Assembly: GCA_963717935.1 (NCBI GenBank)
Contig: CAVQXP010000004.1
Location: 576,001 to 640,000, forward strand
Origin: Candidatus Eiseniibacteriota bacterium
GTDB lineage: Bacteria; Eisenbacteria; RBG-16-71-46
Direction: 5' to 3'
Length of the DNA stretch: 64,000 nt
Part shown: piece by piece, positions 1 to 64,000 of the stretch
How the letters are laid out: each line of letters opens with the position of its first letter
Numbering within the stretch: position 1 is the first letter of the stretch
Notes under the pieces: generated by a model
Told to the model about the DNA's origin: nothing
The model's database searches: none
What the model saw: the letters and a program-made list of their open reading frames with translations, nothing else
Made by a program: the position numbers and the translations under genes

Positions 1-102
1 CTCGGGCGGCGACCACGGCGCCTTCCCCACGAGTTGCAGGAAGAAGAGCAGCACGACGAGGCCGAGCACGACCGCCCCCAGGGCGGCGAGGCGGAGGATC
101 AC
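1..102 (-). CDS. N-terminus of a membrane-anchored or exported hypothetical protein (runs off the window edge)
   Basis: GTG at 102 overlaps the DUF58 stop (GTGA); reads MILRLAALGAVVLGLVVLLFLQLVGKAPWSPPE, a hydrophobic helix. Confidence 0.6.
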   Translation of the reverse strand, partial: MILRLAALGAVVLGLVVLLFFLQLVGKAPWSPPE

Positions 103-1067
103 AGGAGCCTCGCGCGCTTCTCGAGATACGCGAGCAGCGCCTGGTCGAACGGGGTGCGCGTGTCGATCTGGACGTAGTCGATGCGGTTCTCGCGGCATTG
201 CCGCCGGTACTGCGCGGTCCAGGCGGCGAGCCGCTCGCGGTAGCGGCGCGCGATCTCCCAGGGCTCGGTGGTGAGCCGCTCGCCGCTCTCCAGGTCCACG
301 AACGTCGTGCTGTCGGTGTAGGGGAACTCGAGCTCGTCGGGGTCGAGGATGTGGAACACCACCACCTCGTGGTGGTCGTGGCGGAAGTGCTGGAGCCCCG
401 CCAGCACCTCTCCCGGGCGGTCCATGAGGTCCGAGCAGAGCACGACCAGGCCGCGGCGCTTGATGCGCTCGGCGAGTTCGTGCAGCGCGGGGCCGAGCCG
501 CGTGCGGCCCTGCGGCTCGAGTGCCCCGAGCGTCTTCAGCACCACGTCGAGATGCGAGCGCACGGCGCGCGCCGGCACGTAGCGCAGCGGCCGCTCGGCG
601 AACAGCAGCAGGCCCACGGCGTCCTGCTGATGGAGCATGAGCCAGGCGAGCGAGGCGGCCAGGCACTGCGCGTACTCGAGCTTGGTCATGGCGGCGCGCG
701 ACGACTTGAACCCCATCGAGCCCGAGAGGTCCACGAGCAGGTGACAGCGCAGGTTGGTCTCCTCGTTGTACTGCTTGACGAGGAAGCGGTCGGTGCGCGC
801 CCAGACCTTCCAGTCGAGGCTCTTGAGCGGGTCGCCCGGCATGTAGGGCCGGTGTTCGGCGAACTCGACGCTGAAGCCGTGGAAGGGCGAGCGGTGCATG
901 CCGGCGATGAAGCCCTCGACCACCAGCCGCGCGCGCACGTCGAGGTGGGAAAGCCGCGCGACCACGGCGGGGTCAAGCAGGTCGCGTCCGGGGCCGCCGG
1001 GGCGCGAGCCGGCGAGCCCGAGGTCGGGCCGCGCGCCGGAGCCGGAGCGGGGGAAGGAGGCGCTCAT
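99..1067 (-). CDS. DUF58 domain protein (MoxR-associated, vWA-like)
   Basis: C-terminal 322 aa of ORF 99..3509: G-HRSPFHG-SVEFAEHRPY-PGD, DWKVWART and LVDLSGSM motifs; ATG overlaps the permease stop (ATGA). Confidence 0.92.
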   Translation of the reverse strand: MSASFPRSGSGARPDLGLAGSRPGGPGRDLLDPAVVARLSHLDVRARLVVEGFIAGMHRSPFHGFSVEFAEHRPYMPGDPLKSLDWKVWARTDRFLVKQYNEETNLRCHLLVDLSGSMGFKSSRAAMTKLEYAQCLAASLAWLMLHQQDAVGLLLFAERPLRYVPARAVRSHLDVVLKTLGALEPQGRTRLGPALHELAERIKRRGLVVLCSDLMDRPGEVLAGLQHFRHDHHEVVVFHILDPDELEFPYTDSTTFVDLESGERLTTEPWEIARRYRERLAAWTAQYRRQCRENRIDYVQIDTRTPFDQALLAYLEKRARLL

Positions 1068-2437
1068 GCGCTCCTCCTCCCGCGCCAGAGGAAGTACACG
1101 GGGAAGCCGAGCGCGGCGATGATCACGCCGCCGGCGGCGCGCCAGCCGCTGGCCGAGAGGTCGCTCGCGATGATGGCCACCGTGACGAGGATGAAGAGGA
1201 TGGGCGTGAGCGGGTAGAGCGGCGTGCGGTACGCGGAGAGCCGGCGGCCGGACTCGCGCTCGCGGCGGCGCTGCACGAAGAGCGCCGCGGTCGTCACGCC
1301 GTAGAAGAGCCACATCGTGGTCACGAACCAGCCCGAGACGTCCTCGAACGAGCTGGCGATCCACAGCCAGAGGCAGGAGAGCGCCGCCTGCACCCACAGC
1401 GCGCGGTCGGGCGCGGAGCGCCGGGGATCCACGTGAGCGAGCGGCTTCCAGAGCAGGCCGTCGGCGGCCATGGCGAGCGTGACGCGCGGCCCGGTGAGGA
1501 TGGCCCCGTTCACGGTGCCGAAGGTCGAGACGGCGACCAGCACCGCCAGCGCGCGGCTGCCCCAGGGCCCGAGGATGCGGCGCATCGTCTCGGCGCCCAC
1601 CACCGGGTAGGCGGCCACCTCGCCCGGCGTGAGCACGCGGAAGTAGGCCAGGTTCGTCACCACGTAGATCGTGATGACCAGCACCGTGCCCCAGAGGATG
1701 GCGACCGGCAGGTTCCGCCGGGGCTCCACGATCTCGCCGCCCACGTAGGTGGCGTCGGTCCAGCCGTCGTAGGCGAAGAGCACCGGGATCATCGCCAGCA
1801 CCATGGCGAGCAGCAGCGGCCGCGCGGCGTGCGTGGCGGCGACCGGAGCGGGGTACCCGCCGAAGGTGGGTCCCGGGGCGCCGGAATGCGGGAGCGCGAA
1901 CGCCGCCACGCACAGCGCCGCGATGCCGAGCACCTTGAGCGTGGTGAAGAGCGAGGCCGTGCCCGCGCCCTGCCGCACGCCCAGCGCGTTGATGCCGGTC
2001 AGCAGCAGGATGGCAGTACAGCCCACCGGCAGCAGCGCGCCGCGCGGCAGGCCCACGGCATCGCAGAAGTACTCGGCGAACACGAAGGTGATGGCGGCGA
2101 TGAGCGTGGGCTTGATGACCCAGAGGTTCGCCCAGCCGAAGGTGAAGGCCCAGGCGTCGCCGAAGCCCTCGCGGATGAAGACGTAGAGCCCCCCGGTCTT
2201 CGGGTGCGCGACCGCCAGCTCCACGAGCGCGAGCGAGCCGCAGAGCGAAAGCGCGCCGCCGACGATCCAGACGGCGATCATCGCCGGCGCCTGGTCGAGG
2301 AACTGCGCGACCGAGTTCGGCGATTTGAAGATGCCCGAGCCGACGATGTTGCCGACCGTGATGGCCGTGGCGGCGTAGAGACCGATCTGCCGCTTGAGAT
2401 CCACTTCCGGGCGGGGCGCGGGCGGGGCGAGAGCCAT
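1064..2437 (-). CDS. APC-family amino acid permease
   Basis: GNIVGSGIF, PKTGGLY and FAYDGW motifs; about 12 hydrophobic segments. Confidence 0.93.
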   Translation of the reverse strand: MALAPPAPRPEVDLKRQIGLYAATAITVGNIVGSGIFKSPNSVAQFLDQAPAMIAVWIVGGALSLCGSLALVELAVAHPKTGGLYVFIREGFGDAWAFTFGWANLWVIKPTLIAAITFVFAEYFCDAVGLPRGALLPVGCTAILLLTGINALGVRQGAGTASLFTTLKVLGIAALCVAAFALPHSGAPGPTFGGYPAPVAATHAARPLLLAMVLAMIPVLFAYDGWTDATYVGGEIVEPRRNLPVAILWGTVLVITIYVVTNLAYFRVLTPGEVAAYPVVGAETMRRILGPWGSRALAVLVAVSTFGTVNGAILTGPRVTLAMAADGLLWKPLAHVDPRRSAPDRALWVQAALSCLWLWIASSFEDVSGWFVTTMWLFYGVTTAALFVQRRRERESGRRLSAYRTPLYPLTPILFILVTVAIIASDLSASGWRAAGGVIIAALGFPVYFLWRGRRSA

Positions 2438-2443
2438 GCGCGA

Positions 2444-3463
2444 CTACTCGGTCGGCACCGTCTTGAGCAGTTCCTGGATGATGCGCTCGGGCCTCACGCC
2501 CTCGGCTTCGGCGGTGAAGTTGGTGACGATGCGGTGGCGCAGCACGGCGGGCGCGACGGCCTGCACGTCCTCGATGCCCGGGGCGAAGCGGCCGTGCAGC
2601 ACGGCGCGCGTCTTGGCGCCGAGTACCAGGTATTGCGAGGCGCGTGGGCCCGCGCCCCACGAGACCCACTGGCGCACGAACTCCGGCGCCCCCGCGCCGC
2701 CCTCGGCCGAGGCCCCGCCGCGCGTCGCGCGCGCGAGCCGCACGGCGTAGCGCACCACGTGCTCGCCCGCCGGCACGCGGCGGATGAGCTGCTGCAGCTC
2801 GAGGATGTCCGCACCCGACAGCACGCGCTCGAGCTTCGCCTCGTAGGCCGAGGTCGTGGTGGCGACGATGCGCTCCTCCTCGTCCCGGCCCGGGTAGTCC
2901 ACCAGCACGTTGAACATGAAGCGGTCGAGCTGCGCCTCGGGAAGCGGGTAGGTGCCCTCGAGCTCGATGGGGTTCTGGGTCGCCAGCACGAAGAACGGCA
3001 GCGCCAGCGGGAAGGTCTGCCCGCTGGTGGTGACCTCCTTCTCCTGCATGGCCTGCAGGAGCGCCGCCTGGGTCTTCGGGGGCGTGCGGTTGATCTCGTC
3101 CGCCAGCACGATGTTCGCGAACACCGGCCCGTGGATGAAGCGGAACGAGCGCCGCCCGGTCGCGTGGTCCTCCTCGATGATGTCGGTGCCGGTGATGTCG
3201 CTCGGCATGAGGTCGGGCGTGAACTGGATGCGACTGAACCGGAGATCGAGCACCCGCGCCAGGCTCGAGATGAGCAGGGTCTTGGCGAGCCCCGGCACGC
3301 CCACCAGCAGCACGTGGCCGTTGGCGAACAGGGCGATGAGCAACTGCTCCACCACCTGGTCCTGCCCGACGATGATCTTGTGCAGCTCGGCGAGGATCTT
3401 CTCCCGCGCCGCCTTCAGGCGTTCGACGGCCTGCAGATCGGAACCGGCGGCTTCGGGGCTCAC
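2444..3463 (-). CDS. moxR: MoxR-family AAA+ ATPase
   Basis: GVPGLAKT Walker A, [50 protein letters not shown]; GTG start at 3463 preceded by GAGG. Confidence 0.95.
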   Translation of the reverse strand: [339 protein letters not shown]

Positions 3464-3654
3464 GCGTACCTCGGGGGGGCGGGAAGACGGCAGGGCGCGG
3501 GGTACCCACCGAAGGCGGGTCCGGCGCGCCCGGAACTCGAACGGAGGCGAAAGCCTAGCACGCGCCGTGAACGAGCGGCAATCGCTGGACGAAGGCTTGA
3601 CGAGGGCGCGGGCGAAGCGGGGACCACGGCGCGCGGCCGGCGGCCGCGCGCGCC

Positions 3655-6165
3655 CTATTCGATCCGCACCAGCTTGGTCAGCCGCGTCGCGCTCCCGGCG
3701 CGCGCGAAGTAGAGACCGGGGGCGACCGGGCGGCCGGAGTCGTCGCGGCCGTCCCAGGCGAAGGCGCCGCCGCCGTCCAGCACGGCCGCGCGCCGCCGGC
3801 GGCCCGAGAGGTCGAAGATGGTGACGCGGGTCCCCGCCGGTCCCGAGATGCGGATCGCTCCGCGGAACGGATTGGGGGCGGCGAGCAACGGCGTCCCCGG
3901 ACCGCCGTTGCAGGTCGTGGCGCGGATCTGGACGGCCGCGTCCGCCCAGGCCTGGTCGCGCTGCGTGCCGTGCTCGTCGCAGGCGGTCACGCGCAGCGCG
4001 CCGTCGCCCGGCCATGCCCCGCACGGGACGACCACGCCCGCCGCTCCCGCTTCCGCCGCCACGCGCGCGAGCGTCAGCGGCGCCCGCCCGCCCTGCACCA
4101 GGGCGACCTCGACCGCCGTGACCTCGTCGGGATCGCTCGCCTCCCAGCGCACGGTGAGGGTGTCACCCGGGGCCAGCGTGTCGCCCGCCGCGGGGGCGAG
4201 CAGCACCACCGTGGGCGGGCGGTCCACGGGACCCAGCACGGTGAAGCCGAAGCGCATCTGCGTGGGCGGCAGCGGCACGTACTCGTCCTCGGCGCAGTCG
4301 GGGCAGTCGGCGGTGGTGATGCGGTAGAGGTGGCCGCGCAGGGTGAACGAGCGCGCCGTGCCGGGCAGGGACGTGCCGGGCGGGCTCCACTCCACCACCT
4401 CGGCCCAGGGCACGAAGTACGGCAGGCGCCAGCCGCCCCGCACGGTCGTGGTGCCGCCCACGCGCGGCCACACGCGCACCGGTCCGAGGAACGAGTCGGG
4501 CAGCGCCAGGTTCGCGGTGACCTCGAGGAGCTCCGCCGGGTGCCGTCCGCTCCAGTGGCCGAGCGTGCCGAAGCCGCCCTCGTCGACCTGCAGCGTGTCG
4601 GAGCCGAGCGCGCGGAACGACTGGCCGGCGACCTCGTCGTGCCAGATGCCGATGGCCGGCCCGACGGCATCCAGCGCGGCCGCGGCGTCGAGCCGGCCCC
4701 ATCCGGTCATCGCATCCACGCCCGGGTCGCCGATGTCGTGGGCGCTCTCTCGCAGCACGTGCTTGAAGTCCGCGTCGATGAGCTCGGGCCGCGCGGCGGC
4801 GAGCAGGCCCACCGCGCCGGTCACGAATGGGGCGGCGAACGAGGTCCCGGCCACGGAGACGTAGCCGGGATAGGAAGTCCCGATGGCGTTCGGGTAGGTC
4901 ATGTACGTGGTCCAGATGTCCACGCCCGGGGCCATGAGGTCCATGTCCGGGCCGTAGGACGACCAGCTCGCGCGCTGGTCGAAGCGGTCGGTGGCGCCCA
5001 CCTGGATGCCCAGCCCGTCCGCCGCGTAGGCAGCCGGGTACTGCGCGCTGAGATCGCCGAGGTAGCCGCTGTTGCCGGCGGCCGCCACGACGACGCAGCC
5101 GCGGGCGATGGCCCAGTGCATCGCCAGGCGCTCGAGCCGGCTGGGGCTGCCGCCCGCGTAGGACAGGTTCATGGCGCGCGCCCCCACCGCGGTGGCGTAG
5201 AGCATGGCTGCGGAGATGGCGTACGAGGTCGCGTACCCGCTGTGGCCGGGCGAGACCTTGATGGGCACGAGACGGCAGCCGAAGTTGCCACGCCCGTCGC
5301 CGCCGCACACCCCCGCCATCCCGAGCGAGTCGAAGTGCGGCCCGTCGTTGGTGCGTGCCGCCATCACCCCCGCGACCCCCGTGCCGTGGTAGAACGAATC
5401 GGCGATGGCGTCCGCGGGCTCCAGGCCCGTGATGTTCACCGCGTGGACGATCCGCGGCGAGCCATCGGGCAGCGTGGCCGCGAGATCGGGGTGTGCGGGG
5501 TCGATCCCCGTGTCGGCCACGGCGAGCAGGACGTCGTTCGACCCGGAACAGCGCGCCCAGGCCTCGAGTGCGCGGATGTCGGCGCCGGCCACGCCGCCCC
5601 AGGGCGAGGCGGGCCCCAGATTGCGCAGGCCCCACTGGCGCCCGTCGAGCAGCAGCGGGTCGTCTGGCAGGGGGGGGTCGAACTGGAGCGCCGCGAACCC
5701 GCGCACCTGGTTGGGCTCGGCCCACTCCACGCCGGGGTCGGCGAGCAACGCCTCGAGCGCGGCGGCGGTGGTGGCCGAGTCGGGCACCGCGAGCAGCCAG
5801 ATGCGCGCCGGGTCGAGGGCGAAGGGGCCGGTCTCGAGGTCCGGCGTCTGGGCGCGGAGTGCGGCGCCGGTGCCGGGCGACAGCGGGACGGTGAGCGGAA
5901 GCCGGTCGGCGAGCGACTCGCGGAAACGAAGACCGAGGGTCTCGAGCCGTGCGGCGAGTCCCGCCCGGGCTTCATGGGCGGTGGTGCCCGGGCGTGGGGG
6001 CGCGAGCGCCACCACCAACTCGTACACGGGCTCGGCCCGGGCGACGGGTGCGACCACGACCAGGAGGATCGAGAGGACGGCCCCGAGGAGCGAAACGCGA
6101 AGGACGGACATGGGATCCAGTGCGGGAGGCGGGACGGCGGGGGCCCGCGGGACGGCGGGACTCAT
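3655..6165 (-). CDS. Exported S8 (subtilisin-like) serine peptidase with C-terminal FlgD/T9SS-like domain
   Basis: Catalytic triad VADTGID / HGTGVAG / GTSFAAP and oxyanion AAAGN; signal peptide (alternative start 6111, MSVLRVSLLG); C-terminus PNPF...IFDLSGRR...WDGRD...PGLYF. Confidence 0.92.
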   Translation of the reverse strand: MSPAVPRAPAVPPPALDPMSVLRVSLLGAVLSILLVVVAPVARAEPVYELVVALAPPRPGTTAHEARAGLAARLETLGLRFRESLADRLPLTVPLSPGTGAALRAQTPDLETGPFALDPARIWLLAVPDSATTAAALEALLADPGVEWAEPNQVRGFAALQFDPPLPDDPLLLDGRQWGLRNLGPASPWGGVAGADIRALEAWARCSGSNDVLLAVADTGIDPAHPDLAATLPDGSPRIVHAVNITGLEPADAIADSFYHGTGVAGVMAARTNDGPHFDSLGMAGVCGGDGRGNFGCRLVPIKVSPGHSGYATSYAISAAMLYATAVGARAMNLSYAGGSPSRLERLAMHWAIARGCVVVAAAGNSGYLGDLSAQYPAAYAADGLGIQVGATDRFDQRASWSSYGPDMDLMAPGVDIWTTYMTYPNAIGTSYPGYVSVAGTSFAAPFVTGAVGLLAAARPELIDADFKHVLRESAHDIGDPGVDAMTGWGRLDAAAALDAVGPAIGIWHDEVAGQSFRALGSDTLQVDEGGFGTLGHWSGRHPAELLEVTANLALPDSFLGPVRVWPRVGGTTTVRGGWRLPYFVPWAEVVEWSPPGTSLPGTARSFTLRGHLYRITTADCPDCAEDEYVPLPPTQMRFGFTVLGPVDRPPTVVLLAPAAGDTLAPGDTLTVRWEASDPDEVTAVEVALVQGGRAPLTLARVAAEAGAAGVVVPCGAWPGDGALRVTACDEHGTQRDQAWADAAVQIRATTCNGGPGTPLLAAPNPFRGAIRISGPAGTRVTIFDLSGRRRRAAVLDGGGAFAWDGRDDSGRPVAPGLYFARAGSATRLTKLVRIE

Positions 6166-6211
6166 CGCAAGCGACGTGCCCGGATCGGACGAACGGCCGC
6201 GGCGCCCGTTC

Positions 6212-7117
6212 CTATCGCCCTCCGTGCAACGGGAATTCGGTGCGTGCCGCGCGAGAAAGGCGCAGCTCGTCGATGCCCCCGTCGAGCGCGTACCAGGGCG
6301 CCGTGTCGGCCGTGGGCCCCTGACGCAGGTCGCCGCCGAAGTTGGTGAGGAAGCGCGCGTCGAAGAAATTGCCCACCAGCAGCGGGGCCTGGCTCACGCG
6401 GATGCGCCCCGAGGTCGCGAAGGTGCCGTCGGGCTGGCCGTCCAGGAAGAAGCGCACGACCTGGCCGTCGAACGTGACGGCCACGTGGGTCCAGCGCTGC
6501 AGCTCGATCTTGCTCAGGGAGTAGAACACGCGGGGCGAGCCCGCGTCCTCGGGCTGGAAGACGAACAGGAGCCGGCCAGCCTCGACGCTCCGCACGAACT
6601 CCTGGTGCCACAGGGGGCCGGTGCCGGCGCCGAACTCGGCGGGCCGGAGGGCGGCGGGCAGGTTGGAGCCGACGACGGAGAACATCCAGCTGTGCTCCGC
6701 GGTCGTCGGCGACCACCGGGTGGCGATGGGGGAATCCTCGTACGGCGAATAGGCATTCGGGGCGATCCACGCCTCGACGGTGAGCGCCGACTGCGAATCG
6801 AGCAGCGAGCTGTAGGGCACATGGAGGAACGAGTTGGCCGAGAGCGTGAACAGCCGCGCGCCCCGGAAGCGGCCGAAGATGGTACGGGTGTCCGGGCCGG
6901 CGGTGGCGTCGAGCCGTGACGGACCGGCGTCGGCCGCGTAGAGGCTGCCGGTCTCGTCCATCCGCCACAGCGCCACCGTGACGGAATCCACGGGGGTGCC
7001 GGGCAGGTCGGCCGTGAGGTCGGGCGGTTTCGCGTTCTTCGCGCACGCGGCGAGCGCGAGCAGGCCGAGGGCGGCCGCGAGCACGCGGCCGGCGGAGCCG
7101 CGGCGGGTCCGGCTCAC
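6212..7117 (-). CDS. LamG/concanavalin-like jelly-roll lipoprotein
   Basis: Lipobox LAAC; LTVEAWI, WTHVAVTFDG, FFLDG and GGIDELRL LamG-3-like motifs. Confidence 0.85.
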   Translation of the reverse strand: MSRTRRGSAGRVLAAALGLLALAACAKNAKPPDLTADLPGTPVDSVTVALWRMDETGSLYAADAGPSRLDATAGPDTRTIFGRFRGARLFTLSANSFLHVPYSSLLDSQSALTVEAWIAPNAYSPYEDSPIATRWSPTTAEHSWMFSVVGSNLPAALRPAEFGAGTGPLWHQEFVRSVEAGRLLFVFQPEDAGSPRVFYSLSKIELQRWTHVAVTFDGQVVRFFLDGQPDGTFATSGRIRVSQAPLLVGNFFDARFLTNFGGDLRQGPTADTAPWYALDGGIDELRLSRAARTEFPLHGGR

Positions 7118-9249
7118 CTCCCGGCCTCCGTCTGCGCGAGGGTCGCGCGCGCCCGAGCTTCGGCTTCGCGGTCGCCGAGCGCCTGATACAACTCGATCAT
7201 GCGTCGCAGCGTATCAGAGTCGCGGGTCAGCGCCACCACCGGGCGCCACAGCGCCGCGGCCTCCTGCGGGCGCCCCGCGAAGAGCACCGCCCAGCCGCGC
7301 CCGATCCGGGCGTCCGCGTTCGAGGGAGCGAGTGCCTCGGCGCGCTCGAAGGCCGCCTGGCCGGCCGCGAAGTCGCCCAGCCGCAGGCAGACCTTGCCGA
7401 TCGCGAGCTGCAGCGCCGCGTCGCGGGGCAGGCGCAGGGCCGCGCGCTCGTAGTTGGCACGCGCCTCGGCCGGCCGCCCGCGCGCCAGCTCGACGCTCCC
7501 CAGCGAGCGCAGGGCCAGCGGCTCCGAGGGGTCCACGGCCAGCTGTCCGCGCGCCGAGTGCAGGGCGGTCAGCGTGTCGTTCGCGGCCCACGCCGGCGCC
7601 TGGCCGAACCCGGGGCCGATCTCGTAGAGCACCGCGGGGTGCGGGGTGGTGACGCGGCGGCGCGTGAGGCCCGGGACCACGGCCGTCGAGTCGAGCAGGT
7701 ACCAGAACTCCGGGCGGGTCTGGCCCTCGGGCCAGGAGAAGTAGAGCCAGCGCGCGCCCCGGGCCCGTGCGTAGTCCGCCAGCTCGGGCAGCGTGCCGAC
7801 GAACGGGAAGGGCACGGGCTCGACCCCGGAGTGGAAGGCGACGTGGGCCTTGCGCGCGATGACCCGGTCGCCCGGGCGCGCGAGCGAGCGCAGCGTGCGC
7901 GCGGCGTCGAGCACCTCCACGGGCAACTGGTCTAGCACCCGGGCCTGCGATCGCACCGTGGTGGCGAGGGCGAGAGCCAGCGGCAGCAGGGCGAGCGCGG
8001 GCTTGAGCCAGGCGCGGGGCCCGCGCAGGAGCACGAGCGCGAAGCGCGGCGAGGCGAAGAACAGCGCGGCGGCAGCGGCGTAGTACGGCAGCAGGGCGAG
8101 CGAGTAGCGCTCGGAATAGAAGGCCGGGACGAGCGCGAGGAAGAGCAGCGCCCAGGCCGGCGCGAGCGGCCAGAGGCGCCGAAGCGTCCCGTCCGCCAGT
8201 CCGAGCCCGAGGCCGAGCGCGGCGCACGCCGCGGCCGGCCAGCCGAACAGGCGCGCGGCGTCCTGGCGCAGGTGGTCGTAGACGTTGAAGAGCATGCGCC
8301 CCGCGACCGCGCCGGGGTCGCGGGCGATCACGTCGGCCAGGCCGTGGAACTGCGGCTGCATCGTGCGCTGGTAGGTGTCCCAGGGGATGCCCTTCGCGCG
8401 CGCGAACACCTCGTAGGCGATGTTGTGGTGGAGCTGGAACGTCACGCCGGTCCCGCGCGCAAACGAGTAGATCACCCATGGAACGAGCGGCAGGAGGAAC
8501 CCGCCGGCGAACAGCAGGGCCGCGCGCCCGCGCTTCTCCTGCAGCGCCCCCCCTGCGGCGATGACGACGAGCCCGGCCGGCAGGAGCACGCCGGCGTTGT
8601 AGCGCGTGAGGAAGGCGAGCGCGGCCAGCACGCCGGCCCCGGCGGCGGCGCGAAGGCCGGGGCGGGCCAGCAGCAGGTAGAGCGTCGCGGCCTGCAGGGC
8701 GAGAGCGAACGCATCGGTCGTGACCGAATAGCCGTAGCGGAAGAACGTGGCATTCGTGGCCATGAAGAGCGCCGCGCCCAGGGCGGCACGCGCATCGGCG
8801 CGCCGGCGGAGCAGCGCGGACCACAGGAGCAGCGTGAGCGAACTCGAGGCCACCGAGAGGAGACCCGCTGCCAGGAAGAGGTTCCGCACGACGAGTCCGG
8901 CCAGCGCCAGTGCCAGTTCGTAGCCCGGACCGACCACGCCGTAGCGCGCCGGCTCGAGGTGGCCGTGCTGGATCAGGCGCGCGCCCTGGGCGTACTGACC
9001 GTAGAAGTCGGTCTCGGTCATGTAGTCGCCGACGCGGTGGGGCCCCAGCGCCATGACGAGGAGGGCCGCGCCCAGCAGCGCGACGACGAGCAGGCTCAGC
9101 CGCCACAGCACGCGGTCCAGCCCGGGCGCGAGCCCCGGCGCGGCGTGGAGCGCGACCGCGCCCGGACGCGTCCGGGGCCCGCGCCCGGCGGTCTCCTCGG
9201 CGGATGGCCGGTGGGGGCGGGGTCGTCGGCTGGAGGGTGCGGCGGACAT
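7114..9249 (-). CDS. GT-C fold (ArnT/PMT-like) membrane glycosyltransferase with C-terminal TPRs
   Basis: Acidic ETD after TM1, many TM helices, FLTRYN and ERY motifs, C-terminal TPR-like A-rich helices; start could be GTG 9276. Confidence 0.75.
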   Translation of the reverse strand: MSAAPSSRRPRPHRPSAEETAGRGPRTRPGAVALHAAPGLAPGLDRVLWRLSLLVVALLGAALLVMALGPHRVGDYMTETDFYGQYAQGARLIQHGHLEPARYGVVGPGYELALALAGLVVRNLFLAAGLLSVASSSLTLLLWSALLRRRADARAALGAALFMATNATFFRYGYSVTTDAFALALQAATLYLLLARPGLRAAAGAGVLAALAFLTRYNAGVLLPAGLVVIAAGGALQEKRGRAALLFAGGFLLPLVPWVIYSFARGTGVTFQLHHNIAYEVFARAKGIPWDTYQRTMQPQFHGLADVIARDPGAVAGRMLFNVYDHLRQDAARLFGWPAAACAALGLGLGLADGTLRRLWPLAPAWALLFLALVPAFYSERYSLALLPYYAAAAALFFASPRFALVLLRGPRAWLKPALALLPLALALATTVRSQARVLDQLPVEVLDAARTLRSLARPGDRVIARKAHVAFHSGVEPVPFPFVGTLPELADYARARGARWLYFSWPEGQTRPEFWYLLDSTAVVPGLTRRRVTTPHPAVLYEIGPGFGQAPAWAANDTLTALHSARGQLAVDPSEPLALRSLGSVELARGRPAEARANYERAALRLPRDAALQLAIGKVCLRLGDFAAGQAAFERAEALAPSNADARIGRGWAVLFAGRPQEAAALWRPVVALTRDSDTLRRMIELYQALGDREAEARARATLAQTEAGR

Positions 9250-9331
9250 GGTGGTGGAGTCTAGCCGGGCGCGCACGCCCGCGCGAGCGCGCGCCTCGAG
9301 GCCGGGCGCATGGCGGAGGGGCGGGAAAAGC

Positions 9332-9362
9332 GGAAGGCGGCAGCTTGTGGCTGCCGCCTTCC
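9332..9362 (-). terminator. Intrinsic terminator after the PEP-CTERM gene
   Basis: Perfect 13-bp stem ggaaggcggcagc/gctgccgccttcc followed on the minus strand by gctttt. Confidence 0.75.
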
Positions 9363-9405
9363 CTCCGGGCGGGGATCGAGGCGTCCGGGGCGGGGGGCTC
9401 CTATC

Positions 9406-9723
9406 TCAGTGGCGCCGACGGCGCACGGCGGCGCCCAGCGCGATCAGTCCCATCGAAGCCAGCACCATCGTCCCGGGCTCGGGCACCGGGTTGGTCGGGC
9501 CGCCCGCGGGCCCGCCGCCCGGGTGCGGACGATTCGCGCCGCGCCCTGGGCTGAAGTTCACGGTTCCAGGGACGGGGGTCGCGCCCGCGATGGACCCTGG
9601 CATGACGGTCGGGTCCTCGATGGCCTTGGGGTGTGGCTGCGGGAGGTGACTGGGCTGTACGTAGGCCAACGCCGTGCTTGCCGCGAACGTCAGGGCCGCA
9701 AGTACCAGCGTAATATGCTTCAT
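9406..9723 (-). CDS. Small PEP-CTERM sorting domain protein (105 aa)
   Basis: AAGGAGG RBS, signal peptide MKHITLVLAALTFAASTALA, C-terminal VPEPGTMVLASMGLIALGAAVRRRRH. Confidence 0.93.
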   Translation of the reverse strand: MKHITLVLAALTFAASTALAYVQPSHLPQPHPKAIEDPTVMPGSIAGATPVPGTVNFSPGRGANRPHPGGGPAGGPTNPVPEPGTMVLASMGLIALGAAVRRRRH

Positions 9724-9777
9724 GGGGCTGCCTCCTTGCTGCAGGGCCAGAAAGAACGACTCACTACCCAGGTGAAC

Positions 9778-9792
9778 GCAAGCTCCATACCG
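9778..9792 (-). promoter_or_regulatory. Sigma54-type -24/-12 promoter of the PEP-CTERM gene
   Basis: Minus strand CGGTAT-GGAGC-TTGC gives GG-N10-GC spacing about 55 nt upstream of the ATG. Confidence 0.65.
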
Positions 9793-9973
9793 CCCCGGGT
9801 AGATGGCCTTAACTATTTGTAATACAGTCGATTGCGTGGATTGGGTTGACCGCCCCGAACGCTTGGGTTGGGGGAATCGTCGCAACGACCGACGCTCTTG
9901 GGTCGCCCGACGCCCAGGGCGCCGGAGAGACCCGCCCGCCAGGACCACCGCCCGGCGGGGTCCGCGCCTTGGC

Positions 9974-11992
9974 TCAGGGCAACAGGACGAGCCGCGCCAT
10001 GCGCGTCAGGCCCGGCACGCTGAAGCGCGCGAAGTACAGACCCGCGGCGATCCCGTCGCCGCTCCCCCGCGGGCTCCAGCGCACTTCGTGGTGCCCCGCC
10101 TCGGTCTGGTCCGACACGACGCTCGCCACGCGCCGCCCCGAGAGGTCGAACACCTCCAGGCGGACTGGTGCCGCCATCGGCAGGTCATAGGCGAAGCGGA
10201 TCGCGTCGGTCGCGGGGTTCGGGCGCGGCGGGTAGAAGCGCAGCACGGTGGGCAGCCCGGGCGCCACGCCCGCGCCCACGGAGGTGACCCGCGCTCGCAG
10301 GGTCACGACCAGGTCGGGCTGGGGCTGGGCCCCGGGCAGCGCCTCGTCCGCGCTCGAGAAGGTGAGCGTGGCCTCGTAGGTCGAGTCGAACACGACCCCG
10401 GCCGTGTCGAGACGGATGGTATAGGAGGCCGGCGTCCCGCCGACCAGGGCGGGAGAGAAACCTCCCACGATCGAGAAGCGCCCGTCCCCGCCGGTGATGA
10501 CACCCGCGTTCAGGGCGAGTTGCGCCTGCAGGTCATCGTATCCCGGGTTGAAGACGTCGAGCGACGTGTCCTGGAAGGCCTCCGGCAGCCGCTCCCCGAA
10601 GTCGAGCGTGTCGGCCAGCACCGTGGCCAGCAGGTCGAGCGAAGCCGAGGCGTGGCGCAGGACCTTGCCCGAGAGCAACACGCTCTTCGACAGCGTGTCC
10701 GGGTCGTTCGTGGCGAGGGTGAGCGTGCCGCTCTTCACCCCGGCCGTGACGGTGCTCATGCCGATGGTCTGGCTGGTGGCCGTCGCACCCGCGGGTTGGG
10801 CGAAATCCCCCGGCGGTGCGGTGAAGTCGATGGGCGGGCTCAGGCTGTAGCGCAACGAGTCACCCGGCAGCGTGAGCGGGTTCGAGCCGGAGACCGTGTA
10901 GCCGACGGGCTGGGGCGCGATGTTCGAGATGGCGAGCGGCAGTTCGGCGGTCGCGCCGGTGATGACCGAGCCGAACACGAGCTGCGAGGCGGCCGAGATC
11001 TTGGCCGGCAGCCGGAGGACGGCGACCACCGGGATGTGGTCCGAAGCGTTCTTGAGCGCGGTCGCGATGGTGTAGCCCACGGCGTTGTTGAAGCCACCGC
11101 CGTTGATGTCCGTGTTGAAGTGCGCGCCGTCGTTGCCGTAGGTGTTGTAGGCCACGACCTCGAGTCCCTGTCCGTCCTGCGCGGAGTACGAGGAGAGCAG
11201 CAGGTCGAAGCGGTCGTCCATGCCGCCGCCGGAGAAGCTGATGCCCGGGATGCTGGGGCAGGTCGCGCACGCGCACTGCGTGTGCCAGAGCATGTAACCC
11301 GAGTTGTCGTGCCAGGAGCCCGGCATCAGCAGGTAGTCCTTGCAGCGCCCGTCGTTGTCGGTCTGCAGTTCGGTCAGCCGGATGTAGCCGCCCTCGTAGG
11401 CGCCGTAGAAGTTCGAATCGCCCCCGATGAGGAAGTTGGGGCCCGCCAGGGGTTGGTCCGTATTCAGGATGGTGGAGCGGATGTTCGTGCACTCGATGCG
11501 GCGGGCCGCCGAGTCCGCCACGCCCGCATTGAGGTGGATGGAGTAGAGGCGGAACCACCCCGGGTTGGTGCGATAGCCGACCGGCTTGACCAGGCACTGC
11601 AGGACCTTGCGGATGCCGCCGTCCGAGACGGCGCTGACGCTCACGATGCTCGCGGCCGCGGGTTTCCAGAACACCACCATGCCCTCGCCGGTGAGCACGT
11701 CCAGCCAGCTCGACCCCGTCCACTGCCCCGGCTGCACCACGTTGAGCACGTTGATGAGAAAGGAGTCGCGCGCCGCAGACGTGTCCAGCTCCTGGACGAT
11801 CAGGATGTCGGGGTCCATGGCCGCCATCACCGTGCGGAAGTCGGCCTGCCGCGGGGTGATGCCGATGGTCGAATTGTTGTAGCCGTACTGCAGCAGGTTC
11901 CAGGTCGCCACGCGCAGGGCGTGGGCCGGCGCGGCGACCGCGAGCAGCGCAGCCGCGCAGAGGAAGACGATTCGCCTCGGGCCGATTCTCAT
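9974..11992 (-). CDS. Exported endonuclease/exonuclease/phosphatase (EEP) family protein with Ig-like and C-terminal FlgD-like domains
   Basis: Signal peptide; LRVATWNL, ILIVQE, GGDSN and ASDH catalytic motifs; C-terminal PNP...VFDLSGRRV. Confidence 0.88.
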   Translation of the reverse strand: MRIGPRRIVFLCAAALLAVAAPAHALRVATWNLLQYGYNNSTIGITPRQADFRTVMAAMDPDILIVQELDTSAARDSFLINVLNVVQPGQWTGSSWLDVLTGEGMVVFWKPAAASIVSVSAVSDGGIRKVLQCLVKPVGYRTNPGWFRLYSIHLNAGVADSAARRIECTNIRSTILNTDQPLAGPNFLIGGDSNFYGAYEGGYIRLTELQTDNDGRCKDYLLMPGSWHDNSGYMLWHTQCACATCPSIPGISFSGGGMDDRFDLLLSSYSAQDGQGLEVVAYNTYGNDGAHFNTDINGGGFNNAVGYTIATALKNASDHIPVVAVLRLPAKISAASQLVFGSVITGATAELPLAISNIAPQPVGYTVSGSNPLTLPGDSLRYSLSPPIDFTAPPGDFAQPAGATATSQTIGMSTVTAGVKSGTLTLATNDPDTLSKSVLLSGKVLRHASASLDLLATVLADTLDFGERLPEAFQDTSLDVFNPGYDDLQAQLALNAGVITGGDGRFSIVGGFSPALVGGTPASYTIRLDTAGVVFDSTYEATLTFSSADEALPGAQPQPDLVVTLRARVTSVGAGVAPGLPTVLRFYPPRPNPATDAIRFAYDLPMAAPVRLEVFDLSGRRVASVVSDQTEAGHHEVRWSPRGSGDGIAAGLYFARFSVPGLTRMARLVLLP

Positions 11993-12001
11993 GTCACCTC
12001 T

Positions 12002-13978
12002 CTAGCGGACGATCGCGAGACGCACGGTCTGGGGTGGAAGTCCCTGCGCCGTCAGGCGCACGAAGTAGAGTCCCGAGCCCAGGGCGCCGGCGGTCTCGCC
12101 GCGGCCATCCCAGCGCAGGTTGTAGCGCCCGGGCGTGAACTCCCGGTCGGCGAGCAGCGCCACGCGGCGGCCCGAGAGGTCGAAGACCTCGAGACGCGCG
12201 CTGGTCATGCGCGCCAGGTCGAAGCGCAGCGTGCTGCCGGAGGTCAGCGGGTTCGGCATCGGCGTGTAGAGCCGCGTGGAGGTCGGGAGCGCCGGCTCGA
12301 CCGCCAGGGCGGAGTCGGCCGCGACGTGCGCGGCCAGCAGGTAGTGCACGTCGGGTTGCGCGGTGGCGCCGGGCAGCGGCTCGTCCGCGCTCGTGAAGGT
12401 GAGCGTGGCCTCGTAGGTCTGGCTCGCGGAGGCGCCCGTGGCGTCGAACTGCACGCCCCACCGCGCGGCCGTGCCCGCGACCAGCACCGGGCTGAAGCCG
12501 ATGATCGAGAAACGGCCGTCGCCGCCGGTGATCTGGGCGGCGCTCACCGAGAGCCGGGCGCGCAACGCCTCGTAGCCGCGGTCATGCACCGCGGCGAGCA
12601 AGGGGGTGAAGTCGCCGTCGGCGTGCTCGCCGAAGTCGAGCGTGTCCGCGACGACCGCCGCGAGCGAGTCGAGCGAGGCCTGCGCGTGATCGAGCACGGC
12701 GCCCGAGAGGCCGACCAGGGTGGTCGGGTCGTCCGGGGCGTCGGAGGAGATCGTGAGATTCCCGGACTTCAGGCCCACGCTGGCCGCGCTCATCGCGACC
12801 GGCGTCACGATCGATCCGCCCGCGGCCACGGCGAGCGGGCCCGGGGCGTCGAAGTCGGCCGGCGCGGCGAAGGTGCAGTTGAGCGAGTCGGCCGGCGCGA
12901 CGGCCGGGTTCGACACGGTCAGGTCCCGGCTCTGCGCCGGGGCGCCGACGATGACGCTGCCGAAGGCGAGGGCGTCGTCGGTGGTGAGCTTCGCCGGGAG
13001 CTGGATGTCCACGCGGACCGGGAGGTGGTCGCTGGCGTACCACAGCGCCCGGGCGTAGGCGGTGTCCGCCGGAAGGATCGGGGGGTCGGTGATGCTCAGG
13101 TTCAGGTGCTGGCCATCGTTGCCGACCGACTTGTAGGTCGAGGCCAGCAGCTCGAGCCCGGTCTGATCCTTCAGGTTGTAGGTCGGCAGGAACAGGTCGA
13201 ACCGGTCGTCCAGGCCGCCGCCGGAGTAGGACCCGCTGGGCCGGTACACCGTGGTCGAGGGGCACTGCGTGTGGATGCTGGCGAAGGCGGCGTTGTCCTG
13301 CCAGGTGCCGACCGCATTGAGCGGGTCATAGACGCGGCCGTCATTGTCGGCCTGGGACTCGAGGAACTTCTGGAAGCCCGATTCCGTGCTCGTGTAGATG
13401 TTGAAATCGCCGGTGATGATGCAGTGCGTCCCCGGCGGAACGTTGTTCATGGTGTCACGCAGGCCCGTCGCCTCGCGCAGGCGCTGGGCCGCGTCGGAGG
13501 TGCCGGCCTTGAGGTGCACGGAGTAGATCCTGAGTTCGGCGGCATCGGCGGAGTAGCCCACCGGCTTCAGCCGGTATTCGTTCACGTAGCGCGTCATGTC
13601 CGCCGAGACGAAGAAGGCCCGCTGGCCGAGGAACGCCACCTTCGCCGGCTTGTAGACGAGCATGTTGTTCGATTCCGGGCCGGCCGTGTACGGGGCCGAA
13701 CTCCACTGGCCCGGCTCCAGGACGTTCAGCACGTTCAAGCGGAAGGAGTCTATCCCCGCCGAGCTGTAGAGCTCTTGCGCGACGACGACATCGGCCCCGA
13801 GGGGCGACATCACGGTCCGGAAGTACGGGTTCCGGCCCGACACGTTCACGTTGGGGTAGTACATGAGGTTGTAGTTCACCACCCGCAGCGCATGGGCCGG
13901 AGGGACGAGCAGCAGCGCTAGGAATGCCACCGCGGAGTAGGTGCGCCAGCCGAGCGCGGGCCGGATCTGGGGGGCCAT
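12002..13978 (-). CDS. Exported EEP family protein, paralog of 9974..11992
   Basis: LRVVNYNL, VVAQE, TGDFN and ASDH motifs; shared SGGG(L/M)DDRFDL; FlgD-like C-terminus with WDGR. Confidence 0.88.
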   Translation of the reverse strand: MAPQIRPALGWRTYSAVAFLALLLVPPAHALRVVNYNLMYYPNVNVSGRNPYFRTVMSPLGADVVVAQELYSSAGIDSFRLNVLNVLEPGQWSSAPYTAGPESNNMLVYKPAKVAFLGQRAFFVSADMTRYVNEYRLKPVGYSADAAELRIYSVHLKAGTSDAAQRLREATGLRDTMNNVPPGTHCIITGDFNIYTSTESGFQKFLESQADNDGRVYDPLNAVGTWQDNAAFASIHTQCPSTTVYRPSGSYSGGGLDDRFDLFLPTYNLKDQTGLELLASTYKSVGNDGQHLNLSITDPPILPADTAYARALWYASDHLPVRVDIQLPAKLTTDDALAFGSVIVGAPAQSRDLTVSNPAVAPADSLNCTFAAPADFDAPGPLAVAAGGSIVTPVAMSAASVGLKSGNLTISSDAPDDPTTLVGLSGAVLDHAQASLDSLAAVVADTLDFGEHADGDFTPLLAAVHDRGYEALRARLSVSAAQITGGDGRFSIIGFSPVLVAGTAARWGVQFDATGASASQTYEATLTFTSADEPLPGATAQPDVHYLLAAHVAADSALAVEPALPTSTRLYTPMPNPLTSGSTLRFDLARMTSARLEVFDLSGRRVALLADREFTPGRYNLRWDGRGETAGALGSGLYFVRLTAQGLPPQTVRLAIVR

Positions 13979-14283
13979 GGAGACTCCTGAGTTGGGCTGT
14001 GGTGGCCCGGCTGCGCGTGGTCAGGGGCGGACCCGCCGCCGTCGGGGGCGACTATGGAGTCGTGGATTGTCACCAATAGTGTAGTTCGTCCCTCCGTCTT
14101 CCCGCCAGTGCGATCCCGCGCAGAGCGCCGCTCGCGCGGTGCTGGCCGCGTTGCGGAATGCCCGATGGGAGTATCGGAAGAGGCCGCTTCCGGTTGGATG
14201 CCTCCCCGGCCGCCGGGGTTCACTTTCCGGCGAGGAAGGCGCGTCGTCCGCGGGGGGCGAGCGGCGCCCGCCCCGCCCGCGGC

Positions 14284-14562
14284 TCAGGTCTCCGGGGTCT
14301 CGCGCACCAGCGCCCGCGCCGCCGCCTTGCTCAACGAGCCCCGGGGCAACTCGAGGATCTCGAGCGTACGGGAGCGGCGGCCGTCTTCCGGGGCGTCACG
14401 GGTGCTCCCCCGGGCGAGTGTCACGCGGTCGCCAGCGCGGGCCTCGCGGCTCGGCTTGGCCGGCGCGCCGTTGAGCCGTACGAGGCCCTGCTGGATGGCC
14501 TCGCCGGCCTGGGACCGGCTCTTGAAGAGCCGCAATTCGAAGAGCAGCACGTCGAGGCGCAT
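14284..14562 (-). CDS. S4 RNA-binding domain protein (Hsp15-like)
   Basis: MRLD...LFKSRSQA...G-VRLNG..AKPS...GD S4 signature. Confidence 0.88.
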   Translation of the reverse strand: MRLDVLLFELRLFKSRSQAGEAIQQGLVRLNGAPAKPSREARAGDRVTLARGSTRDAPEDGRRSRTLEILELPRGSLSKAAARALVRETPET

Positions 14563-14591
14563 GGCGTCATCCGCGGGCGTGCCCGTTCAGA

Positions 14592-15734
14592 TCAGGGCAG
14601 GAAGTAGAACGCGATACCGAGAACCAGGTAGACGGCGACCAGCAGCACGCCCTCGAGCCAGTTGGATTCGCCATCCTGCGCCACCAGATGGACCGCCGCC
14701 ACGGAGATGGCGACCGACACCACCTCGAACGGCGTGAAGCGCAGGTCCATCGGACCGCGCTTCATGAAGTACGAGAGGAAGACCAGCAGCGGCGCGACGA
14801 ACAGCGCGATCTGGATGCTCGAACCGATGGCGATGTTGAGGGCGAGGTCCATCTGGTTGCGCGCGGCCATCAACACCGCGGTCGAGTGCTCGGCGGCATT
14901 GCCGATCGTGGCGACCACGATGACGCCCACGAACACGGGCGTGAGCCCGAGCGCGTGCGAAGCCTCGTCCACCGCCCCGACGAGCAGCTCGCTCATCCAC
15001 GCCACGAGCAGCGTGGCGCCGAGCAGCATCAGCGCGGGTCGCCAGGTGGGGGCGCGCGTCCGCCCGGCGGCGCCGCCGGGTTCCGCGGTCACCTGCACGC
15101 CGGCGTAGAGATGGCGGTGGGTGCCAAGGCTGAAGACGAGGCTCAGCAGGTAGGCGATGAACAGGACCACCGCGATCTCGAGCGAGAGGTCCCGCTCGCG
15201 CAGCGCCTCCTGTGCCGCCGTGAGCGCCGCCCGCGCGACCGCGTTCGAGGCCACCACGTTGAAGAGCGCGGGCACGACCAGGCCGATGGCGGCGAGGGCC
15301 AGCAGGGTCGAGCCCATCGAGGCGGCCGCGCGGTCGAAGGTCTGGCGCTCGCGGCGCAGGCCGCCGGCGAAGAGGGCGACCCCCAGCACGAGCAGGCTGT
15401 TGCCGAGGATCGAGCCGGTGAGGCTCGCCTTCACGATGTCGTCGAGCCCGCGCCGCAGCGCGGCCAGCGCGATGACCAGTTCGGCCGCGTTGCCGAAGGT
15501 GGCGTTCAGCAGGCCGCCCACGCCGGCGCCGAAGCGGCGCGCGAGGGTCTCGGTGGCCTCGCCCATCGCGCCGGCCAGCGGCACGATGGCGAGAGCGGCG
15601 CAGGCGAAGACGGCGACGCCGCTCCAGTGGAGCTGGTGCGCGATCGCCGCGAGCGGCACGAAGAGCAGCAGCCATCGGAGGAGGTGTGTGGGGGCCGCGA
15701 ACGGGCGGGGCGAGGACGTGCGCGCGGAGGTCAT
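14592..15734 (-). CDS. cax: Calcium/proton exchanger (CaCA family, CAX/ChaA type)
   Basis: Alpha repeats [11 protein letters not shown] and [28 protein letters not shown]. Confidence 0.93.
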
Positions 15735-15792
15735 CGCGCGGGACTGTGCCCCAGCGGCCGGCCGGGCTCAAGTCCGATCGGGAGGTGGGCGT

Positions 15793-15937
15793 GGGGTCGG
15801 GGTCCGGGGCCATGCAGCGAACGTCGCAGGGTCGTCTTTCGGCCACGATGGCCGAAAGACGACATTGCGGAGGCGTCAAGCGGCGCCAGGAAGGCGCCGC
15901 AAGCCGTGTTCGCTGCATGGCCCCGGACCCCGACCCC
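15793..15937. repeat. Nested palindromic element with perfect 30-bp terminal inverted repeats
   Basis: 15793-15822 is the exact reverse complement of 15908-15937; internal 15-bp (15831-15863) and 8-bp (15880-15900) hairpins. Confidence 0.85.
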
Positions 15938-15972
15938 GGACCGTGACTCCGGACGAGTGCGCCGCCAACGCG

Positions 15973-16000
15973 ACGGGCGGGGTCTCTCGACCCCGCCCGT
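15973..16000 (-). terminator. Hairpin downstream of nrdJ, probable terminator
   Basis: 12-bp stem acgggcggggtc/gaccccgcccgt 30 nt after the stop; weak U tail. Confidence 0.55.
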
Positions 16001-16030
16001 GCGCTGGATCCCTCTATCGCGAGCGAAGGA

Positions 16031-19000
16031 TCACGAACAGCCCAGGGATGTCCCGCAGTTGAGGCACTTGTAGCAGGTGCCGTTGCGGATGGTGATGTGT
16101 CCGCAGTTGTCGCACAGTGGCGCGTCGCCCGGGAACTTACCGAGCTGGGCATCCGGACCGCTCTCGACGCCATGCGCCTCCATGCGCGCCCGGACCGCGG
16201 ACGGTGCCGCGGACGGTGCCGCAGCGTGCGTCCCGCCGCCGCCGTTCTCGGCCGTGCGGTGCTCGCGTCCCACGGGATGACCGATGGCGTGGACCTTCGG
16301 CTGGCCCACCAGGCTCTCGTCCACGATGTGCGCGAGATCGGTGCGGCCGAGGTACTCGATGCCGAGCACGCGGAACACGTAGTCCACGACGCTGGTGCAG
16401 GCGCGGAGGTTGTCGTGCCCGTCCACGCGGCCGTGCGGCTCGAAGCGCGTGAAACAGAACTGGTCCACCAGGTCGTCGAGCGGCACGCCGTACTGGAGCC
16501 CCATCGACACGGAGATGGCGAAGCAGTTCATCATGCTGCGGAACGCGGCGCCCTCCTTGTGCATGTCGATGAAGATCTCGCCGACCGTGCCGTCCTCGTA
16601 CTCGCCGGTGCGCAGGAAGACCTTGTGCCCGCCGATGCGCGCCTCCTGCGTGAAGCCGTGGCGCCGTTTCGGCAGGCGGCGCCGGCGCAGCCTGGGCGGC
16701 GAGTTCTTCTCGGGCTCCTCGGCCCTGCGGGTCGTTGCCAGCGGCTGGCTCATCTTGGAGCCGTCGCGGTACAGCGCGACCGCCTTGAGGCCCAACTTCC
16801 AGGACTCGAAGTAGATCTTCTCGACGCCCTCGACGGTGGCCTCCTGCGGCAGGTTCACGGTCTTGCTGATGGCGCCCGAGATGAACGGCTGCACCGCCGC
16901 CATCATGCGGACGTGTCCCATGGGCTCGATGAAGCGCGACCCGTGCGGACCACAGCGGTTGGCGCAATCGAAGACCGGCAGGTGCTCGGACCGCAGGCCC
17001 GGCGCGCCCTCGACCGTGAGGTTGCCGCACACCACGGCGTTGGCCTCCTCGATCTGCGCGTCGGTGAAGCCGAGGTAGGGCAGCAGGCAGAAGCCCGGCT
17101 TCTCGCGCTCGGCGACGCTGACCCCGAGACGGGTGAGCGCGTCGTCGCCGATCATGCCGCGCGAGAAGGCGAAGCGCAGGTGGAGCGTCCCCGGCAGCGC
17201 CTCGTCGATGCGGCGGACCTCGGATTCGCGCAGGCCCTTGTGGAGCAGCACGTCGGGGTGCACGTGCGGCGCGCCCTCGAGCGTGCCGGTCCCGATCGCC
17301 CAGCGGCCGATGCGCTCGATCTCGACCTGCCCGTAACCCAGGCGGCGCAGCGCCGCGGGCACGGACTGGTTCACGATCTTGAAATGGCCGCCGCCCGCCA
17401 GCTTCTTGAACTTGACCAGCGCGAAGTCGGGCTCGACGCCGGTCGTGTCACAGTCCATCAGGAGTCCGATGGTGCCGGTGGGGGCGAGCACCGTGGCCTG
17501 GGCGTTGCGGAAGCCGTGGATGGTGCCGAGCGCGATGGCGCGGTTCCAGCACTCGACCGCGGCCTGGCGCAGGTCGCGGGGCGCGACGCGCGGGTCGATG
17601 GACTGCGCCGCCTCGCGGTGCAGGCGCATGACCTCGAGCATGCTGTCGCGGTTCTCGCCGTAGCGAGCGAACGGTCCGCGGCTGGCGGCGATCTCGGCCG
17701 ACAGCGCGTAGGCCTCGCCGGTCATGGTGGCCGTGACGCAGGCCGCGTAGGCGCGGGCGTCCTCGCTGTCGTAGGGCAGCCCCTGCACCATGAGCGCCGT
17801 GCCGAGGTTGGCGTAGCCCAGCCCCAGCGGGCGGAATTCGTGCGAGCGGCGCGTGATCTTCTCGGTCGGATACGACGCGAAGTCCACCGCGATCTCCTGC
17901 GCCAGGAAGAACAGGCGGCAGGCGTGGCGGTAGCCCTCCACGTCGAAGCTGCCGTCGGTGTGCAGGAACTTCATCAGGTTCACCGACGCCAGGTTGCAGG
18001 AGGTATCGTCCAGGAACACGTACTCGCTACAGGGGTTCGTGGCGTGGATGCGGTCGGTCGTCTTGCAGGTGTGCCACTTCTGGATGGTGTCGTCGAACTG
18101 CACGCCCGGGTCGGCGCACTGCCACGCGGCGCCGGCGATCTCGCGCCACATCTCGCGGGCGCGCAGCGTCTCGTAGACCTCGCCGGTGGTGCGGAACGTG
18201 GTCTGCCAGGGCAGATCGTCCGCCACCGCGTGCATGAAACGGTCGGGCAGGCGCACCGAGTTGTTGGAGTTCTGTCCGGAGACCGTGCCGTAGGCTTCGG
18301 CGTTGAAGTCCGACGAGTAGCCGGCCGCCACCAGGGCCGCGACCTTCTTCTCTTCGCGCATCTTCCAGCGGATGAAGTCGAGGATCTCGGGGTGATCGGC
18401 ATCGAGCACGACCATCTTGGCCGCGCGGCGCGTGGTGCCGCCGGACTTGGTGGCGCCCGCGCCCTTGTCGAGCACCTCGAGGAAGGACATCAGACCCGAG
18501 GAGGTGCCGCCGCCCGAGAGCCGCTCCATGCGCCCGCGCAGCCGGGAGAAGTTCGTGCCCGTGCCGGAGCCGTACTTGAAGACGCGCGCCTCGTTGCGGG
18601 CGAGCTCGAAGATGCTCATCAGGTCGTCGTCCACCGACTGGATGAAGCAGGCGGACACCTGCGGGTGCGAATAGGAATCGGTGGTGGTCAGGACCGCATC
18701 GGCATCGGCGTCCCAGTGGTGGTTGCCGCCCGAGCCGCTGATGCCGTACTCGTGCCACAGGCCGCAGTTGAACCACACCGGCGAGTTGAAGGCGCCGATC
18801 TGGTGCACCAGCATCCAGGCGAGCTCGGCCTCGAAGGCGTCGGCGTCATCCGGGCTCGCGAAGTAGCCACCCTGCTGCTCGCCGCTCGCGCGGAGCGTGT
18901 GCGCGATGCGATGCACGACCTGCCGCACGCTGGTCTCGTGCCCGGGTTTGCCGGGGAGCCCCGCCTTGCGGAAATACTTGCTCACCACGATGTCGGTGGC

Positions 19001-19228
19001 GAGCTGCGACCACGCGGACGGCACCTCGATATCGTCCATCTGGAAGACGACCGAGCCGTCGGGGTTCGCGATGACGGTGCGCCGTCTTTCCCACGCGATC
19101 TCGTCGAGCGGATTCACGCCCGGTCGCGTGAAACGGCGCGGCACGTGGAGTCCGGCGTGGGTGGGTGGAGCGAGCGCGGTGGTGGCGAGCGACGCGGAGC
19201 CCGCGCGGCCGGTGAGCGTCTGGGTCAT
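16031..19228 (-). CDS. nrdJ: Adenosylcobalamin-dependent class II ribonucleotide reductase
   Basis: FNSPVWFN, SACFI, TNPCSE, APTGTIG and GAISKTVN motifs; TSCPD-like C-terminal domain and CxxC/CLNCGTSLGCS tail; GGAGG RBS. Confidence 0.96.
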   Translation of the reverse strand: MTQTLTGRAGSASLATTALAPPTHAGLHVPRRFTRPGVNPLDEIAWERRRTVIANPDGSVVFQMDDIEVPSAWSQLATDIVVSKYFRKAGLPGKPGHETSVRQVVHRIAHTLRASGEQQGGYFASPDDADAFEAELAWMLVHQIGAFNSPVWFNCGLWHEYGISGSGGNHHWDADADAVLTTTDSYSHPQVSACFIQSVDDDLMSIFELARNEARVFKYGSGTGTNFSRLRGRMERLSGGGTSSGLMSFLEVLDKGAGATKSGGTTRRAAKMVVLDADHPEILDFIRWKMREEKKVAALVAAGYSSDFNAEAYGTVSGQNSNNSVRLPDRFMHAVADDLPWQTTFRTTGEVYETLRAREMWREIAGAAWQCADPGVQFDDTIQKWHTCKTTDRIHATNPCSEYVFLDDTSCNLASVNLMKFLHTDGSFDVEGYRHACRLFFLAQEIAVDFASYPTEKITRRSHEFRPLGLGYANLGTALMVQGLPYDSEDARAYAACVTATMTGEAYALSAEIAASRGPFARYGENRDSMLEVMRLHREAAQSIDPRVAPRDLRQAAVECWNRAIALGTIHGFRNAQATVLAPTGTIGLLMDCDTTGVEPDFALVKFKKLAGGGHFKIVNQSVPAALRRLGYGQVEIERIGRWAIGTGTLEGAPHVHPDVLLHKGLRESEVRRIDEALPGTLHLRFAFSRGMIGDDALTRLGVSVAEREKPGFCLLPYLGFTDAQIEEANAVVCGNLTVEGAPGLRSEHLPVFDCANRCGPHGSRFIEPMGHVRMMAAVQPFISGAISKTVNLPQEATVEGVEKIYFESWKLGLKAVALYRDGSKMSQPLATTRRAEEPEKNSPPRLRRRRLPKRRHGFTQEARIGGHKVFLRTGEYEDGTVGEIFIDMHKEGAAFRSMMNCFAISVSMGLQYGVPLDDLVDQFCFTRFEPHGRVDGHDNLRACTSVVDYVFRVLGIEYLGRTDLAHIVDESLVGQPKVHAIGHPVGREHRTAENGGGGTHAAAPSAAPSAVRARMEAHGVESGPDAQLGKFPGDAPLCDNCGHITIRNGTCYKCLNCGTSLGCS

Positions 19229-19444
19229 GGGGACCTCCCTGGTCCTCCTCGCGCCGAGGAACCCTTCCAGACAATCGGACCGCGGTGGCGCGGCGTCGGA
19301 GTTGCACGCGCCCGCGCGGTTCGATTCGCAGTGACCCTTGCTTCTTGTCCGCTCGATGCAACAGAAGCGGCCAGTGTCTTGCGTGATTGGAAGGTTGCTT
19401 TCCGTTCACCCGCGAGGAGTCATTCATGGCGAACGGTGCAATGC

Positions 19445-19453
19445 TTTATACCA
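19445..19453 (-). promoter_or_regulatory. Candidate extended -10 promoter for nrdJ
   Basis: Minus strand TGGTATAAA (TGn-TATAAA), a rare AT-rich patch about 215 nt upstream of the ATG. Confidence 0.45.
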
Positions 19454-19642
19454 CCGCTTCACGCACCTTGCGCAAGGGCGAAGTTCACCGCGGCGGATGC
19501 GGCTGCGATGCGCCCACCCTGTTTCCGCGCAGGAACGACGGGGTCGCCACGCGACACCGCCGGACGCGAGGCGTGGAGCGCGCGGTGACCGCGGACGCCT
19601 GCGCAAGTCCGGTGCCGCGACACGCGAGGCCTGGCGGCGTGG

Positions 19643-20635
19643 CTACGGCAGGCGGACCGAGGGGTGGATGTCCGAGCCGGCGCTGGCCAGCTGGGACGGT
19701 CTGACCACCAGGCTGCCGGTGCGGCTGTAGTAGCGCACGTTCCAGCCGGTCGTATCGGCGCTCAGGCTCTGGAAAGCGAGGTAGGAGCCCGAATGGCTGA
19801 TCCGCGGATGGCGTTCGTCGTCCGCGGTGTTGAGGTTGGTCAGTTCCACGAAGCTGCGGGGGTCGGTCGTGAGGTCCACGAGGTAGATGTCGAATCCGCC
19901 CTGGCCCCCGGCGCGGTCCGAGGCGAAGGACAGGTAGCGTCCGTCCGGGGTGAGCACGGGATCCCGGTCGCGGGCGCCAGCAACCCGCAGGTCCTTGAGG
20001 CTATCCACCTTCTGGGCGGACCGATCGTACAGGTAGAGGTGCGCTTCGCCCTCCCGATCCGAGAGCAGGACGATCCGGTTTCCGGTCGAGTCGGGGGCGG
20101 GCGACCAATCGTCGTACGCGGCCTGGGTGTCGAGGCCGGGCAGGGGCTCGAAAGCGAGTGAGCCCCCGTTGACGAGCCGGATGCGCCGGGCGCCCAGGGT
20201 GTCGCGCACGAAGGCCAGCCGGCGGGTGTCCCCGGTGAAGGCGGGCTCCGTCTCGTGGCCGGTGTGCAGGCCCGGGGTGGAGATCAGCGAGCAGGAGATG
20301 CGCTCGTAGATGTAGATGTCGCTGGTCCCGGGGCCGCCCCGGTCACTCACGAAGGCGATGAGCTGCCCGTCGCGCGACAGCGAGGGGCTCGAATCGGAGG
20401 CGGTCTGGCTGTTGAGGTCGCGAAGGAGCCGGAAGCCCACCAAGTCCGCATCGAATAGATAGATGTCGTACGACCCCGCGTGTCCGCGATCGCTCGAGAA
20501 GGCGATCAGATCGGCGCCCTCGTTGTCGCAGAGCGCCTCTGGCGAGGTCGTCTGCTTCGAGCAGCCCGGGGTGACGAGCAGGATGAGCAGTGCGGCAAGG
20601 GTGCGGCTACGGGTACGAGCCACGCGACCGTCCAC
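19643..20635 (-). CDS. TolB-like beta-propeller lipoprotein (PD40 repeats)
   Basis: Lipobox-like VTPGC; repeated IAF-SDR-G..DIY and P-L-PDG motifs; GGAGG RBS before GTG. Confidence 0.85.
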   Translation of the reverse strand: MDGRVARTRSRTLAALLILLVTPGCSKQTTSPEALCDNEGADLIAFSSDRGHAGSYDIYLFDADLVGFRLLRDLNSQTASDSSPSLSRDGQLIAFVSDRGGPGTSDIYIYERISCSLISTPGLHTGHETEPAFTGDTRRLAFVRDTLGARRIRLVNGGSLAFEPLPGLDTQAAYDDWSPAPDSTGNRIVLLSDREGEAHLYLYDRSAQKVDSLKDLRVAGARDRDPVLTPDGRYLSFASDRAGGQGGFDIYLVDLTTDPRSFVELTNLNTADDERHPRISHSGSYLAFQSLSADTTGWNVRYYSRTGSLVVRPSQLASAGSDIHPSVRLP

Positions 20636-20802
20636 GGCGGACCTCCGAAATGACCCTGGCGCAACCGAATGGGCCCACTTCCTTCGCCCCGGCCGGACTC
20701 TAGCAGACCGGGGCGCCCCGCGGCCCGGATCGCGGTTTTTCTTGCAGCGGCCCCGGCGTGGTGGGATGTTGGTTCCCGTTGCGTTCCGGAGAGCGGAGCG
20801 TC

Positions 20803-21165
20803 ATGTCACGAGTCATGCTGTATCACTGCCATGCGGCCGAGGAGCACGCGCTCCTCGACGAGGACCTGAGCTTCGTGTGCTGCGACGACTGCGAGGAGAT
20901 GCTCTCCGAGGTCGTCCAGCACCCCCCCGACGTGGTGGTCTACGAGGTCAGGCCCGAGAGCGTGTCAGACCTTGCCGTGTTGCGCCTGCTGCGCCGCGTG
21001 GTGCCGCGGGTCCCGTTCGTCCTGGTCGGAGAGGGCCGGGCGCCGGCGTGGGACGTCCCCGCCGAGCTGGCGCCACTTTACCGCTCCCCGCTCCCCGTGG
21101 AAGAGCGCGGCCTGCGCACGGCCGTCCGCCGCGCGCTCGCAGCGAGCGCCGACACCGCGAACTGA
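20803..21165 (+). CDS. Small receiver-like protein (atypical, phospho-Asp replaced by Glu)
   Basis: 120 aa; HPPDVVVYEV resembles the receiver PDLVILD motif; P-VPFVLV and LPVE..L...V patterns; GGAG RBS. Confidence 0.6.
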   Translation: MSRVMLYHCHAAEEHALLDEDLSFVCCDDCEEMLSEVVQHPPDVVVYEVRPESVSDLAVLRLLRRVVPRVPFVLVGEGRAPAWDVPAELAPLYRSPLPVEERGLRTAVRRALAASADTAN

Positions 21166-21237
21166 TCCGGCCCCGCGACCCGGTGCGCCCCCGGGAGAGC
21201 CGCGCCCGCGGCCGACGCGGCGCATGGGTCGTCCAGG

Positions 21238-23334
21238 CTATGCCTCCCCGATCTTCCCGTCGCCACCGGCCTTCGCGGTCGCCCCGGCCTTCGCCTGCTC
21301 CTCGGCCTCCATGCGCGCCCACTCGGCCGGGTGCTCGCGGCGCAGCTGTTCCTCGTTGATGAGCCCTGTCACCCAGGCCCAGTTCATCGGATAGACGTCC
21401 GGGTTCAGCATGTTCTGGTAGACGTGCCAGACCAGGATGGCGACGAGGGCCAGCCAGGCCTCGTAGTAATGCACCAGCGTGGCCAGGTCGAGGACCCACT
21501 TGGGCATCCACTGGAGCGACTGGTTCGCGAACCAGAGCAGAACCCCCGTCACGGTCATCAGGATCACGCCCCAGACCAGGGACCAGTATTCCGCCTTCTC
21601 GATGTAGGTGAAGCGGTCGAAGGCCGGCGGGTCGCGGCGCAACCCCACCAGGTACAGGATGTTGGCCCCGGCCTCGCGCACGTCTCGCAGCCCCGGCAGC
21701 AGGGCGACGAAGGTGCCGCGACCGCGCCGGGTGAACAGATGGGCGACGTGCACCAGGGACGTCCCGACCAGGACGACCGCGGCGACCCGATGGATGAGGC
21801 TGCGCCAGGCGAAGGCCCCCTCCAGGCGCGCCATCCACGAGAACGGCCACGACTCGGGGAACTTGAGCGCGAAGCCGGTCCAGATCAGGGCGAAGAAGCT
21901 GATCATCAGCAGCGCGTGCTGGATCCGCTCGCTCCGGTTGGTGCGCTCGTACCAGCGCCCCAGGCCTCGCTCCGGCTCCACCTCGCCGCGGTAGAGCCGG
22001 TAGTGGCGGCGCAGCTTGCGGGTGAAGTCCAGCCCCTGATGGACGGCCATGCTCCCGCCGAGCCCGAAGATGAGCCAGAGGTAGATCAGCCGAACGTAGT
22101 AAAGGACCGGGCTGCCGGCCGTGGCGATGACGACATGCACGGGGCCCAGCGCCGACCACTTGCCGGCGCCGGGATGGCACTTGCCGCAGGTCTCGCCCAG
22201 TCGTTCCGGGTTCACCGCAGAGCGCGGGTCGCTCGAGGGCAGGATGTCGTGGAAACCGTGGCAGGAAGAGCAGTTAGCGACAGCCTTCGAGCCGCCACGT
22301 GAGGCCAGACCGTGGAAGGAATCACGATATGTCGTGAGTCGGCCGGCCGGAAGACCGTAGGTCTCGCGGAGTCCCTGGGCCTCGTGGCAACGCGAGCAGG
22401 TCGTATTCACCGCGGAGGCCACGACCGGCGAGGCTGGATCGTGGGGCCCGCGGATCAGGTGCTCGCCGTGGCAGTCCGTGCAGTTGGGCGCCGCGGTGAC
22501 GCCGCGGCGCAGCGCCTGGCCGTGGATGCCCGTTTCAAAGGCCGCGAACTCGCGGGTGTGGCAACGCCCGCAGGTGTGCGGGACGTTGGTGCGGAAGATG
22601 GATGACGTGGGGTCGTTCGCGCGCTTCAGGTCGTGGCTCTCGTGGCAGTCGCTGCAGGTGGCCGCGCGCGGGTCTCGCGAGCGCCCGTGCACGCTCTTCG
22701 TGTAGAGCGCGTAGGCCTCGGGGATGGTGATCCGGCGCCGGGTCATGAGCGCGCGGTTCGCGTGGCAGCGGGCGCAGGTGTGCGGCAGGTTCGCGCGGTT
22801 GACCGGCGAGGCGGGGTCCGTGTGCGGGCGGATCGAGTGGAATGGCCCGTGGCAATCCTTGCAGGTCGAGGCCTCGGGGTCGCCGCGCGCGAGCGCCGTG
22901 CCGTGGACGCTGCCCTGGTACTGCCCGGTCACCTGTGCGTGGCAGCCGACGCAGGCGTCCGGGCCGGTTCGCGCGGGCCGGCGCACCTGGTGCCCCGACC
23001 CGTGGCAACCCAGGCAGGCCACCTCGTGCGGGCCCGCGGCCTGCCGGTGGGCGCTGCCGGCAATGGCGGCGGTCGCATCCTGGTGACAGGTGCCACACTG
23101 GACCTGTGGCAGGGCGGTCGCATGCGGCAGGCCCTTCACGCCCCCGTGGCAGGCCACACACGCCAGCCGCCCGTGCGGGGAGGCCTCGAGTTGTGCGAGG
23201 TCCACGTACGCCGTGCCCCCGCCGGAATCGCGCGCGAGGGCTCGATCGACGTGGCAGGTCATGCACACGTCGTTGCCGAGCGGCCCGGCGAGCGCGGGCA
23301 GGGCCAGGAAGGCGGCGAGCAGCGCAGCCGCCAT
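21238..23334 (-). CDS. 13-heme cytochrome c fused to FdnI-type di-heme cytochrome b (CbcL-like)
   Basis: 13 CxxCH motifs counted; signal peptide; C-terminal RIQH, IHR..VH, EKAEYW and VHYYEA..WH; start uncertain. Confidence 0.9.
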   Translation of the reverse strand: MAAALLAAFLALPALAGPLGNDVCMTCHVDRALARDSGGGTAYVDLAQLEASPHGRLACVACHGGVKGLPHATALPQVQCGTCHQDATAAIAGSAHRQAAGPHEVACLGCHGSGHQVRRPARTGPDACVGCHAQVTGQYQGSVHGTALARGDPEASTCKDCHGPFHSIRPHTDPASPVNRANLPHTCARCHANRALMTRRRITIPEAYALYTKSVHGRSRDPRAATCSDCHESHDLKRANDPTSSIFRTNVPHTCGRCHTREFAAFETGIHGQALRRGVTAAPNCTDCHGEHLIRGPHDPASPVVASAVNTTCSRCHEAQGLRETYGLPAGRLTTYRDSFHGLASRGGSKAVANCSSCHGFHDILPSSDPRSAVNPERLGETCGKCHPGAGKWSALGPVHVVIATAGSPVLYYVRLIYLWLIFGLGGSMAVHQGLDFTRKLRRHYRLYRGEVEPERGLGRWYERTNRSERIQHALLMISFFALIWTGFALKFPESWPFSWMARLEGAFAWRSLIHRVAAVVLVGTSLVHVAHLFTRRGRGTFVALLPGLRDVREAGANILYLVGLRRDPPAFDRFTYIEKAEYWSLVWGVILMTVTGVLLWFANQSLQWMPKWVLDLATLVHYYEAWLALVAILVWHVYQNMLNPDVYPMNWAWVTGLINEEQLRREHPAEWARMEAEEQAKAGATAKAGGDGKIGEA

Positions 23335-23803
23335 CGCGTTTCCCCCGGCCCGGCGCGGTCGCGCGCGCACCACGGTCCCGGCGCGCGGGGCCGCCAGCGG
23401 TGGAGAAGCTCGGTTCACGCCGGATGGCCTCCAGAAGGAAGAGGGTGTGGCCCCCCCCCGGACAAGGAATGGACCACGGAAGACCTTTTCTGGCAAGGTC
23501 TTCAAGCGGCCAAGTCGTCAGGTGGTAACGGGGGGCCGGGATGGTACCTTCGGATGTCTTGCCAGCGAGGCGCCAATTCAGTAGAAATACTGATGTCTGG
23601 GACGGCGCGGGGCCGCTCGCCGGCTCCCCGGCCCGGTCCTGTGCAAGGAACTCGCGGCGTTCGAGCGGTCCGTAGTTCTACCGAATCTTCGACGTGTCCC
23701 TTGCCGGAATTGGTTACTCTCCGAGACAGGTCTCGTGGGTCGCACGCGACGCCTCGACCTCGTGTTCTCAGGTGGGCGGTTACCTTCAAGGCCGGAGGGG
23801 CTG

Positions 23804-24367
23804 ATGATCAAGAGCATCTTCGCGTTCGTCGTGCTGGGGGTGCTGGCGGTGGGCGCCGCGTCGCGGGCCGCGGACGCTCCGAAGGCGGACGCGCCGAAGA
23901 ACGACTACGTCGGCACGACCCTGAAGACCTGCATGTGCCACTACAAAGAGTTCAAGGCGTGGTCGGCGACCCCGCACGCGCACGCCCTCGAGACCCTGCA
24001 GGCCACCACGCCCGAGCAGCTGAAGAAGATGAACGAGCGGCTCGAGACCGCGGTGAAGGATCACCCGGAGAGTGATGCCGCGTGCCTGGGCTGCCACGTG
24101 ACCGGTTACAGGACGGGCGGCTACCCCGCGGCTGACTCGCTCAAGAACGCCGCGCTGGCTCGCGTGACCTGCGAGGTCTGCCACGGCCCCGCCAGGAACC
24201 ACCTGACGGTGCCGGCCAACGACAAGGCGGGCCGGAAGGCCTCCATGCTGGTCCCGACGGCCGAGACCTGCAAGAAGTGCCACACCGATGCCACCTCGCC
24301 GAAGTTCGACTTCGCGGAGCGGAGCCAGAAGGTGCACCCCGTCGCCGCCAGGGCGCCCGCGAAGTAA
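23804..24367 (+). CDS. c554-like tetraheme cytochrome c with 3 CxxCH and one contracted CxCH motif
   Basis: Signal peptide; YVG...CMCH...W..TPHAHA, CLGCHVTG, VTCEVCHGP and CKKCH; GGAGG RBS. Confidence 0.85.
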   Translation: MIKSIFAFVVLGVLAVGAASRAADAPKADAPKNDYVGTTLKTCMCHYKEFKAWSATPHAHALETLQATTPEQLKKMNERLETAVKDHPESDAACLGCHVTGYRTGGYPAADSLKNAALARVTCEVCHGPARNHLTVPANDKAGRKASMLVPTAETCKKCHTDATSPKFDFAERSQKVHPVAARAPAK

Positions 24368-24388
24368 GCGGACCGAAGCCGTCCGACG

Positions 24389-27229
24389 ATGGAGACCCGT
24401 ACGGGCCGGCCTGCCAGTCGCGGGCCGGCCCGCGGCCTGTTCACCGGGCTCCTCGCGCTGGCCGGAGCGCTCCTTGCCGGCGCGTTGCTCCACCCGGCGG
24501 CGTGGTCGGCGCCGGAGGCGGTGAAGCCGCTCCCCGGCGCCGAGGACTGCATGGCCTGCCACGAGGCCGGCCCGCCACTCGCGAAGCGCGACGCCGACAC
24601 GCCGCCGCGCTTCGACGCCTCCGGGCTGCGCGCCTCGCCCCACGCGAAAGTGGCCTGCGCCGCCTGCCACGCGGACCTCGAGGGCAAGGAGTTCCCGCAC
24701 GAGACGAAGCCGGCGCCGGTCCGCTGTGGCGCCTGCCATGCGACCGAGCAGCAGCAGTTCGTCGAGAGCCTGCACGGCCAGGCCGCCGCGCGCGGGGAGA
24801 AGCTCGCCCCCTCGTGCAAGGACTGCCACGGACGGCACGGCGTGCTGCCGCGCAACGACCCGCGCTCGCCCGCGAACACGGTCAACGTCCCCGCGCTGTG
24901 CGGGCGCTGCCATCACGAGGGCTCGCCGGTCCAGCTCACCTACCACATCCCGCAGGACTCGATCCTCCAGAACTACTCCGAGTCCATCCACGGCGAGGGG
25001 TTGTTCCGCAAGGGCCTGCTCACGACCGCCGTGTGCACCTCGTGTCACACCGCGCACCACGTGCTGCCGCACACCGACCCGCGCTCGAGCATCGCGCGCC
25101 GCAACGTGGCCGCCACCTGCACGCAGTGCCACGTGCGCATCGAGCAGGTGCACCGCAAGATCATCAACGGGGTGCTGTGGGAGAGCCGCCCCAACGACAT
25201 CCCCGCCTGCGTGGACTGCCACCAGCCGCACAAGGCGCGGCGGGTCTTCTATACCCAGGGCATGGCGGACCGCGACTGCCTGACCTGTCACGGCCGGCGC
25301 GAGCTGCGGGCCCAGGGCGGACGCTCGATGTTCGTGGACACGGCCGTGCTGCAGGGCTCGCGCCACGCGAAGATCGCCTGCGCGCAGTGCCACAGCGAGG
25401 CGCAGCCCTCGCACGCCCGGCCCTGCTCTTCGATCACGCGCCGGGTGGACTGCTCGGTCTGCCACGCCGGGGTCGTGGACTCCTACCGGGAGAGCACCCA
25501 TGGGCGACTGGCCGCGAAGGGCAGCCCCGACGCCCCGGCCTGCCGCGACTGTCACGGCACGCACGGCACCCTGGGGCACCTGCAGTCGGACGCGCCGACC
25601 TACGCGCGCAACGTCCCGGCGCTGTGCGGGCGCTGCCACCTGAGCGGCAAGCAGGCCCAGGTGCGCTATCGCGGGACGGAGCGCCGCGTGGTGGAATCCT
25701 ACGTCGAGAGCATCCACGGCAAGGGGTTGCTCGAGAGCGGCCTCACCGTGACCGCGACCTGCGTGGACTGCCACACCACGCACGGCGAGCTGCCGCACAC
25801 CGACCCGGCGTCCAGCGTCAACCCGGCGAACGTGGCGAAGACCTGTGCCCGCTGCCACCGGGGCATCTACGAGCTGTTCGCGGCCAGCGTGCACTCGCCC
25901 GTGGTGACGAAGACGAAGCGTCCGCTGCCCACCTGCTCCGACTGCCACTCGGCCCACACCATCAACCGCACCGACCGGCAGGATTTCAAGTTCGCGATCA
26001 TGAGCCAGTGCGGCAAGTGCCACGAGGACCTGGCGAAGACCTACTTCGAGACGTACCACGGCAAGGTCTCGCGGCTCGGCTACCTCAAGACCGCCAAGTG
26101 CTACGACTGCCACGGCGCGCACGACATCCAGCCGAACTGGGACCCCCGCTCGCACCTGTCGCGGCAGAACATCGTGAAGACCTGCGGCCAGTGTCACCCC
26201 GGCTCGAACCGGCGCTTCGCCGGCTACCTCACGCACGCGACCCACCACGAGCCGCACAAGTACCCGGCGCTGTTCTTCACCTTCTGGGGCATGACGGTCC
26301 TGCTGGTCGGCACCTTCGGCTTCTTCGGCCTGCACACGCTCGCCTGGCTGCCGCGCTCGCTCCAGTACCGGCGCCAGCTCGCGAAGTCGCAAGCCGCGGA
26401 GGGCGAGCTGCACGTGCGGCGCTTCCCGCCGCTCTACCGCAACCTGCACCTGATGGTGATCGTCTCCTTCCTCGGGCTGGCGCTCACCGGCATGACGCTC
26501 AAGTTCTCCTACACCCCGTGGGCCTACGTCCTGTCGCGGGTGCTCGGCGGGTTCCAGGCGGCGGGCTTCATCCACCGGGTCTGCGCGGGGATCACCTTCG
26601 CCTACTTCTTCCTGCACCTGCGCGACATGATCCGCCGCCGGGCGAAGTCCGGCGTGTCGTGGCGGACGTTCCTCGCCGGCCCGGGCGGGATGCTGCCCGG
26701 GCGGCGGGACCTCGAGGAGTTCTGGCAGTCGGTGAAGTGGTTCGCCGGCCGGGGCCCGAGGCCGCAGTACGGCCGCTGGACCTACTGGGAGAAGTTCGAC
26801 TACTTCGCGGTGTTCTGGGGCGTGGCCATGATCGGCTCGACCGGGCTCGTGCTCTGGTTCCCGACCCTCTTCACCCGGCTCCTGCCCGGCATCTTCATCA
26901 ACCTCGCGACCATCATCCACAGCGACGAAGCGCTGCTCGCGGTGGGCTTCATCTTCACCGTGCACTTCTTCAACACGCACTTCCGGCCCGAGAAATTCCC
27001 CATGGATACGGTGATCTTCACCGGCACCGTGCCGCTCGAGGAGTTCAAGCAGGACCGTCCGCGCGAGTACGAGGCCCTGACGGAGAGCGGCGAACTGGAG
27101 GCCCGGCTCGAGCCGGCGCCCGCGCCCCGCACGGTGCGCGCCTGGCGCATCTTCGGCTTCGTCGCTCTCTCGGTCGGCATCCTGATGGTGCTGCTGATCG
27201 TCTACGCGACGGTCTTCGGGTATCGGTAG
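24389..27229 (+). CDS. 19-heme cytochrome c fused to FdnI-type di-heme cytochrome b (CbcL-like)
   Basis: 19 CxxCH motifs counted; NLH, IHR..LH, WTYWEKFDYFAVFWG and IHSDEA..VHFFN. Confidence 0.92.
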   Translation: METRTGRPASRGPARGLFTGLLALAGALLAGALLHPAAWSAPEAVKPLPGAEDCMACHEAGPPLAKRDADTPPRFDASGLRASPHAKVACAACHADLEGKEFPHETKPAPVRCGACHATEQQQFVESLHGQAAARGEKLAPSCKDCHGRHGVLPRNDPRSPANTVNVPALCGRCHHEGSPVQLTYHIPQDSILQNYSESIHGEGLFRKGLLTTAVCTSCHTAHHVLPHTDPRSSIARRNVAATCTQCHVRIEQVHRKIINGVLWESRPNDIPACVDCHQPHKARRVFYTQGMADRDCLTCHGRRELRAQGGRSMFVDTAVLQGSRHAKIACAQCHSEAQPSHARPCSSITRRVDCSVCHAGVVDSYRESTHGRLAAKGSPDAPACRDCHGTHGTLGHLQSDAPTYARNVPALCGRCHLSGKQAQVRYRGTERRVVESYVESIHGKGLLESGLTVTATCVDCHTTHGELPHTDPASSVNPANVAKTCARCHRGIYELFAASVHSPVVTKTKRPLPTCSDCHSAHTINRTDRQDFKFAIMSQCGKCHEDLAKTYFETYHGKVSRLGYLKTAKCYDCHGAHDIQPNWDPRSHLSRQNIVKTCGQCHPGSNRRFAGYLTHATHHEPHKYPALFFTFWGMTVLLVGTFGFFGLHTLAWLPRSLQYRRQLAKSQAAEGELHVRRFPPLYRNLHLMVIVSFLGLALTGMTLKFSYTPWAYVLSRVLGGFQAAGFIHRVCAGITFAYFFLHLRDMIRRRAKSGVSWRTFLAGPGGMLPGRRDLEEFWQSVKWFAGRGPRPQYGRWTYWEKFDYFAVFWGVAMIGSTGLVLWFPTLFTRLLPGIFINLATIIHSDEALLAVGFIFTVHFFNTHFRPEKFPMDTVIFTGTVPLEEFKQDRPREYEALTESGELEARLEPAPAPRTVRAWRIFGFVALSVGILMVLLIVYATVFGYR

Positions 27230-27270
27230 GCGATCCGCGCCCGGTCCGGGTCGCGCGAGCGCACAGCCAG

Positions 27271-27303
27271 CGGGGCGGGCGGAAAAGCTCTCCGCCCGCC
27301 CCG
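27271..27303. terminator. Hairpin between convergent genes, probable bidirectional terminator
   Basis: 13-bp stem cggggcgggcgga/tccgcccgccccg. Confidence 0.6.
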
Positions 27304-27325
27304 TTCCGGTACGCCCCGCCCCGCC

Positions 27326-27673
27326 CTACGCCACCGCCCGACCCGCGTTGAGGTGCGCCACCGCCTCGTGTTCGCTGTCGTAGAGCGGCAGCGCGCCTGC
27401 GAGGTGGGTCACGTCGAGCAGCCAGCGCTGGGGGCCGGCCGCACCGCAGAGCGCCAGGCCTCCGCCGTTCGCCGATGCGGTCCACTGCGCCCGCGCGAGC
27501 ACGCCCAGGCAGTGCGCGGTCAACACGCGCGCATGGCTGAGGTCCACGATCACGCGGCGGCCCCGCTCGGCCAGCGCGGAGAGCTCGCGCTCCAGCTCGT
27601 CGCAGGCGGCCCCCTCGATGAGGTCCCCGCTCGGCTGGAGCACGACCAGTTCGTCTACCGCGTGGGAGGTCAT
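27326..27673 (-). CDS. STAS domain protein (anti-sigma-factor antagonist-like)
   Basis: G-L...C..LE, VIVDLS..LTA.CLG.L and LLDVTHL...Y.SE.EAV STAS pattern; AAGGAG RBS. Confidence 0.8.
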   Translation of the reverse strand: MTSHAVDELVVLQPSGDLIEGAACDELERELSALAERGRRVIVDLSHARVLTAHCLGVLARAQWTASANGGGLALCGAAGPQRWLLDVTHLAGALPLYDSEHEAVAHLNAGRAVA

Positions 27674-27940
27674 GGGTTCGACTCCTTCCGTCCGGGCCCG
27701 GGACTGCGTGGGTTCGTCGTCACACGGTAGGACGGAAGGCAGGCGGGAAAGGTTGCCAGTCCCGTCCGGGCGCCCCGGGGCGGGCCACGAGCGCGGCGCG
27801 AAGGCGCCGGGAGGTCAGGGAGGTGTAAGGCGCTGCGCGCTCCCGTTTCGCGGCGCCGAACGCCGTCCGCTGGCGCGGGTGCTGCGGACGGCGGGCCGGC
27901 GCCGGGCGCCGCAGGTCACGGGCGCGGCCGGCCCGCGACC

Positions 27941-29773
27941 TCAGCCCTGGTGGCACTGCGCGCACGCGGCCTGCGTGGGCCTCAACCGGCCGCCCGCCGG
28001 GTCGTGGCAGGTCTTGCATTCCAGTTCCATCGCGAGATGGGCCTCGTGGGAGAAGTCCCCGCGGAAGCTCCGCACGGTGCGCGTCTTCACGTCGGCGTGG
28101 CATTGCAGGCACGAGCCACCGGCGACCGCGGCCTTCCGATGATGGCAGGGGACACAGCCGGCCGGCCCGAAGCGCACGACTTCCCCGGGTCCGCGCTGCT
28201 CGTGCGTCCGGTGACAGGCGGCGCACTCGAGTTTCGCCTCGAGCAGGTGCGGACCATGGTCGAAGGCCTTGCCCTGCCAGGCCCCGCGCTGTGCTTCGAC
28301 GCCGGTGTGGCACAACAGGCAGCGTCCCGAACTGGCGCCCGCGCGCCGCCAGGGCGACGCGAGCGGGGCCAGTCCCTTCGCGCGGCGCGCCTCGTTCATC
28401 CGCTCGTGCGCCTCGTCGAGCAGGGCGTAGGCGTAGGTGATGTTGTGCACGGCCCGGCCCCGCGAGACCAGCAGGAAGTCGTGCCGCGCGTCCTGCCAGG
28501 CCTGCGGCGGCTCCGGGCCCATCGCGCCCGCGGTCGCCTCGAGCTGGCGCTGCAGCGCGGTGACGCGCTCCGCCGAGGCGCGCTGCCAGGACTCGAAGAT
28601 CCGCTGGTAGGCGGGCCCGTGGCAGGCCATGCAGGAGACGCCGTCGGCGCGCTGGATGACGGGCTCGAGCGGATCCCTCACGGCCCGGGCCGCTGCGGTC
28701 CTGTCGTCGTGACAGCCCCGGCAGGTGACGCCGACTGCGTACATCGGTCCGGGCATGTCGGGCACGCCGCGTCCGCCGGTGCCGGCGTAGAGGCTCTGCT
28801 GCGCGCTGTGGCCCGCGCCGTGGCAGGCGCCGCAGGCGCTTGCGTCGCCGGGGCCCGCGTCGTGCGCGTCGCCCGCCCGGGCCGCCCCCGGCGGCGTGCC
28901 GTGCTCGATGGCCAGGTGGCAGTCCGTGCAGTCCACCTTGTGCTTCGAGACGTGCCAGTCGTGCAGGTAGTCCGTGTCGCCGTAGCGCGCGAGCCGCTCG
29001 GGCTGGTTGTGGCAGGTGAGGCAGTGGGTCTGCGGCACGTCGCCCGCTCCGCGGTTCACGCCCGCGTGACACGCGGTGCACTCGGTGCCCAGGCGCGCGA
29101 CCTCGCCGTGGTCGAACGCGGTGCCGGCGGCGGTGGTGACGCGTCCCGGGACGGTGTGACAGAGCCGGCAGCGCGCGGTGCCCTGGTCCGGCGCCTGGCC
29201 CTTGAAGTGGCACAGCGCGCACGTGACCGGGGTGACCGCGATGTGGGTTCCGACCATGACCTGCGAGTGGCACGAGGTGCAGCGCAGCCGGAAGCCCTTG
29301 CGGCTCTCGGTCAGGTGGGGCGTGTGATCGAAGATGACGCCGTGATAATCGACGCGGCCCTCGAGCAGCCGGCGCTCGTGGCAGCGCAGGCAGTTGGCGT
29401 CGTCCACCTCGGCCCAGGGCTTGGTGCCATAGGTGCCGGTGAAGTACTTCACCACCATCGAGAGCGCCTCGTACTTCTTGCGCAGCTCGGCGCCGATGCC
29501 CGGCGAGATGTGGCAGTCCACGCAGGCGACCTGGTTGTGCTTCGAGGTCTTCCACGAGGCGTAGTAGGGCTTCATGACGTGGCAGGTGCCGCAGAACCGC
29601 GGCGTCGAGGTGCCCAGCATCGCCAGCAGGACGAGCACGGCGAAGAGCCCGAGCGCGAGCCCGACGGTGAGCGTGGCGACGCGCAGGCCGCGGGGCGAGA
29701 GCCGCCCGCCGCCGCGGCGGTCCACCCAGCGGCCGAGGCGGGAGTCGGGTCCGAGGCCCGGCAGCGGCGGCAT
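27941..29773 (-). CDS. Membrane-anchored 18-heme cytochrome c with N-terminal NapC/NirT/NrfH domain
   Basis: N-terminal TM, TSTPRFCGTCHVM (CxxCHxM), W.TSKH..VACVDCH; 18 CxxCH motifs counted. Confidence 0.9.
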   Translation of the reverse strand: MPPLPGLGPDSRLGRWVDRRGGGRLSPRGLRVATLTVGLALGLFAVLVLLAMLGTSTPRFCGTCHVMKPYYASWKTSKHNQVACVDCHISPGIGAELRKKYEALSMVVKYFTGTYGTKPWAEVDDANCLRCHERRLLEGRVDYHGVIFDHTPHLTESRKGFRLRCTSCHSQVMVGTHIAVTPVTCALCHFKGQAPDQGTARCRLCHTVPGRVTTAAGTAFDHGEVARLGTECTACHAGVNRGAGDVPQTHCLTCHNQPERLARYGDTDYLHDWHVSKHKVDCTDCHLAIEHGTPPGAARAGDAHDAGPGDASACGACHGAGHSAQQSLYAGTGGRGVPDMPGPMYAVGVTCRGCHDDRTAAARAVRDPLEPVIQRADGVSCMACHGPAYQRIFESWQRASAERVTALQRQLEATAGAMGPEPPQAWQDARHDFLLVSRGRAVHNITYAYALLDEAHERMNEARRAKGLAPLASPWRRAGASSGRCLLCHTGVEAQRGAWQGKAFDHGPHLLEAKLECAACHRTHEQRGPGEVVRFGPAGCVPCHHRKAAVAGGSCLQCHADVKTRTVRSFRGDFSHEAHLAMELECKTCHDPAGGRLRPTQAACAQCHQG

Positions 29774-31021
29774 CTAGCCCCTTTTCGCGGCCTGATCGCG
29801 GAAGCGCTTGAGCACGAACAGCGTCAGCAGCACGTAGAACCAGAACGCCAGGAGCACGTACTTGTGCTGGCGCAGGTTCCCGAGCTTGCCCCGGATCTCC
29901 TGCTGGACCTCCTGGCCCACCGCGCGGGCCCGCGTGGTGAAGCCGGCCACGACCTCCGGCTGCACGGAGTGCGCCGCGGGCAGAGCCTCGCGCAGATAGG
30001 TGCGCGCCTCCTCGATGCGGGCGTGATAGTCCTCGGTCGGGATGGGGATGGCGTCGGCCTTCACGACCAGCGCCACGGCCTTGTCCACCTCGTCCGCCGC
30101 CGTGCGGTAGTCGGACCCGATGCGCCGGCCCAGGTCGAGACGGCGTGAATCGCCCTCGTGGCAGAGGACGCACGAAGTCGCCAGCCGTTCGGGCCGGGTG
30201 GCCTGCACGGCGTGGGCCCCGTGGCAGGTGGCGCACTCGGGGCGCCGGCCGCCCGCCTGACCGCCGGTGGCGGCCGCGGCCGCGTGCGCGCCCGCGGCGA
30301 GGTAGCGCCGCTCGACCGTGTGGCACCGCCCGCACACCTTGATCACCGAGCCCGCGTCGGGCGGGGCGGCGCCGTGCGCGCCGTGACAGGAGACGCAGGT
30401 GGGCGCGCGCAGGTTGCTCTTCCCGGCCAACTCCTGCGCGTGCACGCTCGACTCGTACTGCCGGAAGACGTTGGGTCGCCCGCGCGGTCCCATGAGCACG
30501 GTGTCCCCGTGGCAGCGCCCGCAGGTGCGCGGGACATGGAGCGCGTACGTCGAACTCGCGGGGTCGCGGGTCGCGAGGATCTCGTGCGCGCCATGGCAGT
30601 CGGAGCACACCGCGACCCGGTCGTCGCCCCGCGCGAGCCGTCGCCCGTGCCCCGAGATCTGGTAGAGCGCGTACGAGTCCACGGGCAGGCCATAGGGGCG
30701 CATCCGGGCCTCGTCCGCATGGCACGAGGCGCAGAGCTTCGGGATGTCCCGGCGCGCGGGACGGCCGCGGTAGTCGCGGCCGTGGGCGACCGCGGCGTCG
30801 AGGCTGCGGTCGTCGCCGCCGTGGCACGAGACGCAGCGCACGCCTTCGGGGGCGTGGCGGCTCTTCTCGAACTGGACGCGCTCGGCCGGGTGACAGATGC
30901 CGCAGCGGCCCGAGGCCGCGGTGACGGCCGCCGATCCCGCCGCAGGCGCGGGCGGACCGGTCTGCGCGTGAGCGGTCGGGGCCGTGGCGGCCAGGAGCAG
31001 GAGAGCGAGCGCGGTCCTCAT
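29774..31021 (-). CDS. 9-heme cytochrome c with signal peptide and C-terminal TM anchor
   Basis: 9 CxxCH motifs; MRTALALLLLAATAPTAHA signal; C-terminal YVLLAFWFYVLLTLFVL; GGAGG RBS. Confidence 0.9.
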   Translation of the reverse strand: MRTALALLLLAATAPTAHAQTGPPAPAAGSAAVTAASGRCGICHPAERVQFEKSRHAPEGVRCVSCHGGDDRSLDAAVAHGRDYRGRPARRDIPKLCASCHADEARMRPYGLPVDSYALYQISGHGRRLARGDDRVAVCSDCHGAHEILATRDPASSTYALHVPRTCGRCHGDTVLMGPRGRPNVFRQYESSVHAQELAGKSNLRAPTCVSCHGAHGAAPPDAGSVIKVCGRCHTVERRYLAAGAHAAAAATGGQAGGRRPECATCHGAHAVQATRPERLATSCVLCHEGDSRRLDLGRRIGSDYRTAADEVDKAVALVVKADAIPIPTEDYHARIEEARTYLREALPAAHSVQPEVVAGFTTRARAVGQEVQQEIRGKLGNLRQHKYVLLAFWFYVLLTLFVLKRFRDQAAKRG

Positions 31022-31025
31022 CGCC

Positions 31026-32159
31026 CTACCTCCGTTCGAGCAGCGCGCCGAGCACGCTGAGCACGAGCCACGCTCCGAGCACGGCAACGCCGGCCAGCCG
31101 GATGCGGCGCCTTCGCGGGCGGGTCTCCTCGCCGCGCAGCCACAGCGGCATGAGCAGCACCGCGATGGCCGCCGCCAGCAGCACGAGCCCGCTCAGCCAC
31201 GCGGGCACGGGCAGGTGCTGCAGCAGGACATAGGGGGCCAGCATGTACCACGGCGGGCGCGCTCCGCCGGGCGTGGCGTAGGGGTCGGCCGCGCCGTGGA
31301 AGCGGAAGGGCAGCAGCGTGGCCAGGGTGACCAGCACGGCGAACAGGCCGACCGTGAGCATGGTCATCGAGTAGACGTGCTCGCGATAGTGGATGGTCCG
31401 CTCGTCGCGCACCGCCTCGGCCCGGCTCAGACCGACGCGCCGCAGCGTGGCGAAGGTCAGGTAGAGGAAGCCGGCGTAGAACACCGGCAGGACCATCAGG
31501 TGCAGCACGTAGAAGCGGATCAGCACGTCCGCATTCACGGTCCGTCCACCCAGCAGGAAGGCCAGCACCGGGCCGGCGATCGGGATCGCCCACACGACCT
31601 CCAGCCCGCGCACCGTGCTCCAGTAGGTGTGCGAGTCCCAGATGAGGAGCCTCCCGGTGAAGTCCGACTGGATGACCACCCAGGTCGTGGCCACCGCGCA
31701 CCACCACAGCACCTCGCGCGGGGCGCGGTACAGACCCTCCCAGAAGAACCGCAGCAGCCGCAGCACGATGACGCCCACCAGCAGCCACGAGCCCCAGGCG
31801 TGCATCTGGTGGATGAACCAGCCGCCCGGCAGGTCGCGCACGATGGTGCGCGTGCTCTCGAAGGCGGCCTCGGGCGTGGGCCGGTAGTAATAGGCGAGCA
31901 GGACGCCCGTCACGATCTGCAGGCCGAACAGGATGGCGGCCAGCAGTCCCAGCGCGCGCGCGCCGTGCGCGTAGCGGGGCACCGGCTCCGCGGCCACGTC
32001 GCGCAGTACCTCGCGCACCGGTTTCTGCGTGTCCACCGGCGTGTAGACCAGGCCGAAGTGGGTGAGGAAGGAGAAGATCTCGCTCAGGTTCACGCGCTGC
32101 TCGAGCCAGTCCACCCAGCTCCTGCGCGCGGGCGGGTCCTGCCGGCCGGGCCCGTTCAT
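31026..32159 (-). CDS. Cytochrome b of a Rieske/cytb complex (b6 plus subunit IV fused), atypical heme ligands
   Basis: QIVTGVLLAYYY.P, GWFIHQMHAW, YRAPRE, FTG.LL.WD, RFYVLH and PPWY; ATG overlaps the Rieske stop. Confidence 0.9.
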   Translation of the reverse strand: MNGPGRQDPPARRSWVDWLEQRVNLSEIFSFLTHFGLVYTPVDTQKPVREVLRDVAAEPVPRYAHGARALGLLAAILFGLQIVTGVLLAYYYRPTPEAAFESTRTIVRDLPGGWFIHQMHAWGSWLLVGVIVLRLLRFFWEGLYRAPREVLWWCAVATTWVVIQSDFTGRLLIWDSHTYWSTVRGLEVVWAIPIAGPVLAFLLGGRTVNADVLIRFYVLHLMVLPVFYAGFLYLTFATLRRVGLSRAEAVRDERTIHYREHVYSMTMLTVGLFAVLVTLATLLPFRFHGAADPYATPGGARPPWYMLAPYVLLQHLPVPAWLSGLVLLAAAIAVLLMPLWLRGEETRPRRRRIRLAGVAVLGAWLVLSVLGALLERR

Positions 32160-32626
32160 ACCTGGACGAAGATCTCGCCGGCGCGCACCGATGCCGGGTA
32201 GCCGGGCAGCGGCCGGGGCGGCGGGCCGGAGAGCACGTTGCCCGAGAGGTCGAAGCGCCCGTCGTGGCAGGGGCAGACCAGCGTCCTGCGGGCCGGGTCG
32301 TAGCCCAGGATGCAGCGCACGTGGGTGCACACCGCCGAGAGGGCCAGCACGCGCGTGGCGTCGAGGCGGATCACGTAGAAGGGCGTCACCCCGTGACGCA
32401 CGAGGCGGCCCTCGCCCACGCGATAGTCATCGAGGAGCCCCGCGCTCACCGTCCGCTCGGAGTCGCGCTCGCGCTTCTCGGGGGCCTTGAGGTAGGCGCC
32501 CACCACGGCGACGGCGCCGAGTCCCCAGAGCGCGAGGAACGCCTGCGAGAGCACGGTGAGGAAGCGGCGCCGGTCCGGTGGCGTGGACGCCGGCAGGTGG
32601 ATCGGCCGGTCTTCGGGGATCGGCAT
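32156..32626 (-). CDS. Rieske [2Fe-2S] subunit with Tat signal
   Basis: DRRRFL Tat motif plus TM; CTHVRC, CPCHDGRF and GPPPRPL. Confidence 0.93.
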   Translation of the reverse strand: MPIPEDRPIHLPASTPPDRRRFLTVLSQAFLALWGLGAVAVVGAYLKAPEKRERDSERTVSAGLLDDYRVGEGRLVRHGVTPFYVIRLDATRVLALSAVCTHVRCILGYDPARRTLVCPCHDGRFDLSGNVLSGPPPRPLPGYPASVRAGEIFVQV

Positions 32627-32729
32627 GGGACCTCGGACGGGGTCGGGGCGCAGGCCGCACGGGCGGGTTGCCGTCTCCACTGGCCTGCGGCCGGCCAGCG
32701 CCCCGCGCGTGGCAAGAAGTCCAGGCAGC

Positions 32730-32758
32730 ATCATAGTCCGGGACCCGCACCCGGCCAA
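32730..32758 (-). promoter_or_regulatory. Candidate sigma70 promoter for the Rieske/cytb operon
   Basis: Minus strand TTGGCC-N17-TATGAT. Confidence 0.5.
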
Positions 32759-32843
32759 TGCGATTCGAGACCCACGCCCGGCCCGCCCGACGCCGCCGGT
32801 TTCGCTCGACCCGCCAGTCCATTTGCGTTATGAAGTCCCTCCT

Positions 32844-34193
32844 ATGATGCCCCGTGCCTGGATGATCGCGCTGGCCGCGGTACTCGCGGTCTTCCTGCTG
32901 CCGGGCGGCGCCTTCGCCGCGAGCGGCAGCCCGGACATGCCGCCCCTGCTGCTCGCGCTGGTGCTGGTGCTCCTCGGTGCCCGGCTGGGAAGCGCGCTTG
33001 CGGAGAAATTCGGCCAGCCTCCGGTCCTGGGCGAGTTGCTCGCGGGGGTCGTCATCGGCAACCTCGGCCTGCTCGGCTGGCACGGGCTCGACGGGCTGCG
33101 CGAGGTCGCGGGGCTCGAATTGCTGGCGCAGATCGGCGTGCTGTTCCTGCTCTTCGAAGTTGGACTCGCCTCGGAGGTCGGGCAGATGCTCGCCGTGGGC
33201 GGCTCGGCACTGCTGGTGGCGACGCTGGGCGTGGTCGCCCCCATCGGTCTCGGCTTCCTGGTGTCGCGGGGGTTCTTTCCGGGGCACCATCCCCTGACCC
33301 ACTGGTTCGTCGGAGCCACGCTGTGCGCCACCAGCGTGGGCATCACCGCGCGCGTGCTCGCCGACCTGGGGCGCACGAAGAGTCGCGAGGGCCGCATCAT
33401 CCTCGGGGCGGCGGTCATCGACGACGTGCAGGGGCTGCTGGTGCTGGCGGTGATCAAGGGCATCATCGATTCGGTCGATCGCGGGCAGGCCTTCGACACG
33501 AACTCGGCACTGCTGATCGTGGCGAAGGCGGTCGCGTTCCTGGTGGTCGCGGTCGTCCTGGGCCGCTCGATCTCGAGCCGCGTCTTCCGGCTCGGCGCGC
33601 GCCTGCGCGGGGAGGGCGTGCTCCTCTCGCTGGCGCTGGCCTTCTGCTTCGCCTCCGCGTGGCTCGCGGGGCTGCTGGGCCTGGCGCCCATCGTGGGCGC
33701 CTTCGCCGCCGGGCTCGTGCTCGACGAGGTCCACTACCGCGACCTGCGGGCGCGCGACCGGGCCCAGCGCGACGTGCTGGCGCTGCTCAAGCCGATCTCC
33801 ACGTTCCTCGTGCCGGTCTTCTTCGTGCTCATGGGCATGCGCGTGGACCTCTCGGTGTTCGGCCAGGCGGGCATCCTGGGCTTCACCGGCGCGCTCATCG
33901 CGGTCGCACTGGTGAGCAAGCAGGTCTGTTCGCTGGGCGTGCTGGGCAAGGGGACCGACCGGCTGGCGGTGGGGCTGGGCATGATCCCGCGCGGCGAGGT
34001 GGGGCTCATCTTCGCGGGCATCGGGAGCGGACTGATGATCGGCGCCGAGCACGTCGTGGACCCGAGGATGTTCTCGGCCGTGGTCGCCATGGTCGCCGCG
34101 ACCACGCTGCTCACGCCACCGCTGCTGGCCTGGCGGTTGAGACGGCTGCCACTCGAGACCGGACCGCCGAAGGGCGGTCCTTCCGGGGGTTGA
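32844..34193 (+). CDS. Cation:proton antiporter (CPA2/NapA-like Na+/H+ exchanger)
   Basis: P.VLGELLAG, LLFEVGL, ATSVGIT, AAVIDD and GMIPRGEVGL motifs. Confidence 0.92.
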   Translation: MMPRAWMIALAAVLAVFLLPGGAFAASGSPDMPPLLLALVLVLLGARLGSALAEKFGQPPVLGELLAGVVIGNLGLLGWHGLDGLREVAGLELLAQIGVLFLLFEVGLASEVGQMLAVGGSALLVATLGVVAPIGLGFLVSRGFFPGHHPLTHWFVGATLCATSVGITARVLADLGRTKSREGRIILGAAVIDDVQGLLVLAVIKGIIDSVDRGQAFDTNSALLIVAKAVAFLVVAVVLGRSISSRVFRLGARLRGEGVLLSLALAFCFASAWLAGLLGLAPIVGAFAAGLVLDEVHYRDLRARDRAQRDVLALLKPISTFLVPVFFVLMGMRVDLSVFGQAGILGFTGALIAVALVSKQVCSLGVLGKGTDRLAVGLGMIPRGEVGLIFAGIGSGLMIGAEHVVDPRMFSAVVAMVAATTLLTPPLLAWRLRRLPLETGPPKGGPSGG

Positions 34194-34272
34194 GAACGCG
34201 CGGGCCTCGGGGGCTCGCGGGGACGATCCCGCGCGGGCTCGAGCGCCGGCGAGAAAGGGCGGAGTTGCAGAG

Positions 34273-34890
34273 ATGCTGTCCTACGGCAATCGGTTCTTCC
34301 GGATCAGCGTCACGTTTCTGGAGTGGATCCTCAAGAAGGTCACGGGCCCCGACCGGTGGCGGCCGGCGGGTGCGATCCGGGAGCTCCCCCCGTCTGCCCT
34401 CATCTATGACTCGCAGGAGGGCCAGCGGGCGGAGGGCGTGTTCCGCACGCTCTCGGCCCTGGGATTCACGCCCACGAGGGTGCCGCTCGCCGATCTGGCA
34501 GGCGGCATCCCCGAGAACTGCGGGATCATCTCCCGCGGCACGAAGGACTGCTGGGCCACGGTCGTCCTCGAGCCCCGGGACGACGTCAGCGCAAGGCACC
34601 TCGGCCCGGCCTTCCGGCGATACGCTCACCTGCACCCGGACGTCGTGGCGATCGTCGTCGGGCCACTTCCGAGCCGCTCGGAGATCCTGGACCGCTATCG
34701 GCATGTGGTGACGGCCGACGACGGCAGCGTCGCGCCCCCCGAGCTGGCGGCGGGGATGGCTCATGCCAGCGCGGCGCGCGTCCTCCATTGCGCGCGGCTG
34801 CTGAACACGGCCGTGGCGTTCTTCGCGCTCGTGGTGCTGATCATCGGCCTCGGGCTGGCCTGGGCCGGAGGGTTCCTCCCATGGCGATGA
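34273..34890 (+). CDS. Hypothetical protein with C-terminal TM helix
   Basis: GGAG RBS, protein-like composition, stop overlaps the next ATG (ATGA). Confidence 0.6.
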   Translation: MLSYGNRFFRISVTFLEWILKKVTGPDRWRPAGAIRELPPSALIYDSQEGQRAEGVFRTLSALGFTPTRVPLADLAGGIPENCGIISRGTKDCWATVVLEPRDDVSARHLGPAFRRYAHLHPDVVAIVVGPLPSRSEILDRYRHVVTADDGSVAPPELAAGMAHASAARVLHCARLLNTAVAFFALVVLIIGLGLAWAGGFLPWR

Positions 34891-35882
34891 ACCAGCTCGT
34901 CCTGCTGTCGCTTCTGACCCTCGCGGTGGCCAGGCCCGGGCCCGGCACGGCCGCCCCCGCGCTCGAGCTTGCCGGGCCCTCCGGCACGCGTGCGCTCACG
35001 CTCGCGCAGATCCGGAAGCTGCCCGCGACCGCCGGGCTGGCCGGCGTGAAGAGCAGCACGGGCAAGGTTTCCCTGCCAGCGCGGTACAAGGGGGTCGCTC
35101 TGCGCGACCTGGTCGCCGCGGTCGGCGGCTGCGACACCACGAAGAACCTCGCCGTCACCGCGAGGGACGGCTACAGCATCACGTTCTCGCACGACCAGGT
35201 GATGAACGGCGCCTTCACCGTCTACGACCCCGGCACGGGTGACACACTCGCATCGCGCGAGCCGCTGACCGCGATCATCGCCTACGAGCACGAGGGCCGG
35301 CCGCTGGACGTTACCGAGGACGGCCCGTTGCGCGTGGTGGTCGTGAGCACCACGGGCCGCCAGGTGACCGATGGCCACTGGTCCATCAAGTGGGCGACGA
35401 AGCTGACGGTCGAGCCTGCCAGCGAGGCGTGGTCGCTGAGCCTGGAGGGCGCCCTGACCGAGATCATGGACCGCGCCACGTTCGAGTCGGGGGCGTCGCC
35501 GAAGTGCCACGGGAACACGTGGAAGGATGCGCGGGGCCGGTCGTGGGCCGGTCTCCCGCTCTGGCTGCTGGTCGGCCGCGTGGACGATGGGCTCAGGCAC
35601 GGGGAGCTGGCATTCAACGACTCGCTCGCCGCGGCCGGCTACACCGTGGACGTGGTCGCGGGTGATGGCGCCACCGTCTCGTTCGACAGCGCGCGGCTCG
35701 AGCGGAACGACGAACTCATCGTCGCCTGCCTGCTCGACGGAGCGCCGCTGCCCGGGGAATCGTTCCCGTTGCGGCTGGCAGGTCCGGGCCTGAAGGACGA
35801 AGAGCGGATCGGCGGGGTCACGCGGATCGTCGTCCACGCGCCCGCCGCGACGCGGGCGCCCGCGGGGACTCCGGTGCGGTAG
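34887..35882 (+). CDS. Exported protein with two molybdopterin-oxidoreductase-like (Oxidored_molyb) domains
   Basis: Signal peptide; Y.GV.L.DL, A.DGY..F, IAY..G.PL...GPLR and W.KW repeated in degenerate form in the second half. Confidence 0.65.
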   Translation: MNQLVLLSLLTLAVARPGPGTAAPALELAGPSGTRALTLAQIRKLPATAGLAGVKSSTGKVSLPARYKGVALRDLVAAVGGCDTTKNLAVTARDGYSITFSHDQVMNGAFTVYDPGTGDTLASREPLTAIIAYEHEGRPLDVTEDGPLRVVVVSTTGRQVTDGHWSIKWATKLTVEPASEAWSLSLEGALTEIMDRATFESGASPKCHGNTWKDARGRSWAGLPLWLLVGRVDDGLRHGELAFNDSLAAAGYTVDVVAGDGATVSFDSARLERNDELIVACLLDGAPLPGESFPLRLAGPGLKDEERIGGVTRIVVHAPAATRAPAGTPVR

Positions 35883-35998
35883 GCGGACCTCCGCCCTGCG
35901 ATCCCGGCACGGGTGACACGCTCGCGTCGTGCGAGCCGCTCACGCGATCCTCGCCCGCGCGCCGGCCGCCGGACGTCGCTCCGGCGCGTCCGGCTCGC

Positions 35999-37135
35999 TC
36001 AGGAGGCGCCGGGCTCGTGCGCCGGCGCGCCGAAGCGCGCCACGACCCAGATCAGGAAGGTGTGGGCGAAGGCGAAGTAGGAGATGTCGAAGTCGTCCTG
36101 GACCAGGATGTAGGTCCAGCCCTGGAGCGCGATGGACCAGGCGAACAGCGCCGCGATCACGCCGAACAGGACCCACACGATCCCGAGCCACGCCTGCAGG
36201 GCCGAGCGCGCCAGGCTTCCCCACGCGATCGCCGCGGCGAGCGCGACCGCCAGAAGCGGCTTCGGGATGTACGAGAGCTGGATGGCGAACGGGCCGAACT
36301 GCGCGAACCGGCGCGCGTCCCACAGGATGAACGGCACCAGCGTCGCGACGAAGGCGGCCGCGCACCACGCCGCCACGACGAGCCCGGAGCGCCGGTCGTC
36401 GCGGAAGCGCCACGGCAGGAAGACCGCGTACGCCAGCCCGACGATCCCGCGCGTGGAGAGCAGGAGCCCCGCGGCGATGCCCCGCCAAGGCGTGGCCGCG
36501 AGCCGCGCCTTTCCCTCGAGCCCCGCGAGGAGCAGCAGCACGAGCGTCATGTTGCTGAAGAGCTCGCTGCGCGTGACGACCTCGTAGAGGAAGAGCGGCG
36601 CCGCGAGCAGCAGCCCGAGCGCGAACCACGCCGTCTCCGGATGCGCGCGCGCCGCGCGGTGGCAGGCCCAGGCGAATGCCCCGAAGGCCGCGATCTGGAG
36701 GAAGCCGAGATCGCCGATCGCCTGGAAGGGCAGCGCGATCAGGAACAGCACCGGGAAGGAGGACGGCAGCACGGCCGAGGCGTACGGGAAGCGGCCGTGG
36801 AGCAGGTGGCCGAGCCAATCGCGGATCGCGGGGCAGCGCGTCACCCGCAGGGACTCCGGGTCGAACCGGGTCATGACCAGCGCCAGGGCGATCGCGGCGC
36901 AGCCGGCGACGACGGCGAAGCCCCGGCCACGGTGGTCGCGGCGCGCGCACGCCCGCGCGAGGCGCGGTCCCGCCAGCCACAGCGCGGTCGCGAAGGCCAG
37001 GTAGAGGGAGGCGGCGAGCAGCCCGTGTCCCCCGGCGCGCTCGGGGTACTTGTAGGCGAACGGGACGTTGACGACGAGGTACAGGACGGCGAGCGCGAAC
37101 CGGGCGCCGCGGCCAAGACGTTCGGGTGTGGGGAT
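35999..37135 (-). CDS. Polytopic membrane protein, possibly GT-C glycosyltransferase-like
   Basis: About 10 hydrophobic helices, G..PY and SE(L) motifs; start uncertain (ATC 37135 behind GAGGAG, or GTG 37198). Confidence 0.6.
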   Translation of the reverse strand: MPTPERLGRGARFALAVLYLVVNVPFAYKYPERAGGHGLLAASLYLAFATALWLAGPRLARACARRDHRGRGFAVVAGCAAIALALVMTRFDPESLRVTRCPAIRDWLGHLLHGRFPYASAVLPSSFPVLFLIALPFQAIGDLGFLQIAAFGAFAWACHRAARAHPETAWFALGLLLAAPLFLYEVVTRSELFSNMTLVLLLLAGLEGKARLAATPWRGIAAGLLLSTRGIVGLAYAVFLPWRFRDDRRSGLVVAAWCAAAFVATLVPFILWDARRFAQFGPFAIQLSYIPKPLLAVALAAAIAWGSLARSALQAWLGIVWVLFGVIAALFAWSIALQGWTYILVQDDFDISYFAFAHTFLIWVVARFGAPAHEPGAS

Positions 37136-37480
37136 GGTCGCGCTCCTCGTCGGGTACGGGGCCCGGAGACAGCCTCCGGTCGCTCTCCGCGCGGCCACCA
37201 GCCTGCACGCCGGCACGCTCGCGCACACGCCCGGTCGGGAGGCGGCGTCCGCGCTCTCGAGCCGGGAGCAGGGCAGACTACGACCCGTCCGCTGCGGGTG
37301 TCCACCGTCACGTCGCCACGCCGACGTGCCCCGGGGCCCCCGTTCCCGGCGATTCCGCTCTTCCGCCCCCTGTGCGAGAATGGCGCCTCGCCGGCCGCGG
37401 CGCGGGAGCGCGGCCGCGCGGAGGTCCCGCGGGGTGGGAGACCTCACACCCCCGCGCCGATGCCCATCCAGGAGGCGGCC

Positions 37481-37921
37481 ATGAGCCGAGTCGCGGACGT
37501 GCTTTCGCACAAGGGCCGTGAAGTCCACACCGTGGGGCGCGAGACGACCACCTTCGAGGCGCTCGAGAAGATGGTCCGCCACAATGTCGGCGCGCTGGTC
37601 GTCACCGAGGGTGACGCCACCGTCGGGATCTTCACCGAGCGCGACTTCCTGCGGCGCGTCGTGCTCCGGGGGCACGACCCGAAGGTCACGCGGGTGCGCG
37701 AGGTCATGACCGAGCGCCTGGTCTGCACCGATCCCGACCGGCCGGTGGAGGACTGCATGGCCGTGATGACCCAGGAGCGCATCCGCCACCTGCCCGTGGT
37801 CGCGGCCGGCCGCCTGGCGGGGATCGTCTCCATCGGTGATGTGGTCCGGCACCTCTCGGCGGAGCGCCACGTCGAGATCCGCTACCTCACCGACTACATC
37901 ACGGGGAAGTACCCGGGCTGA
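37481..37921 (+). CDS. CBS-pair domain protein
   Basis: VGIFTERD, VREVMT, IRHLPVV and GIVSIGDVV; AGGAGG RBS. Confidence 0.93.
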   Translation: MSRVADVLSHKGREVHTVGRETTTFEALEKMVRHNVGALVVTEGDATVGIFTERDFLRRVVLRGHDPKVTRVREVMTERLVCTDPDRPVEDCMAVMTQERIRHLPVVAAGRLAGIVSIGDVVRHLSAERHVEIRYLTDYITGKYPG

Positions 37922-37935
37922 GCCGCGGGGGAACG

Positions 37936-38628
37936 ATGACGCTCACTCCGGGTGGTCCGGTCATCGTGGTGGGGGGCGGCGCGGGCTTCGTCGGGCGCGC
38001 CGTGGTGGGGGTCCTGCTCGCCGGCGGGGCGCGCGTCGTGGTGCCCACCCGCCGCGAGGAGGACGCCGAGCGCTTCTACCTGGAGGCGAGCCCCGAGACC
38101 GTGCCCCGCCTGCGCACCGCGGTGGGCGAGTTCGGCGACCCGGCGACGCCGGGGCGCATCGCGACCGTCGCGCGCCGCGAGTTCGGCGGCGTGGACCACC
38201 TGGTGTCGGTCATCGGTTCGCCACCGCTGGGCCCGCTGGCGACGCTCGACGCGCAGGGCGTGCAGGAGGCGGTCGAGGACAACCTCTCCGCTCCCGGGCG
38301 GTTCATCCTCGGGATGCTGCGCCACCTGAACGGCACGGCACCGGTGAAGCGCGTCGTCGTGGTCACGCCCGCGCCCGGGCGCGAGGCGCAGAGCGAGCCC
38401 GACGCCTGGTCGCTGGGCCGCACGTTCCTCGAGGGCCTGGTCGGCCTGCTGCGCGATGCGCGGCGGCCGGGGCTCGAGTTCTACGCCCTGCGCGCCCCGC
38501 GGCTGGCGGGCACCGGGACCGGCTCGGCCGCGGTGGGCCGGGCCGTCGCCCGCCTGCTGGCCGAGGGTGCGCCCCGCGGGTCCGGCGACTTCGTCGTGGA
38601 GTTCGTCGCCCCGGACGACGTGGCGTGA
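37936..38628 (+). CDS. Atypical SDR / Rossmann-fold oxidoreductase
   Basis: VVGGGAGFVG..G.RV and FGGVDHLV; no YxxxK seen. Confidence 0.65.
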   Translation: MTLTPGGPVIVVGGGAGFVGRAVVGVLLAGGARVVVPTRREEDAERFYLEASPETVPRLRTAVGEFGDPATPGRIATVARREFGGVDHLVSVIGSPPLGPLATLDAQGVQEAVEDNLSAPGRFILGMLRHLNGTAPVKRVVVVTPAPGREAQSEPDAWSLGRTFLEGLVGLLRDARRPGLEFYALRAPRLAGTGTGSAAVGRAVARLLAEGAPRGSGDFVVEFVAPDDVA

Positions 38629-38803
38629 GCAGGGTGACCGCCGCCGCCGGACCCGTGCCGGGGGGCCCCGCGGGCACGCTCGCTCCGCCGTCCGGGCTCC
38701 GCTCGCTCTTCCTCGCCGGGCTCCGCCGGTCCCTGGCTCCGCCCGGCTCCGGGCGGCCTCGCGTGGCCCCCCGGCACGGGTCCGCCGGCGGCTGCGCCCC
38801 ACC

Positions 38804-39868
38804 ATGAGCCAGGTCGGCAGCCCCCTCGGCAAGATCGCGCCCGGGCAGTTCGAACGCGTCATCGCTCCGCATCTGGGCGCCGCCCGCTCCGAGGTGCTGG
38901 TGGGGCCGCGCGCGGGACAGGACTCCGCCATCGTGAAGCTCGGTGGCGGGCGCGTGCTCGCCGTCACCACCGACCCGCTCTCGGTCGTGCCCGCGCTCGG
39001 CTTCGAGGCCTCCGCCCGGCTCTCCTGCCACCTCATCGCCTCGGACCTGTGGTGCGCGGGTATCGCGCCCGCCTGGGCCTCGATCACCTTCAACCTGCCG
39101 CCGCAGATGGGCGACGCCGAGCTCGAGACCTACTGGCTCGCGATGAGCGACGAGTGGGCGCGGCTGGGCGTCTCGGTCGTGACCGGCCACACCGGGCGCT
39201 ACCCGGGCTGCGACTACTCCATCATCGGCGCGGGCACGCTGATGGGCGTGGGCGACGAGACGGCCTACCTCACGCCCGCCATGGCCTCACCCGGCGACCG
39301 CGTGATCGTGACCAAGGGCTGCGCGGTCGAGGCCACGGCCATCGCGGCCTGGCTGTTCCCGAAGCGACTGGGCGCCAGGCTCGGCCCCGAGGGCGTCGCG
39401 CGGGCCCGGGCGCTGCTGGGTCAGGTCAGCGTCGTGGCTGACTGCCGCGCGGTACTGCGCGTGGGCGTGCGCGACCGCGGCGTGACCGCGCTGCACGATG
39501 CCACCGAGGGTGGCGTGCTCGGCGGCCTGCTCGAGCTGGCGCGAGCCTGCGGGCACGACCTCGCCGTCGAGCGCGCGCGGATCCCGCTGCCGCCCGAGGC
39601 GCGTGCGGCCTGCGAGGTGTTCGGCACCGATCCGTACTGGACGCTCTCCGAGGGGGCCCTCATCGCCACGGCGCGGCCCGCGCACGCCGCGGCCGTGCTC
39701 GCGGCGCTCGCCGCCGCGGGGATCCCCGCGGCCGAGGTGGGCGAGGTCGTGCCCGGCGGCGGCGCGCTGCGGCTCGCGGAGCCCGGTGGCGTGCACGTCC
39801 TCACCGAACCCGAGGCGGATCCCTACTGGCCGGCGTACCAGCGGGCGATCGGCGAGGGCTGGGAATAG
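38804..39868 (+). CDS. AIR synthase-related (PurM/HypE/ThiL superfamily) protein
   Basis: G.DSA, TTDP, SD, VTGHT, PGD and LHDATEGG motifs. Confidence 0.85.
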   Translation: MSQVGSPLGKIAPGQFERVIAPHLGAARSEVLVGPRAGQDSAIVKLGGGRVLAVTTDPLSVVPALGFEASARLSCHLIASDLWCAGIAPAWASITFNLPPQMGDAELETYWLAMSDEWARLGVSVVTGHTGRYPGCDYSIIGAGTLMGVGDETAYLTPAMASPGDRVIVTKGCAVEATAIAAWLFPKRLGARLGPEGVARARALLGQVSVVADCRAVLRVGVRDRGVTALHDATEGGVLGGLLELARACGHDLAVERARIPLPPEARAACEVFGTDPYWTLSEGALIATARPAHAAAVLAALAAAGIPAAEVGEVVPGGGALRLAEPGGVHVLTEPEADPYWPAYQRAIGEGWE

Positions 39869-40104
39869 CGGGATTGCGGGGATGCGCGGCGCTCCCGGGC
39901 CCTCCGGGGCGCGCGTCCCGGACCCACGCCCGCCGTTCCGGGCCCACCGCGCCGAACCCTTTGGGCCGTGGCGTGCATCCACCAGTCAGGCGGGTGCATC
40001 CGCGCCCCCCCGCGGCTTCCACTCGGAATCCCGCGCGCGGCACCCGCCTCTTTCGATCGAACGATCCCTGGACTCTCCGTCCAATCCCGTCCCAGGAGGA
40101 CCGC

Positions 40105-40539
40105 ATGGCAGCCAGGCAGCAGTCGAAGAACCCGAAGCTCGTCGCCCTGCTCAATCAGGCGCTGGGCTGGGAATTGCGCGCCCAGGCCATGTACGCGCAC
40201 TACGCGGCGTACGTGAAGGGCCTCGAGTCGCTCACCCTCGCCGGCCACTTCGAGGAGGAGGCCGCGGAGTCCGTCGCCCACGCCAGGCAGGTGCGCGACG
40301 TCATCGCGATGCTGGGTGGCGAGGCGGTCACGGTGCGCGACAGGGCGCCGATCGTCCACACCGGGGACACGCGCGTGATGCTCAAGGAAGCGCTCAAGAC
40401 CGAGGGGACCGCGGCGGAGGTCTACCGGAAGATCGTGCCCCTGGTGAAGGACAACTCGATCTTCTTCCACTCGCTCTCGCACGTCCTGATGGACGAGATG
40501 AAGGCCGTGGTGGAGATGGAGAACCTGCTGGGGCGCTAG
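40105..40539 (+). CDS. Ferritin-like four-helix protein
   Basis: LNQAL.WE..A..Y..Y, EE..ES..H, I..LGG, AL..E..A...Y and DE; AGGAGG RBS. Confidence 0.85.
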   Translation: MAARQQSKNPKLVALLNQALGWELRAQAMYAHYAAYVKGLESLTLAGHFEEEAAESVAHARQVRDVIAMLGGEAVTVRDRAPIVHTGDTRVMLKEALKTEGTAAEVYRKIVPLVKDNSIFFHSLSHVLMDEMKAVVEMENLLGR

Positions 40540-40565
40540 CCCGGACCGGGAACCGGAGGCCGCGA

Positions 40566-40596
40566 GGGCCGCACGGGTCACCTGCCCGTGCGGCCC
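40566..40596. terminator. Hairpin between convergent genes
   Basis: 12-bp stem gggccgcacggg/cccgtgcggccc. Confidence 0.55.
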
Positions 40597-40620
40597 CCTT
40601 CGGTTCCTGCCGGATGCGCG

Positions 40621-42483
40621 CTACTTCGCCAGCACGTCCTCCGGCGGCGCGCGCAGGGCCCGGGCGACCGGAACGAGGTTCTGCTCGGGGTCGGCCCAGG
40701 GCGAGCGGCGGTAGAAGAACTCCAGGCGCTCGTGGGGGTCGTTCGCGAAGGCCGAGTCCGTGGCCACCCGCGCGCGGAACTCCTTCGCCAGCGCGGGATC
40801 CTCCTGCATCATCTTCCGCGCCAGCGGCTCGACCACGTACGCCTCGCCGTATTCCTTCTTCTCGAGCACGGTGTCGAAGAAGTTCCAGTGCGCGAGCGCG
40901 TCGGGTGCCTGCGCCTCGAGCAGGTGCACGGCCACCAGGGCCGAGCGCTGGTCGAGCGGCACCCAGACATCGCCGGGCCGCCAGGTGCGCCAGCGCCGCG
41001 CGGACTCCACCCGGTCCACGGAGAGGGCGTGGTGCCCCTCAAAGGATTCGCTCGCGGCCTTCCAGCCCACGATCCGCGCCTGCTCGACCGTGTCGCTCCA
41101 GGCCCGCGCGAAGCGGCGGTAGCGCACGCCGTGCAGATCGAGGCGCTCGATGACCGACGGCCATTCCCGGGGCACCAGGTAGCCGGCCGGCTGGGTCACG
41201 GTGAGCGCAGGCGCGACCGCGAAGAAACGCGGGACCAGGGTGTCGAACGGCGCGGTGCCGTAGCGGATCACCGGCGCGCCCGCGATGTCGCTCCACTCCC
41301 ATGTGGGGCGCACGCCCTTGAGCATGAACATCACGCTGTCGCCAGTGGACTGCGAGGAGAGCGCGATGCTGCGCTTCGCCGGGTCGGGCTCGCGCCCGCG
41401 CGCGATGACCTGCGCCTCGGCGTCGGCCACCGCCGCGAGGAGCTCCTGCGGGCGCGCGTTGATCTCGGCGAGCGCGGCGGAGACCACGTCGTACGTGGCC
41501 CGCACGCGCATCTCGTAGGACTTGAGCATGTGGGTCTCGACCAGGATCGCGGGCCGGCACTGGAGCGGCGCGTAGCCGGTCGAGAAGCGCGGCGGGGCGT
41601 CCCCGGAGACGAAGCCCCGGAAGGGATTGGACCACTCCCGCAGGTAGAAGTAGGGCCCGACCAGGTGCCCCAGCGCCTCGACGGCGGGCAGCGCACGGCC
41701 CTCGAAGGCCGTCTCGATCCAGCGCGTCACGCTGGCCGGTTCCTGGGGCCCATGGTTGTAGCCCCAGGTCACGTCGTAGCGGCAGTCGAGCCCGTCGGTC
41801 GTGTGGGTGTCCATCAGCAGGTCCGGCCACCAGCGCGTGAAGACCTGCGAGAGGAACGCGCGCATCTCCGGTGATTCGGCCTTCAGGTAGTCGCGGTTCA
41901 GGTTCAGCCCGATGGGCGTGGTGCGCCAGCCCATCTCCTCGGGGCCGTTCTGGTTGATGCGGCCGTAGCGGCTGCGGCGCTCGTGCGAGTCCGGCGAGAG
42001 CATGGGCGCGATCAGCAGGATGCAGTGGTCGAGCAGGTCCTGCTGCCGGCCCGTGATGGCGATGTCGCGCAGCAGGGCGAGCATGGCGTCCTTGCCCTCG
42101 ATCTCGCCGGAGTGTACGCCGCACTGGACCAGGACCACGGGCTTGCCGCTGGCGCGCGCGGCCTCGGGCGTGAACGCGCGGTCCTTCGCGGCGACGACCA
42201 GCAGGAGGTCCCGTCCCTGCCCGCTCGTGCCGAAGGACTGCACGCGGATCAACGACGAGGACGCCTCGAGCCGGCGCAGGTACTCGACCGTCTCGTCGTA
42301 AGTCGAGGTCAGGCGGTAGGCCGTGCGCTCGGCGCGGGTGGCCCAGAACGCGGACAGCCCGAGCACCGGCGCCATGGGACGTGGAGCAAGGGCGAGCGAG
42401 TCGGCGCGGATCTGCGCCGGGGCGGAGCCCGGGATCAGCAGGACGGCGAGGGCCAGCGCGAGCGCGGGGGCGCGGGGAATCAT
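40621..42483 (-). CDS. Exported M14 zinc metallocarboxypeptidase
   Basis: Signal peptide; GVHSGE (HxxE), NLNRD, D.HTTDG and LVETH. Confidence 0.9.
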   Translation of the reverse strand: MIPRAPALALALAVLLIPGSAPAQIRADSLALAPRPMAPVLGLSAFWATRAERTAYRLTSTYDETVEYLRRLEASSSLIRVQSFGTSGQGRDLLLVVAAKDRAFTPEAARASGKPVVLVQCGVHSGEIEGKDAMLALLRDIAITGRQQDLLDHCILLIAPMLSPDSHERRSRYGRINQNGPEEMGWRTTPIGLNLNRDYLKAESPEMRAFLSQVFTRWWPDLLMDTHTTDGLDCRYDVTWGYNHGPQEPASVTRWIETAFEGRALPAVEALGHLVGPYFYLREWSNPFRGFVSGDAPPRFSTGYAPLQCRPAILVETHMLKSYEMRVRATYDVVSAALAEINARPQELLAAVADAEAQVIARGREPDPAKRSIALSSQSTGDSVMFMLKGVRPTWEWSDIAGAPVIRYGTAPFDTLVPRFFAVAPALTVTQPAGYLVPREWPSVIERLDLHGVRYRRFARAWSDTVEQARIVGWKAASESFEGHHALSVDRVESARRWRTWRPGDVWVPLDQRSALVAVHLLEAQAPDALAHWNFFDTVLEKKEYGEAYVVEPLARKMMQEDPALAKEFRARVATDSAFANDPHERLEFFYRRSPWADPEQNLVPVARALRAPPEDVLAK

Positions 42484-42654
42484 GCGCGCAGGATAGCACA
42501 GGGACGCGCGTCCGCTTCACGCTCCGCGGATGTCAGCGTGACGCGTCGTCGAAGCGCCCGGTCCTCTCCGGCCTTCGATCCCGAAGGTCGAGCGGCCACC
42601 CCGCGAGGGAGGTGGCCGCCCTGAAACAAGCGCACGGACCGCCGCTGTTCTTCG

Positions 42655-45339
42655 CTACCGCATCCAGATCAATCGCCGTGTGAGGGTGTGGCCCAGGGCC
42701 TCGAGCCGCGCGAAGTAGGCGCCCGCGGCGACCGTTCGCCCGCTCTCGTCACGGCCGTCCCACACCGCGCTGTTCACGCCCGCGCCGCGTGAGCCGTCGG
42801 CGAGGGTGCGCACCAGCTCTCCGCGCAGGCCGTAGATCCTGAGCGTCACCCTTCCCTCGGTGGGCAGGGTGTACTGCAGCCGGGCCGATCCCGAGGCGGG
42901 GTTGGGCCACACCGGCGCCAGCGCGAGCGTGTGGGAGTCGGGGCCCACGCCCGTCGGGGCCGTCACGGTGAGGGTCACGGCGCACTGCTCGACGAGCGTG
43001 TTCTTCTCGTTCCGCACGGCGAGCGTGAGGACGTTGGTTCCGCTGGCCGCGGTGTCGGGCGCGGTGACCGACAGGTCGATGCCCGCCGAGCCGGCGGCGG
43101 CCACGCTGCCGAGAGACCCGGGAGCGGGCATGGGCCAGGCCCGCGCGCTCGTCAGCTCATACGTATAGTCATTGGAGAAGAGCGGGTTCAGGTTGTTCAC
43201 GGTCCACGAGAGGTCCAGGCCGCCGTTCGGCGCGATGGCCAGGTCGGCCGGGCAGTCGCTCAGGGAGTGCCAGGTGTCGATCGCCGCCTCCCAGGTGTCG
43301 GGGTTGGAGCCGCGGCCGTCGGACCAGACCGGCCGGACGTAGCGCGAGTCGGCGAGCGTCGAGGAATAGTCGCCCATGTTGGGGGCCATGTTGCTCAGAC
43401 TGGTGGTGAAGTTGCTCGCGGCGTCCGTGAACCTCGCGTTCGCCTGCCAGGTCGTGCCGCCGTCGACCGAGCGGGAGGCGTACTGATGGCAGCGCGAGCC
43501 GTAGGTGTCCTCGCGGTAGTCGTACCAGGTCACGTACGGGCACCCGTCGGGGCCCACCACCACCTCGGGCAGGAAGTCGTCGAAGCCGAGGGCGTTGTCG
43601 TTGACCCGGGCCGGCGTGGACCAGGTCGCGCCGTCGTCCGAGTAGCACGCCAGCACGTCACGCTGGTCGCGGCCGTGGCCGGAGCCGGGCGCTCCGTAGG
43701 CGGTCAGGATGCGGTACTTGAAGAGCCGTGACGTGGTGAAGGCGGGCGCCATGCGCAGGAAGTAGGTCGCCGTCACGGGCGCGGTGAAGGAGTAGAAGGC
43801 CTCACCCGGCACGGAGCTCGTGGAGTCCAGTTCGGCCCCGAACGCGATGCGCTGAACGTCGTCGGGCGAAGGCGCGAAGATGCGCAGGGTGTAGGTGGCC
43901 CTGCTACTGAGCGAGTCGGCCCAGATCACCACGCTCTGCCCCGCGGTGAGCGAGAACTTCCAGTAGTCGAGATCGGCGGGGCTGCCCGTCGTGACGGTGC
44001 CTCGCAGGGTCTGGCCCGGGGTGAAGAGCGTGGCCGTGGCGGACGTGTTGTTGGACTCGACCTCGGCCTTGCCCGCGTTGATGGAGAAGCCCTGTCCCAG
44101 GATGTCCCAGGTCTCGCCCCAGGTGGCATGGACGCGCCCCCGGTTCGGGCCCGTCGTGCGATCCACGGTGATGGACGGGAAGCCGATCCCGCGCTCGCGG
44201 TTGAACCCGGGCGAGCCGGTGCCGAACTGGTCCATGTAGCTGGCCAGCGGGATCTCGGCGCTGAAGGTGGCGCCGTGGTCCACGGACCTGCGGACCTTGA
44301 AGTCGTTCGCGTCGGTCGTCCGGCTGATGGCCATCCACGTCACGTAGACTTCGCCGTTCGGGCCCACGGTGGGGCGCGACCCCTGCACGTAGCCGTTGTC
44401 CGCGGTCTGGGAGATCTGCGTGGCCGCCGACCAGGTGGCTCCGCCGTCGCCCGAGCGATAGAAGTCGATCCGGTTGGTGTTCGTGAACGTCGTGTTCGAG
44501 ACGTACACGTAGTTGCTGGACGAGTCGGCGAAGAACCACTGCTTGTCGAGGAAGGTGGTGGTGTTGGGGACCGAGCGCACCACGACCACGCTGTCCCAGA
44601 CGAACGACGCGCCCGAGAAGTGCCCGTACGCCACGCCGATGCCGTTGTGGGTGGCGTCGGGATTGACCAGGCCGCAGTAGTAGAAACGGCCGGTCTTCTC
44701 GTTGACCGTCGTCACCGGGTCGCTGGTCCAGGTCCACGAGGGATAGGCGGCCGGGTGCGGGATGTCGCCGCCGTCCACGAACGTGGCGCCGCCGTCGGTC
44801 GAGTAGCCCCAGCCCTGTGTGTCTCCGCCGGTGGAGAAGCCCTGGCTGTCGTTCCACGCGACGAGGATGTTGTTCCCGAGGAAGGCGATGCTCTCCTCGG
44901 ACTGGCACGAAGAGGTGGAGAGGTCCCCGGCCGGGTCGTTCACCCGCACGTTCGTGGGCACGACGGCCGTGGAGAGCGCGGTGAGGAGGTCCGCGGGTGC
45001 GGCGTGGCGCGCCGCGGTCTCCGGCACGAGGTAGTCCTCGCCCATGGGCCGGCCCGCGCGTGCGCCGGGCTTGATGGCCTTGCCGCGCTTCGCCGCCTTC
45101 AACTCCTTCACCTTCTGCTTGGCCCGCACGAAGTGCCGTCGCGCGCCCTTCCACATGAGGTTCCGCTCGAGTTCCTTGAGCTGGCGCAACTGGACGTCGT
45201 GAGGGACGGGCGTGCCTTCGACGCCCTGCCGTGCGTCCGGGCCCTGCCCGAACGCGGGGCAGGCGACGAGGGCGGCGAGCGCCACGGAAAACAGGACGCG
45301 CCGTCCGCTGGAGCGGTGCACCGGATCACACGGGGACAT
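42655..45339 (-). CDS. Exported BNR/sialidase-like beta-propeller protein with inserted PPC-like domain and FlgD-like C-terminus
   Basis: Asp-box repeats STDGGATF, SGDGGATW, SVDHGATF, SDDGATW and SVDGGTTW; DKQW; GDY; C-terminal WDGRD...GAYF. Confidence 0.82.
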   Translation of the reverse strand: MSPCDPVHRSSGRRVLFSVALAALVACPAFGQGPDARQGVEGTPVPHDVQLRQLKELERNLMWKGARRHFVRAKQKVKELKAAKRGKAIKPGARAGRPMGEDYLVPETAARHAAPADLLTALSTAVVPTNVRVNDPAGDLSTSSCQSEESIAFLGNNILVAWNDSQGFSTGGDTQGWGYSTDGGATFVDGGDIPHPAAYPSWTWTSDPVTTVNEKTGRFYYCGLVNPDATHNGIGVAYGHFSGASFVWDSVVVVRSVPNTTTFLDKQWFFADSSSNYVYVSNTTFTNTNRIDFYRSGDGGATWSAATQISQTADNGYVQGSRPTVGPNGEVYVTWMAISRTTDANDFKVRRSVDHGATFSAEIPLASYMDQFGTGSPGFNRERGIGFPSITVDRTTGPNRGRVHATWGETWDILGQGFSINAGKAEVESNNTSATATLFTPGQTLRGTVTTGSPADLDYWKFSLTAGQSVVIWADSLSSRATYTLRIFAPSPDDVQRIAFGAELDSTSSVPGEAFYSFTAPVTATYFLRMAPAFTTSRLFKYRILTAYGAPGSGHGRDQRDVLACYSDDGATWSTPARVNDNALGFDDFLPEVVVGPDGCPYVTWYDYREDTYGSRCHQYASRSVDGGTTWQANARFTDAASNFTTSLSNMAPNMGDYSSTLADSRYVRPVWSDGRGSNPDTWEAAIDTWHSLSDCPADLAIAPNGGLDLSWTVNNLNPLFSNDYTYELTSARAWPMPAPGSLGSVAAAGSAGIDLSVTAPDTAASGTNVLTLAVRNEKNTLVEQCAVTLTVTAPTGVGPDSHTLALAPVWPNPASGSARLQYTLPTEGRVTLRIYGLRGELVRTLADGSRGAGVNSAVWDGRDESGRTVAAGAYFARLEALGHTLTRRLIWMR

Positions 45340-45584
45340 AGGGCAGCCTCCGAAACGCAAGATGGGACAAAGATGCCATGCGGCTGGACCCTGATGATTC
45401 TACTCCAATGTATGCCCGGAGCAGGACAGCACCGAGCTGAGCCGCATCCGGCCCGGGGCTCCGGGGGCCCTCCGGGAGACGGGCCGCGTTGCGATCTGCA
45501 CGATGGCAGGTGCGCCGGCGGGCATCCTGGTCCTGGCCGGGCGGGCCGGTGGCGCCCTGCCCGGTCCCGGGGGTTCCGCCGGGC

Positions 45585-48500
45585 TCAGCGAGTGACGATC
45601 AGCTTGCCCGTGGCCCGGCGACCCGCCTGCGACAGCCGCAGGAGGTAGAGCCCGGGCCGGAGCGATCGGGCCTCCGCGAGGTCCACGCGGTGAAGGCCGG
45701 GGCCCAGACCGCCCAGTTCGAGCGCGTGCACCCGCCGTCCCGCGAGATCGAGCAACTCGAGCCGCGCCGGCTGGTCGCCGGCCAGCGTGAGCCACACGTG
45801 CGCCGTCCCGTGCGTGGGGTTCGGCCAGACGCCCCGCAGCGCCAGGCCGGCGGGGGCCGTCACGCCCGCGCCGAGCAGCGCGGCGGGGATGATGGTGAAG
45901 TTCGAGTCGTTCACGGCGGCGTGTCCCGGCACGGCCGGGTCCGCGACCCGGACGCGTGCCTGCGCCGTGTACGGGCCGGTCACGTTCCACGTCCAGCTGG
46001 TGTCCGTCACGCTGCGGGCGAGCGTCTGCCAGTTCGCGCCCCCGTCGCGAGAGAGGGCGACGTCCACGGCGAGGATGCCGGCGCTGCGCGTCCACGCGAG
46101 CGTCCGCTGCGTCCCGGTGATCCACTGCTCCCCTCCCGCGGGGACCGTCACCTGGAGCGCCATGGGCAGCGGGCTCGGGCACGAGGCGAGCAGGACCGAG
46201 ACCGTGCCCGAAACGGCGCTGTTCGCCACGGCGAAGTCGGCCATGCCGTCGTGATCGAAGTCGCCGCTCGCCAGCGCGCGCGCCTGCGTGCCGGCCGCGA
46301 AGGCCTGCGGCGTCGCGAACGTGCCGTCGGGCCGCCCGCCGCTCGCGCGTCCGGTGAGGATGGAGACGGTGTTCGTCGTGCTGCTGTTGGGCACCGCGAG
46401 GTCGGGGACGCCGTCTCCGTTCCAGTCGCCCACCACGATCGCGTAGGGGGACGCGCCGCAGGCGTAGTGCACGGGCGGGAGGAACGAGCCGTCGCCCTGT
46501 CCGTCCGCACCGCTTCCGAGCAGGATCGAGATCGAGCCGCTGCCCGAGTTGGCCACGGCGAGGTCGGTGATGCCGTCGGCGTCGAAGTCGCCCGTGGTGA
46601 CGCCGAAGGGGGTGCTCTGGCAGACGTAGGTGGTCTTCGCGCCGAAGGTGCCGTTGCCGCGGCCGTCCGTGCCCAGGCCGGGCAGCACGTTCACGCCCGC
46701 GCCGCCCGCGACGGCGAGGTCGATGATGCCGTTCGAGTCGAAGTCGCCGGTCGTGATCGCGTACACGGCCGTGCCGATGGTGTAGTGCACCGCGAGGGCG
46801 AAGGTGCCGTCCGGGACGCCGTCCGAGCCCCGGCCGATCAGGACGGAGACCTTGCCGCTGCCGCAGGCCACGGCCAGATCGGGGATGCCGTCGGCGTCGA
46901 AGTCGCCCACGGCGATCGCCCAGGGGTTCGCGCCCACGGCGAGCTTCGGCCCGACCGTGAAGGTGCCGGTGCCGGCCCCGCCCGTGCCCTGGCCGAACAG
47001 CAGGCTCACGCCGGCGGCCTCTTCGTCGGCCACGGCGAGGTCGAGGATGCCGTCGCCGTTGAAGTCGCCGCTCGCGAGCGCGACGGGGAACGACCCCGCG
47101 GGCAGGGCGCAGGGGACCGCCGTGGCGAACGTGCCATCGCCGGTGCCGTCCAGGCCCTGGCCGCGCAGGATGGAGACGGTGTTGCCGACGAAGTTGGCCA
47201 CGGCGAGGTCGAGGATGCCGTCCTCGTCGAAGTCGGCGGACAGGCACGCGGTCGGCGACGACCCCACGGCGTACGCCACGGGCGCCGCGGGCCCGCACAC
47301 CACGCTTCTCACCTCGCCGCAGAACGCCGAGGAATCCGTGCTGCACATCGCCTTCACCTTGTACCAGAAGGCGCCGATCGCCAGGTCCGCCAACCCGGCG
47401 CCGGTCGTCGTGCCGATCAGCACCGGGGCGAGGTCCTGCGGCCACGGGCTCCGGTAGACGTCGTAGCGCAGGACCCCGGCCGTCGGGCTGGCGGTCCAGG
47501 TGAGGCTCGCGCCAGCCGAGTCCGTAGCGACCGCGAGATCCGACGGGGGCTGGATGACGGCGGCCGCGAAGCAGTTGGCGTGCTCGGCCGCGTCGCGCAT
47601 CACGCTCCTGCAGGCGGGATGGAAGTCGAGCCGGATACTGCCCTCGCCGCCGATCAGGTGACAGTAGGACATGATGGTGCCGAGGTCGGCGGGCACGATG
47701 CCGACGACGCCGGTGTAGCAGGAGCCCTCCGCCGTGTAGCAGGAGTCGAGCAGCGCGCCCGCGGGCGCGTAGCCGTGCAACTGCCACCAGCAACTGTGCG
47801 TGTGCTGGGAGCTGAAATTGTGCCCCAGCTCGTGGGCCATCACGTTGATGTCCCAGGTCGTGACGGCGGACGGGTAGGGGTTGTTCCCGTTCAGGTTGGA
47901 GATCACGCTGTAGCCGTAGGTCGTGCTGCACAGCGCGCCGACCCAGGCGATGCCGCCGCCCAGCGCGCGGCCCGAGACGAGTTGCGCGAGGTCGCGCGTC
48001 ACATCCGCGCGGTTGTCTATCCACCAGGTCTGGAACTCGGTCAGCGCGGGGCTGAGGGTCGTGGCCGAGTAGGGGTCGGCCGGCGTGGTCCAGACGTTGA
48101 GGTACGAGGTCCGCAACTCCACGTTCACCTCGCGCTCGTAGATCGCCGAGGTCGTGCCCAGCAGCACGAGCGCGTAGTTGACCGCGCGCGTCGCGTCGCT
48201 TCCCTCCTTGACGAAGAACTCGTAGTCGCAGTCAAGCGCCAGGTCGCACACCAGCCGCGCGGTCGTGGCCTGCACGTCCGCGGGGAGTGCCGGGAGGCCT
48301 GCGGGTGGCTCGGGGCCGTCGCCCTGCAACTCGTCGGAGGGGCAGAGGAACGCGACGGCCGGCGGCGCGGGCAGGCTGGCCTCGTCGGCGATGACGTGCC
48401 CCCCGCCCGTCTCGTCGAGCGGTGCCACGATGAGCCGGCCCGCGGCGCGCTCGACCCAGCCCGTCACCTGGCTGGAGGTCATGGCGATCACGGCGAGCGA

Positions 48501-48863
48501 GCCGGGCTCGTCCTCGACCAGTCCCCTGAACAGCGTGAGGTCGGGCTGCCAGGGCACCGGGCCGTGCTCCCCGCTCAGCGTGACCGTTGCCCCCGGGGCG
48601 AGCACCTCGAAGCGCTGGAGTACGAGCGTGAGCGTCGAGCCGTCGGCCAGCGGCAGGTCGAGGCGGCCGGCGTCCTGGAGCCGGAAGCGGCGCAGCGCCT
48701 CGCGGTCCACCGTGGCGGCCGCGGACCCGCGCGGGGTGGCCACCGGGACCGCGGCCGTCTGGCGGCGGAAGACACCGGCGGAAGCGCCGGTCTGCGCGCG
48801 GACCGGCGCGCTCACGAGGAGCCCGGCGAGGATGGCGAGCAGGAGCGCGCGGGATCGCTTCAT
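45585..48863 (-). CDS. Exported M12 (reprolysin-like) metallopeptidase with seven FG-GAP repeats and T9SS/FlgD-like C-terminus
   Basis: HELGHNFSSQH zinc motif, TIMSY Met-turn, seven (G/A)DF/W-x-DG..DLAV repeats, signal peptide MKRSRALL. Confidence 0.88.
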   Translation of the reverse strand: MKRSRALLLAILAGLLVSAPVRAQTGASAGVFRRQTAAVPVATPRGSAAATVDREALRRFRLQDAGRLDLPLADGSTLTLVLQRFEVLAPGATVTLSGEHGPVPWQPDLTLFRGLVEDEPGSLAVIAMTSSQVTGWVERAAGRLIVAPLDETGGGHVIADEASLPAPPAVAFLCPSDELQGDGPEPPAGLPALPADVQATTARLVCDLALDCDYEFFVKEGSDATRAVNYALVLLGTTSAIYEREVNVELRTSYLNVWTTPADPYSATTLSPALTEFQTWWIDNRADVTRDLAQLVSGRALGGGIAWVGALCSTTYGYSVISNLNGNNPYPSAVTTWDINVMAHELGHNFSSQHTHSCWWQLHGYAPAGALLDSCYTAEGSCYTGVVGIVPADLGTIMSYCHLIGGEGSIRLDFHPACRSVMRDAAEHANCFAAAVIQPPSDLAVATDSAGASLTWTASPTAGVLRYDVYRSPWPQDLAPVLIGTTTGAGLADLAIGAFWYKVKAMCSTDSSAFCGEVRSVVCGPAAPVAYAVGSSPTACLSADFDEDGILDLAVANFVGNTVSILRGQGLDGTGDGTFATAVPCALPAGSFPVALASGDFNGDGILDLAVADEEAAGVSLLFGQGTGGAGTGTFTVGPKLAVGANPWAIAVGDFDADGIPDLAVACGSGKVSVLIGRGSDGVPDGTFALAVHYTIGTAVYAITTGDFDSNGIIDLAVAGGAGVNVLPGLGTDGRGNGTFGAKTTYVCQSTPFGVTTGDFDADGITDLAVANSGSGSISILLGSGADGQGDGSFLPPVHYACGASPYAIVVGDWNGDGVPDLAVPNSSTTNTVSILTGRASGGRPDGTFATPQAFAAGTQARALASGDFDHDGMADFAVANSAVSGTVSVLLASCPSPLPMALQVTVPAGGEQWITGTQRTLAWTRSAGILAVDVALSRDGGANWQTLARSVTDTSWTWNVTGPYTAQARVRVADPAVPGHAAVNDSNFTIIPAALLGAGVTAPAGLALRGVWPNPTHGTAHVWLTLAGDQPARLELLDLAGRRVHALELGGLGPGLHRVDLAEARSLRPGLYLLRLSQAGRRATGKLIVTR

Positions 48864-48877
48864 GGGTCTTCCCTGGT

Positions 48878-51508
48878 CTACCGGACGACGGTCACGCGGG
48901 TGGTGAGGCTCCTGTGTCCCCGGGTCAGACGGATGAGATAGACGCCGGGCTCGAGGGCCAGACCCTCGGAGACGTTCACCAGGTGCTCGCCGGCGCCCGC
49001 CACCGGTTGCTCGCCCAGCCGGCGGCCGGTCACGTCGAGCAACTCGAGCGTGGCGGGCGCGTCGTCGGGCAGTGCCAGCGAGACGAACACGTCGTGCGAG
49101 GCGGGGTTGGGACGGGCGCCGCGCAGGGCGAAGGCCGACGACACCGAAACCACGGGCACGTCCACCCAGGCCTCGCTCGTCGTGTACTGCGTCGCATCCT
49201 CGAGCCATGCCAGCCGGTAGGCGTAACGGCTGCCGGGCGACACCGTGGTGTCCGCGAAGGATAGACTCCCGGCGCCGTCGCTCGTGGGCTCGCCGATCGT
49301 GACGAAGTCCGTGGCGGTCTCGCGGCGCTCGACCGTGGGGGTGAGCACCACGTGCCCGGCGGTGTTCCAGGTCAGGGTCACGCGCTCGGGAGTGGCCTCG
49401 ACGTTCGTGAGCGCGACCTCGCCCGGCGCGGTCAGCAGCGGCACCGTGACGGCGTAGATGTCGGAGTCGGCGTTGCGCCCGTCGGCCCAGGCCGCGTACA
49501 GGTTCGAGTGGTTCGCGAACAGCGATAGGTAGTCGCCCTGGTTCGGCGCGATATTGCTGCCGACGTTGGTCCAGTCCGTCCGTGCCGCGCTGAGGGCGCC
49601 GACCAGGGTCCAGGTGCCGCCGTTGTCGTCCGAGCGCGACAGGCAGACGTTCGAGCCACCGCCGCAGATCGAGGCCGATTCACGCCAGTCGTACCAGAGG
49701 CAGTAGGGCCTGTTGTCGGTGTTGCTTCCGCCCACGGCCACCTCGGGGAGCCAGTCGTCGTAGCCGGCGGGGCTGTCGCTCGCCCGCGCGGGCGTGGACC
49801 AGGTCGTGCCGCCGTCCGACCAGGCCACGAACACGTCGCGGTGGTCGCGCGCGCGCTCGCCCGCCGTGGGGGTGTCGAGGCCCGTGACGATCCGGTAGGA
49901 GCCCGTGCTGCTGCCGTCCCACGAGGCGCAGCGCAGGTAGTAGGTGCCGCCCACGGGCAGCGTGAAACAGAGGAAGTTGTTCTGCCCCGTGCCGGGCGCA
50001 GAGAGGGCGAGGCGGGTCGTGCCGTCGCTGCAGAAGAGCCGCAGCGACATGCTGAGCGAGGAGGTGATGGAGTCGGCGTAGAACAGGATCGTCTGGCCCG
50101 CCGTGCCGTCGAACCGGAAGTAGTCGAAGTCCGAGGGCGACGAGACGGAGCCCCTCACGATCTTGCCGGGGGTGAACGCGTCCGCCGTGGCTGGCACGCT
50201 GTTGTCCTCCGTCTCGGAGACGGAGCCGGTCCCGCCCATCGCGTCGTCGTAGAAGTCGATGGACTCGTTCCACGCCAGGTAGACGCGGCCGCGGCGCGTC
50301 CCGGCCGAACGGTCCACCGCGATCGAGGGGTAGGTGAGGCCGGTGCCGCGGTTGAATCCGGGCGCGCCGCTGCCCCAGTTCGAGTAGGCCGAGGCCGCGT
50401 TGACGGCCGGGCTGAAGGTCGCGCCCTGGTCCGTGGACTTGCGGATCTTCATGTAGTCCACGTCCACCGTGCCGATGGAGTACCAGGCGACGTAGACCTC
50501 GCCGCCCGGGCCGACCGTGGGGCGGGAGCCCTGCACGAGGTTGGATTCGCTCTCGGAGGACAGGCGTTGCGGGCTGCCCCAGCTCGTGCCGCCCACGGAC
50601 GAGCGCTGGAAGACGATGGTGTCCCCGACCGTGCTGAAGACGGTGTAGGAGAGATAGAGCCGGCCGCTGAGCGAGTCCGCCGCGAGCCAGGGCTTGTCGA
50701 ACAGGATCGAGGAGCTGTAGCCGGAGCGCACCAGCGCGGGCGCGCTCCACTGCACGGTGCCGGCCTCGAAGCGCGCCCTCACCAGCGCGATGCCGTTCCT
50801 CGTGAGGTTGTCATCCACCAGGGCGCAGAACCAAAAATCACCCGTCTTCTCGTTCACCGCGACGAGCGGGTCGCTGGCCCATCGCCAGCCCGCCGGCACC
50901 GGCGGAGCGCCGCCGTCCGTGTAGGTGGCCCCGCCGTCCACCGAGTAGCCGTAGCCCTGCGTGCTCGTGTACGGCCCGGTCGTGAACCCCAGCCCGTCGT
51001 TCCAGGCGATCAGGATGTTCGAGTCCTGCGCGGCGGTCATCTGCTCGGCCTGCCCGACGTAGGAGTAGGGGGCGTCCTGCGTGCGGTCGTTGACGAGCAC
51101 GTCGGGGACCAGCGCCACCGTGGCTCGCGCGGGCAGAGCCGTCCGCGTGGCCGACGCCAGCGTGTCCGGACCCTGGGGGCCACCGGCTTCGTTCCAGTCG
51201 CCCCGCCGCCGGACCCCGGCGCCGGGCCGCACCTGCTCGGGGTGCTTGCGGGCCAGCCGGGTGAGCGCCTTCGCCCGCGCCATGCGCTGGCGGGCGCCCT
51301 GGAGGAGGAGTCGCTGCTGCAAGCGCTTGAGCGCGGGGGCATACGAGGAGACCTTCGCCCCGGTCTCGGGCCGGGAGTCCTGGCCAGGGGCCGCGGCGCG
51401 GGCCGCAGGCGGCCCGGCGACTGCGGCAGGGAGCATGGAGGACGCGAGCGCCAGCGCGAGCACGAACGCTGCGCGGAGGGCGGCGGAATGGCGCAGACAC
51501 GGTGACAT
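48878..51508 (-). CDS. Exported BNR/sialidase-like beta-propeller protein, paralog of 42655..45339
   Basis: Asp-boxes SVDGGATY, STDQGATF and SDDNGGTW; shared SDP..VNEKTG, VQGSRPTVGP, PGFNR and APN.GDY. Confidence 0.82.
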   Translation of the reverse strand: MSPCLRHSAALRAAFVLALALASSMLPAAVAGPPAARAAAPGQDSRPETGAKVSSYAPALKRLQQRLLLQGARQRMARAKALTRLARKHPEQVRPGAGVRRRGDWNEAGGPQGPDTLASATRTALPARATVALVPDVLVNDRTQDAPYSYVGQAEQMTAAQDSNILIAWNDGLGFTTGPYTSTQGYGYSVDGGATYTDGGAPPVPAGWRWASDPLVAVNEKTGDFWFCALVDDNLTRNGIALVRARFEAGTVQWSAPALVRSGYSSSILFDKPWLAADSLSGRLYLSYTVFSTVGDTIVFQRSSVGGTSWGSPQRLSSESESNLVQGSRPTVGPGGEVYVAWYSIGTVDVDYMKIRKSTDQGATFSPAVNAASAYSNWGSGAPGFNRGTGLTYPSIAVDRSAGTRRGRVYLAWNESIDFYDDAMGGTGSVSETEDNSVPATADAFTPGKIVRGSVSSPSDFDYFRFDGTAGQTILFYADSITSSLSMSLRLFCSDGTTRLALSAPGTGQNNFLCFTLPVGGTYYLRCASWDGSSTGSYRIVTGLDTPTAGERARDHRDVFVAWSDGGTTWSTPARASDSPAGYDDWLPEVAVGGSNTDNRPYCLWYDWRESASICGGGSNVCLSRSDDNGGTWTLVGALSAARTDWTNVGSNIAPNQGDYLSLFANHSNLYAAWADGRNADSDIYAVTVPLLTAPGEVALTNVEATPERVTLTWNTAGHVVLTPTVERRETATDFVTIGEPTSDGAGSLSFADTTVSPGSRYAYRLAWLEDATQYTTSEAWVDVPVVSVSSAFALRGARPNPASHDVFVSLALPDDAPATLELLDVTGRRLGEQPVAGAGEHLVNVSEGLALEPGVYLIRLTRGHRSLTTRVTVVR

Positions 51509-51678
51509 GTTGGAAGTCCTTCTCGGGGCGTGGTGATCGGGGCCCCGCGCACGTCCCTGTCGAGGGAGAACTGGCCTGGGATTCGCGGCGCCCCGTCCTT
51601 CCGGATGGCGAAGGCGCCCATGCTGCTCACGCAGGTCGATTTTCGCACCCCCCGGGGTGGGAGTCCACCCGGCCGGTC

Positions 51679-53484
51679 TCAGGGACGCCGCGGGGCCGGG
51701 GCGCCCGTCCCGGCGCTGTCTGCACTCGTGCTGTCGGTGGGGGACAGCGCTTCACGCGCATGACCGCGCAGCGTGACGCTCAACGAATCGGCCGGCGGCA
51801 GCAGCGCGGGGTCGAGCCAGCCCCTGGCGATCATGGCGCGGCCGATGAAGTGCATCTGCGCGCGCTCGAAGGGGCGCAGCGAGCCGTCGGGGGCGAAGCG
51901 GTACCGCCACTTCGTGGGCGCCGGCACCACCGTGGCGAGGAAGAGCGCCTCGTCCACCGTGACGCGTGCCGGATCCTTGTCGAAGTAATAGCGCGTGGCC
52001 TCGGCTGCGCCGTGGACGTCGGGGCCCCACTCGATGATGTTCAGGTAGATCTCGAGCAGGCGGCGCTTCGAGGCGCCTGTCAGGTGTTCCAGCACCCAGG
52101 CCAGCACCACTTCCTGCGCCTTGCGGGAGAGCGTGCGCGCGTGGCCGAGCCACAGGTTGCGCACCAGTTGCATGGTGACGGTGCCCGCGCCACGGCGCCA
52201 GGCGCCCGCCTTCACGTTGAAGGCGATGGCGAGCCTGATGGCGTCGGTGTTGAAGCCGCGGTGGCGGAAGAAGCCGCCGTCCTCGTTCGTGAGCACCGCG
52301 TGGACCAGGGCCGAGTCGATGTCCTCGAGCGGGCGGAAGAAGGGATTCAGCGACGACATCTCACGGGTGACCAGGCGCTCGTGCGGCAGGTGGATGGTGG
52401 CCAGGAAGGGCTGCTCGAGCCCGAATAGATCGAGCGTGGTGCGCGCCGGGTCGAGGAACAGCCCGTGGGGGATGACGTCGGCCTCGAAGCGGACGCTGTC
52501 GGGACGCGCGAGGTCGAGGTCGAGCGCGAACCGGTAGTCGAAGGAGCCGCGCACGGCGAGCCCGGGGAGCGGGCCGAGCATCTGGCGCGGCACGCTCGCC
52601 AGGACGCGGCCTTCGGTGATGCCGTCGGCGGCAAGACGGAGGGTGAGCCGGGGGCCGTGCCGCTCGAGCGAGCCACCGAGCAGGACCGGGAGCCGTCCGA
52701 GGGAGACTCGCGTCGAGTCGGCGAGCCGGAGCACGCCCGCGCGGCGGTCCTGCGCGAGCACGCCGTCCACGGTGATGCGCAGGCTCTCGTCCGGACCGCC
52801 CGCAAGATCGCCGAGGGTCAGTACGGCCCCGCCCGTGAGCCGGTCGTCGTGCCCGTAGGAAAGTCCCACCTCGAAGGAGGCCTCGTGCTCGAGGTCGAGC
52901 GCCCCGGCCGCGCGCAGGCGCATGCCGCCGGGAGCGTGGTCGAGCGAGAGCCACGCGAGTCGCCCGCCGCGGAACGGGCTCTCGTCCGACGCCGCGGCGA
53001 CCACGAGGTCGCGCACCTCGAGGCGTGGCAGCCGTCGCGCGGGCGCGAGCAGCAGGCCCGCGAGCGACTCGGCCGCGTGGCGCAACCTCGCGGCGCGCGG
53101 CGTGACGGCGACGGGGGGGGCTTCTTCGGGACCGAGTGTGTCGGGCCGGCTCGCCGGGCGCGACAGGAGGCGCAGGCGCGCGTGGGCGACCACGATCTCG
53201 GTGGCACGGGGGTGGAAGAAGACGACTGACGCGGGATCCAGCGCGACGGCGATGGAGTCGGCCGTGACGAGCGTGTCACCCCGGGCGCGTTCACGGACGA
53301 CGATCCCGTGCAGTCCGGCGCGCAGGGGGAAGCGCACGTGCAGGCGATCCCAGCGGACCGTGCACCCGCGCTGACCAGCGACGTGCCGCAGCCCCCAGGA
53401 GATCGCGGCGGGCGCCAGGAGGCGCGCGGCGCCAAGCACGGCAAGCAGGACGGCGGCGGCGATCCAGAGGCGTTGCGTGCGCAT
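51679..53484 (-). CDS. Monofunctional peptidoglycan transglycosylase (GT51) with long N-terminal region
   Basis: EDGGFFRHRG, GAGTVTMQLVRN, RKAQE, KRRLLEIYLN and YF.K; no transpeptidase domain. Confidence 0.88.
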   Translation of the reverse strand: MRTQRLWIAAAVLLAVLGAARLLAPAAISWGLRHVAGQRGCTVRWDRLHVRFPLRAGLHGIVVRERARGDTLVTADSIAVALDPASVVFFHPRATEIVVAHARLRLLSRPASRPDTLGPEEAPPVAVTPRAARLRHAAESLAGLLLAPARRLPRLEVRDLVVAAASDESPFRGGRLAWLSLDHAPGGMRLRAAGALDLEHEASFEVGLSYGHDDRLTGGAVLTLGDLAGGPDESLRITVDGVLAQDRRAGVLRLADSTRVSLGRLPVLLGGSLERHGPRLTLRLAADGITEGRVLASVPRQMLGPLPGLAVRGSFDYRFALDLDLARPDSVRFEADVIPHGLFLDPARTTLDLFGLEQPFLATIHLPHERLVTREMSSLNPFFRPLEDIDSALVHAVLTNEDGGFFRHRGFNTDAIRLAIAFNVKAGAWRRGAGTVTMQLVRNLWLGHARTLSRKAQEVVLAWVLEHLTGASKRRLLEIYLNIIEWGPDVHGAAEATRYYFDKDPARVTVDEALFLATVVPAPTKWRYRFAPDGSLRPFERAQMHFIGRAMIARGWLDPALLPPADSLSVTLRGHAREALSPTDSTSADSAGTGAPAPRRP

Positions 53485-53556
53485 GGCGCGGTGGACTCTA
53501 CCCGCTCGGCGAAGGCCGGACCAACGGAGCCGCGGCGGCACGAGGCCGGGTTCCGC

Positions 53557-53922
53557 TCACTCCCCCCGGTACGTGCAGCGCGCCGTGCAGGTCTCGTGCA
53601 CGGTGATGGCGGCCAATCCGGGCAGCCGCTGGACGAAGCGGTGCCACAGCCAGCCGCACAGCACCTCGGAGGTGGCGTTCTCGAGCCCGGGCACGTCGTT
53701 CAGCGTGCGGTGGTCCAGTTCACCCTGGAGGACGGGCTCCACGATGGCCGTGATGCCGGCGTAATCCACGAGCCAGCCGGTCTCCGCGTCCACCTCGCCC
53801 GCCACCGTGATCTCGATGCGGAACGAGTGCCCGTGCAGGCGGTGGCACTTGTGGTCGGGCGGCACCATCGGCAGGCGATGCGCCGCTTCGAAGCGGAACT
53901 CCTTGGTCAGCTCGACACGCAT
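53557..53922 (-). CDS. queD: 6-carboxy-5,6,7,8-tetrahydropterin synthase
   Basis: FEAAHRL...KCHRLHGHS, LDH..LN, ENATSE and VHET. Confidence 0.95.
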   Translation of the reverse strand: MRVELTKEFRFEAAHRLPMVPPDHKCHRLHGHSFRIEITVAGEVDAETGWLVDYAGITAIVEPVLQGELDHRTLNDVPGLENATSEVLCGWLWHRFVQRLPGLAAITVHETCTARCTYRGE

Positions 53923-53924
53923 GG

Positions 53925-54644
53925 TCAGGTCCGGGAAGAGGGCTCGAGGCCCGGGGCGTCCGTCGCGTAGCGCACGGGGTCGGGCACGCCGGCCTCGCGA
54001 AAGCCCTTCAGGCGCAGCCGGCAGGCGTCGCAGCGCCCGCAGGCCGCACCGTCGGGGGCAGGATCGTAGCAGGTGTGGGTGAGCGAGTAGTCGAGCCCGA
54101 GCGAGCGCCCGAGGCGGATCACGCCCGCCTTGTCGAGGTTCATGAGCGGGGTGTGCACGGTGAAGGCCGCGCCCCCCGCGCCGGCGCGTGTGGCGAGGTT
54201 CGCGAGGGCCTCGAAGGCGCGCACGAACTCGGGACGGCAGTCCGGGTAGCCGGAGTAGTCGAGCGCGTTCATGCCGGCCACGAGGTCGTGCGCGCCGAGC
54301 GTCTCCGCCAGGGCGAGGGCGAGCCCCAGCAGCACGGTGTTGCGCGCGGGCACGTAGGTGACGGGGATGTCCGCGCCCATCGTGCGCTCGTCGCGGTCGC
54401 GCGGGACCTCGAGGTCGGCGGTCAGGGCCGAGCCCCCGATCGCGCGCAGGTCCAGCCGGAGTTCGCGGTGCCCGGCCGACCCGAGGGCCCGCGCCACGCG
54501 CCGCGCGGCTTCCAGTTCCACGCGATGACGCTGGCCGTAGTCCACGGCGAGCGTCCAGCACTCGAAGCCCTGGCCGCGCGCCCAGGCGAGGCAGGTGGAG
54601 GAATCGAGACCGCCCGAGAGCAGCACGACCGCGCGCCCGCTCAC
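53925..54644 (-). CDS. queC: 7-cyano-7-deazaguanine synthase
   Basis: [32 protein letters not shown] and [10 protein letters not shown]. Confidence 0.96.
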
Positions 54645-54654
54645 GCCGGATCCT

Positions 54655-55314
54655 TCACACGCCCCGCCTCGCGCCCCACAGCCACACGTGGAGGCGCGGC
54701 GAGAGCCGGAAGCCGTGGCGCTTGCAGACCTCGGAGAGCGCCACCGCGCGGTCACGCAACCCGTCGTCGGTGTAGCCCTCGGGCATGAGCAGGACGCGCC
54801 CGGCCGGGATGGCGTTCTCCTCGATGAGGCGCAGCGCATCGGCCTCGTCGGGCGCTTCGCCCACGACGATCTTGAACGTGGCGTTGGGCTCGGCGAGCCA
54901 GGCGGCGGTGTGCCGCCAGGTCCGTTCCCAGAGCGGCGTGGCCCGGGGCAGCTTGGGCGAGACGTTCCACAGCAATTGCTCGTGCGAGAACGGTGGCGGC
55001 AGCACGCCGGCGGTCTCGACCTCGATCCGCTCCCAGCGCTCGATCGCGCGCTCGAGGAGCGGGACCAGGGCCGGCGTCTCGAGCGGTTCGCCGCCGGTGA
55101 CGACCAGCAGCGACGCGGCGCCGAGCGCGCGCAATTCCTCGAGCAGCAGGTCGGGCTCGCACTCGCGCCCGCCCGTGGCGTCCCATGAGTATTTCGTGTC
55201 GCACCAGCTGCAGCCGACCGAGCAACCCTGCAGGCGCAGGAAATGCGCCGGCACGCCGGCCGAGGGTCCCTCGCCCTGGAGCGAGAGGAAGGTCTCGCTC
55301 ACGCGCACCGTCAC
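54655..55314 (-). CDS. queE: 7-carboxy-7-deazaguanine synthase (radical SAM)
   Basis: [32 protein letters not shown] and PRLHVWLWG. Confidence 0.94.
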
Positions 55315-55325
55315 GGCCGGCGCGC

Positions 55326-55508
55326 TCAGTGTCCGGCCCCGCGGTTCAGGTCGAACTCCTTGTGGCAGTTGAAGCACTTCCAGTGGTAGGCGGGCTGGAC
55401 GGCGGGCCACGCGACGTAGTCGTTGCGGCCGCAACCGGGACACGAGATGCGGGTGCGCTCGGTCTTACCGTGGGCGGCGAGCGAGTCCTGCGAGATCTCC
55501 TGCGTCAT
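55326..55508 (-). CDS. Small zinc-ribbon protein (60 aa)
   Basis: CPGCG...CFNC motif pair; ends 11 nt before queE. Confidence 0.7.
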   Translation of the reverse strand: MTQEISQDSLAAHGKTERTRISCPGCGRNDYVAWPAVQPAYHWKCFNCHKEFDLNRGAGH

Positions 55509-55626
55509 GGATCGTCCGGGATCGGGGTAGGACGGCGCGGCGAGGGCGAACGCGGGAGTATAGGCGCGCGGCGAGGCGGGGCCGGGGAGAAGGCGGGGCG
55601 GCGTGCCAGGAGGCGTTACCCACACG

Positions 55627-55716
55627 CTCGCCCTTCGCCCCTGGCCGCACCCCGCCGCGTGCTCTGCGGGGCCCTCGCCCTTCGCCCCTGGCTGGACCCC
55701 GCCGCCTGCATGCGGG
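55627..55716. repeat. Imperfect tandem duplication, period 47 bp
   Basis: ctcgcccttcgcccctggc(cgc/tgg)accccgccgc at 55627 and 55674. Confidence 0.7.
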
Positions 55717-55757
55717 TCGGCGGTTCCGCGCTCCGCCGGGCCCGGAGGTCGGGGCGG

Positions 55758-57125
55758 CTACCCGGCACCGCCGGGGCGGTCCACGTCGGTCCACGCGGCA
55801 CCGTCGGGGATCCGGGTCTCGGCCGGGAGCCCGCGCGAATCGCGCAACTTCCAGGCCGCGCGCACGCCCACGAGGCCGGCGACCGCGCACAACGCGAACA
55901 ACAGCGGGGCGTTGAGCCAGTCCACGAGCGCCCCACCCAGCATCGGCAGCAGCATGGTGGGTCCGAGGAAGGTGTTGATGAGCCCGACGAAGGCCTGGCG
56001 GCGGCCGGGTGGGGCGAGCAGCAGCATGAGACTCGAGTACCCGACGCTGATCGCGCTCTGTGCCGCACCACCCAGGCTGACCACCGCCTCGAGGGCGAGC
56101 ACGGCGGCGCCGGCCGGGATCCAGCCCAGTCCCCAGGGCGAGGCGACGGCGATCGCGGCCGCCGCCAACGGCAGCGCGCTGCAGGCCGCCGCGCCGATGC
56201 GCAGCAGCACGCGGTCGCCGTGGCGGACCGAGAGGCGGTGCCAGAGCAGGTTGGAGAGCACGAACCCGGCCATGCGCACCAGCAGGAACGTGCCGGCGGT
56301 GCGCGCGCTGCCGCCCAGTTCGTGCACGGCGAACAGCACGATGAAGGGCGCCGACGCGAACCACACCGAGAGCGTGGCGCGCGCGACCAGCAGGCGGCGG
56401 AAGTGCGCGTCGTGCGCGAGCATGGAGAGGCCCTCGCGCAGCATGCCGAGCGGGCCCGCGGTCTCGGGGGACGGCGCGGCGGCGGGCTCGTGGATGGATG
56501 AGAAGAGCCCGTAGCCGAGCGAGACGAGCAGGGCGGCGATGGCGAAGAGCAGCGCGAAGCGCGGCGCATCCGTCCCGCCCTGGAGCAACTGGCGCACGAA
56601 CAGGCCGGCGGCCGCGGCGAACAGGCCACCCCAGAACAGGCGCAGCGCCCAGTAGGCCCCGAGCCGCGAGCGCGGCACGGTCTTGCCGACCACCTCCATG
56701 AACGGGACCGCGGCAAGCCCCGAGCTGAACGCGTAGGCGCCGTAGCAGGACAGGAATGTGGCGAGCAGCGCCCGCGGGTGGGCCGCAAGGGGGACGATGA
56801 ACAGGGCGAGCAGCGTGAAGGCCAGGCCGCGCACGACGGCGGCGAGACGGTAGAGCCCGAGCGAGCGCGGCCGCCGCGAGAGGAACGGGACCGTGGCGAA
56901 CTGCGGCAGGAACCAGCCGAGGTCCGGCAGTGCGGCGCTGAAGCCGATGAGAGCGTTCGAGGTCGTGAGCTTCGAGAGGAACACCGGGATGACGGTGTTC
57001 GCGTCCACGAAGCCCTCGCCACCCTGGTAGAGCGCGCCGTTCCAGACACCGAGCCGGAAGGAACGGCGGCGCTCGGATCCGGAGGTGCCGGCGACGGGGT
57101 CGGGCGCGGCGGTGGGCGGGTCCAT
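55758..57125 (-). CDS. MFS transporter
   Basis: About 12 TM helices; P..RLG.YW and G.R..LR loop motifs. Confidence 0.85.
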   Translation of the reverse strand: MDPPTAAPDPVAGTSGSERRRSFRLGVWNGALYQGGEGFVDANTVIPVFLSKLTTSNALIGFSAALPDLGWFLPQFATVPFLSRRPRSLGLYRLAAVVRGLAFTLLALFIVPLAAHPRALLATFLSCYGAYAFSSGLAAVPFMEVVGKTVPRSRLGAYWALRLFWGGLFAAAAGLFVRQLLQGGTDAPRFALLFAIAALLVSLGYGLFSSIHEPAAAPSPETAGPLGMLREGLSMLAHDAHFRRLLVARATLSVWFASAPFIVLFAVHELGGSARTAGTFLLVRMAGFVLSNLLWHRLSVRHGDRVLLRIGAAACSALPLAAAAIAVASPWGLGWIPAGAAVLALEAVVSLGGAAQSAISVGYSSLMLLLAPPGRRQAFVGLINTFLGPTMLLPMLGGALVDWLNAPLLFALCAVAGLVGVRAAWKLRDSRGLPAETRIPDGAAWTDVDRPGGAG

Positions 57126-57222
57126 GGAGCCGGGGAGGATGGCTCCGGGAGCCGGCGCTGCGCAAACGAAACCCGGCGCCCCGGCCCTTTCGGGACGGCC
57201 GCGCCGGGGCGCCACCGCCAGA

Positions 57223-58230
57223 CTAGGGCCTGGGGCTGAGGGCTTGCACCAGCCTGGGCAAGCTCAGGTCGTAGCGGTACGAGATGTTCCTGTGCCCATC
57301 GTCGAATTCCTCGTACTCGTGCGGGACGTCCAGCTCCCGCAGGCGCCGGCTGAAGAGCCGGGCGCCGTGCAGCAGGTTGAACTCGTCGTTCGTGCCGCAG
57401 TCGAGGTGGAGGAACCGGAGCGAGCGCAGCGCCGCGGCGTGTGATTCGAGCAGGGCCAGCGGATCGTGCTCGAGCCACCGCTTCCAGACGTCCTCGCGGA
57501 ACGCGCCGGTCTCGAGGTCGCAGGGCAGGTCGAGGCCGAAGGGGACGGAATCCGGGTTCGGCGAGTAGGCCGCGGCCATGCCGAGGATGTTGAACGCGAG
57601 CATGTCGCCGTGGCCCTTCTGGCGCCGGGCCTCGAAGCGTTCGAGCCAGGCCGCGAGCCCGCCGGCCTGCTGCACCTGGGTGCAGAACTTCGGGATGTCG
57701 CCCCGGTAGCAGTAGTCGAAGTACAGGTCGCCGCTGTGGCAGGCCACCGCGCCGAAGACGTCCGGGTGCTTCATGCCGAGGGTGAGCGCTCCGAAACCGC
57801 CCGACGACTTGCCCGCCACGCCGCGGTGGTCGCGCGATGCGAGCGTGCGGAAGCGCGCGTCCACCCAGGCGACCAACTCCTCGGCCACGTGCGTCTCGTA
57901 GCGGCCCGTGGCGCTCGAGTCCAGGTACTGCGAGCCTCCGAAACGCGTGAAGCAATCCGGCAGGACGAGGATCGCCTCCCCGCAACCCGCGGCGATGAGA
58001 CCGTCCATGCGGTCGTCGAGCGCCGGCGACCAGGGGTTGTCGTTGAGGAGCATGCGCCCGCGTCCGGTGAAGCCGGCGAGCACGAAGACCACGGGATAGC
58101 GTCGCGCGCGGTCCGCCTCGTAGGACGGCGGCAGGTAGACCGGCACCGTACGCGTGCGCGGGTCACCCGCGGGATTGCCCGCGAGGACAGCGCTTTCGAA
58201 GCGCTCCATCAGGACGTTGCCGCGCTTCAT
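57223..58230 (-). CDS. Alpha/beta hydrolase (putative esterase)
   Basis: VYLPPSY, RYPVV, GKSSGG nucleophile elbow, DCG..D and GH; GGAGG RBS. Confidence 0.9.
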   Translation of the reverse strand: MKRGNVLMERFESAVLAGNPAGDPRTRTVPVYLPPSYEADRARRYPVVFVLAGFTGRGRMLLNDNPWSPALDDRMDGLIAAGCGEAILVLPDCFTRFGGSQYLDSSATGRYETHVAEELVAWVDARFRTLASRDHRGVAGKSSGGFGALTLGMKHPDVFGAVACHSGDLYFDYCYRGDIPKFCTQVQQAGGLAAWLERFEARRQKGHGDMLAFNILGMAAAYSPNPDSVPFGLDLPCDLETGAFREDVWKRWLEHDPLALLESHAAALRSLRFLHLDCGTNDEFNLLHGARLFSRRLRELDVPHEYEEFDDGHRNISYRYDLSLPRLVQALSPRP

Positions 58231-58371
58231 CTGGTCTCCTCCGGCGGGTGGCCCCGGTCCATGCAGCCCTGAAGATAGCCGCAAGGGGGCCCGAATCCCA
58301 ACCTAAGGCCCGCGGCGGACTTGCCGATAACTCCCGCAGGTCCGCTGTCCCGCGTCTCCAGAACTCCCGGC

Positions 58372-59973
58372 ATGGAGTACCGCCTGATGAAGTCGGAATC
58401 CCGCCCCACGAGGGACAAGCTCGACCGCAACGCCTGGTCACTGCTGGGCCTGACCTTCATCGTGGTCCTTGCCCTCGCCGCGGCGGTGCCGCTGCTCTAC
58501 CTGCCCCAGGCCAGCCTCCTGCGCGAGGGCTCGGGCGGCGAGCCCGTGCAAGAGCAGTACCTGGCGGTCGTGGGCCTGAGCGGCCTGGTGGTCATCTTCT
58601 GCCTCTACACCGCACTCAAGCAACGCGAGCTGGACGCGATGCGCCGCCGCCTCGAGCAGGAAGAGCGCGAGAAGGCGAACGTGGGCACGCGCCTCTCGGA
58701 GTTGTCGGCCCTCTTCCAGCTCTCGACGACGCTGAACCTGCAGCTGCAGCTCGAGGACATCCTCGAGATCATCGTGCGCCGCGTGGTCTCCACGCTGCAG
58801 GCCCAGCAGGCCTCGATCATGATCTTCAATCCCGAGACCAGCCTGCTCGAGACCCGTGCCTCCTACGGTCTCGAATCCGAGTTCGCGCGCAATGCCCGCA
58901 GGAAGCTGGGCGAGGGCATCGCCGGCTGGGTGGCCGAGCGCCGCGAGCCGGTCCAGCTGGACTCGGGCCAGAGCATGGGTGCCTTCCAGAGCCAGCACAA
59001 GGTCAACCGGAACATCACCTCGGCCCTCTCGCTGCCGCTCCTGGTCGGCGAGCGCTGCGTGGGCGTGCTCAACGTCAACCGGATCAACCACCCGGAGACC
59101 TTCCAGGACCACCACCGCGACGTGCTCCGGCTCTTCGCCGAACACGTCGGCTCGGTCATCGAGCGCGCCGGGGTCCTGGAACGTCTCGGGAGCCGGGCCC
59201 GCGAGCTGGAGGCCGTGAACCTGGAGCTCAGCGAGATGAACCGCCTCAAGGGCGTGTTCCTCTCGACCGCCAGTCACGAGCTCAAGACCCCTCTCACGTC
59301 GGTCATCGGTTACGCCGAGCTGCTCGACGACAACGACGAACGCATGACCCGCGAGCAGCGCGGGGAATTCCTGCGGCGGCTGCGAGCCGAGGCGGGACGG
59401 CTGCTGGGCCTGATCGAGGACATCCTCGACCTGACCCGGATCGAGAGCGGCAAGCTCACGCTGCGCTGCGTCTTGATGTCGGCGAACGAGGTGGCGCATG
59501 CGGCCGTGGAGACCACGCGTCTGCTTGCCCAGAAACACGGCGTCGAACTGATCGAGCGGCTCGATCCCCTCCTGCCGCACGTGGCCATGGACGAGGTCAA
59601 GATGCGGCAGGCGCTGGTGAACCTGCTGGTGAACGCCGTGAAGTTCAGCCCCGAGCACGGGAAGGTCGTGATCGAGACCCTGCGTGACGGCGATTTCCTG
59701 CGGATGCACGTGACCGACCAGGGCGAAGGCGTCGCCCCCGAGGACGCGGCGCACATCTTCGATCTGTTCGGCCAGAGCGCCCGGGGTGCGCAGGGGGGCG
59801 GACTCGGCATCGGGCTCCATCTGGTCATGCGCATCACCGAGCTGCACGGCGGTCACGTGGGCGTGAACAGCCGGCCCGGCCAGGGCAGCACCTTCTGGCT
59901 GCGGTTGCCGCTGCGATCCGCGGAGTCCGCGGAGTCCCCGGAACAGGTGGTGGCCGCCCGAGAGGCGGCCTGA
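58372..59973 (+). CDS. Membrane-bound GAF-domain sensor histidine kinase
   Basis: Two TMs, GAF (GEGIAGWV), ASHELKTPL H-box, NLLVNAVKFS, DQGEG, GLGIGL and GQGSTF; start could be 58387. Confidence 0.93.
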   Translation: MEYRLMKSESRPTRDKLDRNAWSLLGLTFIVVLALAAAVPLLYLPQASLLREGSGGEPVQEQYLAVVGLSGLVVIFCLYTALKQRELDAMRRRLEQEEREKANVGTRLSELSALFQLSTTLNLQLQLEDILEIIVRRVVSTLQAQQASIMIFNPETSLLETRASYGLESEFARNARRKLGEGIAGWVAERREPVQLDSGQSMGAFQSQHKVNRNITSALSLPLLVGERCVGVLNVNRINHPETFQDHHRDVLRLFAEHVGSVIERAGVLERLGSRARELEAVNLELSEMNRLKGVFLSTASHELKTPLTSVIGYAELLDDNDERMTREQRGEFLRRLRAEAGRLLGLIEDILDLTRIESGKLTLRCVLMSANEVAHAAVETTRLLAQKHGVELIERLDPLLPHVAMDEVKMRQALVNLLVNAVKFSPEHGKVVIETLRDGDFLRMHVTDQGEGVAPEDAAHIFDLFGQSARGAQGGGLGIGLHLVMRITELHGGHVGVNSRPGQGSTFWLRLPLRSAESAESPEQVVAAREAA

Positions 59974-60001
59974 GCGCAGACGCCCACGCGGCGGTCGCGC
60001 A

Positions 60002-60040
60002 GCGGCCCGGGCTCTTCGGAGCCCGGGCCGCGTTCGTTTC
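60002..60040 (+). terminator. Intrinsic terminator
   Basis: 13-bp stem gcggcccgggctc/gagcccgggccgc with cUUCGg loop followed by gttcgtttc. Confidence 0.75.
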
Positions 60041-60053
60041 CGGTGGAGGGCGC

Positions 60054-61625
60054 CTACGCCGCCAGCGGCTCCTCGGGGTATTCGTGCGCCGCGAGCGAAC
60101 GCGTCACGCTCAGCGCCGCCGGCAGCGGCCGCAACTCCTTCGCCTCGGCCGGCGAGAACGGCACTCCGCGCTCGTCCATGATCACGCGCACGTGGGGCCG
60201 CGCGAGATCCTGCCTGTCGGGGGCAAGCACCACGGCGGTCCGCCCGTCGCTCAGCTCCACCAGTTGGCCCGGGGGGTAGAAGCCCACCGAGTAGACCAGC
60301 GCCCACAGGATGACCGGGTCGAAGCAGCTGGCGATGGGCCCGAGCATGATGCCCAGCGCCCGGCAGGGCGTGACGCTCCTGCCCCGCTCGCTGCGGTGCA
60401 TCTGCAGGCTCACGAAGCAATCGGCGGCCGAGACGATCTCGGAGAGCCGGCTCGTGCGCCAGCCCGCAGGCAGCGCCGGATAGCCGGCGCACCCGGCCGG
60501 GGTGCGCGATGGCTCGCCCTCCTGCGGGGCGCGGACGGCATGGTGCTCGAGCGCCACGTGCAGGCAGCGCAGGGTGGCGGCGTTGAGCGTGGTCGAGCGC
60601 GCGATGAGCTTCACGCCCTCCAGGGGGTGGCTGTCCGCCAGCCGCCGCTCCTCCTCGTCCATCTCCTCCAGCGGGTGCTGGATCCGGTCGTAGACCGCGG
60701 CCTTGCCCACGTCGTGGAGCAGGGCGGCGACGCCGAGGTCGGCGAGCGCCCTGCGATCGAGCCCGAGGAGGTGGCCCATGGTCACGGCAACGAGGCAGAC
60801 GTTGACCGAGTGAGCGTACGTGTACTCGTCGTGGCGGCCCAGGCCCGGGAGTCCGAGCACGACGGGCTCGTTCGCGAACGCCCCGTCGATGAGCGGCTGC
60901 ACCACGCGCTTGGCGTGGCGCAGCACCACGCCATCCTGCAGGGTGGTCGCGGCGAGCAGCGAGCGCGCCCCGAGGATGGCCAGCGAGTAGCTCTTGTGCG
61001 CGGCGGGCCGCATGCTGGCGGTGCCGGGCGCCGGGGCTGTGCCGCCCTCGCCGCCGCCATCGACCCCCGGCAGGGCCGGGTCGGGTGCGCCGAAGCCCGC
61101 GACCGGGTCTTCGCCGGGACCGGTCGCAAGGCCGTCCGGGGTGGGCGGGTCGCCGGACTCGGTCGAGGCGTGCACGACGGGCAGGACGTGGCCCAGCCCC
61201 CCGGCCACGCAGGCCTCGAGCAGCGCGGTGCCGCGGTAGGTGTCGGGTTGCAGGAAGAACCGGAAGAAGCCACCGAGCTCGGATTCGGTGACGCCGTCGA
61301 GGACCCGCACGCCCGCGATGTGCCGGCGCGTGAACTCGTCCATGAGCGCCCGGTGGAAGCGCAGGTTCGCGGTCGTGACCGGGAGCCTCACGCCGTTCAG
61401 GTAGAGGTCGCTGTCGAGCGAGATGAGCAGGACCTCGGGCGTCTCGGCGAAGACCGGGCCGAGCGATTCGATGAAGGTGGGGAGTTGCTGGTGGAAGGCC
61501 CGGTTCTCGACCCTGTAGGAACGGCCGGTGCGCACCAGCGCGAGGAATCGCAGGATGACGCCGTGGCCGTGCTCGCGCAGGCGCTCGTCGCGGGGGCGGA
61601 CCGTGGGCTGCGGAGCCTCGGTCAT
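60054..61625 (-). CDS. HD-GYP domain protein (putative cyclic dinucleotide phosphodiesterase)
   Basis: YTYAHSVNV, LLHDVGK, HP..G, EHH, AGYP and AD.F. Confidence 0.85.
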   Translation of the reverse strand: MTEAPQPTVRPRDERLREHGHGVILRFLALVRTGRSYRVENRAFHQQLPTFIESLGPVFAETPEVLLISLDSDLYLNGVRLPVTTANLRFHRALMDEFTRRHIAGVRVLDGVTESELGGFFRFFLQPDTYRGTALLEACVAGGLGHVLPVVHASTESGDPPTPDGLATGPGEDPVAGFGAPDPALPGVDGGGEGGTAPAPGTASMRPAAHKSYSLAILGARSLLAATTLQDGVVLRHAKRVVQPLIDGAFANEPVVLGLPGLGRHDEYTYAHSVNVCLVAVTMGHLLGLDRRALADLGVAALLHDVGKAAVYDRIQHPLEEMDEEERRLADSHPLEGVKLIARSTTLNAATLRCLHVALEHHAVRAPQEGEPSRTPAGCAGYPALPAGWRTSRLSEIVSAADCFVSLQMHRSERGRSVTPCRALGIMLGPIASCFDPVILWALVYSVGFYPPGQLVELSDGRTAVVLAPDRQDLARPHVRVIMDERGVPFSPAEAKELRPLPAALSVTRSLAAHEYPEEPLAA

Positions 61626-63376
61626 GGCTTGCTCCGGGGCCTGAGGGCCTCGAGACAGGCCGCGCGCACCGCCTCGCTGCGCGCGTGCGCGCCGGCTTCA
61701 AGCGCGGCCATCGCGTCCGGCGTGCCGATGTGACGCAGGGTGCGGGCGGCCGCCGCGCGCTGGAAGGTGCGGCGCGCGAACCACCCGCCCTTGTGCAGCA
61801 GTGCCTCGAGCGCCGGCACCGAGAGGTCGTCGGCGATGTCACCCAGCGCGCCGAACAGGATGCGCTGGTTGTCTTCGTCGCGGGACTCGAAATCGGATGA
61901 CTCGATGAGTGCGAGGATGGCGCGCGCGACCTGCGGGTTCTTCTCTCTCGTCAGCATGTTGAGGGTGGCGGCCAGCACCTGTGCGTCACGCACGCTGAGT
62001 TGCTCGAGGAGCAGCGGATTGCGGTCCTCGAGCGGGACCGAGCCCAGCGCCTGCACGAGCTGGCGGCGCACGCGCGGCTCGGGATGGCGGGCGACGGTGC
62101 GCAGCAGGGGCACGACGGCCGGACCGCCGATCTGGCCGAGCACGAAGACGAGGTTGCTCACCAGCGGCCAGCGCGGGTCGGCGAGCCAGGGCGCGAGCAG
62201 GTGCGGATCGTCGGCGCAGAGGTAGCACAGGGCGGTCACGGTGGCGGCGCGCGCGCGCGCCTTGTCGGTGCGGGCCAGGATGTCCACGCAGAGGCCGATG
62301 GCCGGGGTGCCGAGCGCCACGGTGAACGCGGCGAAGCGGCTCTGGTCCGACGTCTCGCCCTCGTCGAAGCGGTCCGCGATGACCCCGGCGTCGAGCCCGG
62401 CGAGCGCAGCGGCCAGTTCGTCGCCCACCAACTCGCGGTCCCGGTCGAGTTCGTTGAGCAGCCTGAGCGCGCGCTGCGCCTCATCCCAGGCCATGCGCTG
62501 CAGCGCCGGGGCGAGCCAGGAGATGATCGAGTGCCCCAGCGTCCGCCGCATGTCCTCCGAGCCGTCGAGGGCGTACAGGCCGCGCAGGAAGTCCGGCGCC
62601 TGCTCGATCCACGCGGTCGAGTTCTCGAGGTCCCAGGCCGCGAGGAAGCCGGGACGTCCCGCCTCGGCCAGCGGTTCGAGCCGTGCGAAGGCCTCGGGCA
62701 CGTCCGCCGTCTCCTCGGGCAGGGCCCAGTCATCGAAGGTGTCGCGATGCAGGCCCTGCGCACCCGCAGCCCGGCCCAGGTCGGCGTGGATCTCCGCCCC
62801 GGTGGGTGACCAGGCGAAGACCTGGCCCCGCTTTTCCTGGGCGGCCCCCGGGCTGCCGTCGGTCCGCGAGGAAAGGAAGATGGTCTGTTCGAGCGGCACG
62901 GCCTCGAGTTGGATGTGCGAGAGGTTGGCCTGCCATAGCAAGGTGACGAGGTCGTCCTGCGCGGCACTACAGCTGGCGTCCAGCAGGATCCGGAACAGCG
63001 TGTTCAATGTGCTGCCCGGCGCGTCTGCCGCGATCGTGAGTCGGCGGATGCCGTCGCGGTAGAAGAGAAGGGGCAGGCGGTCCGTGATGTTGGTGGCGCG
63101 ATCGGCGCCCGGGGCCTGAGGGACCACCTGGACGACCGGCTCGTCGTCGAGGAAGATCTCGGTGGCTGAGAAGCGCAACCGCCAACCGCCGTGGGCAGCG
63201 ATCAACTCGGCCAGCGCCGAGACGGCCGTCCTCTGCGCATCCAAGGCCGTGGGGTTGCTACAGTTGTAGAGATGGAAGATGCGCAGCGAGCGCGCCAACT
63301 GCCGGAACCAGGTGGCTGCGGCCCGGGCTTGCGGCGAGAGAGTCCGGAGGGTCTGCGTGCTGGGGGTGGGCGTCAT
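61622..63376 (-). CDS. HEAT-repeat protein
   Basis: Repeats such as L.DPRW.LV..LG.IG, HPEPRVR..L..ALG and VR.AC.EAL; stop overlaps the HD-GYP start. Confidence 0.8.
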   Translation of the reverse strand: MTPTPSTQTLRTLSPQARAAATWFRQLARSLRIFHLYNCSNPTALDAQRTAVSALAELIAAHGGWRLRFSATEIFLDDEPVVQVVPQAPGADRATNITDRLPLLFYRDGIRRLTIAADAPGSTLNTLFRILLDASCSAAQDDLVTLLWQANLSHIQLEAVPLEQTIFLSSRTDGSPGAAQEKRGQVFAWSPTGAEIHADLGRAAGAQGLHRDTFDDWALPEETADVPEAFARLEPLAEAGRPGFLAAWDLENSTAWIEQAPDFLRGLYALDGSEDMRRTLGHSIISWLAPALQRMAWDEAQRALRLLNELDRDRELVGDELAAALAGLDAGVIADRFDEGETSDQSRFAAFTVALGTPAIGLCVDILARTDKARARAATVTALCYLCADDPHLLAPWLADPRWPLVSNLVFVLGQIGGPAVVPLLRTVARHPEPRVRRQLVQALGSVPLEDRNPLLLEQLSVRDAQVLAATLNMLTREKNPQVARAILALIESSDFESRDEDNQRILFGALGDIADDLSVPALEALLHKGGWFARRTFQRAAAARTLRHIGTPDAMAALEAGAHARSEAVRAACLEALRPRSKP

Positions 63377-63568
63377 GGTTCTCCGTGGTCCCGGCCGGCA
63401 TGCCGGAACGCCCCATCGCGGGGCCCGGGCCGGGGCGCCGTGTGGTTCTCCAGCGGGTTATCGGCGGGCCGGGCGCCCGGATTGAGGGTCTGAGGCGGGG
63501 GAAGTCGGCCGGACGCGCCCCTGGAGGGGGGCCCGCCGTCCCCGGGCGCCCCCCGCCCCCCCCTCGCC

Positions 63569-63597
63569 TTGACTCGACGGGGGCTCTCCCGTAGCCT
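63569..63597 (+). promoter_or_regulatory. Sigma70 promoter of rpmH
   Basis: TTGACT-N17-TAGCCT. Confidence 0.65.
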
Positions 63598-63649
63598 GCA
63601 CTGCTCCTCCATCGTCGCAATCCGCTGTGCAATCGAGGTATCCCTACCG

Positions 63650-63802
63650 ATGAAGCGTACCTACCGCCCCCGCAACCGCCACCGGAAGAAGACCCACGGC
63701 TTCCGGCAGCGCATGAAGACCAAGGGCGGCCGCAAGGTGCTCGCGGCCCGACGCAAGGTGGGCCGCAAGCGCTTGACCGTCTCGAAGAAGCCGAAGTCCT
63801 AG
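63650..63802 (+). CDS. rpmH: 50S ribosomal protein L34
   Basis: MKRTYRP...[37 protein letters not shown]. Confidence 0.97.
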
Positions 63803-63955
63803 AGCGCGGCACGTCATCCTTTGCGGTCCTCCCTCCTGGGTCACCAGCCCGCCATGGGCTGTGGGCTCGCTACCTTTGCCTGTCTGGCCGTGGCCGTACC
63901 GGGCCCCGGGGACGGCGCGTCCACGCTCCGGAGCCGGAGCACGGGACCGATCTCG

Positions 63956-64000
63956 ATGACCGTCGAACGCCGCGAGCGGCTGACACCCGAGCACCGGCTG
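63956..64000 (+). CDS. rnpA: Probable N-terminus of RNase P protein component (partial)
   Basis: MTVERRERLTPEHRL resembles the RnpA N-terminus, and the gene follows rpmH; only 15 codons visible. Confidence 0.55.
   Translation, partial: MTVERRERLTPEHRL

Follow-up and report, generated by a model that had tools for sequence, protein, structure and literature searches.

A contracted CXCH heme motif in a cytochrome c554-family protein encoded next to a multiheme cytochrome c-cytochrome b fusion in a member of "Candidatus Eiseniibacteriota"

To our knowledge, the only natural CXCH heme site characterized so far is that of KsTH, whose source organism is difficult to cultivate and relies on the System II pathway of cytochrome c maturation. 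The available portions of two papers describe KsTH (Kuste2854) as a tetraheme protein of Kuenenia stuttgartiensis that carries a CKCH motif, belongs to the hydrazine synthase apparatus, and exchanges electrons with hydrazine synthase (HZS) (PMC7096707, PMC8388095), in agreement with the initial annotation of the locus described here. The anammox electron-transfer module has been defined in two further papers, as far as their accessible text goes (PMC8862662, PMC9325076). In anammox genomes, downstream of the CKCH gene come those for a heptaheme protein and for a cytochrome b that resembles FdnI, and the group adjoins hzsBCA; the anammox locus used for comparison in this work carries HZS_alpha. 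Orthologs of KsTH have the CKCH motif in 25 of the 25 anammox genomes with a match and form a separate clade within the cytochrome c554 family. A c554-like match from Scalindua (L026) was considered as a further KsTH and rejected, being a UshA-like fusion protein with a CAACH motif instead. Ferousi et al. (2019) are said to have found His/Lys and His/Cys heme ligation in KsTH and reportedly described CXCH cytochromes across bacteria and archaea. Two other unusual motifs, CX15CH and CXXCK, need a dedicated maturation protein, which is usually encoded nearby. They are listed, in the part of the source that was available, as the noncanonical heme c motifs of MccA and NrfA, respectively (PMC7096707).

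The sequence analyzed here, referred to as the window, is a 64,000-nucleotide stretch of contig CAVQXP010000004.1 from the genome of a "Candidatus Eiseniibacteriota" bacterium, which lives in sediment and is not an anammox organism. It encodes a c554-family cytochrome (ORF A) and a multiheme cytochrome c fused to a cytochrome b (ORF B), which are listed, together with their neighbors, in Table 1. All eight Cys residues of ORF A lie inside its four heme motifs, with none to spare. The first of these motifs, at the place of the first c554 motif, is the in-frame CMCH that had been pointed out in the initial annotation, and it is indeed followed by three canonical ones, CLGCH, CEVCH, and CKKCH. 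Residues 1 to 24 of ORF A form a hydrophobic stretch resembling a Sec signal peptide, and the start of the protein is identical in its database copy (P0001).

Table 1. Features of the ORF A locus (positions within the window)
Feature	Position	Strand	Remarks
ORF C, 13-CXXCH cytochrome c fused to FdnI-like cytochrome b	21238..23505	-	Divergent
ORF A, c554-family cytochrome, 187 aa, four heme motifs	23804..24367	+	
ORF A contracted heme-1 motif, C43-M44-C45-H46	23930..23941	+	TGC ATG TGC CAC; in frame
ORF A heme-2 motif CLGCH, residues 94-98	24083..24097	+	
ORF A heme-3 motif CEVCH, residues 123-127	24170..24184	+	
ORF A His133, candidate distal ligand of the CXCH heme	24200..24202	+	Putative ligand role
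ORF A heme-4 motif CKKCH, residues 156-160	24269..24283	+	
ORF B, 946 aa, N-terminal signal/anchor, 19 CXXCH, transmembrane FdnI-like cytochrome b	24389..27229	+	
18-heme NapC/NirT-type cytochrome c	27941-29773	-	Adjacent operon, 27941..32758
9-heme cytochrome c	29774-31087	-	Adjacent operon, 27941..32758
Cytochrome b	31026-32330	-	Adjacent operon, 27941..32758
Rieske protein	32156-32758	-	Adjacent operon, 27941..32758

ORF A is a member of the Cytochrome_C554 family (Pfam ID PF13435), against which it scores 62.5 bits (cutoff, 20.8; E = 7.6e-17). The profile of its family matches c554 of Nitrosomonas europaea (1bvb) over profile positions 34 to 182, covering four hemes, with an E value of 1e-30, and the first c554 motif, CSSCH, aligns onto the CMCH site. 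Against the CycA equivalog model (NCBIfam NF043010), ORF A reaches 60.3 bits, compared to a cutoff of 400; judging by these scores, it is a relative within the c554 family and not a CycA ortholog. Its AlphaFold model has a mean pLDDT of 67 and is weak around the motif, with residues 24 to 44 below 50; the top Foldseek match of this model is 1ft6 (probability, 0.99), but with a weak TM score of 0.48 and an E value of 0.038. Three His residues outside the motifs are conserved in the ORF A family for four hemes, and the same is true of c554. His133 does not vary among the close relatives with CXCH and occurs in no less than 90% of the aligned family; it shows no exact alignment with His102, the distal ligand of c554, as the profile alignment places Phe98 at this position. 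A scan of the locus for promoters and terminators found nothing above expectation. Contigs about 94% identical over the ORF A gene are present in the metatranscriptome run X4; they were not counted as expression, because an RNA library can contain DNA. Habitat labels of runs with small word shares were disregarded.

The ORF B gene starts 21 nt past the ORF A stop codon, and its product is, as originally noted, a 19-heme protein fused to an FdnI-like cytochrome b, even if the likeness to FdnI is weak by the library models: its scores are below the cutoffs of both PF01292 (23.2 bits versus 30.1) and TIGR01583 (27.6 bits versus 115.85; E = 2.5e-6). The 19 CXXCH motifs extend to approximately residue 620, with no variant heme motif among them, and the cytochrome b domain occupies approximately residues 627 to 946. 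Homologs of ORF B number more than 4,500 at E values of up to 1e-10; among the best 120, none has less than 64% identity to it. The divergently transcribed ORF C, a neighbor conserved beside the orthologs of ORF A, scores 60.5 bits against PF01292, which is above the cutoff of 30.1; it probably begins further downstream than the listed TTG, close to the hydrophobic residues 54 to 78. On the other side of ORF B is the operon that encodes the Rieske protein and a cytochrome b; it is mentioned as genomic context for ORF A and ORF B, and no functional link is implied.

Comparison with the anammox proteins bears out the earlier suggestion of a similar electron-transfer module, in that three of them are homologous to ORF A and ORF B and are encoded in the same order. 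ORF A aligns with the anammox CKCH protein in BLASTP (E = 6e-13; 30% identity), with CMCH aligned onto CKCH. Residues 413 to 663 of ORF B match the anammox heptaheme protein (E = 3e-27), and residues 672 to 911 are 42% identical to the anammox cytochrome b (E = 2e-67). The His residues H687, H729, H844, H859, and H864 of ORF B are common to two anammox cytochromes b in the alignment and are candidate ligands of the b hemes. ORF B, beside a c554-type gene, has the composition by which the anammox module is recognized: a C-terminally anchored multiheme cytochrome c together with a cytochrome b of the FdnI type, here fused into one gene. The initial annotation, which had noted no anammox genes in the window, also held in this respect: HZS_alpha was not found in the source genome, and PF18582 was found in none of the three genomes of the genus with CMCH (93 to 96% complete) but in both anammox genomes tested.

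CMCH is not a chance match. The pattern C.CH occurs 44 times in the 4.8 million six-frame residues of the genome, and the motif of ORF A is its only instance among the 9 genome frames that hold at least two CXXCH motifs. Among the matches listed, 18 of 77 homologs have C.CH at the first site; 17 of these 18 fall into one clade (SH-aLRT support, 97), in which 16 have CMCH and one has CVCH and which are 68 to 100% identical to ORF A. Residues C43, C45, H46, H58, H133, and H178 are invariant in this clade of 17 clusters. Invariant columns make up 80 of its 161 mature columns and, with half of the columns invariant, the joint invariance of four residues, which has a probability of about 0.06 of arising by chance, is modest evidence.

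The explanation that we consider probable is that ORF A is a tetraheme cytochrome that carries heme 1 on CMCH, forms a quinol-linked module with ORF B, acquired its contracted motif independently, and is matured by Ccm. According to this explanation, ORF A would be a soluble periplasmic protein, cotranscribed with ORF B, and ORF B would be a membrane protein with 19 c-type hemes fused to a diheme FdnI-like cytochrome b. The two would make up a quinol-linked module comparable to the one that supplies hydrazine synthase with electrons in anammox bacteria (KsTH with kuste2855/2856). The cytochrome b domain of ORF B would trade electrons with the quinone pool, its heme c wire would span the periplasmic side, and ORF A would shuttle electrons to or from putative periplasmic partners, the direction of electron flow in the module being presumptive. 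Heme 1 would form thioethers with Cys43 and Cys45 and have His46 as its proximal ligand and, probably, His133 as the distal one. We infer covalent attachment at CMCH from the sequence, and the same applies to the ligand assignment and to any tuning effect on heme 1.

The heme of CMCH would have to be attached by Ccm (System I), the sole maturation system found in the source genome (93% complete), where CcmC, CcmE, and CcmF are clustered at C4:1759370-1761440; the single CcmF is 1.16 Mb away from ORF A. Across the genus, CcmE is found in 4 of 5 genomes and ResB in none of the 5, whereas the anammox genomes tested, all 5 of which have ResB and 0 of 5 CcmE, use System II. No extra PF01578 gene accompanying CXCH was found in the genus genomes compared, and the number of CcmF-like genes is the same in a genome with CKMCH (G001) as in two genomes with CMCH (G004 and G005).

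Alternatively, heme 1 could be bound by a single thioether, through Cys45 and with His46, as in the single-cysteine c-type cytochromes, with Cys43 remaining free or serving another purpose. Such an arrangement would avoid the strained geometry of two thioethers across one residue. In addition, our literature search located no report of System I processing a CXCH motif, and we know of no case shown so far. However, none of the 17 clusters of the clade departs from Cys43, whereas the neighboring column 42 is occupied by T, S, G, or A, and it would be unusual for a periplasmic Cys next to a heme site to be free. Furthermore, KsTH with its CKCH is described, in the available parts of the papers, as a functional tetraheme protein (PMC7096707, PMC8388095). 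We regard the single-thioether arrangement as unlikely.

As for the origin of the contraction, the nearest relatives of ORF A, two of them in the same genus, carry CKMCH. Within the genus, CMCH is found in the source genome (G000), G004, and G005 and CKMCH in G001 and G002, where the divergent neighbor gene is the same. A broad search of genome contigs yielded, among the matches listed, distant relatives with no more than 39% identity. In the alignment, the column that holds the first Cys of the relatives is T, S, G, or A in the CXCH clade, the next column (K, M, or R in the relatives) is Cys, and the clade has one extra residue upstream of the motif. Going by this alignment, the contraction is no simple deletion. 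CMCH probably originated from an ancestral CKMCH or CRMCH within part of a single genus, itself probably of "Candidatus Eisenbacteria"; the first Cys moved by one position, the path of this shift toward CH being presumed.

The contraction in the ORF A clade seems to be independent of the one in anammox KsTH; the two clades are separate in the tree, with support values of 97 and 100. It appears distinctly improbable that the two groups share CXCH by descent or transfer and that the CXXCH motifs of the close relatives are reversions. A shared origin would fit the presence of the same site in the same module in both groups, and a tree that joins the two clades, with a log-likelihood lower by 16.6, is left unrejected at 0.05 by the AU test (p = 0.077). 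Nevertheless, the ORF A clade is nested among CKMCH and CMPCH sequences with 60 to 74% identity, including those from two genomes of the same genus, and has just 30% identity to the KsTH-type proteins. The two contractions also differ in their layout: the anammox proteins keep three residues between a conserved Gly/Ser and the first Cys and lose one between the cysteines, whereas the ORF A clade has five residues before the first Cys. Finally, the well-supported branches of the wider c554-family tree require the length of the first motif to have changed at least four times; of the 17,916 representatives of the family, the best 150 were listed. The regular expression used for motif labeling skipped P0006 in the homolog tree and 14 rows of the wider tree, including 10 KsTH-type rows and P0459, and the motif counts carry this reservation.

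We also tentatively entertain a broader view, for which the case is still short of even, that the heme-1 site of the c554 fold is an evolutionary hotspot, where CXXCH would have been shortened to CXCH and then kept at least four times independently (CKCH in anammox bacteria, CMCH/CVCH in the ORF A clade, CKCH in P0039, CGCH in domain 2 of P0148, and CICH in P0459, the last three being single sequences), and that the ORF A lineage matures CXCH by ordinary Ccm without a dedicated lyase. If true, this would add to the natural substrates known for System I and point to an adaptive role of the contraction, namely, to tune the heme by which electrons enter or leave quinol-linked electron-transfer modules.

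We consider it very improbable that the heme at the first site has been lost, which would make the clade triheme proteins with CMCH as a decaying remnant. The motif is noncanonical, and the structure model has low confidence around it, but sequences down to 68% identity retain C43, C45, H46, and the candidate distal ligand His133. The contraction, moreover, is kept wherever an anammox genome has a match (25 of 25). Of 68 KsTH-type clusters, 62 have it, and 5 of the remaining 6 are fragments; KsTH, the biochemically studied protein of this type, is described as tetraheme in the accessible text. Last, a sequencing or assembly artifact, in which a codon had been lost from CXXCH, is already refuted: the contracted motif is shared by 17 protein clusters of several sources and by two other genomes of the genus (G004 and G005), contigs from three runs, which belong to three studies, span positions 23930-23941 and show neither an indel nor a listed substitution in these 12 bases, and the local alignment points to a net gain of one codon and not to a loss.

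The CXCH motif of ORF A is a real addition to a known rarity, and its clade would represent a second, independently evolved CXCH lineage; the CXCH cytochromes reportedly described across bacteria and archaea by Ferousi et al. (2019) would lower this novelty. Close sister proteins with CXXCH occur in the same genus; set against ORF A, they allow the effect of the contraction on heme attachment, potential, and partner recognition to be measured in proteins matched by nature. System I operates in the host, as it does in Escherichia coli expression strains, and attachment of heme to CXCH by Ccm is therefore directly testable. Furthermore, the anammox electron-transfer module belongs to a widespread and well-conserved one, which bears on how hydrazine synthase gained its electron supply. 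The initial annotation also held that standard CXXCH counting would miss the first heme. This is only partly true: counts limited to CXXCH do underestimate the hemes of ORF A, but at least one published pipeline, according to the part of its description that was available, already includes CXCH in its heme motif search (PMC11218250).

Among the proteins of known structure, c554 of N. europaea (CycA; 1bvb/1ft5/1ft6) is the best solved relative of the ORF A family profile and the top Foldseek match. The two proteins have in common the order of the motifs, a W-x3-H-A element past motif 1, and the three non-motif His residues. However, site 1 of c554 is a canonical CSSCH, whereas that of ORF A is CMCH, and ORF A is shorter. 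The genomic partner of c554 is hydroxylamine oxidoreductase, in contrast to the quinol-linked multiheme/cytochrome b protein next to ORF A. CbcL is an inner-membrane quinol oxidase for extracellular electron transfer. In the available portion of its description, this Geobacter sulfurreducens protein consists of an N-terminal multiheme c half and a C-terminal HydC/FdnI-like diheme b transmembrane half (PMC6295460). This layout matches those of ORF B and ORF C, which were compared to CbcL by architecture alone; CbcL has 9 CX2CH motifs, fewer than ORF B (19) and ORF C (13). Like CMCH of ORF A, the CX15CH of MccA and the CXXCK of NrfA are departures from CXXCH within multiheme cytochromes, but these two motifs need dedicated lyases, whereas CMCH is without an accompanying extra PF01578 gene.

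The closest resemblance is to the KsTH-type proteins, which, like ORF A, are tetraheme members of the c554 family with a signal peptide (an anammox ortholog scores 40.1 bits on PF13435) and have a contracted C-x-C-H first, followed by three CXXCH motifs. In both cases, the sequence immediately downstream of the gene codes for a multiheme cytochrome c and for a cytochrome b of the FdnI type, those in the anammox bacteria being homologous to ORF B. The CKCH of KsTH reflects a residue lost between the cysteines, whereas the CMCH of ORF A reflects a shifted Cys and an upstream insertion. KsTH-type proteins have an extra conserved Cys just past the motif (CKCH-x3-C) and lack a His where ORF A has His133; ORF A, in turn, has no spare Cys. 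The anammox partners are encoded by separate genes, for a protein with 7 hemes and a cytochrome b, whereas ORF B is a single fused gene with 19 hemes. Finally, the anammox bacteria combine hydrazine synthase with System II, whereas in the genome that encodes ORF A hydrazine synthase was not found and cytochrome c maturation is of the System I type.

ORF A, a gene for a c554-family cytochrome with a contracted CMCH motif, has its three other motifs in the canonical form first read from the sequence (CLGCH at residue 94, CEVCH at residue 123, and CKKCH at residue 156), and the four motifs account for all 8 of its cysteines. The protein passes the Pfam c554 model (62.5 bits; cut-off, 20.8), and a profile built from 33 members of the family matches the solved cytochrome c554 of Nitrosomonas europaea (1bvb) at all four heme sites (E value of 1e-30). 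CSSCH, the first motif of c554, aligns on the CxCH of ORF A, so the initial annotation had correctly placed the latter at the first heme site of the fold, after YVG and before W..TPHA. The AlphaFold model of ORF A is mediocre (mean pLDDT of 67, residues 24 to 44 below 50); its top Foldseek match is c554, albeit a weak one (probability 0.99, TM 0.48, E value of 0.038). Elsewhere in the same genome (G000), a second protein with a c554 domain, encoded by a 483-aa frame with 4 CxxCH motifs (C4:1196873-1198324; PF13435, E value of 5.3e-16), which lies outside the window, and 6-heme and 10-heme proteins (C4:1028863-1032681) are possible redox partners.

Features of the cytochrome region and other parts of the window
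Feature	Position	Strand	Remark
ORF A, 187 aa, hydrophobic N-terminal signal	23804-24367	+	ORF and translation
15-nt tandem unit in ORF A	23865-23895		Codes for DAPKA/DAPKN directly after the signal peptide; copy number strain-variable
CMCH, residue 43, TGC ATG TGC CAC	23930-23941	+	Read from sequence
ORF B, 19 CxxCH, then transmembrane helices	24389-27229		Starts 21 nt past the ORF A stop
ORF C, same kind of fusion, 13 CxxCH	21238-23505	-	Divergent from ORF A
Rieske/cytochrome b/9-heme/18-heme operon	27941-32758	-	
Rieske protein of the operon	32156-32758	-	CPCH, the usual [2Fe-2S] ligand box
Main cytochrome island of the 3.0-Mb genome	21238-31192		
Class II (B12-dependent) ribonucleotide reductase with TSCPD domain	16031-19228	-	

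Outside a cytochrome c context, as in the Rieske protein, C-x-C-H is not by itself a heme motif, and because of the high G+C content long spurious opposite-strand ORFs occur throughout the window. In a six-frame translation of the whole genome, C.CH occurs 44 times in 4.8 million residues; 9 frames have at least two CxxCH motifs (84 motifs in total), and the CMCH of ORF A is the sole C.CH within them. Among the matches listed from a large protein search, 18 of 77 homologues have C.CH at the first site. The 17 closest, which come from several data sources and are 68 to 100% identical to ORF A, include 16 with CMCH and one with CVCH; the eighteenth is an outlier, P0039, with CKCH. The 12 bases of the motif are intact, with no indels and no listed substitutions, in contigs from three public runs, each belonging to a different study, where the sole indel is the loss of a 15-nt repeat unit at 23879 (one unit is absent from contigs of two runs and from 182-aa homologues). 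An assembly or deletion artefact is rejected, since 17 protein clusters share the contraction and it is unchanged in the three runs.

Maximum-likelihood trees place the 17 CxCH sequences (P0006 being counted as CMCH from its sequence, though without a motif label in one tree) in a single clade (SH-aLRT of 97), the window clade, nested among CKMCH and CMPCH sequences. Across 8 genomes of the genus, CMCH orthologues are encoded in G000, G004, and G005 (78 to 100% identity) and CKMCH orthologues with the same divergent multiheme neighbour in G001 and G002 (~60% identity); G003, G006, and G007 (81 to 87% complete) gave weak matches only. The column that holds Cys in the relatives holds T, S, G, or A in the window clade, the next one changes from K, M, or R to Cys, and one extra residue upstream of the motif brings the net change to +1 codon. 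Single-base steps would suffice to lead from CRMCH, which occurs in relatives, through CCMCH to xCMCH.

Of the 161 mature columns, 80 are invariant in the window clade, including C43, C45, and H46 as well as the non-motif H58, H133, and H178, a Cys/His set that favours a functional heme 1 site, short of proof of attachment. With three non-motif histidines for four hemes, ORF A shows the pattern of c554, in which three of the hemes are bis-His and the fourth is five-coordinate. From its position after the third motif, His133 is the best candidate for the distal ligand of heme 1; the profile alignment puts it opposite Phe98 of c554, not His102. Clade-specific substitutions are also found at the adjoining residues 130 to 132. 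The genus genomes carry Ccm (System I) genes, with CcmE in 4 of 5 tested (the exception is 54% complete) and the System II marker ResB in none of the 5; in 5 anammox genomes this is reversed (ResB in 5, CcmE in none). CcmC, CcmE, and CcmF of G000 are clustered 1.16 Mb from the window. There is one CcmF in G000 and two each in G004, G005, and G001; the number being the same in the CKMCH genome G001 and the CMCH genomes G004 and G005, no extra lyase tracks the motif. Judging from gene content, heme 1, if attached at all, would be attached by System I.

KsTH (Kuste2854) is an anammox tetraheme cytochrome with CKCH, and its original study reportedly also described CXCH cytochromes in many phyla. 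An anammox genome was reached via a Scalindua locus and its order then sampled: all 25 genomes with a match (26 searched) have CKCH. The 68 KsTH-type clusters comprise 62 with CKCH, 5 fragments without the region, and one with CKTCH (P0419, 44% identical). Three residues separate the conserved Gly/Ser from the first Cys of the anammox motif, a spacing that makes it a different solution from that of the window clade. The two clades are separate in the tree (support of 97 and 100), while a forced joint clade is not rejected by the AU test at 0.05 (p = 0.077); the contraction of the window clade is very probably independent of the anammox one. P0039, on a long branch, is possibly a chimera, as its two halves resemble different relatives. 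P0148, an 851-aa metagenomic protein, has three tandem c554-type domains with CGCH in the second and CxxCH in the first and third, and P0459 has CICH at the first site on a long branch of its own. On a 68-row tree, in which P0459 carries no label, the labelled rows need 4 motif-length changes, and well-supported branches force 4. Elsewhere CxCH is rare: none of 86 first-site motifs from distant genome loci (75 of 80 with a recognisable core) has it, and of the 17,916 family representatives, for which the best 150 were inspected, two do; a third C.CH string among those 150 lies inside CCECH and was discounted. One genome in the tally of those with a match (60 of 61), G038, is flagged as unpublished, and no specific claim uses it.

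All 19 motifs of ORF B are CxxCH, with no variant among them. Its description as a 19-heme protein fused to an FdnI-like cytochrome b, 21 nt from ORF A, is borne out, with library scores below cut-off for the C-terminal part (PF01292, 23.2 bits versus 30.1; TIGR01583, E value of 2.5e-6). Among 8,000 candidates scored, more than 4,500 are homologues at E <= 1e-10, and the best 120 range from 883 to 991 aa in length, with identities of 64% or more. Among the matches listed, the closest that bear a name come from Candidatus Eisenbacteria (80% and 74%), the group to which this genome probably belongs. The ~10-kb cytochrome island includes 5 of the 9 multiheme frames of the genome and 62 of the 84 CxxCH motifs. 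The neighbouring operon seems to encode a bc-type complex whose c subunits are multiheme, and it calls to mind the multiheme Rieske/cytochrome b complexes that have been discussed in anammox bacteria. Its cytochrome b is b6-like (the nearest NCBIfam model, ExtP, is below cut-off), its 9-heme cytochrome c has a C-terminal anchor, and the 18-heme one is of the NapC/NirT type.

A natural functional CKCH site has been published for KsTH (PMC7096707 and PMC8388095), and CXCH is already among the heme motifs counted by one published pipeline (PMC11218250, methods). The assertion that standard counting would miss this heme therefore holds for CxxCH-only counting, which misses the CMCH of ORF A, but not for that pipeline. 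The part of the literature that was covered yielded no account of the window clade, of contractions arising repeatedly at the first site of c554, or of CXCH being processed by System I. The case deserves the attention of specialists on three counts: the contraction very probably arose independently at the same site within the same module, the clade has close sister proteins with CxxCH, and its host uses System I.

In the anammox genome reached, the hydrazine-synthase cluster encodes, in order, a c554-family tetraheme protein with CKCH, a heptaheme cytochrome c anchored at its C terminus, and an FdnI-like cytochrome b, followed by HZS-B-like, HZS-C-like, and HZS-A genes (PF18582, E value of 1.3e-16). 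Such a cluster corresponds to KsTH/Kuste2854 with the electron-transfer module kuste2855/2856 as described in PMC7096707, PMC8388095, PMC9325076, and PMC8862662 (Figure 5 legend). Anammox genomes, that of Candidatus Scalindua arabica (L026 4981-6399) among them, also encode ~470-aa proteins in which a metallophosphoesterase/UshA-like part is joined to a c554-type domain at the C terminus, whose motifs are canonical (NCBIfam NF041198, "UshA-like (seleno)protein"); several of the matches have an in-frame TGA. The anammox tetraheme protein passes PF13435 (40.1 bits) and aligns with ORF A (E value of 6e-13, 30% identity) with CKCH over CMCH. The heptaheme protein matches residues 413 to 663 of ORF B (E value of 3e-27), and the anammox cytochrome b matches residues 672 to 911 (42% identity, E value of 2e-67), whereas the b domain of ORF C, the divergently transcribed fusion, is farther away (32%); five histidines are common to the b domains in the alignment of ORF B with anammox cytochromes b. 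HZS_alpha was absent from searches of G000, G004, and G005 and present in both anammox genomes tested. From these matches, the proposal of a similar electron-transfer module holds as homology. Compared with the anammox module, ORF B has an expanded heme c part that is fused to the b part.

Follow-up and report, generated by a model that had tools for sequence, protein, structure and literature searches.

A conserved cytochrome b of Eisenbacteria without the heme bH site, encoded with a Rieske protein and two multiheme cytochromes: a candidate one-heme complex

Background

The two b hemes of cytochrome b are treated as invariable. A major survey excluded sequences missing any of the four histidines before analysis (PMC4122944), with the result that clades lacking heme bH were dropped from view. 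The window analysed here (the whole stretch of 64,000 nucleotides) encodes a Rieske-associated cytochrome b which, according to the original prediction, lacks both heme bH ligands and the Glu of the PEWY motif. The prediction attributed this to selection, not decay, and proposed a one-heme complex unable to run a canonical Q-cycle, either non-bifurcating or passing the bL electron to another partner. Does the gene belong to a conserved family and, if so, what would such a complex do?

We call this cytochrome b 'b1' (window 31026-32159, minus strand) and the canonical four-His PEWY paralog of its relatives 'b2'. G000 is the present genome; L-numbers are loci of relatives and P-numbers homologous proteins.

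The cytochrome b gene

The following features were located in b1 (window coordinates):

31026..32159, minus strand: cytochrome b (b1), 377 amino acids, N- and C-terminal parts fused, seven transmembrane helices; bL site intact, bH, Qi and ci sites lost
31800..31802, minus strand: His120, heme bL ligand of helix B (120/120 listed homologs)
31500..31502, minus strand: His220, heme bL ligand of helix D (120/120 listed homologs; 50/50 loci)
31758..31760, minus strand: Arg134 in place of the helix-B bH ligand, the clade signature (120/120 listed homologs; 50/50 loci)
31458..31460, minus strand: Leu234, codon checked
31455..31457, minus strand: Thr235 in place of the helix-D bH ligand (Thr in 118 and Ser in 2 of 120 listed homologs; His in 13/50 loci)
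31608..31610, minus strand: Arg184, Qo/Rieske-docking position (Val/Ile in 112/122 four-His controls)
31245..31256, minus strand: PPWY Qo motif (P in 118, P in 119, W in 120 and Y in 120 of the 120 listed homologs)
32010..32084, minus strand: conserved N-terminal insertion of about 20 residues before helix A, with His34 (32058-32060); the span is 40 residues against about 20 in controls

The reading frame is open throughout. Profile searches match it to PF00033 (E 4e-31) and also to PF00032, and structural searches agree: Foldseek matches the b1 model to cytochrome b structures (E 5e-13) and VIA aligns 334-341 residues (Z 28.8, rmsd 4.0-4.4 Å). By these matches, b1 has the cytochrome b fold, the N-terminal as well as the C-terminal part. 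The AlphaFold2 monomer (pLDDT 78.5, falling to 41-65 at the N-terminus) contains seven long membrane helices.

Alignment with the solved b6 and bc1 chains has no gaps through helices B and D. By the residue roles of the b6 reference, H120 and H220 occupy the bL ligand positions, R134 and T235 those of the bH ligands and A69 that of the heme ci Cys. The original prediction had placed the bL histidines, the Arg 14 residues on in helix B, the Leu/Thr pair in helix D and the PPWY motif correctly to the codon, and had rightly reported the ci Cys as missing.

Homologs of b1 numbered 436; counts out of 120 refer to the 120 listed and aligned (63-93% identity). A distant set comprised the best 150 of 4621 representatives: 122 four-His proteins, used as controls, 18 with R134, five fragments and five with other ligand losses.

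Heme pockets and quinone sites

In b1 the bis-His bL site is in place and the bis-His bH site is gone, R134 and T/S235 each being present in 120/120 listed homologs. The change extends beyond the ligands. With pocket filling judged by residue volumes over listed heme-lining positions, the mean side-chain volumes summed over the bH side come to 3501-3639 Å3 in three b1 sets against 3297 Å3 in the 122 controls, and those of the bL side are not raised (2835-2915 against 2970 Å3). The enlargements are S/G72 to L/I, V/T138 to F/L, A/S143 to L/V and G155 to A, the last position being Gly in 121/122 controls and Ala in 118/120 listed b1 homologs. Position 265, whose acid we take to be the Qi acid, is D/E in 93/122 controls and M/L in the b1 clade, which has A/V at the ci Cys position. 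Judged from the sequences, bulkier residues now fill the bH pocket and no Qi acid remains, which supports the predicted loss of heme bH; b1 would carry a single heme. The prediction had also named the histidines of N-terminal THF and AHG motifs as possible replacement ligands. The latter, His65, is conserved in only 14/120 listed homologs and is ruled out; the former, His34, is conserved in the main subclade only (111/120 listed homologs; 34/50 loci) and is considered below.

The frame of the Qo site is near-invariant among the 120 listed homologs (W180, ADPxxTP, PPWY). The missing Glu of PEWY is real, but PPWY was dropped as a special feature: Pro is the second residue of the motif in 19% of representative sequences, a known natural variant, and reverse operation has been associated with Qo motifs that contain Pro (PMC4122944). 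Other positions deviate. R184 is found in 50/50 loci and in 16/16 distant clade members covered there, and Arg in only 4/122 controls. Tyr170 (94/122 controls) is replaced in the clade by R, K, H or another polar residue; further changes are G/A164 to Q/F/I, S/T at 181, D166, and H117 for the usual Arg. In b1 itself PPWY and W180 are kept and R184, R170, Q164 and D166 deviate, leaving quinol binding putative. By residue count, R184 corresponds to Rhodobacter V161 and position 181 to G158; V161 is among the quinone-contacting residues, and bulk at G158 blocks binding (PMC7908018). The Qo site is remodelled, a point that the prediction overlooked, and may be inactive.

Conservation and distribution

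Both TG motifs (T84-G85, T168-G169) are invariant among the 120 listed homologs. In 50 genomic loci R134, R184, E187 and H220 are invariant, with Thr at position 235 in 37 and His in 13. The claim that exactly the two bH ligands were lost therefore stands for helix B and needs amending for helix D. The pair R134 with T/S235 occurs in 120/120 homologs down to 63% identity, and R134 persists to about 35%. In a quick tree of 56 rows (12 rows excluded as long, partial or duplicate and 27 as near-redundant) a branch with 100% SH-aLRT sets the R134 group apart from the canonical proteins, and the helix-D His was lost after R134 appeared, separately as T, S and N. Together with the counts in the distant set, the tree speaks against a chance pattern. 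What defines the clade is the replacement of the helix-B His by Arg. P0138, with four His and R184/E187, nests inside the bH-less group and may be an intermediate, a reversion or a chimera. Elsewhere P0145, P0159, P0215, P0251 and P0254 have F/L, F/L, H/Q, I/S and Y/H, respectively, at residues 134/235, which suggests more independent bH-ligand losses in cytochrome b.

Four b1 pairs give dN/dS values of 0.18-0.28 by the Nei-Gojobori method and two b2 pairs give 0.16-0.27, all probably inflated by GC-rich DNA. The b1 family is a conserved clade under purifying selection, not a decaying gene, as originally proposed. The b1 gene of L006 has an internal TAG near its C-terminus (L006:10946-10948 region), through error or truncation. 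In two RNA-labelled runs, contigs cover the module at about 90% identity; they provide no evidence of expression because their depth is flat and they are 60-90 kb long, as for DNA. No sequencing run matched half of the words searched, and no habitat is assigned.

Carriers among the named loci are mostly Ca. Eisenbacteria, and a b1 match of at least 41% identity was found in 63/206 genomes of the phylum. One deep clade member is labelled Acidobacteriota, and it is in Gemmatimonadota that the nearest Atlas cluster occurs most often; the range of the clade is likely wider than Eisenbacteria. L003 and L025 are labelled Terriglobales and Verrucomicrobiia, yet their b1 nests among Eisenbacteria (mislabelled bins or transfer).

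Rieske and multiheme partners

Three further genes make up the module with b1:

32156..32626, minus strand: Rieske protein with twin-arginine motif and transmembrane anchor; all FeS ligands and the disulfide Cys (box 1 CTHVRC, box 2 CPCHDGRF)
29774..31021, minus strand: 9-heme cytochrome c with signal peptide and C-terminal transmembrane anchor; paralog of the 9-heme partner in the canonical module
27941..29773, minus strand: 18-heme cytochrome c with N-terminal transmembrane helix and NrfH/NapC-like domain (CxxCHxM; invariant KKxEAxxM; match to 2j7a, E 7e-8)

The Rieske stop overlaps the b1 ATG (GTATGA), in keeping with the translational coupling named in the prediction, and the next gene spacings are 4 and 0 bases. 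The Rieske protein has two Cys and two His ligands with the disulfide (CTHVRC/CPCH). Its box 2 carries the G-F signature in 101/104 scored motifs, a signature of low potential (PMC4122944, section 21). The box-1 Gly is replaced in 107/107 scored sequences (R 90, H 16, Q 1; basic in 106/107) and the box-2 His is followed by D/E in 83/104. The Rieske protein of the canonical paralog has CTHLGC in 9/10 loci and a G-Y signature. As a guess from these sequences, the basic Rieske residue could pair with E187 of b1, and R184 with the acidic box-2 residue, clamping the Rieske head; if so, linear electron flow would be favoured. A second Rieske gene in the genome has a cysteine desulfurase as its neighbour, not a cytochrome b.

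The order Rieske, b1, 9-heme, 18-heme is fixed. Where there is room, the 9-heme gene directly follows b1 in 72/72 loci (43/43 genomic, 29/29 metagenomic) and the 18-heme gene lies within 2.2 kb in 56/56 (43/43 genomic, 13/13 metagenomic); these counts include kin and are not independent. The 18-heme gene is present in 60/63 carrier genomes and in all 38 high-quality ones.

The N-terminal domain of the 18-heme protein comprises a transmembrane helix, the CxxCHxM of heme 1 and the equivalent of NrfH Lys82. In pairwise alignment with 2j7a the position of NrfH Asp89 is Val or Met, depending on register, with an invariant Glu nearby; the score against TIGR03153 (62 bits) is below the 134 cut-off. 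This NrfH-like neighbour is a natural candidate for the 'other partner' of the bL electron. A close match to it also occurs in 7 of the 65 non-carrier genomes examined (of 143 non-carriers): one on a cut contig with a 9-heme gene, one beside regulators and five 11-16-heme forms. At least five of the seven are clearly free-standing, and since the protein is also found without b1 it could be a self-sufficient quinol dehydrogenase. Four of the five 11-16-heme forms have FQA(L/I)SQ at the motif. L054, L056, L057 and L058 hold free-standing 13-16-heme relatives with FQA(L/I)SQ, against xEAxxM in the b1-linked proteins. No cytoplasmic acceptor gene was found to co-travel with the module.

Canonical paralog and genomic neighbourhood

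The following neighbours lie beyond the 18-heme gene:

27674..27940, no strand: spacer of 267 bp where close relatives hold a 5.9-kb block (comparison with L001 and L002)
24389..27229, plus strand: fusion of a 19-heme cytochrome c with an FdnI-type b-cytochrome domain
21238..23505, minus strand: fusion of a 13-heme cytochrome c with a b561/FdnI-type domain; true start probably downstream

The 5.9-kb block (L001:14175-20056) encodes an octaheme cytochrome, a TAT 4Fe-4S NrfC-like protein, an NrfD-like protein and the canonical triplet of Rieske protein, cytochrome b and 9-heme cytochrome. It was not found anywhere in the present assembly, through either deletion or assembly loss. The canonical triplet (Rieske, four-His PEWY b2, 9-heme) lies near b1 in 8/31 loci, in tandem in L008. 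The helix A-B sequence of b2 resembles the Chlorobi/NC10/Chloracidobacterium group. The b2 gene was found in 42/63 carrier genomes (23/38 high-quality); of the 15 high-quality carriers without it, five have another cytochrome b-like match and ten none, although incomplete assemblies could account for a few of these absences. In the present genome (93% complete, five contigs) b1 is the sole PF00033 match.

The 13-heme/b561 fusion has a CbcL-like layout. Both the 13- and the 19-heme fusions recur beside the module in most relatives, the 19-heme gene being split into heme and membrane parts in family f18. Between them (window 23735-24367) lies a c554-like cytochrome with three CxxCH motifs and one CMCH. 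Cytochromes with 42 hemes occur near the module or its neighbours in L014, L016, L018-L020, L025, L055, L060 and L062. Another locus of the present genome, G000:C4:1028866-1032681 (L070:8867-12682), encodes a decaheme, a 523-aa protein resembling outer-membrane beta-barrels and a hexaheme and is a candidate porin-cytochrome conduit; its decaheme is DmsE-like below the cut-off, and the barrel is an Atlas lead (one cluster 55% MtrB_PioB). The flanking b561 fusions and the decaheme/beta-barrel-like/hexaheme locus point to periplasmic or extracellular electron transfer.

The present genome encodes a bd oxidase and has an NrfD gene beside a molybdopterin gene; no COX1-family match was found in it. 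Exposure to oxygen is likely because all 17 relatives tested have COX1-family (heme-copper-oxidase-family) matches.

Proposed mechanism

We consider about evenly balanced the chances that b1 is a one-heme, non-Q-cycle menaquinol oxidoreductase that delivers both electrons to the periplasm. The basis is the retention of the bL and FeS ligands together with the loss of the bH ligands and pocket, the ci Cys and the Qi acid; the heme count and partner binding are inferred. The Rieske protein, the one-heme cytochrome b and the cytochromes with 9 and 18 hemes would together form a four-subunit inner-membrane module linking the menaquinone pool to periplasmic heme wires without a Q-cycle. Quinol would react at the remodelled periplasmic Qo site; one electron would be taken up by the low-potential FeS cluster and handed to the 9-heme cytochrome, and the other would go to bL, leaving on the same, periplasmic, side since bL would have no transmembrane exit.

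The route that we prefer for the second electron, although tentatively, runs from bL into the 18-heme protein, to the membrane-surface heme in its NrfH-like domain, giving two periplasmic wires of different potential. Alternatively, and with somewhat more doubt, it may return via semiquinone and FeS, by analogy with the engineered bH-less b6f, which has 5% turnover, is non-electrogenic and supports growth (PMC3112540). By either route the enzyme would be electroneutral, yielding scalar protons only, and would suit acceptors whose potential is too low to fund a Q-cycle. The reverse direction, quinone reduction from periplasmic donors, is possible. By established Q-cycle chemistry, loss of the bH, ci and Qi features leaves no transmembrane low-potential chain unless there is a new heme site, and electrogenic Q-cycle turnover is predicted to be absent.

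The intact bL and Rieske ligands, the fixed gene order and the frequency with which b1 is the sole cytochrome b are consistent with this main reading. In addition, about 23 Å separates FeS from bL in known complexes (PMC7908018, PMC3112540), and a quinone reacting between the two is the simplest explanation for the retention of both under selection. Against it, the Qo site is heavily altered, with R184 at a quinone-lining position, so that quinol binding may fail; the 18-heme protein could itself be the quinol dehydrogenase; and bH-less Qo sites produce reactive oxygen species (PMC3112540), which counts given the likely oxygen exposure. The two-wire route faces the further objection that bL is buried, so that a path of under about 14 Å to an outside heme is hypothetical.

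A bolder version, which we hold to be possible but doubtful, is bifurcation confined to the periplasm: the clamped FeS would feed the 9-heme wire and bL the NrfH-like heme of the 18-heme wire. If this is true, reduction of a high-potential acceptor would drive low-potential extracellular reduction, or the reverse (confurcation), and the 18-heme protein would substitute for bH and Qi.

Alternative explanations

The altered Qo site also allows b1 to be seen as a Qo-inactive relay or scaffold, the main rival to our reading, though one that we think rather improbable. R184 and its neighbours would shut the quinol site and hold the Rieske head fast against cytochrome b. The NrfH-like domain or the b561 fusions would carry out the quinone chemistry, and b1 with its FeS/bL would only position or buffer the wires. 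The universality of R184 in the clade and its rarity in controls, the invariant E187, and the basic box-1 and acidic box-2 residues of the Rieske protein, which would form reciprocal salt bridges, all fit; so do the CxxCHxM, the Lys82 equivalent and the free-standing relatives of the 18-heme protein, and structural retention has been proposed for the bH-less cytochrome b of Acidocella (PMC10715153). However, the 23-Å gap between two selected cofactors is best explained by a quinone, the PxWY loop and W180 are nearly invariant, all Rieske ligands are kept, unlike in Acidocella, and the Asp89 position is non-acidic in the 2j7a alignment. Restoration of a transmembrane path by a second heme on other cytoplasmic-side ligands (His34/His34' on the dimer axis, or His261/His235) is unlikely. 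H34 and H261 are indeed conserved among the listed close homologs (111/120 and 119/120), H34 occurs mainly where H235 is lost (34/37 T235 loci, 0/13 H235 loci), and for anammox complexes AlphaFold3 predicts a b heme at the interface, bound by pairs of N-terminal His (PMC12954380). Yet the H34/H235 pattern amounts to a single phylogenetic event, neither His is present in L079, L083, L091, L093, L107, L109, L110, P0124 and P0135, the bH pocket is filled, the Qi acid is lost and no cytoplasmic acceptor gene accompanies the module.

Could the bL electron instead cross a b1/b2 heterodimer to the bH and Qi site of b2? Cross-monomer transfer sustains an engineered bc1 in vivo (PMC4152375), and b2 occurs in two-thirds of carriers, at times beside b1 as described above. 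Against this, b2 was not found in 21/63 carriers (15/38 high-quality), and ten of the 38 high-quality carriers, the present genome included, have no other cytochrome b detected; b2 comes with Rieske and 9-heme genes of its own, often lies at a distance or is transcribed divergently, and is not the sister of b1 in the quick tree. An obligate heterodimer was rejected on the absence of the canonical partner from so many carriers, including this one, and we consider the whole idea very unlikely. Decay, a pseudogene or sequencing error has a negligible probability: the internal stop in L006 and the missing 5.9-kb block here could be cited in its favour, but the same substitutions recur in every listed homolog, with low dN/dS and an invariant gene order.

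Comparison with known systems

The b1 module shares with canonical bc1/b6f complexes the fold, the 15-residue b6-type spacing of the helix-D histidines, the bL ligands, the TG motifs, a Rieske partner with all its ligands and an anchored cytochrome c. It differs in lacking the bH ligands, Qi acid and ci Cys, in its filled bH pocket, in R184/R170 at Qo, in the basic Rieske box 1 and in the additional NrfH-like 18-heme subunit.

Natural losses of bH ligands have been described. In the 'deranged' bc1 of Acidiphilium and Acidocella a conserved cytochrome b has lost both bH His, as in b1, but 3-4 Rieske ligands are missing or there is no Rieske gene, the partner is cytochrome c1 and the complex is read as non-functional (PMC10715153); the Rieske protein of the b1 module is intact and its partners are 9- and 18-heme cytochromes. 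Pyrobaculum cytochrome b has lost one bH ligand, in helix D (PMC4122944), and in cyanobacterial subfamily K the helix-B His is Glu/Gln (PMC5600118). Both are of obscure function and from unrelated lineages, and the available portions of these papers report no comparable multiheme module. Subfamily K proteins are short and lack the helix-A Gly; b1, a fused protein of 377 amino acids with Arg134 and G71 (113/120), does not belong to them.

Engineered bH-less complexes (Chlamydomonas b6f H202Q/QiKO, PMC3112540; Rhodobacter H212N) have bL and FeS only, as proposed for b1, and residual non-electrogenic quinol oxidase activity by short-circuit (PMC3112540). Those laboratory mutants retain a wild-type Qo site and turn over at about 5%, whereas the b1 clade is natural, with a co-evolved Qo site and partner. 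The net function predicted for the module, electroneutral quinol oxidation on the periplasmic side, is that of the NapC/NrfH/ImcH quinol dehydrogenases (bioRxiv 2023.05.03.539133), whose domain (2j7a) the 18-heme subunit shares. These enzymes, however, work without Rieske protein or cytochrome b, and the distal Asp position of heme 1 is non-acidic in the 18-heme protein by pairwise alignment.

A literature search found no account of the Rieske/b1/9-heme/18-heme module, although Dibrova 2013, ten Brink 2013 and supplementary lists might mention the group. In the first part of the Dibrova 2017 supplement, helix-B Arg motifs gave three matches, none shown at the ligand position. Loss of the bH ligands in nature is already in the literature, and b1, with its intact Rieske protein and multiheme module, is a conserved form of a known complex for which an unusual mechanism is proposed.

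Conclusions

Natural exceptions already in print either have an obscure function or are taken to be dead. In b1 the Rieske protein is intact, the gene is under purifying selection, it is often the only cytochrome b of its genome and heme wires serve as its dedicated partners. Nature thereby provides a test case for the old question of how short-circuits at the Qo site are prevented or permitted, and for whether bifurcation can be used without a Q-cycle. Genome annotations of a 'bc complex' can overstate proton pumping, and the module bears on how uncultured bacteria of the Eisenbacteria type match their energy yield to the potential of their acceptors.
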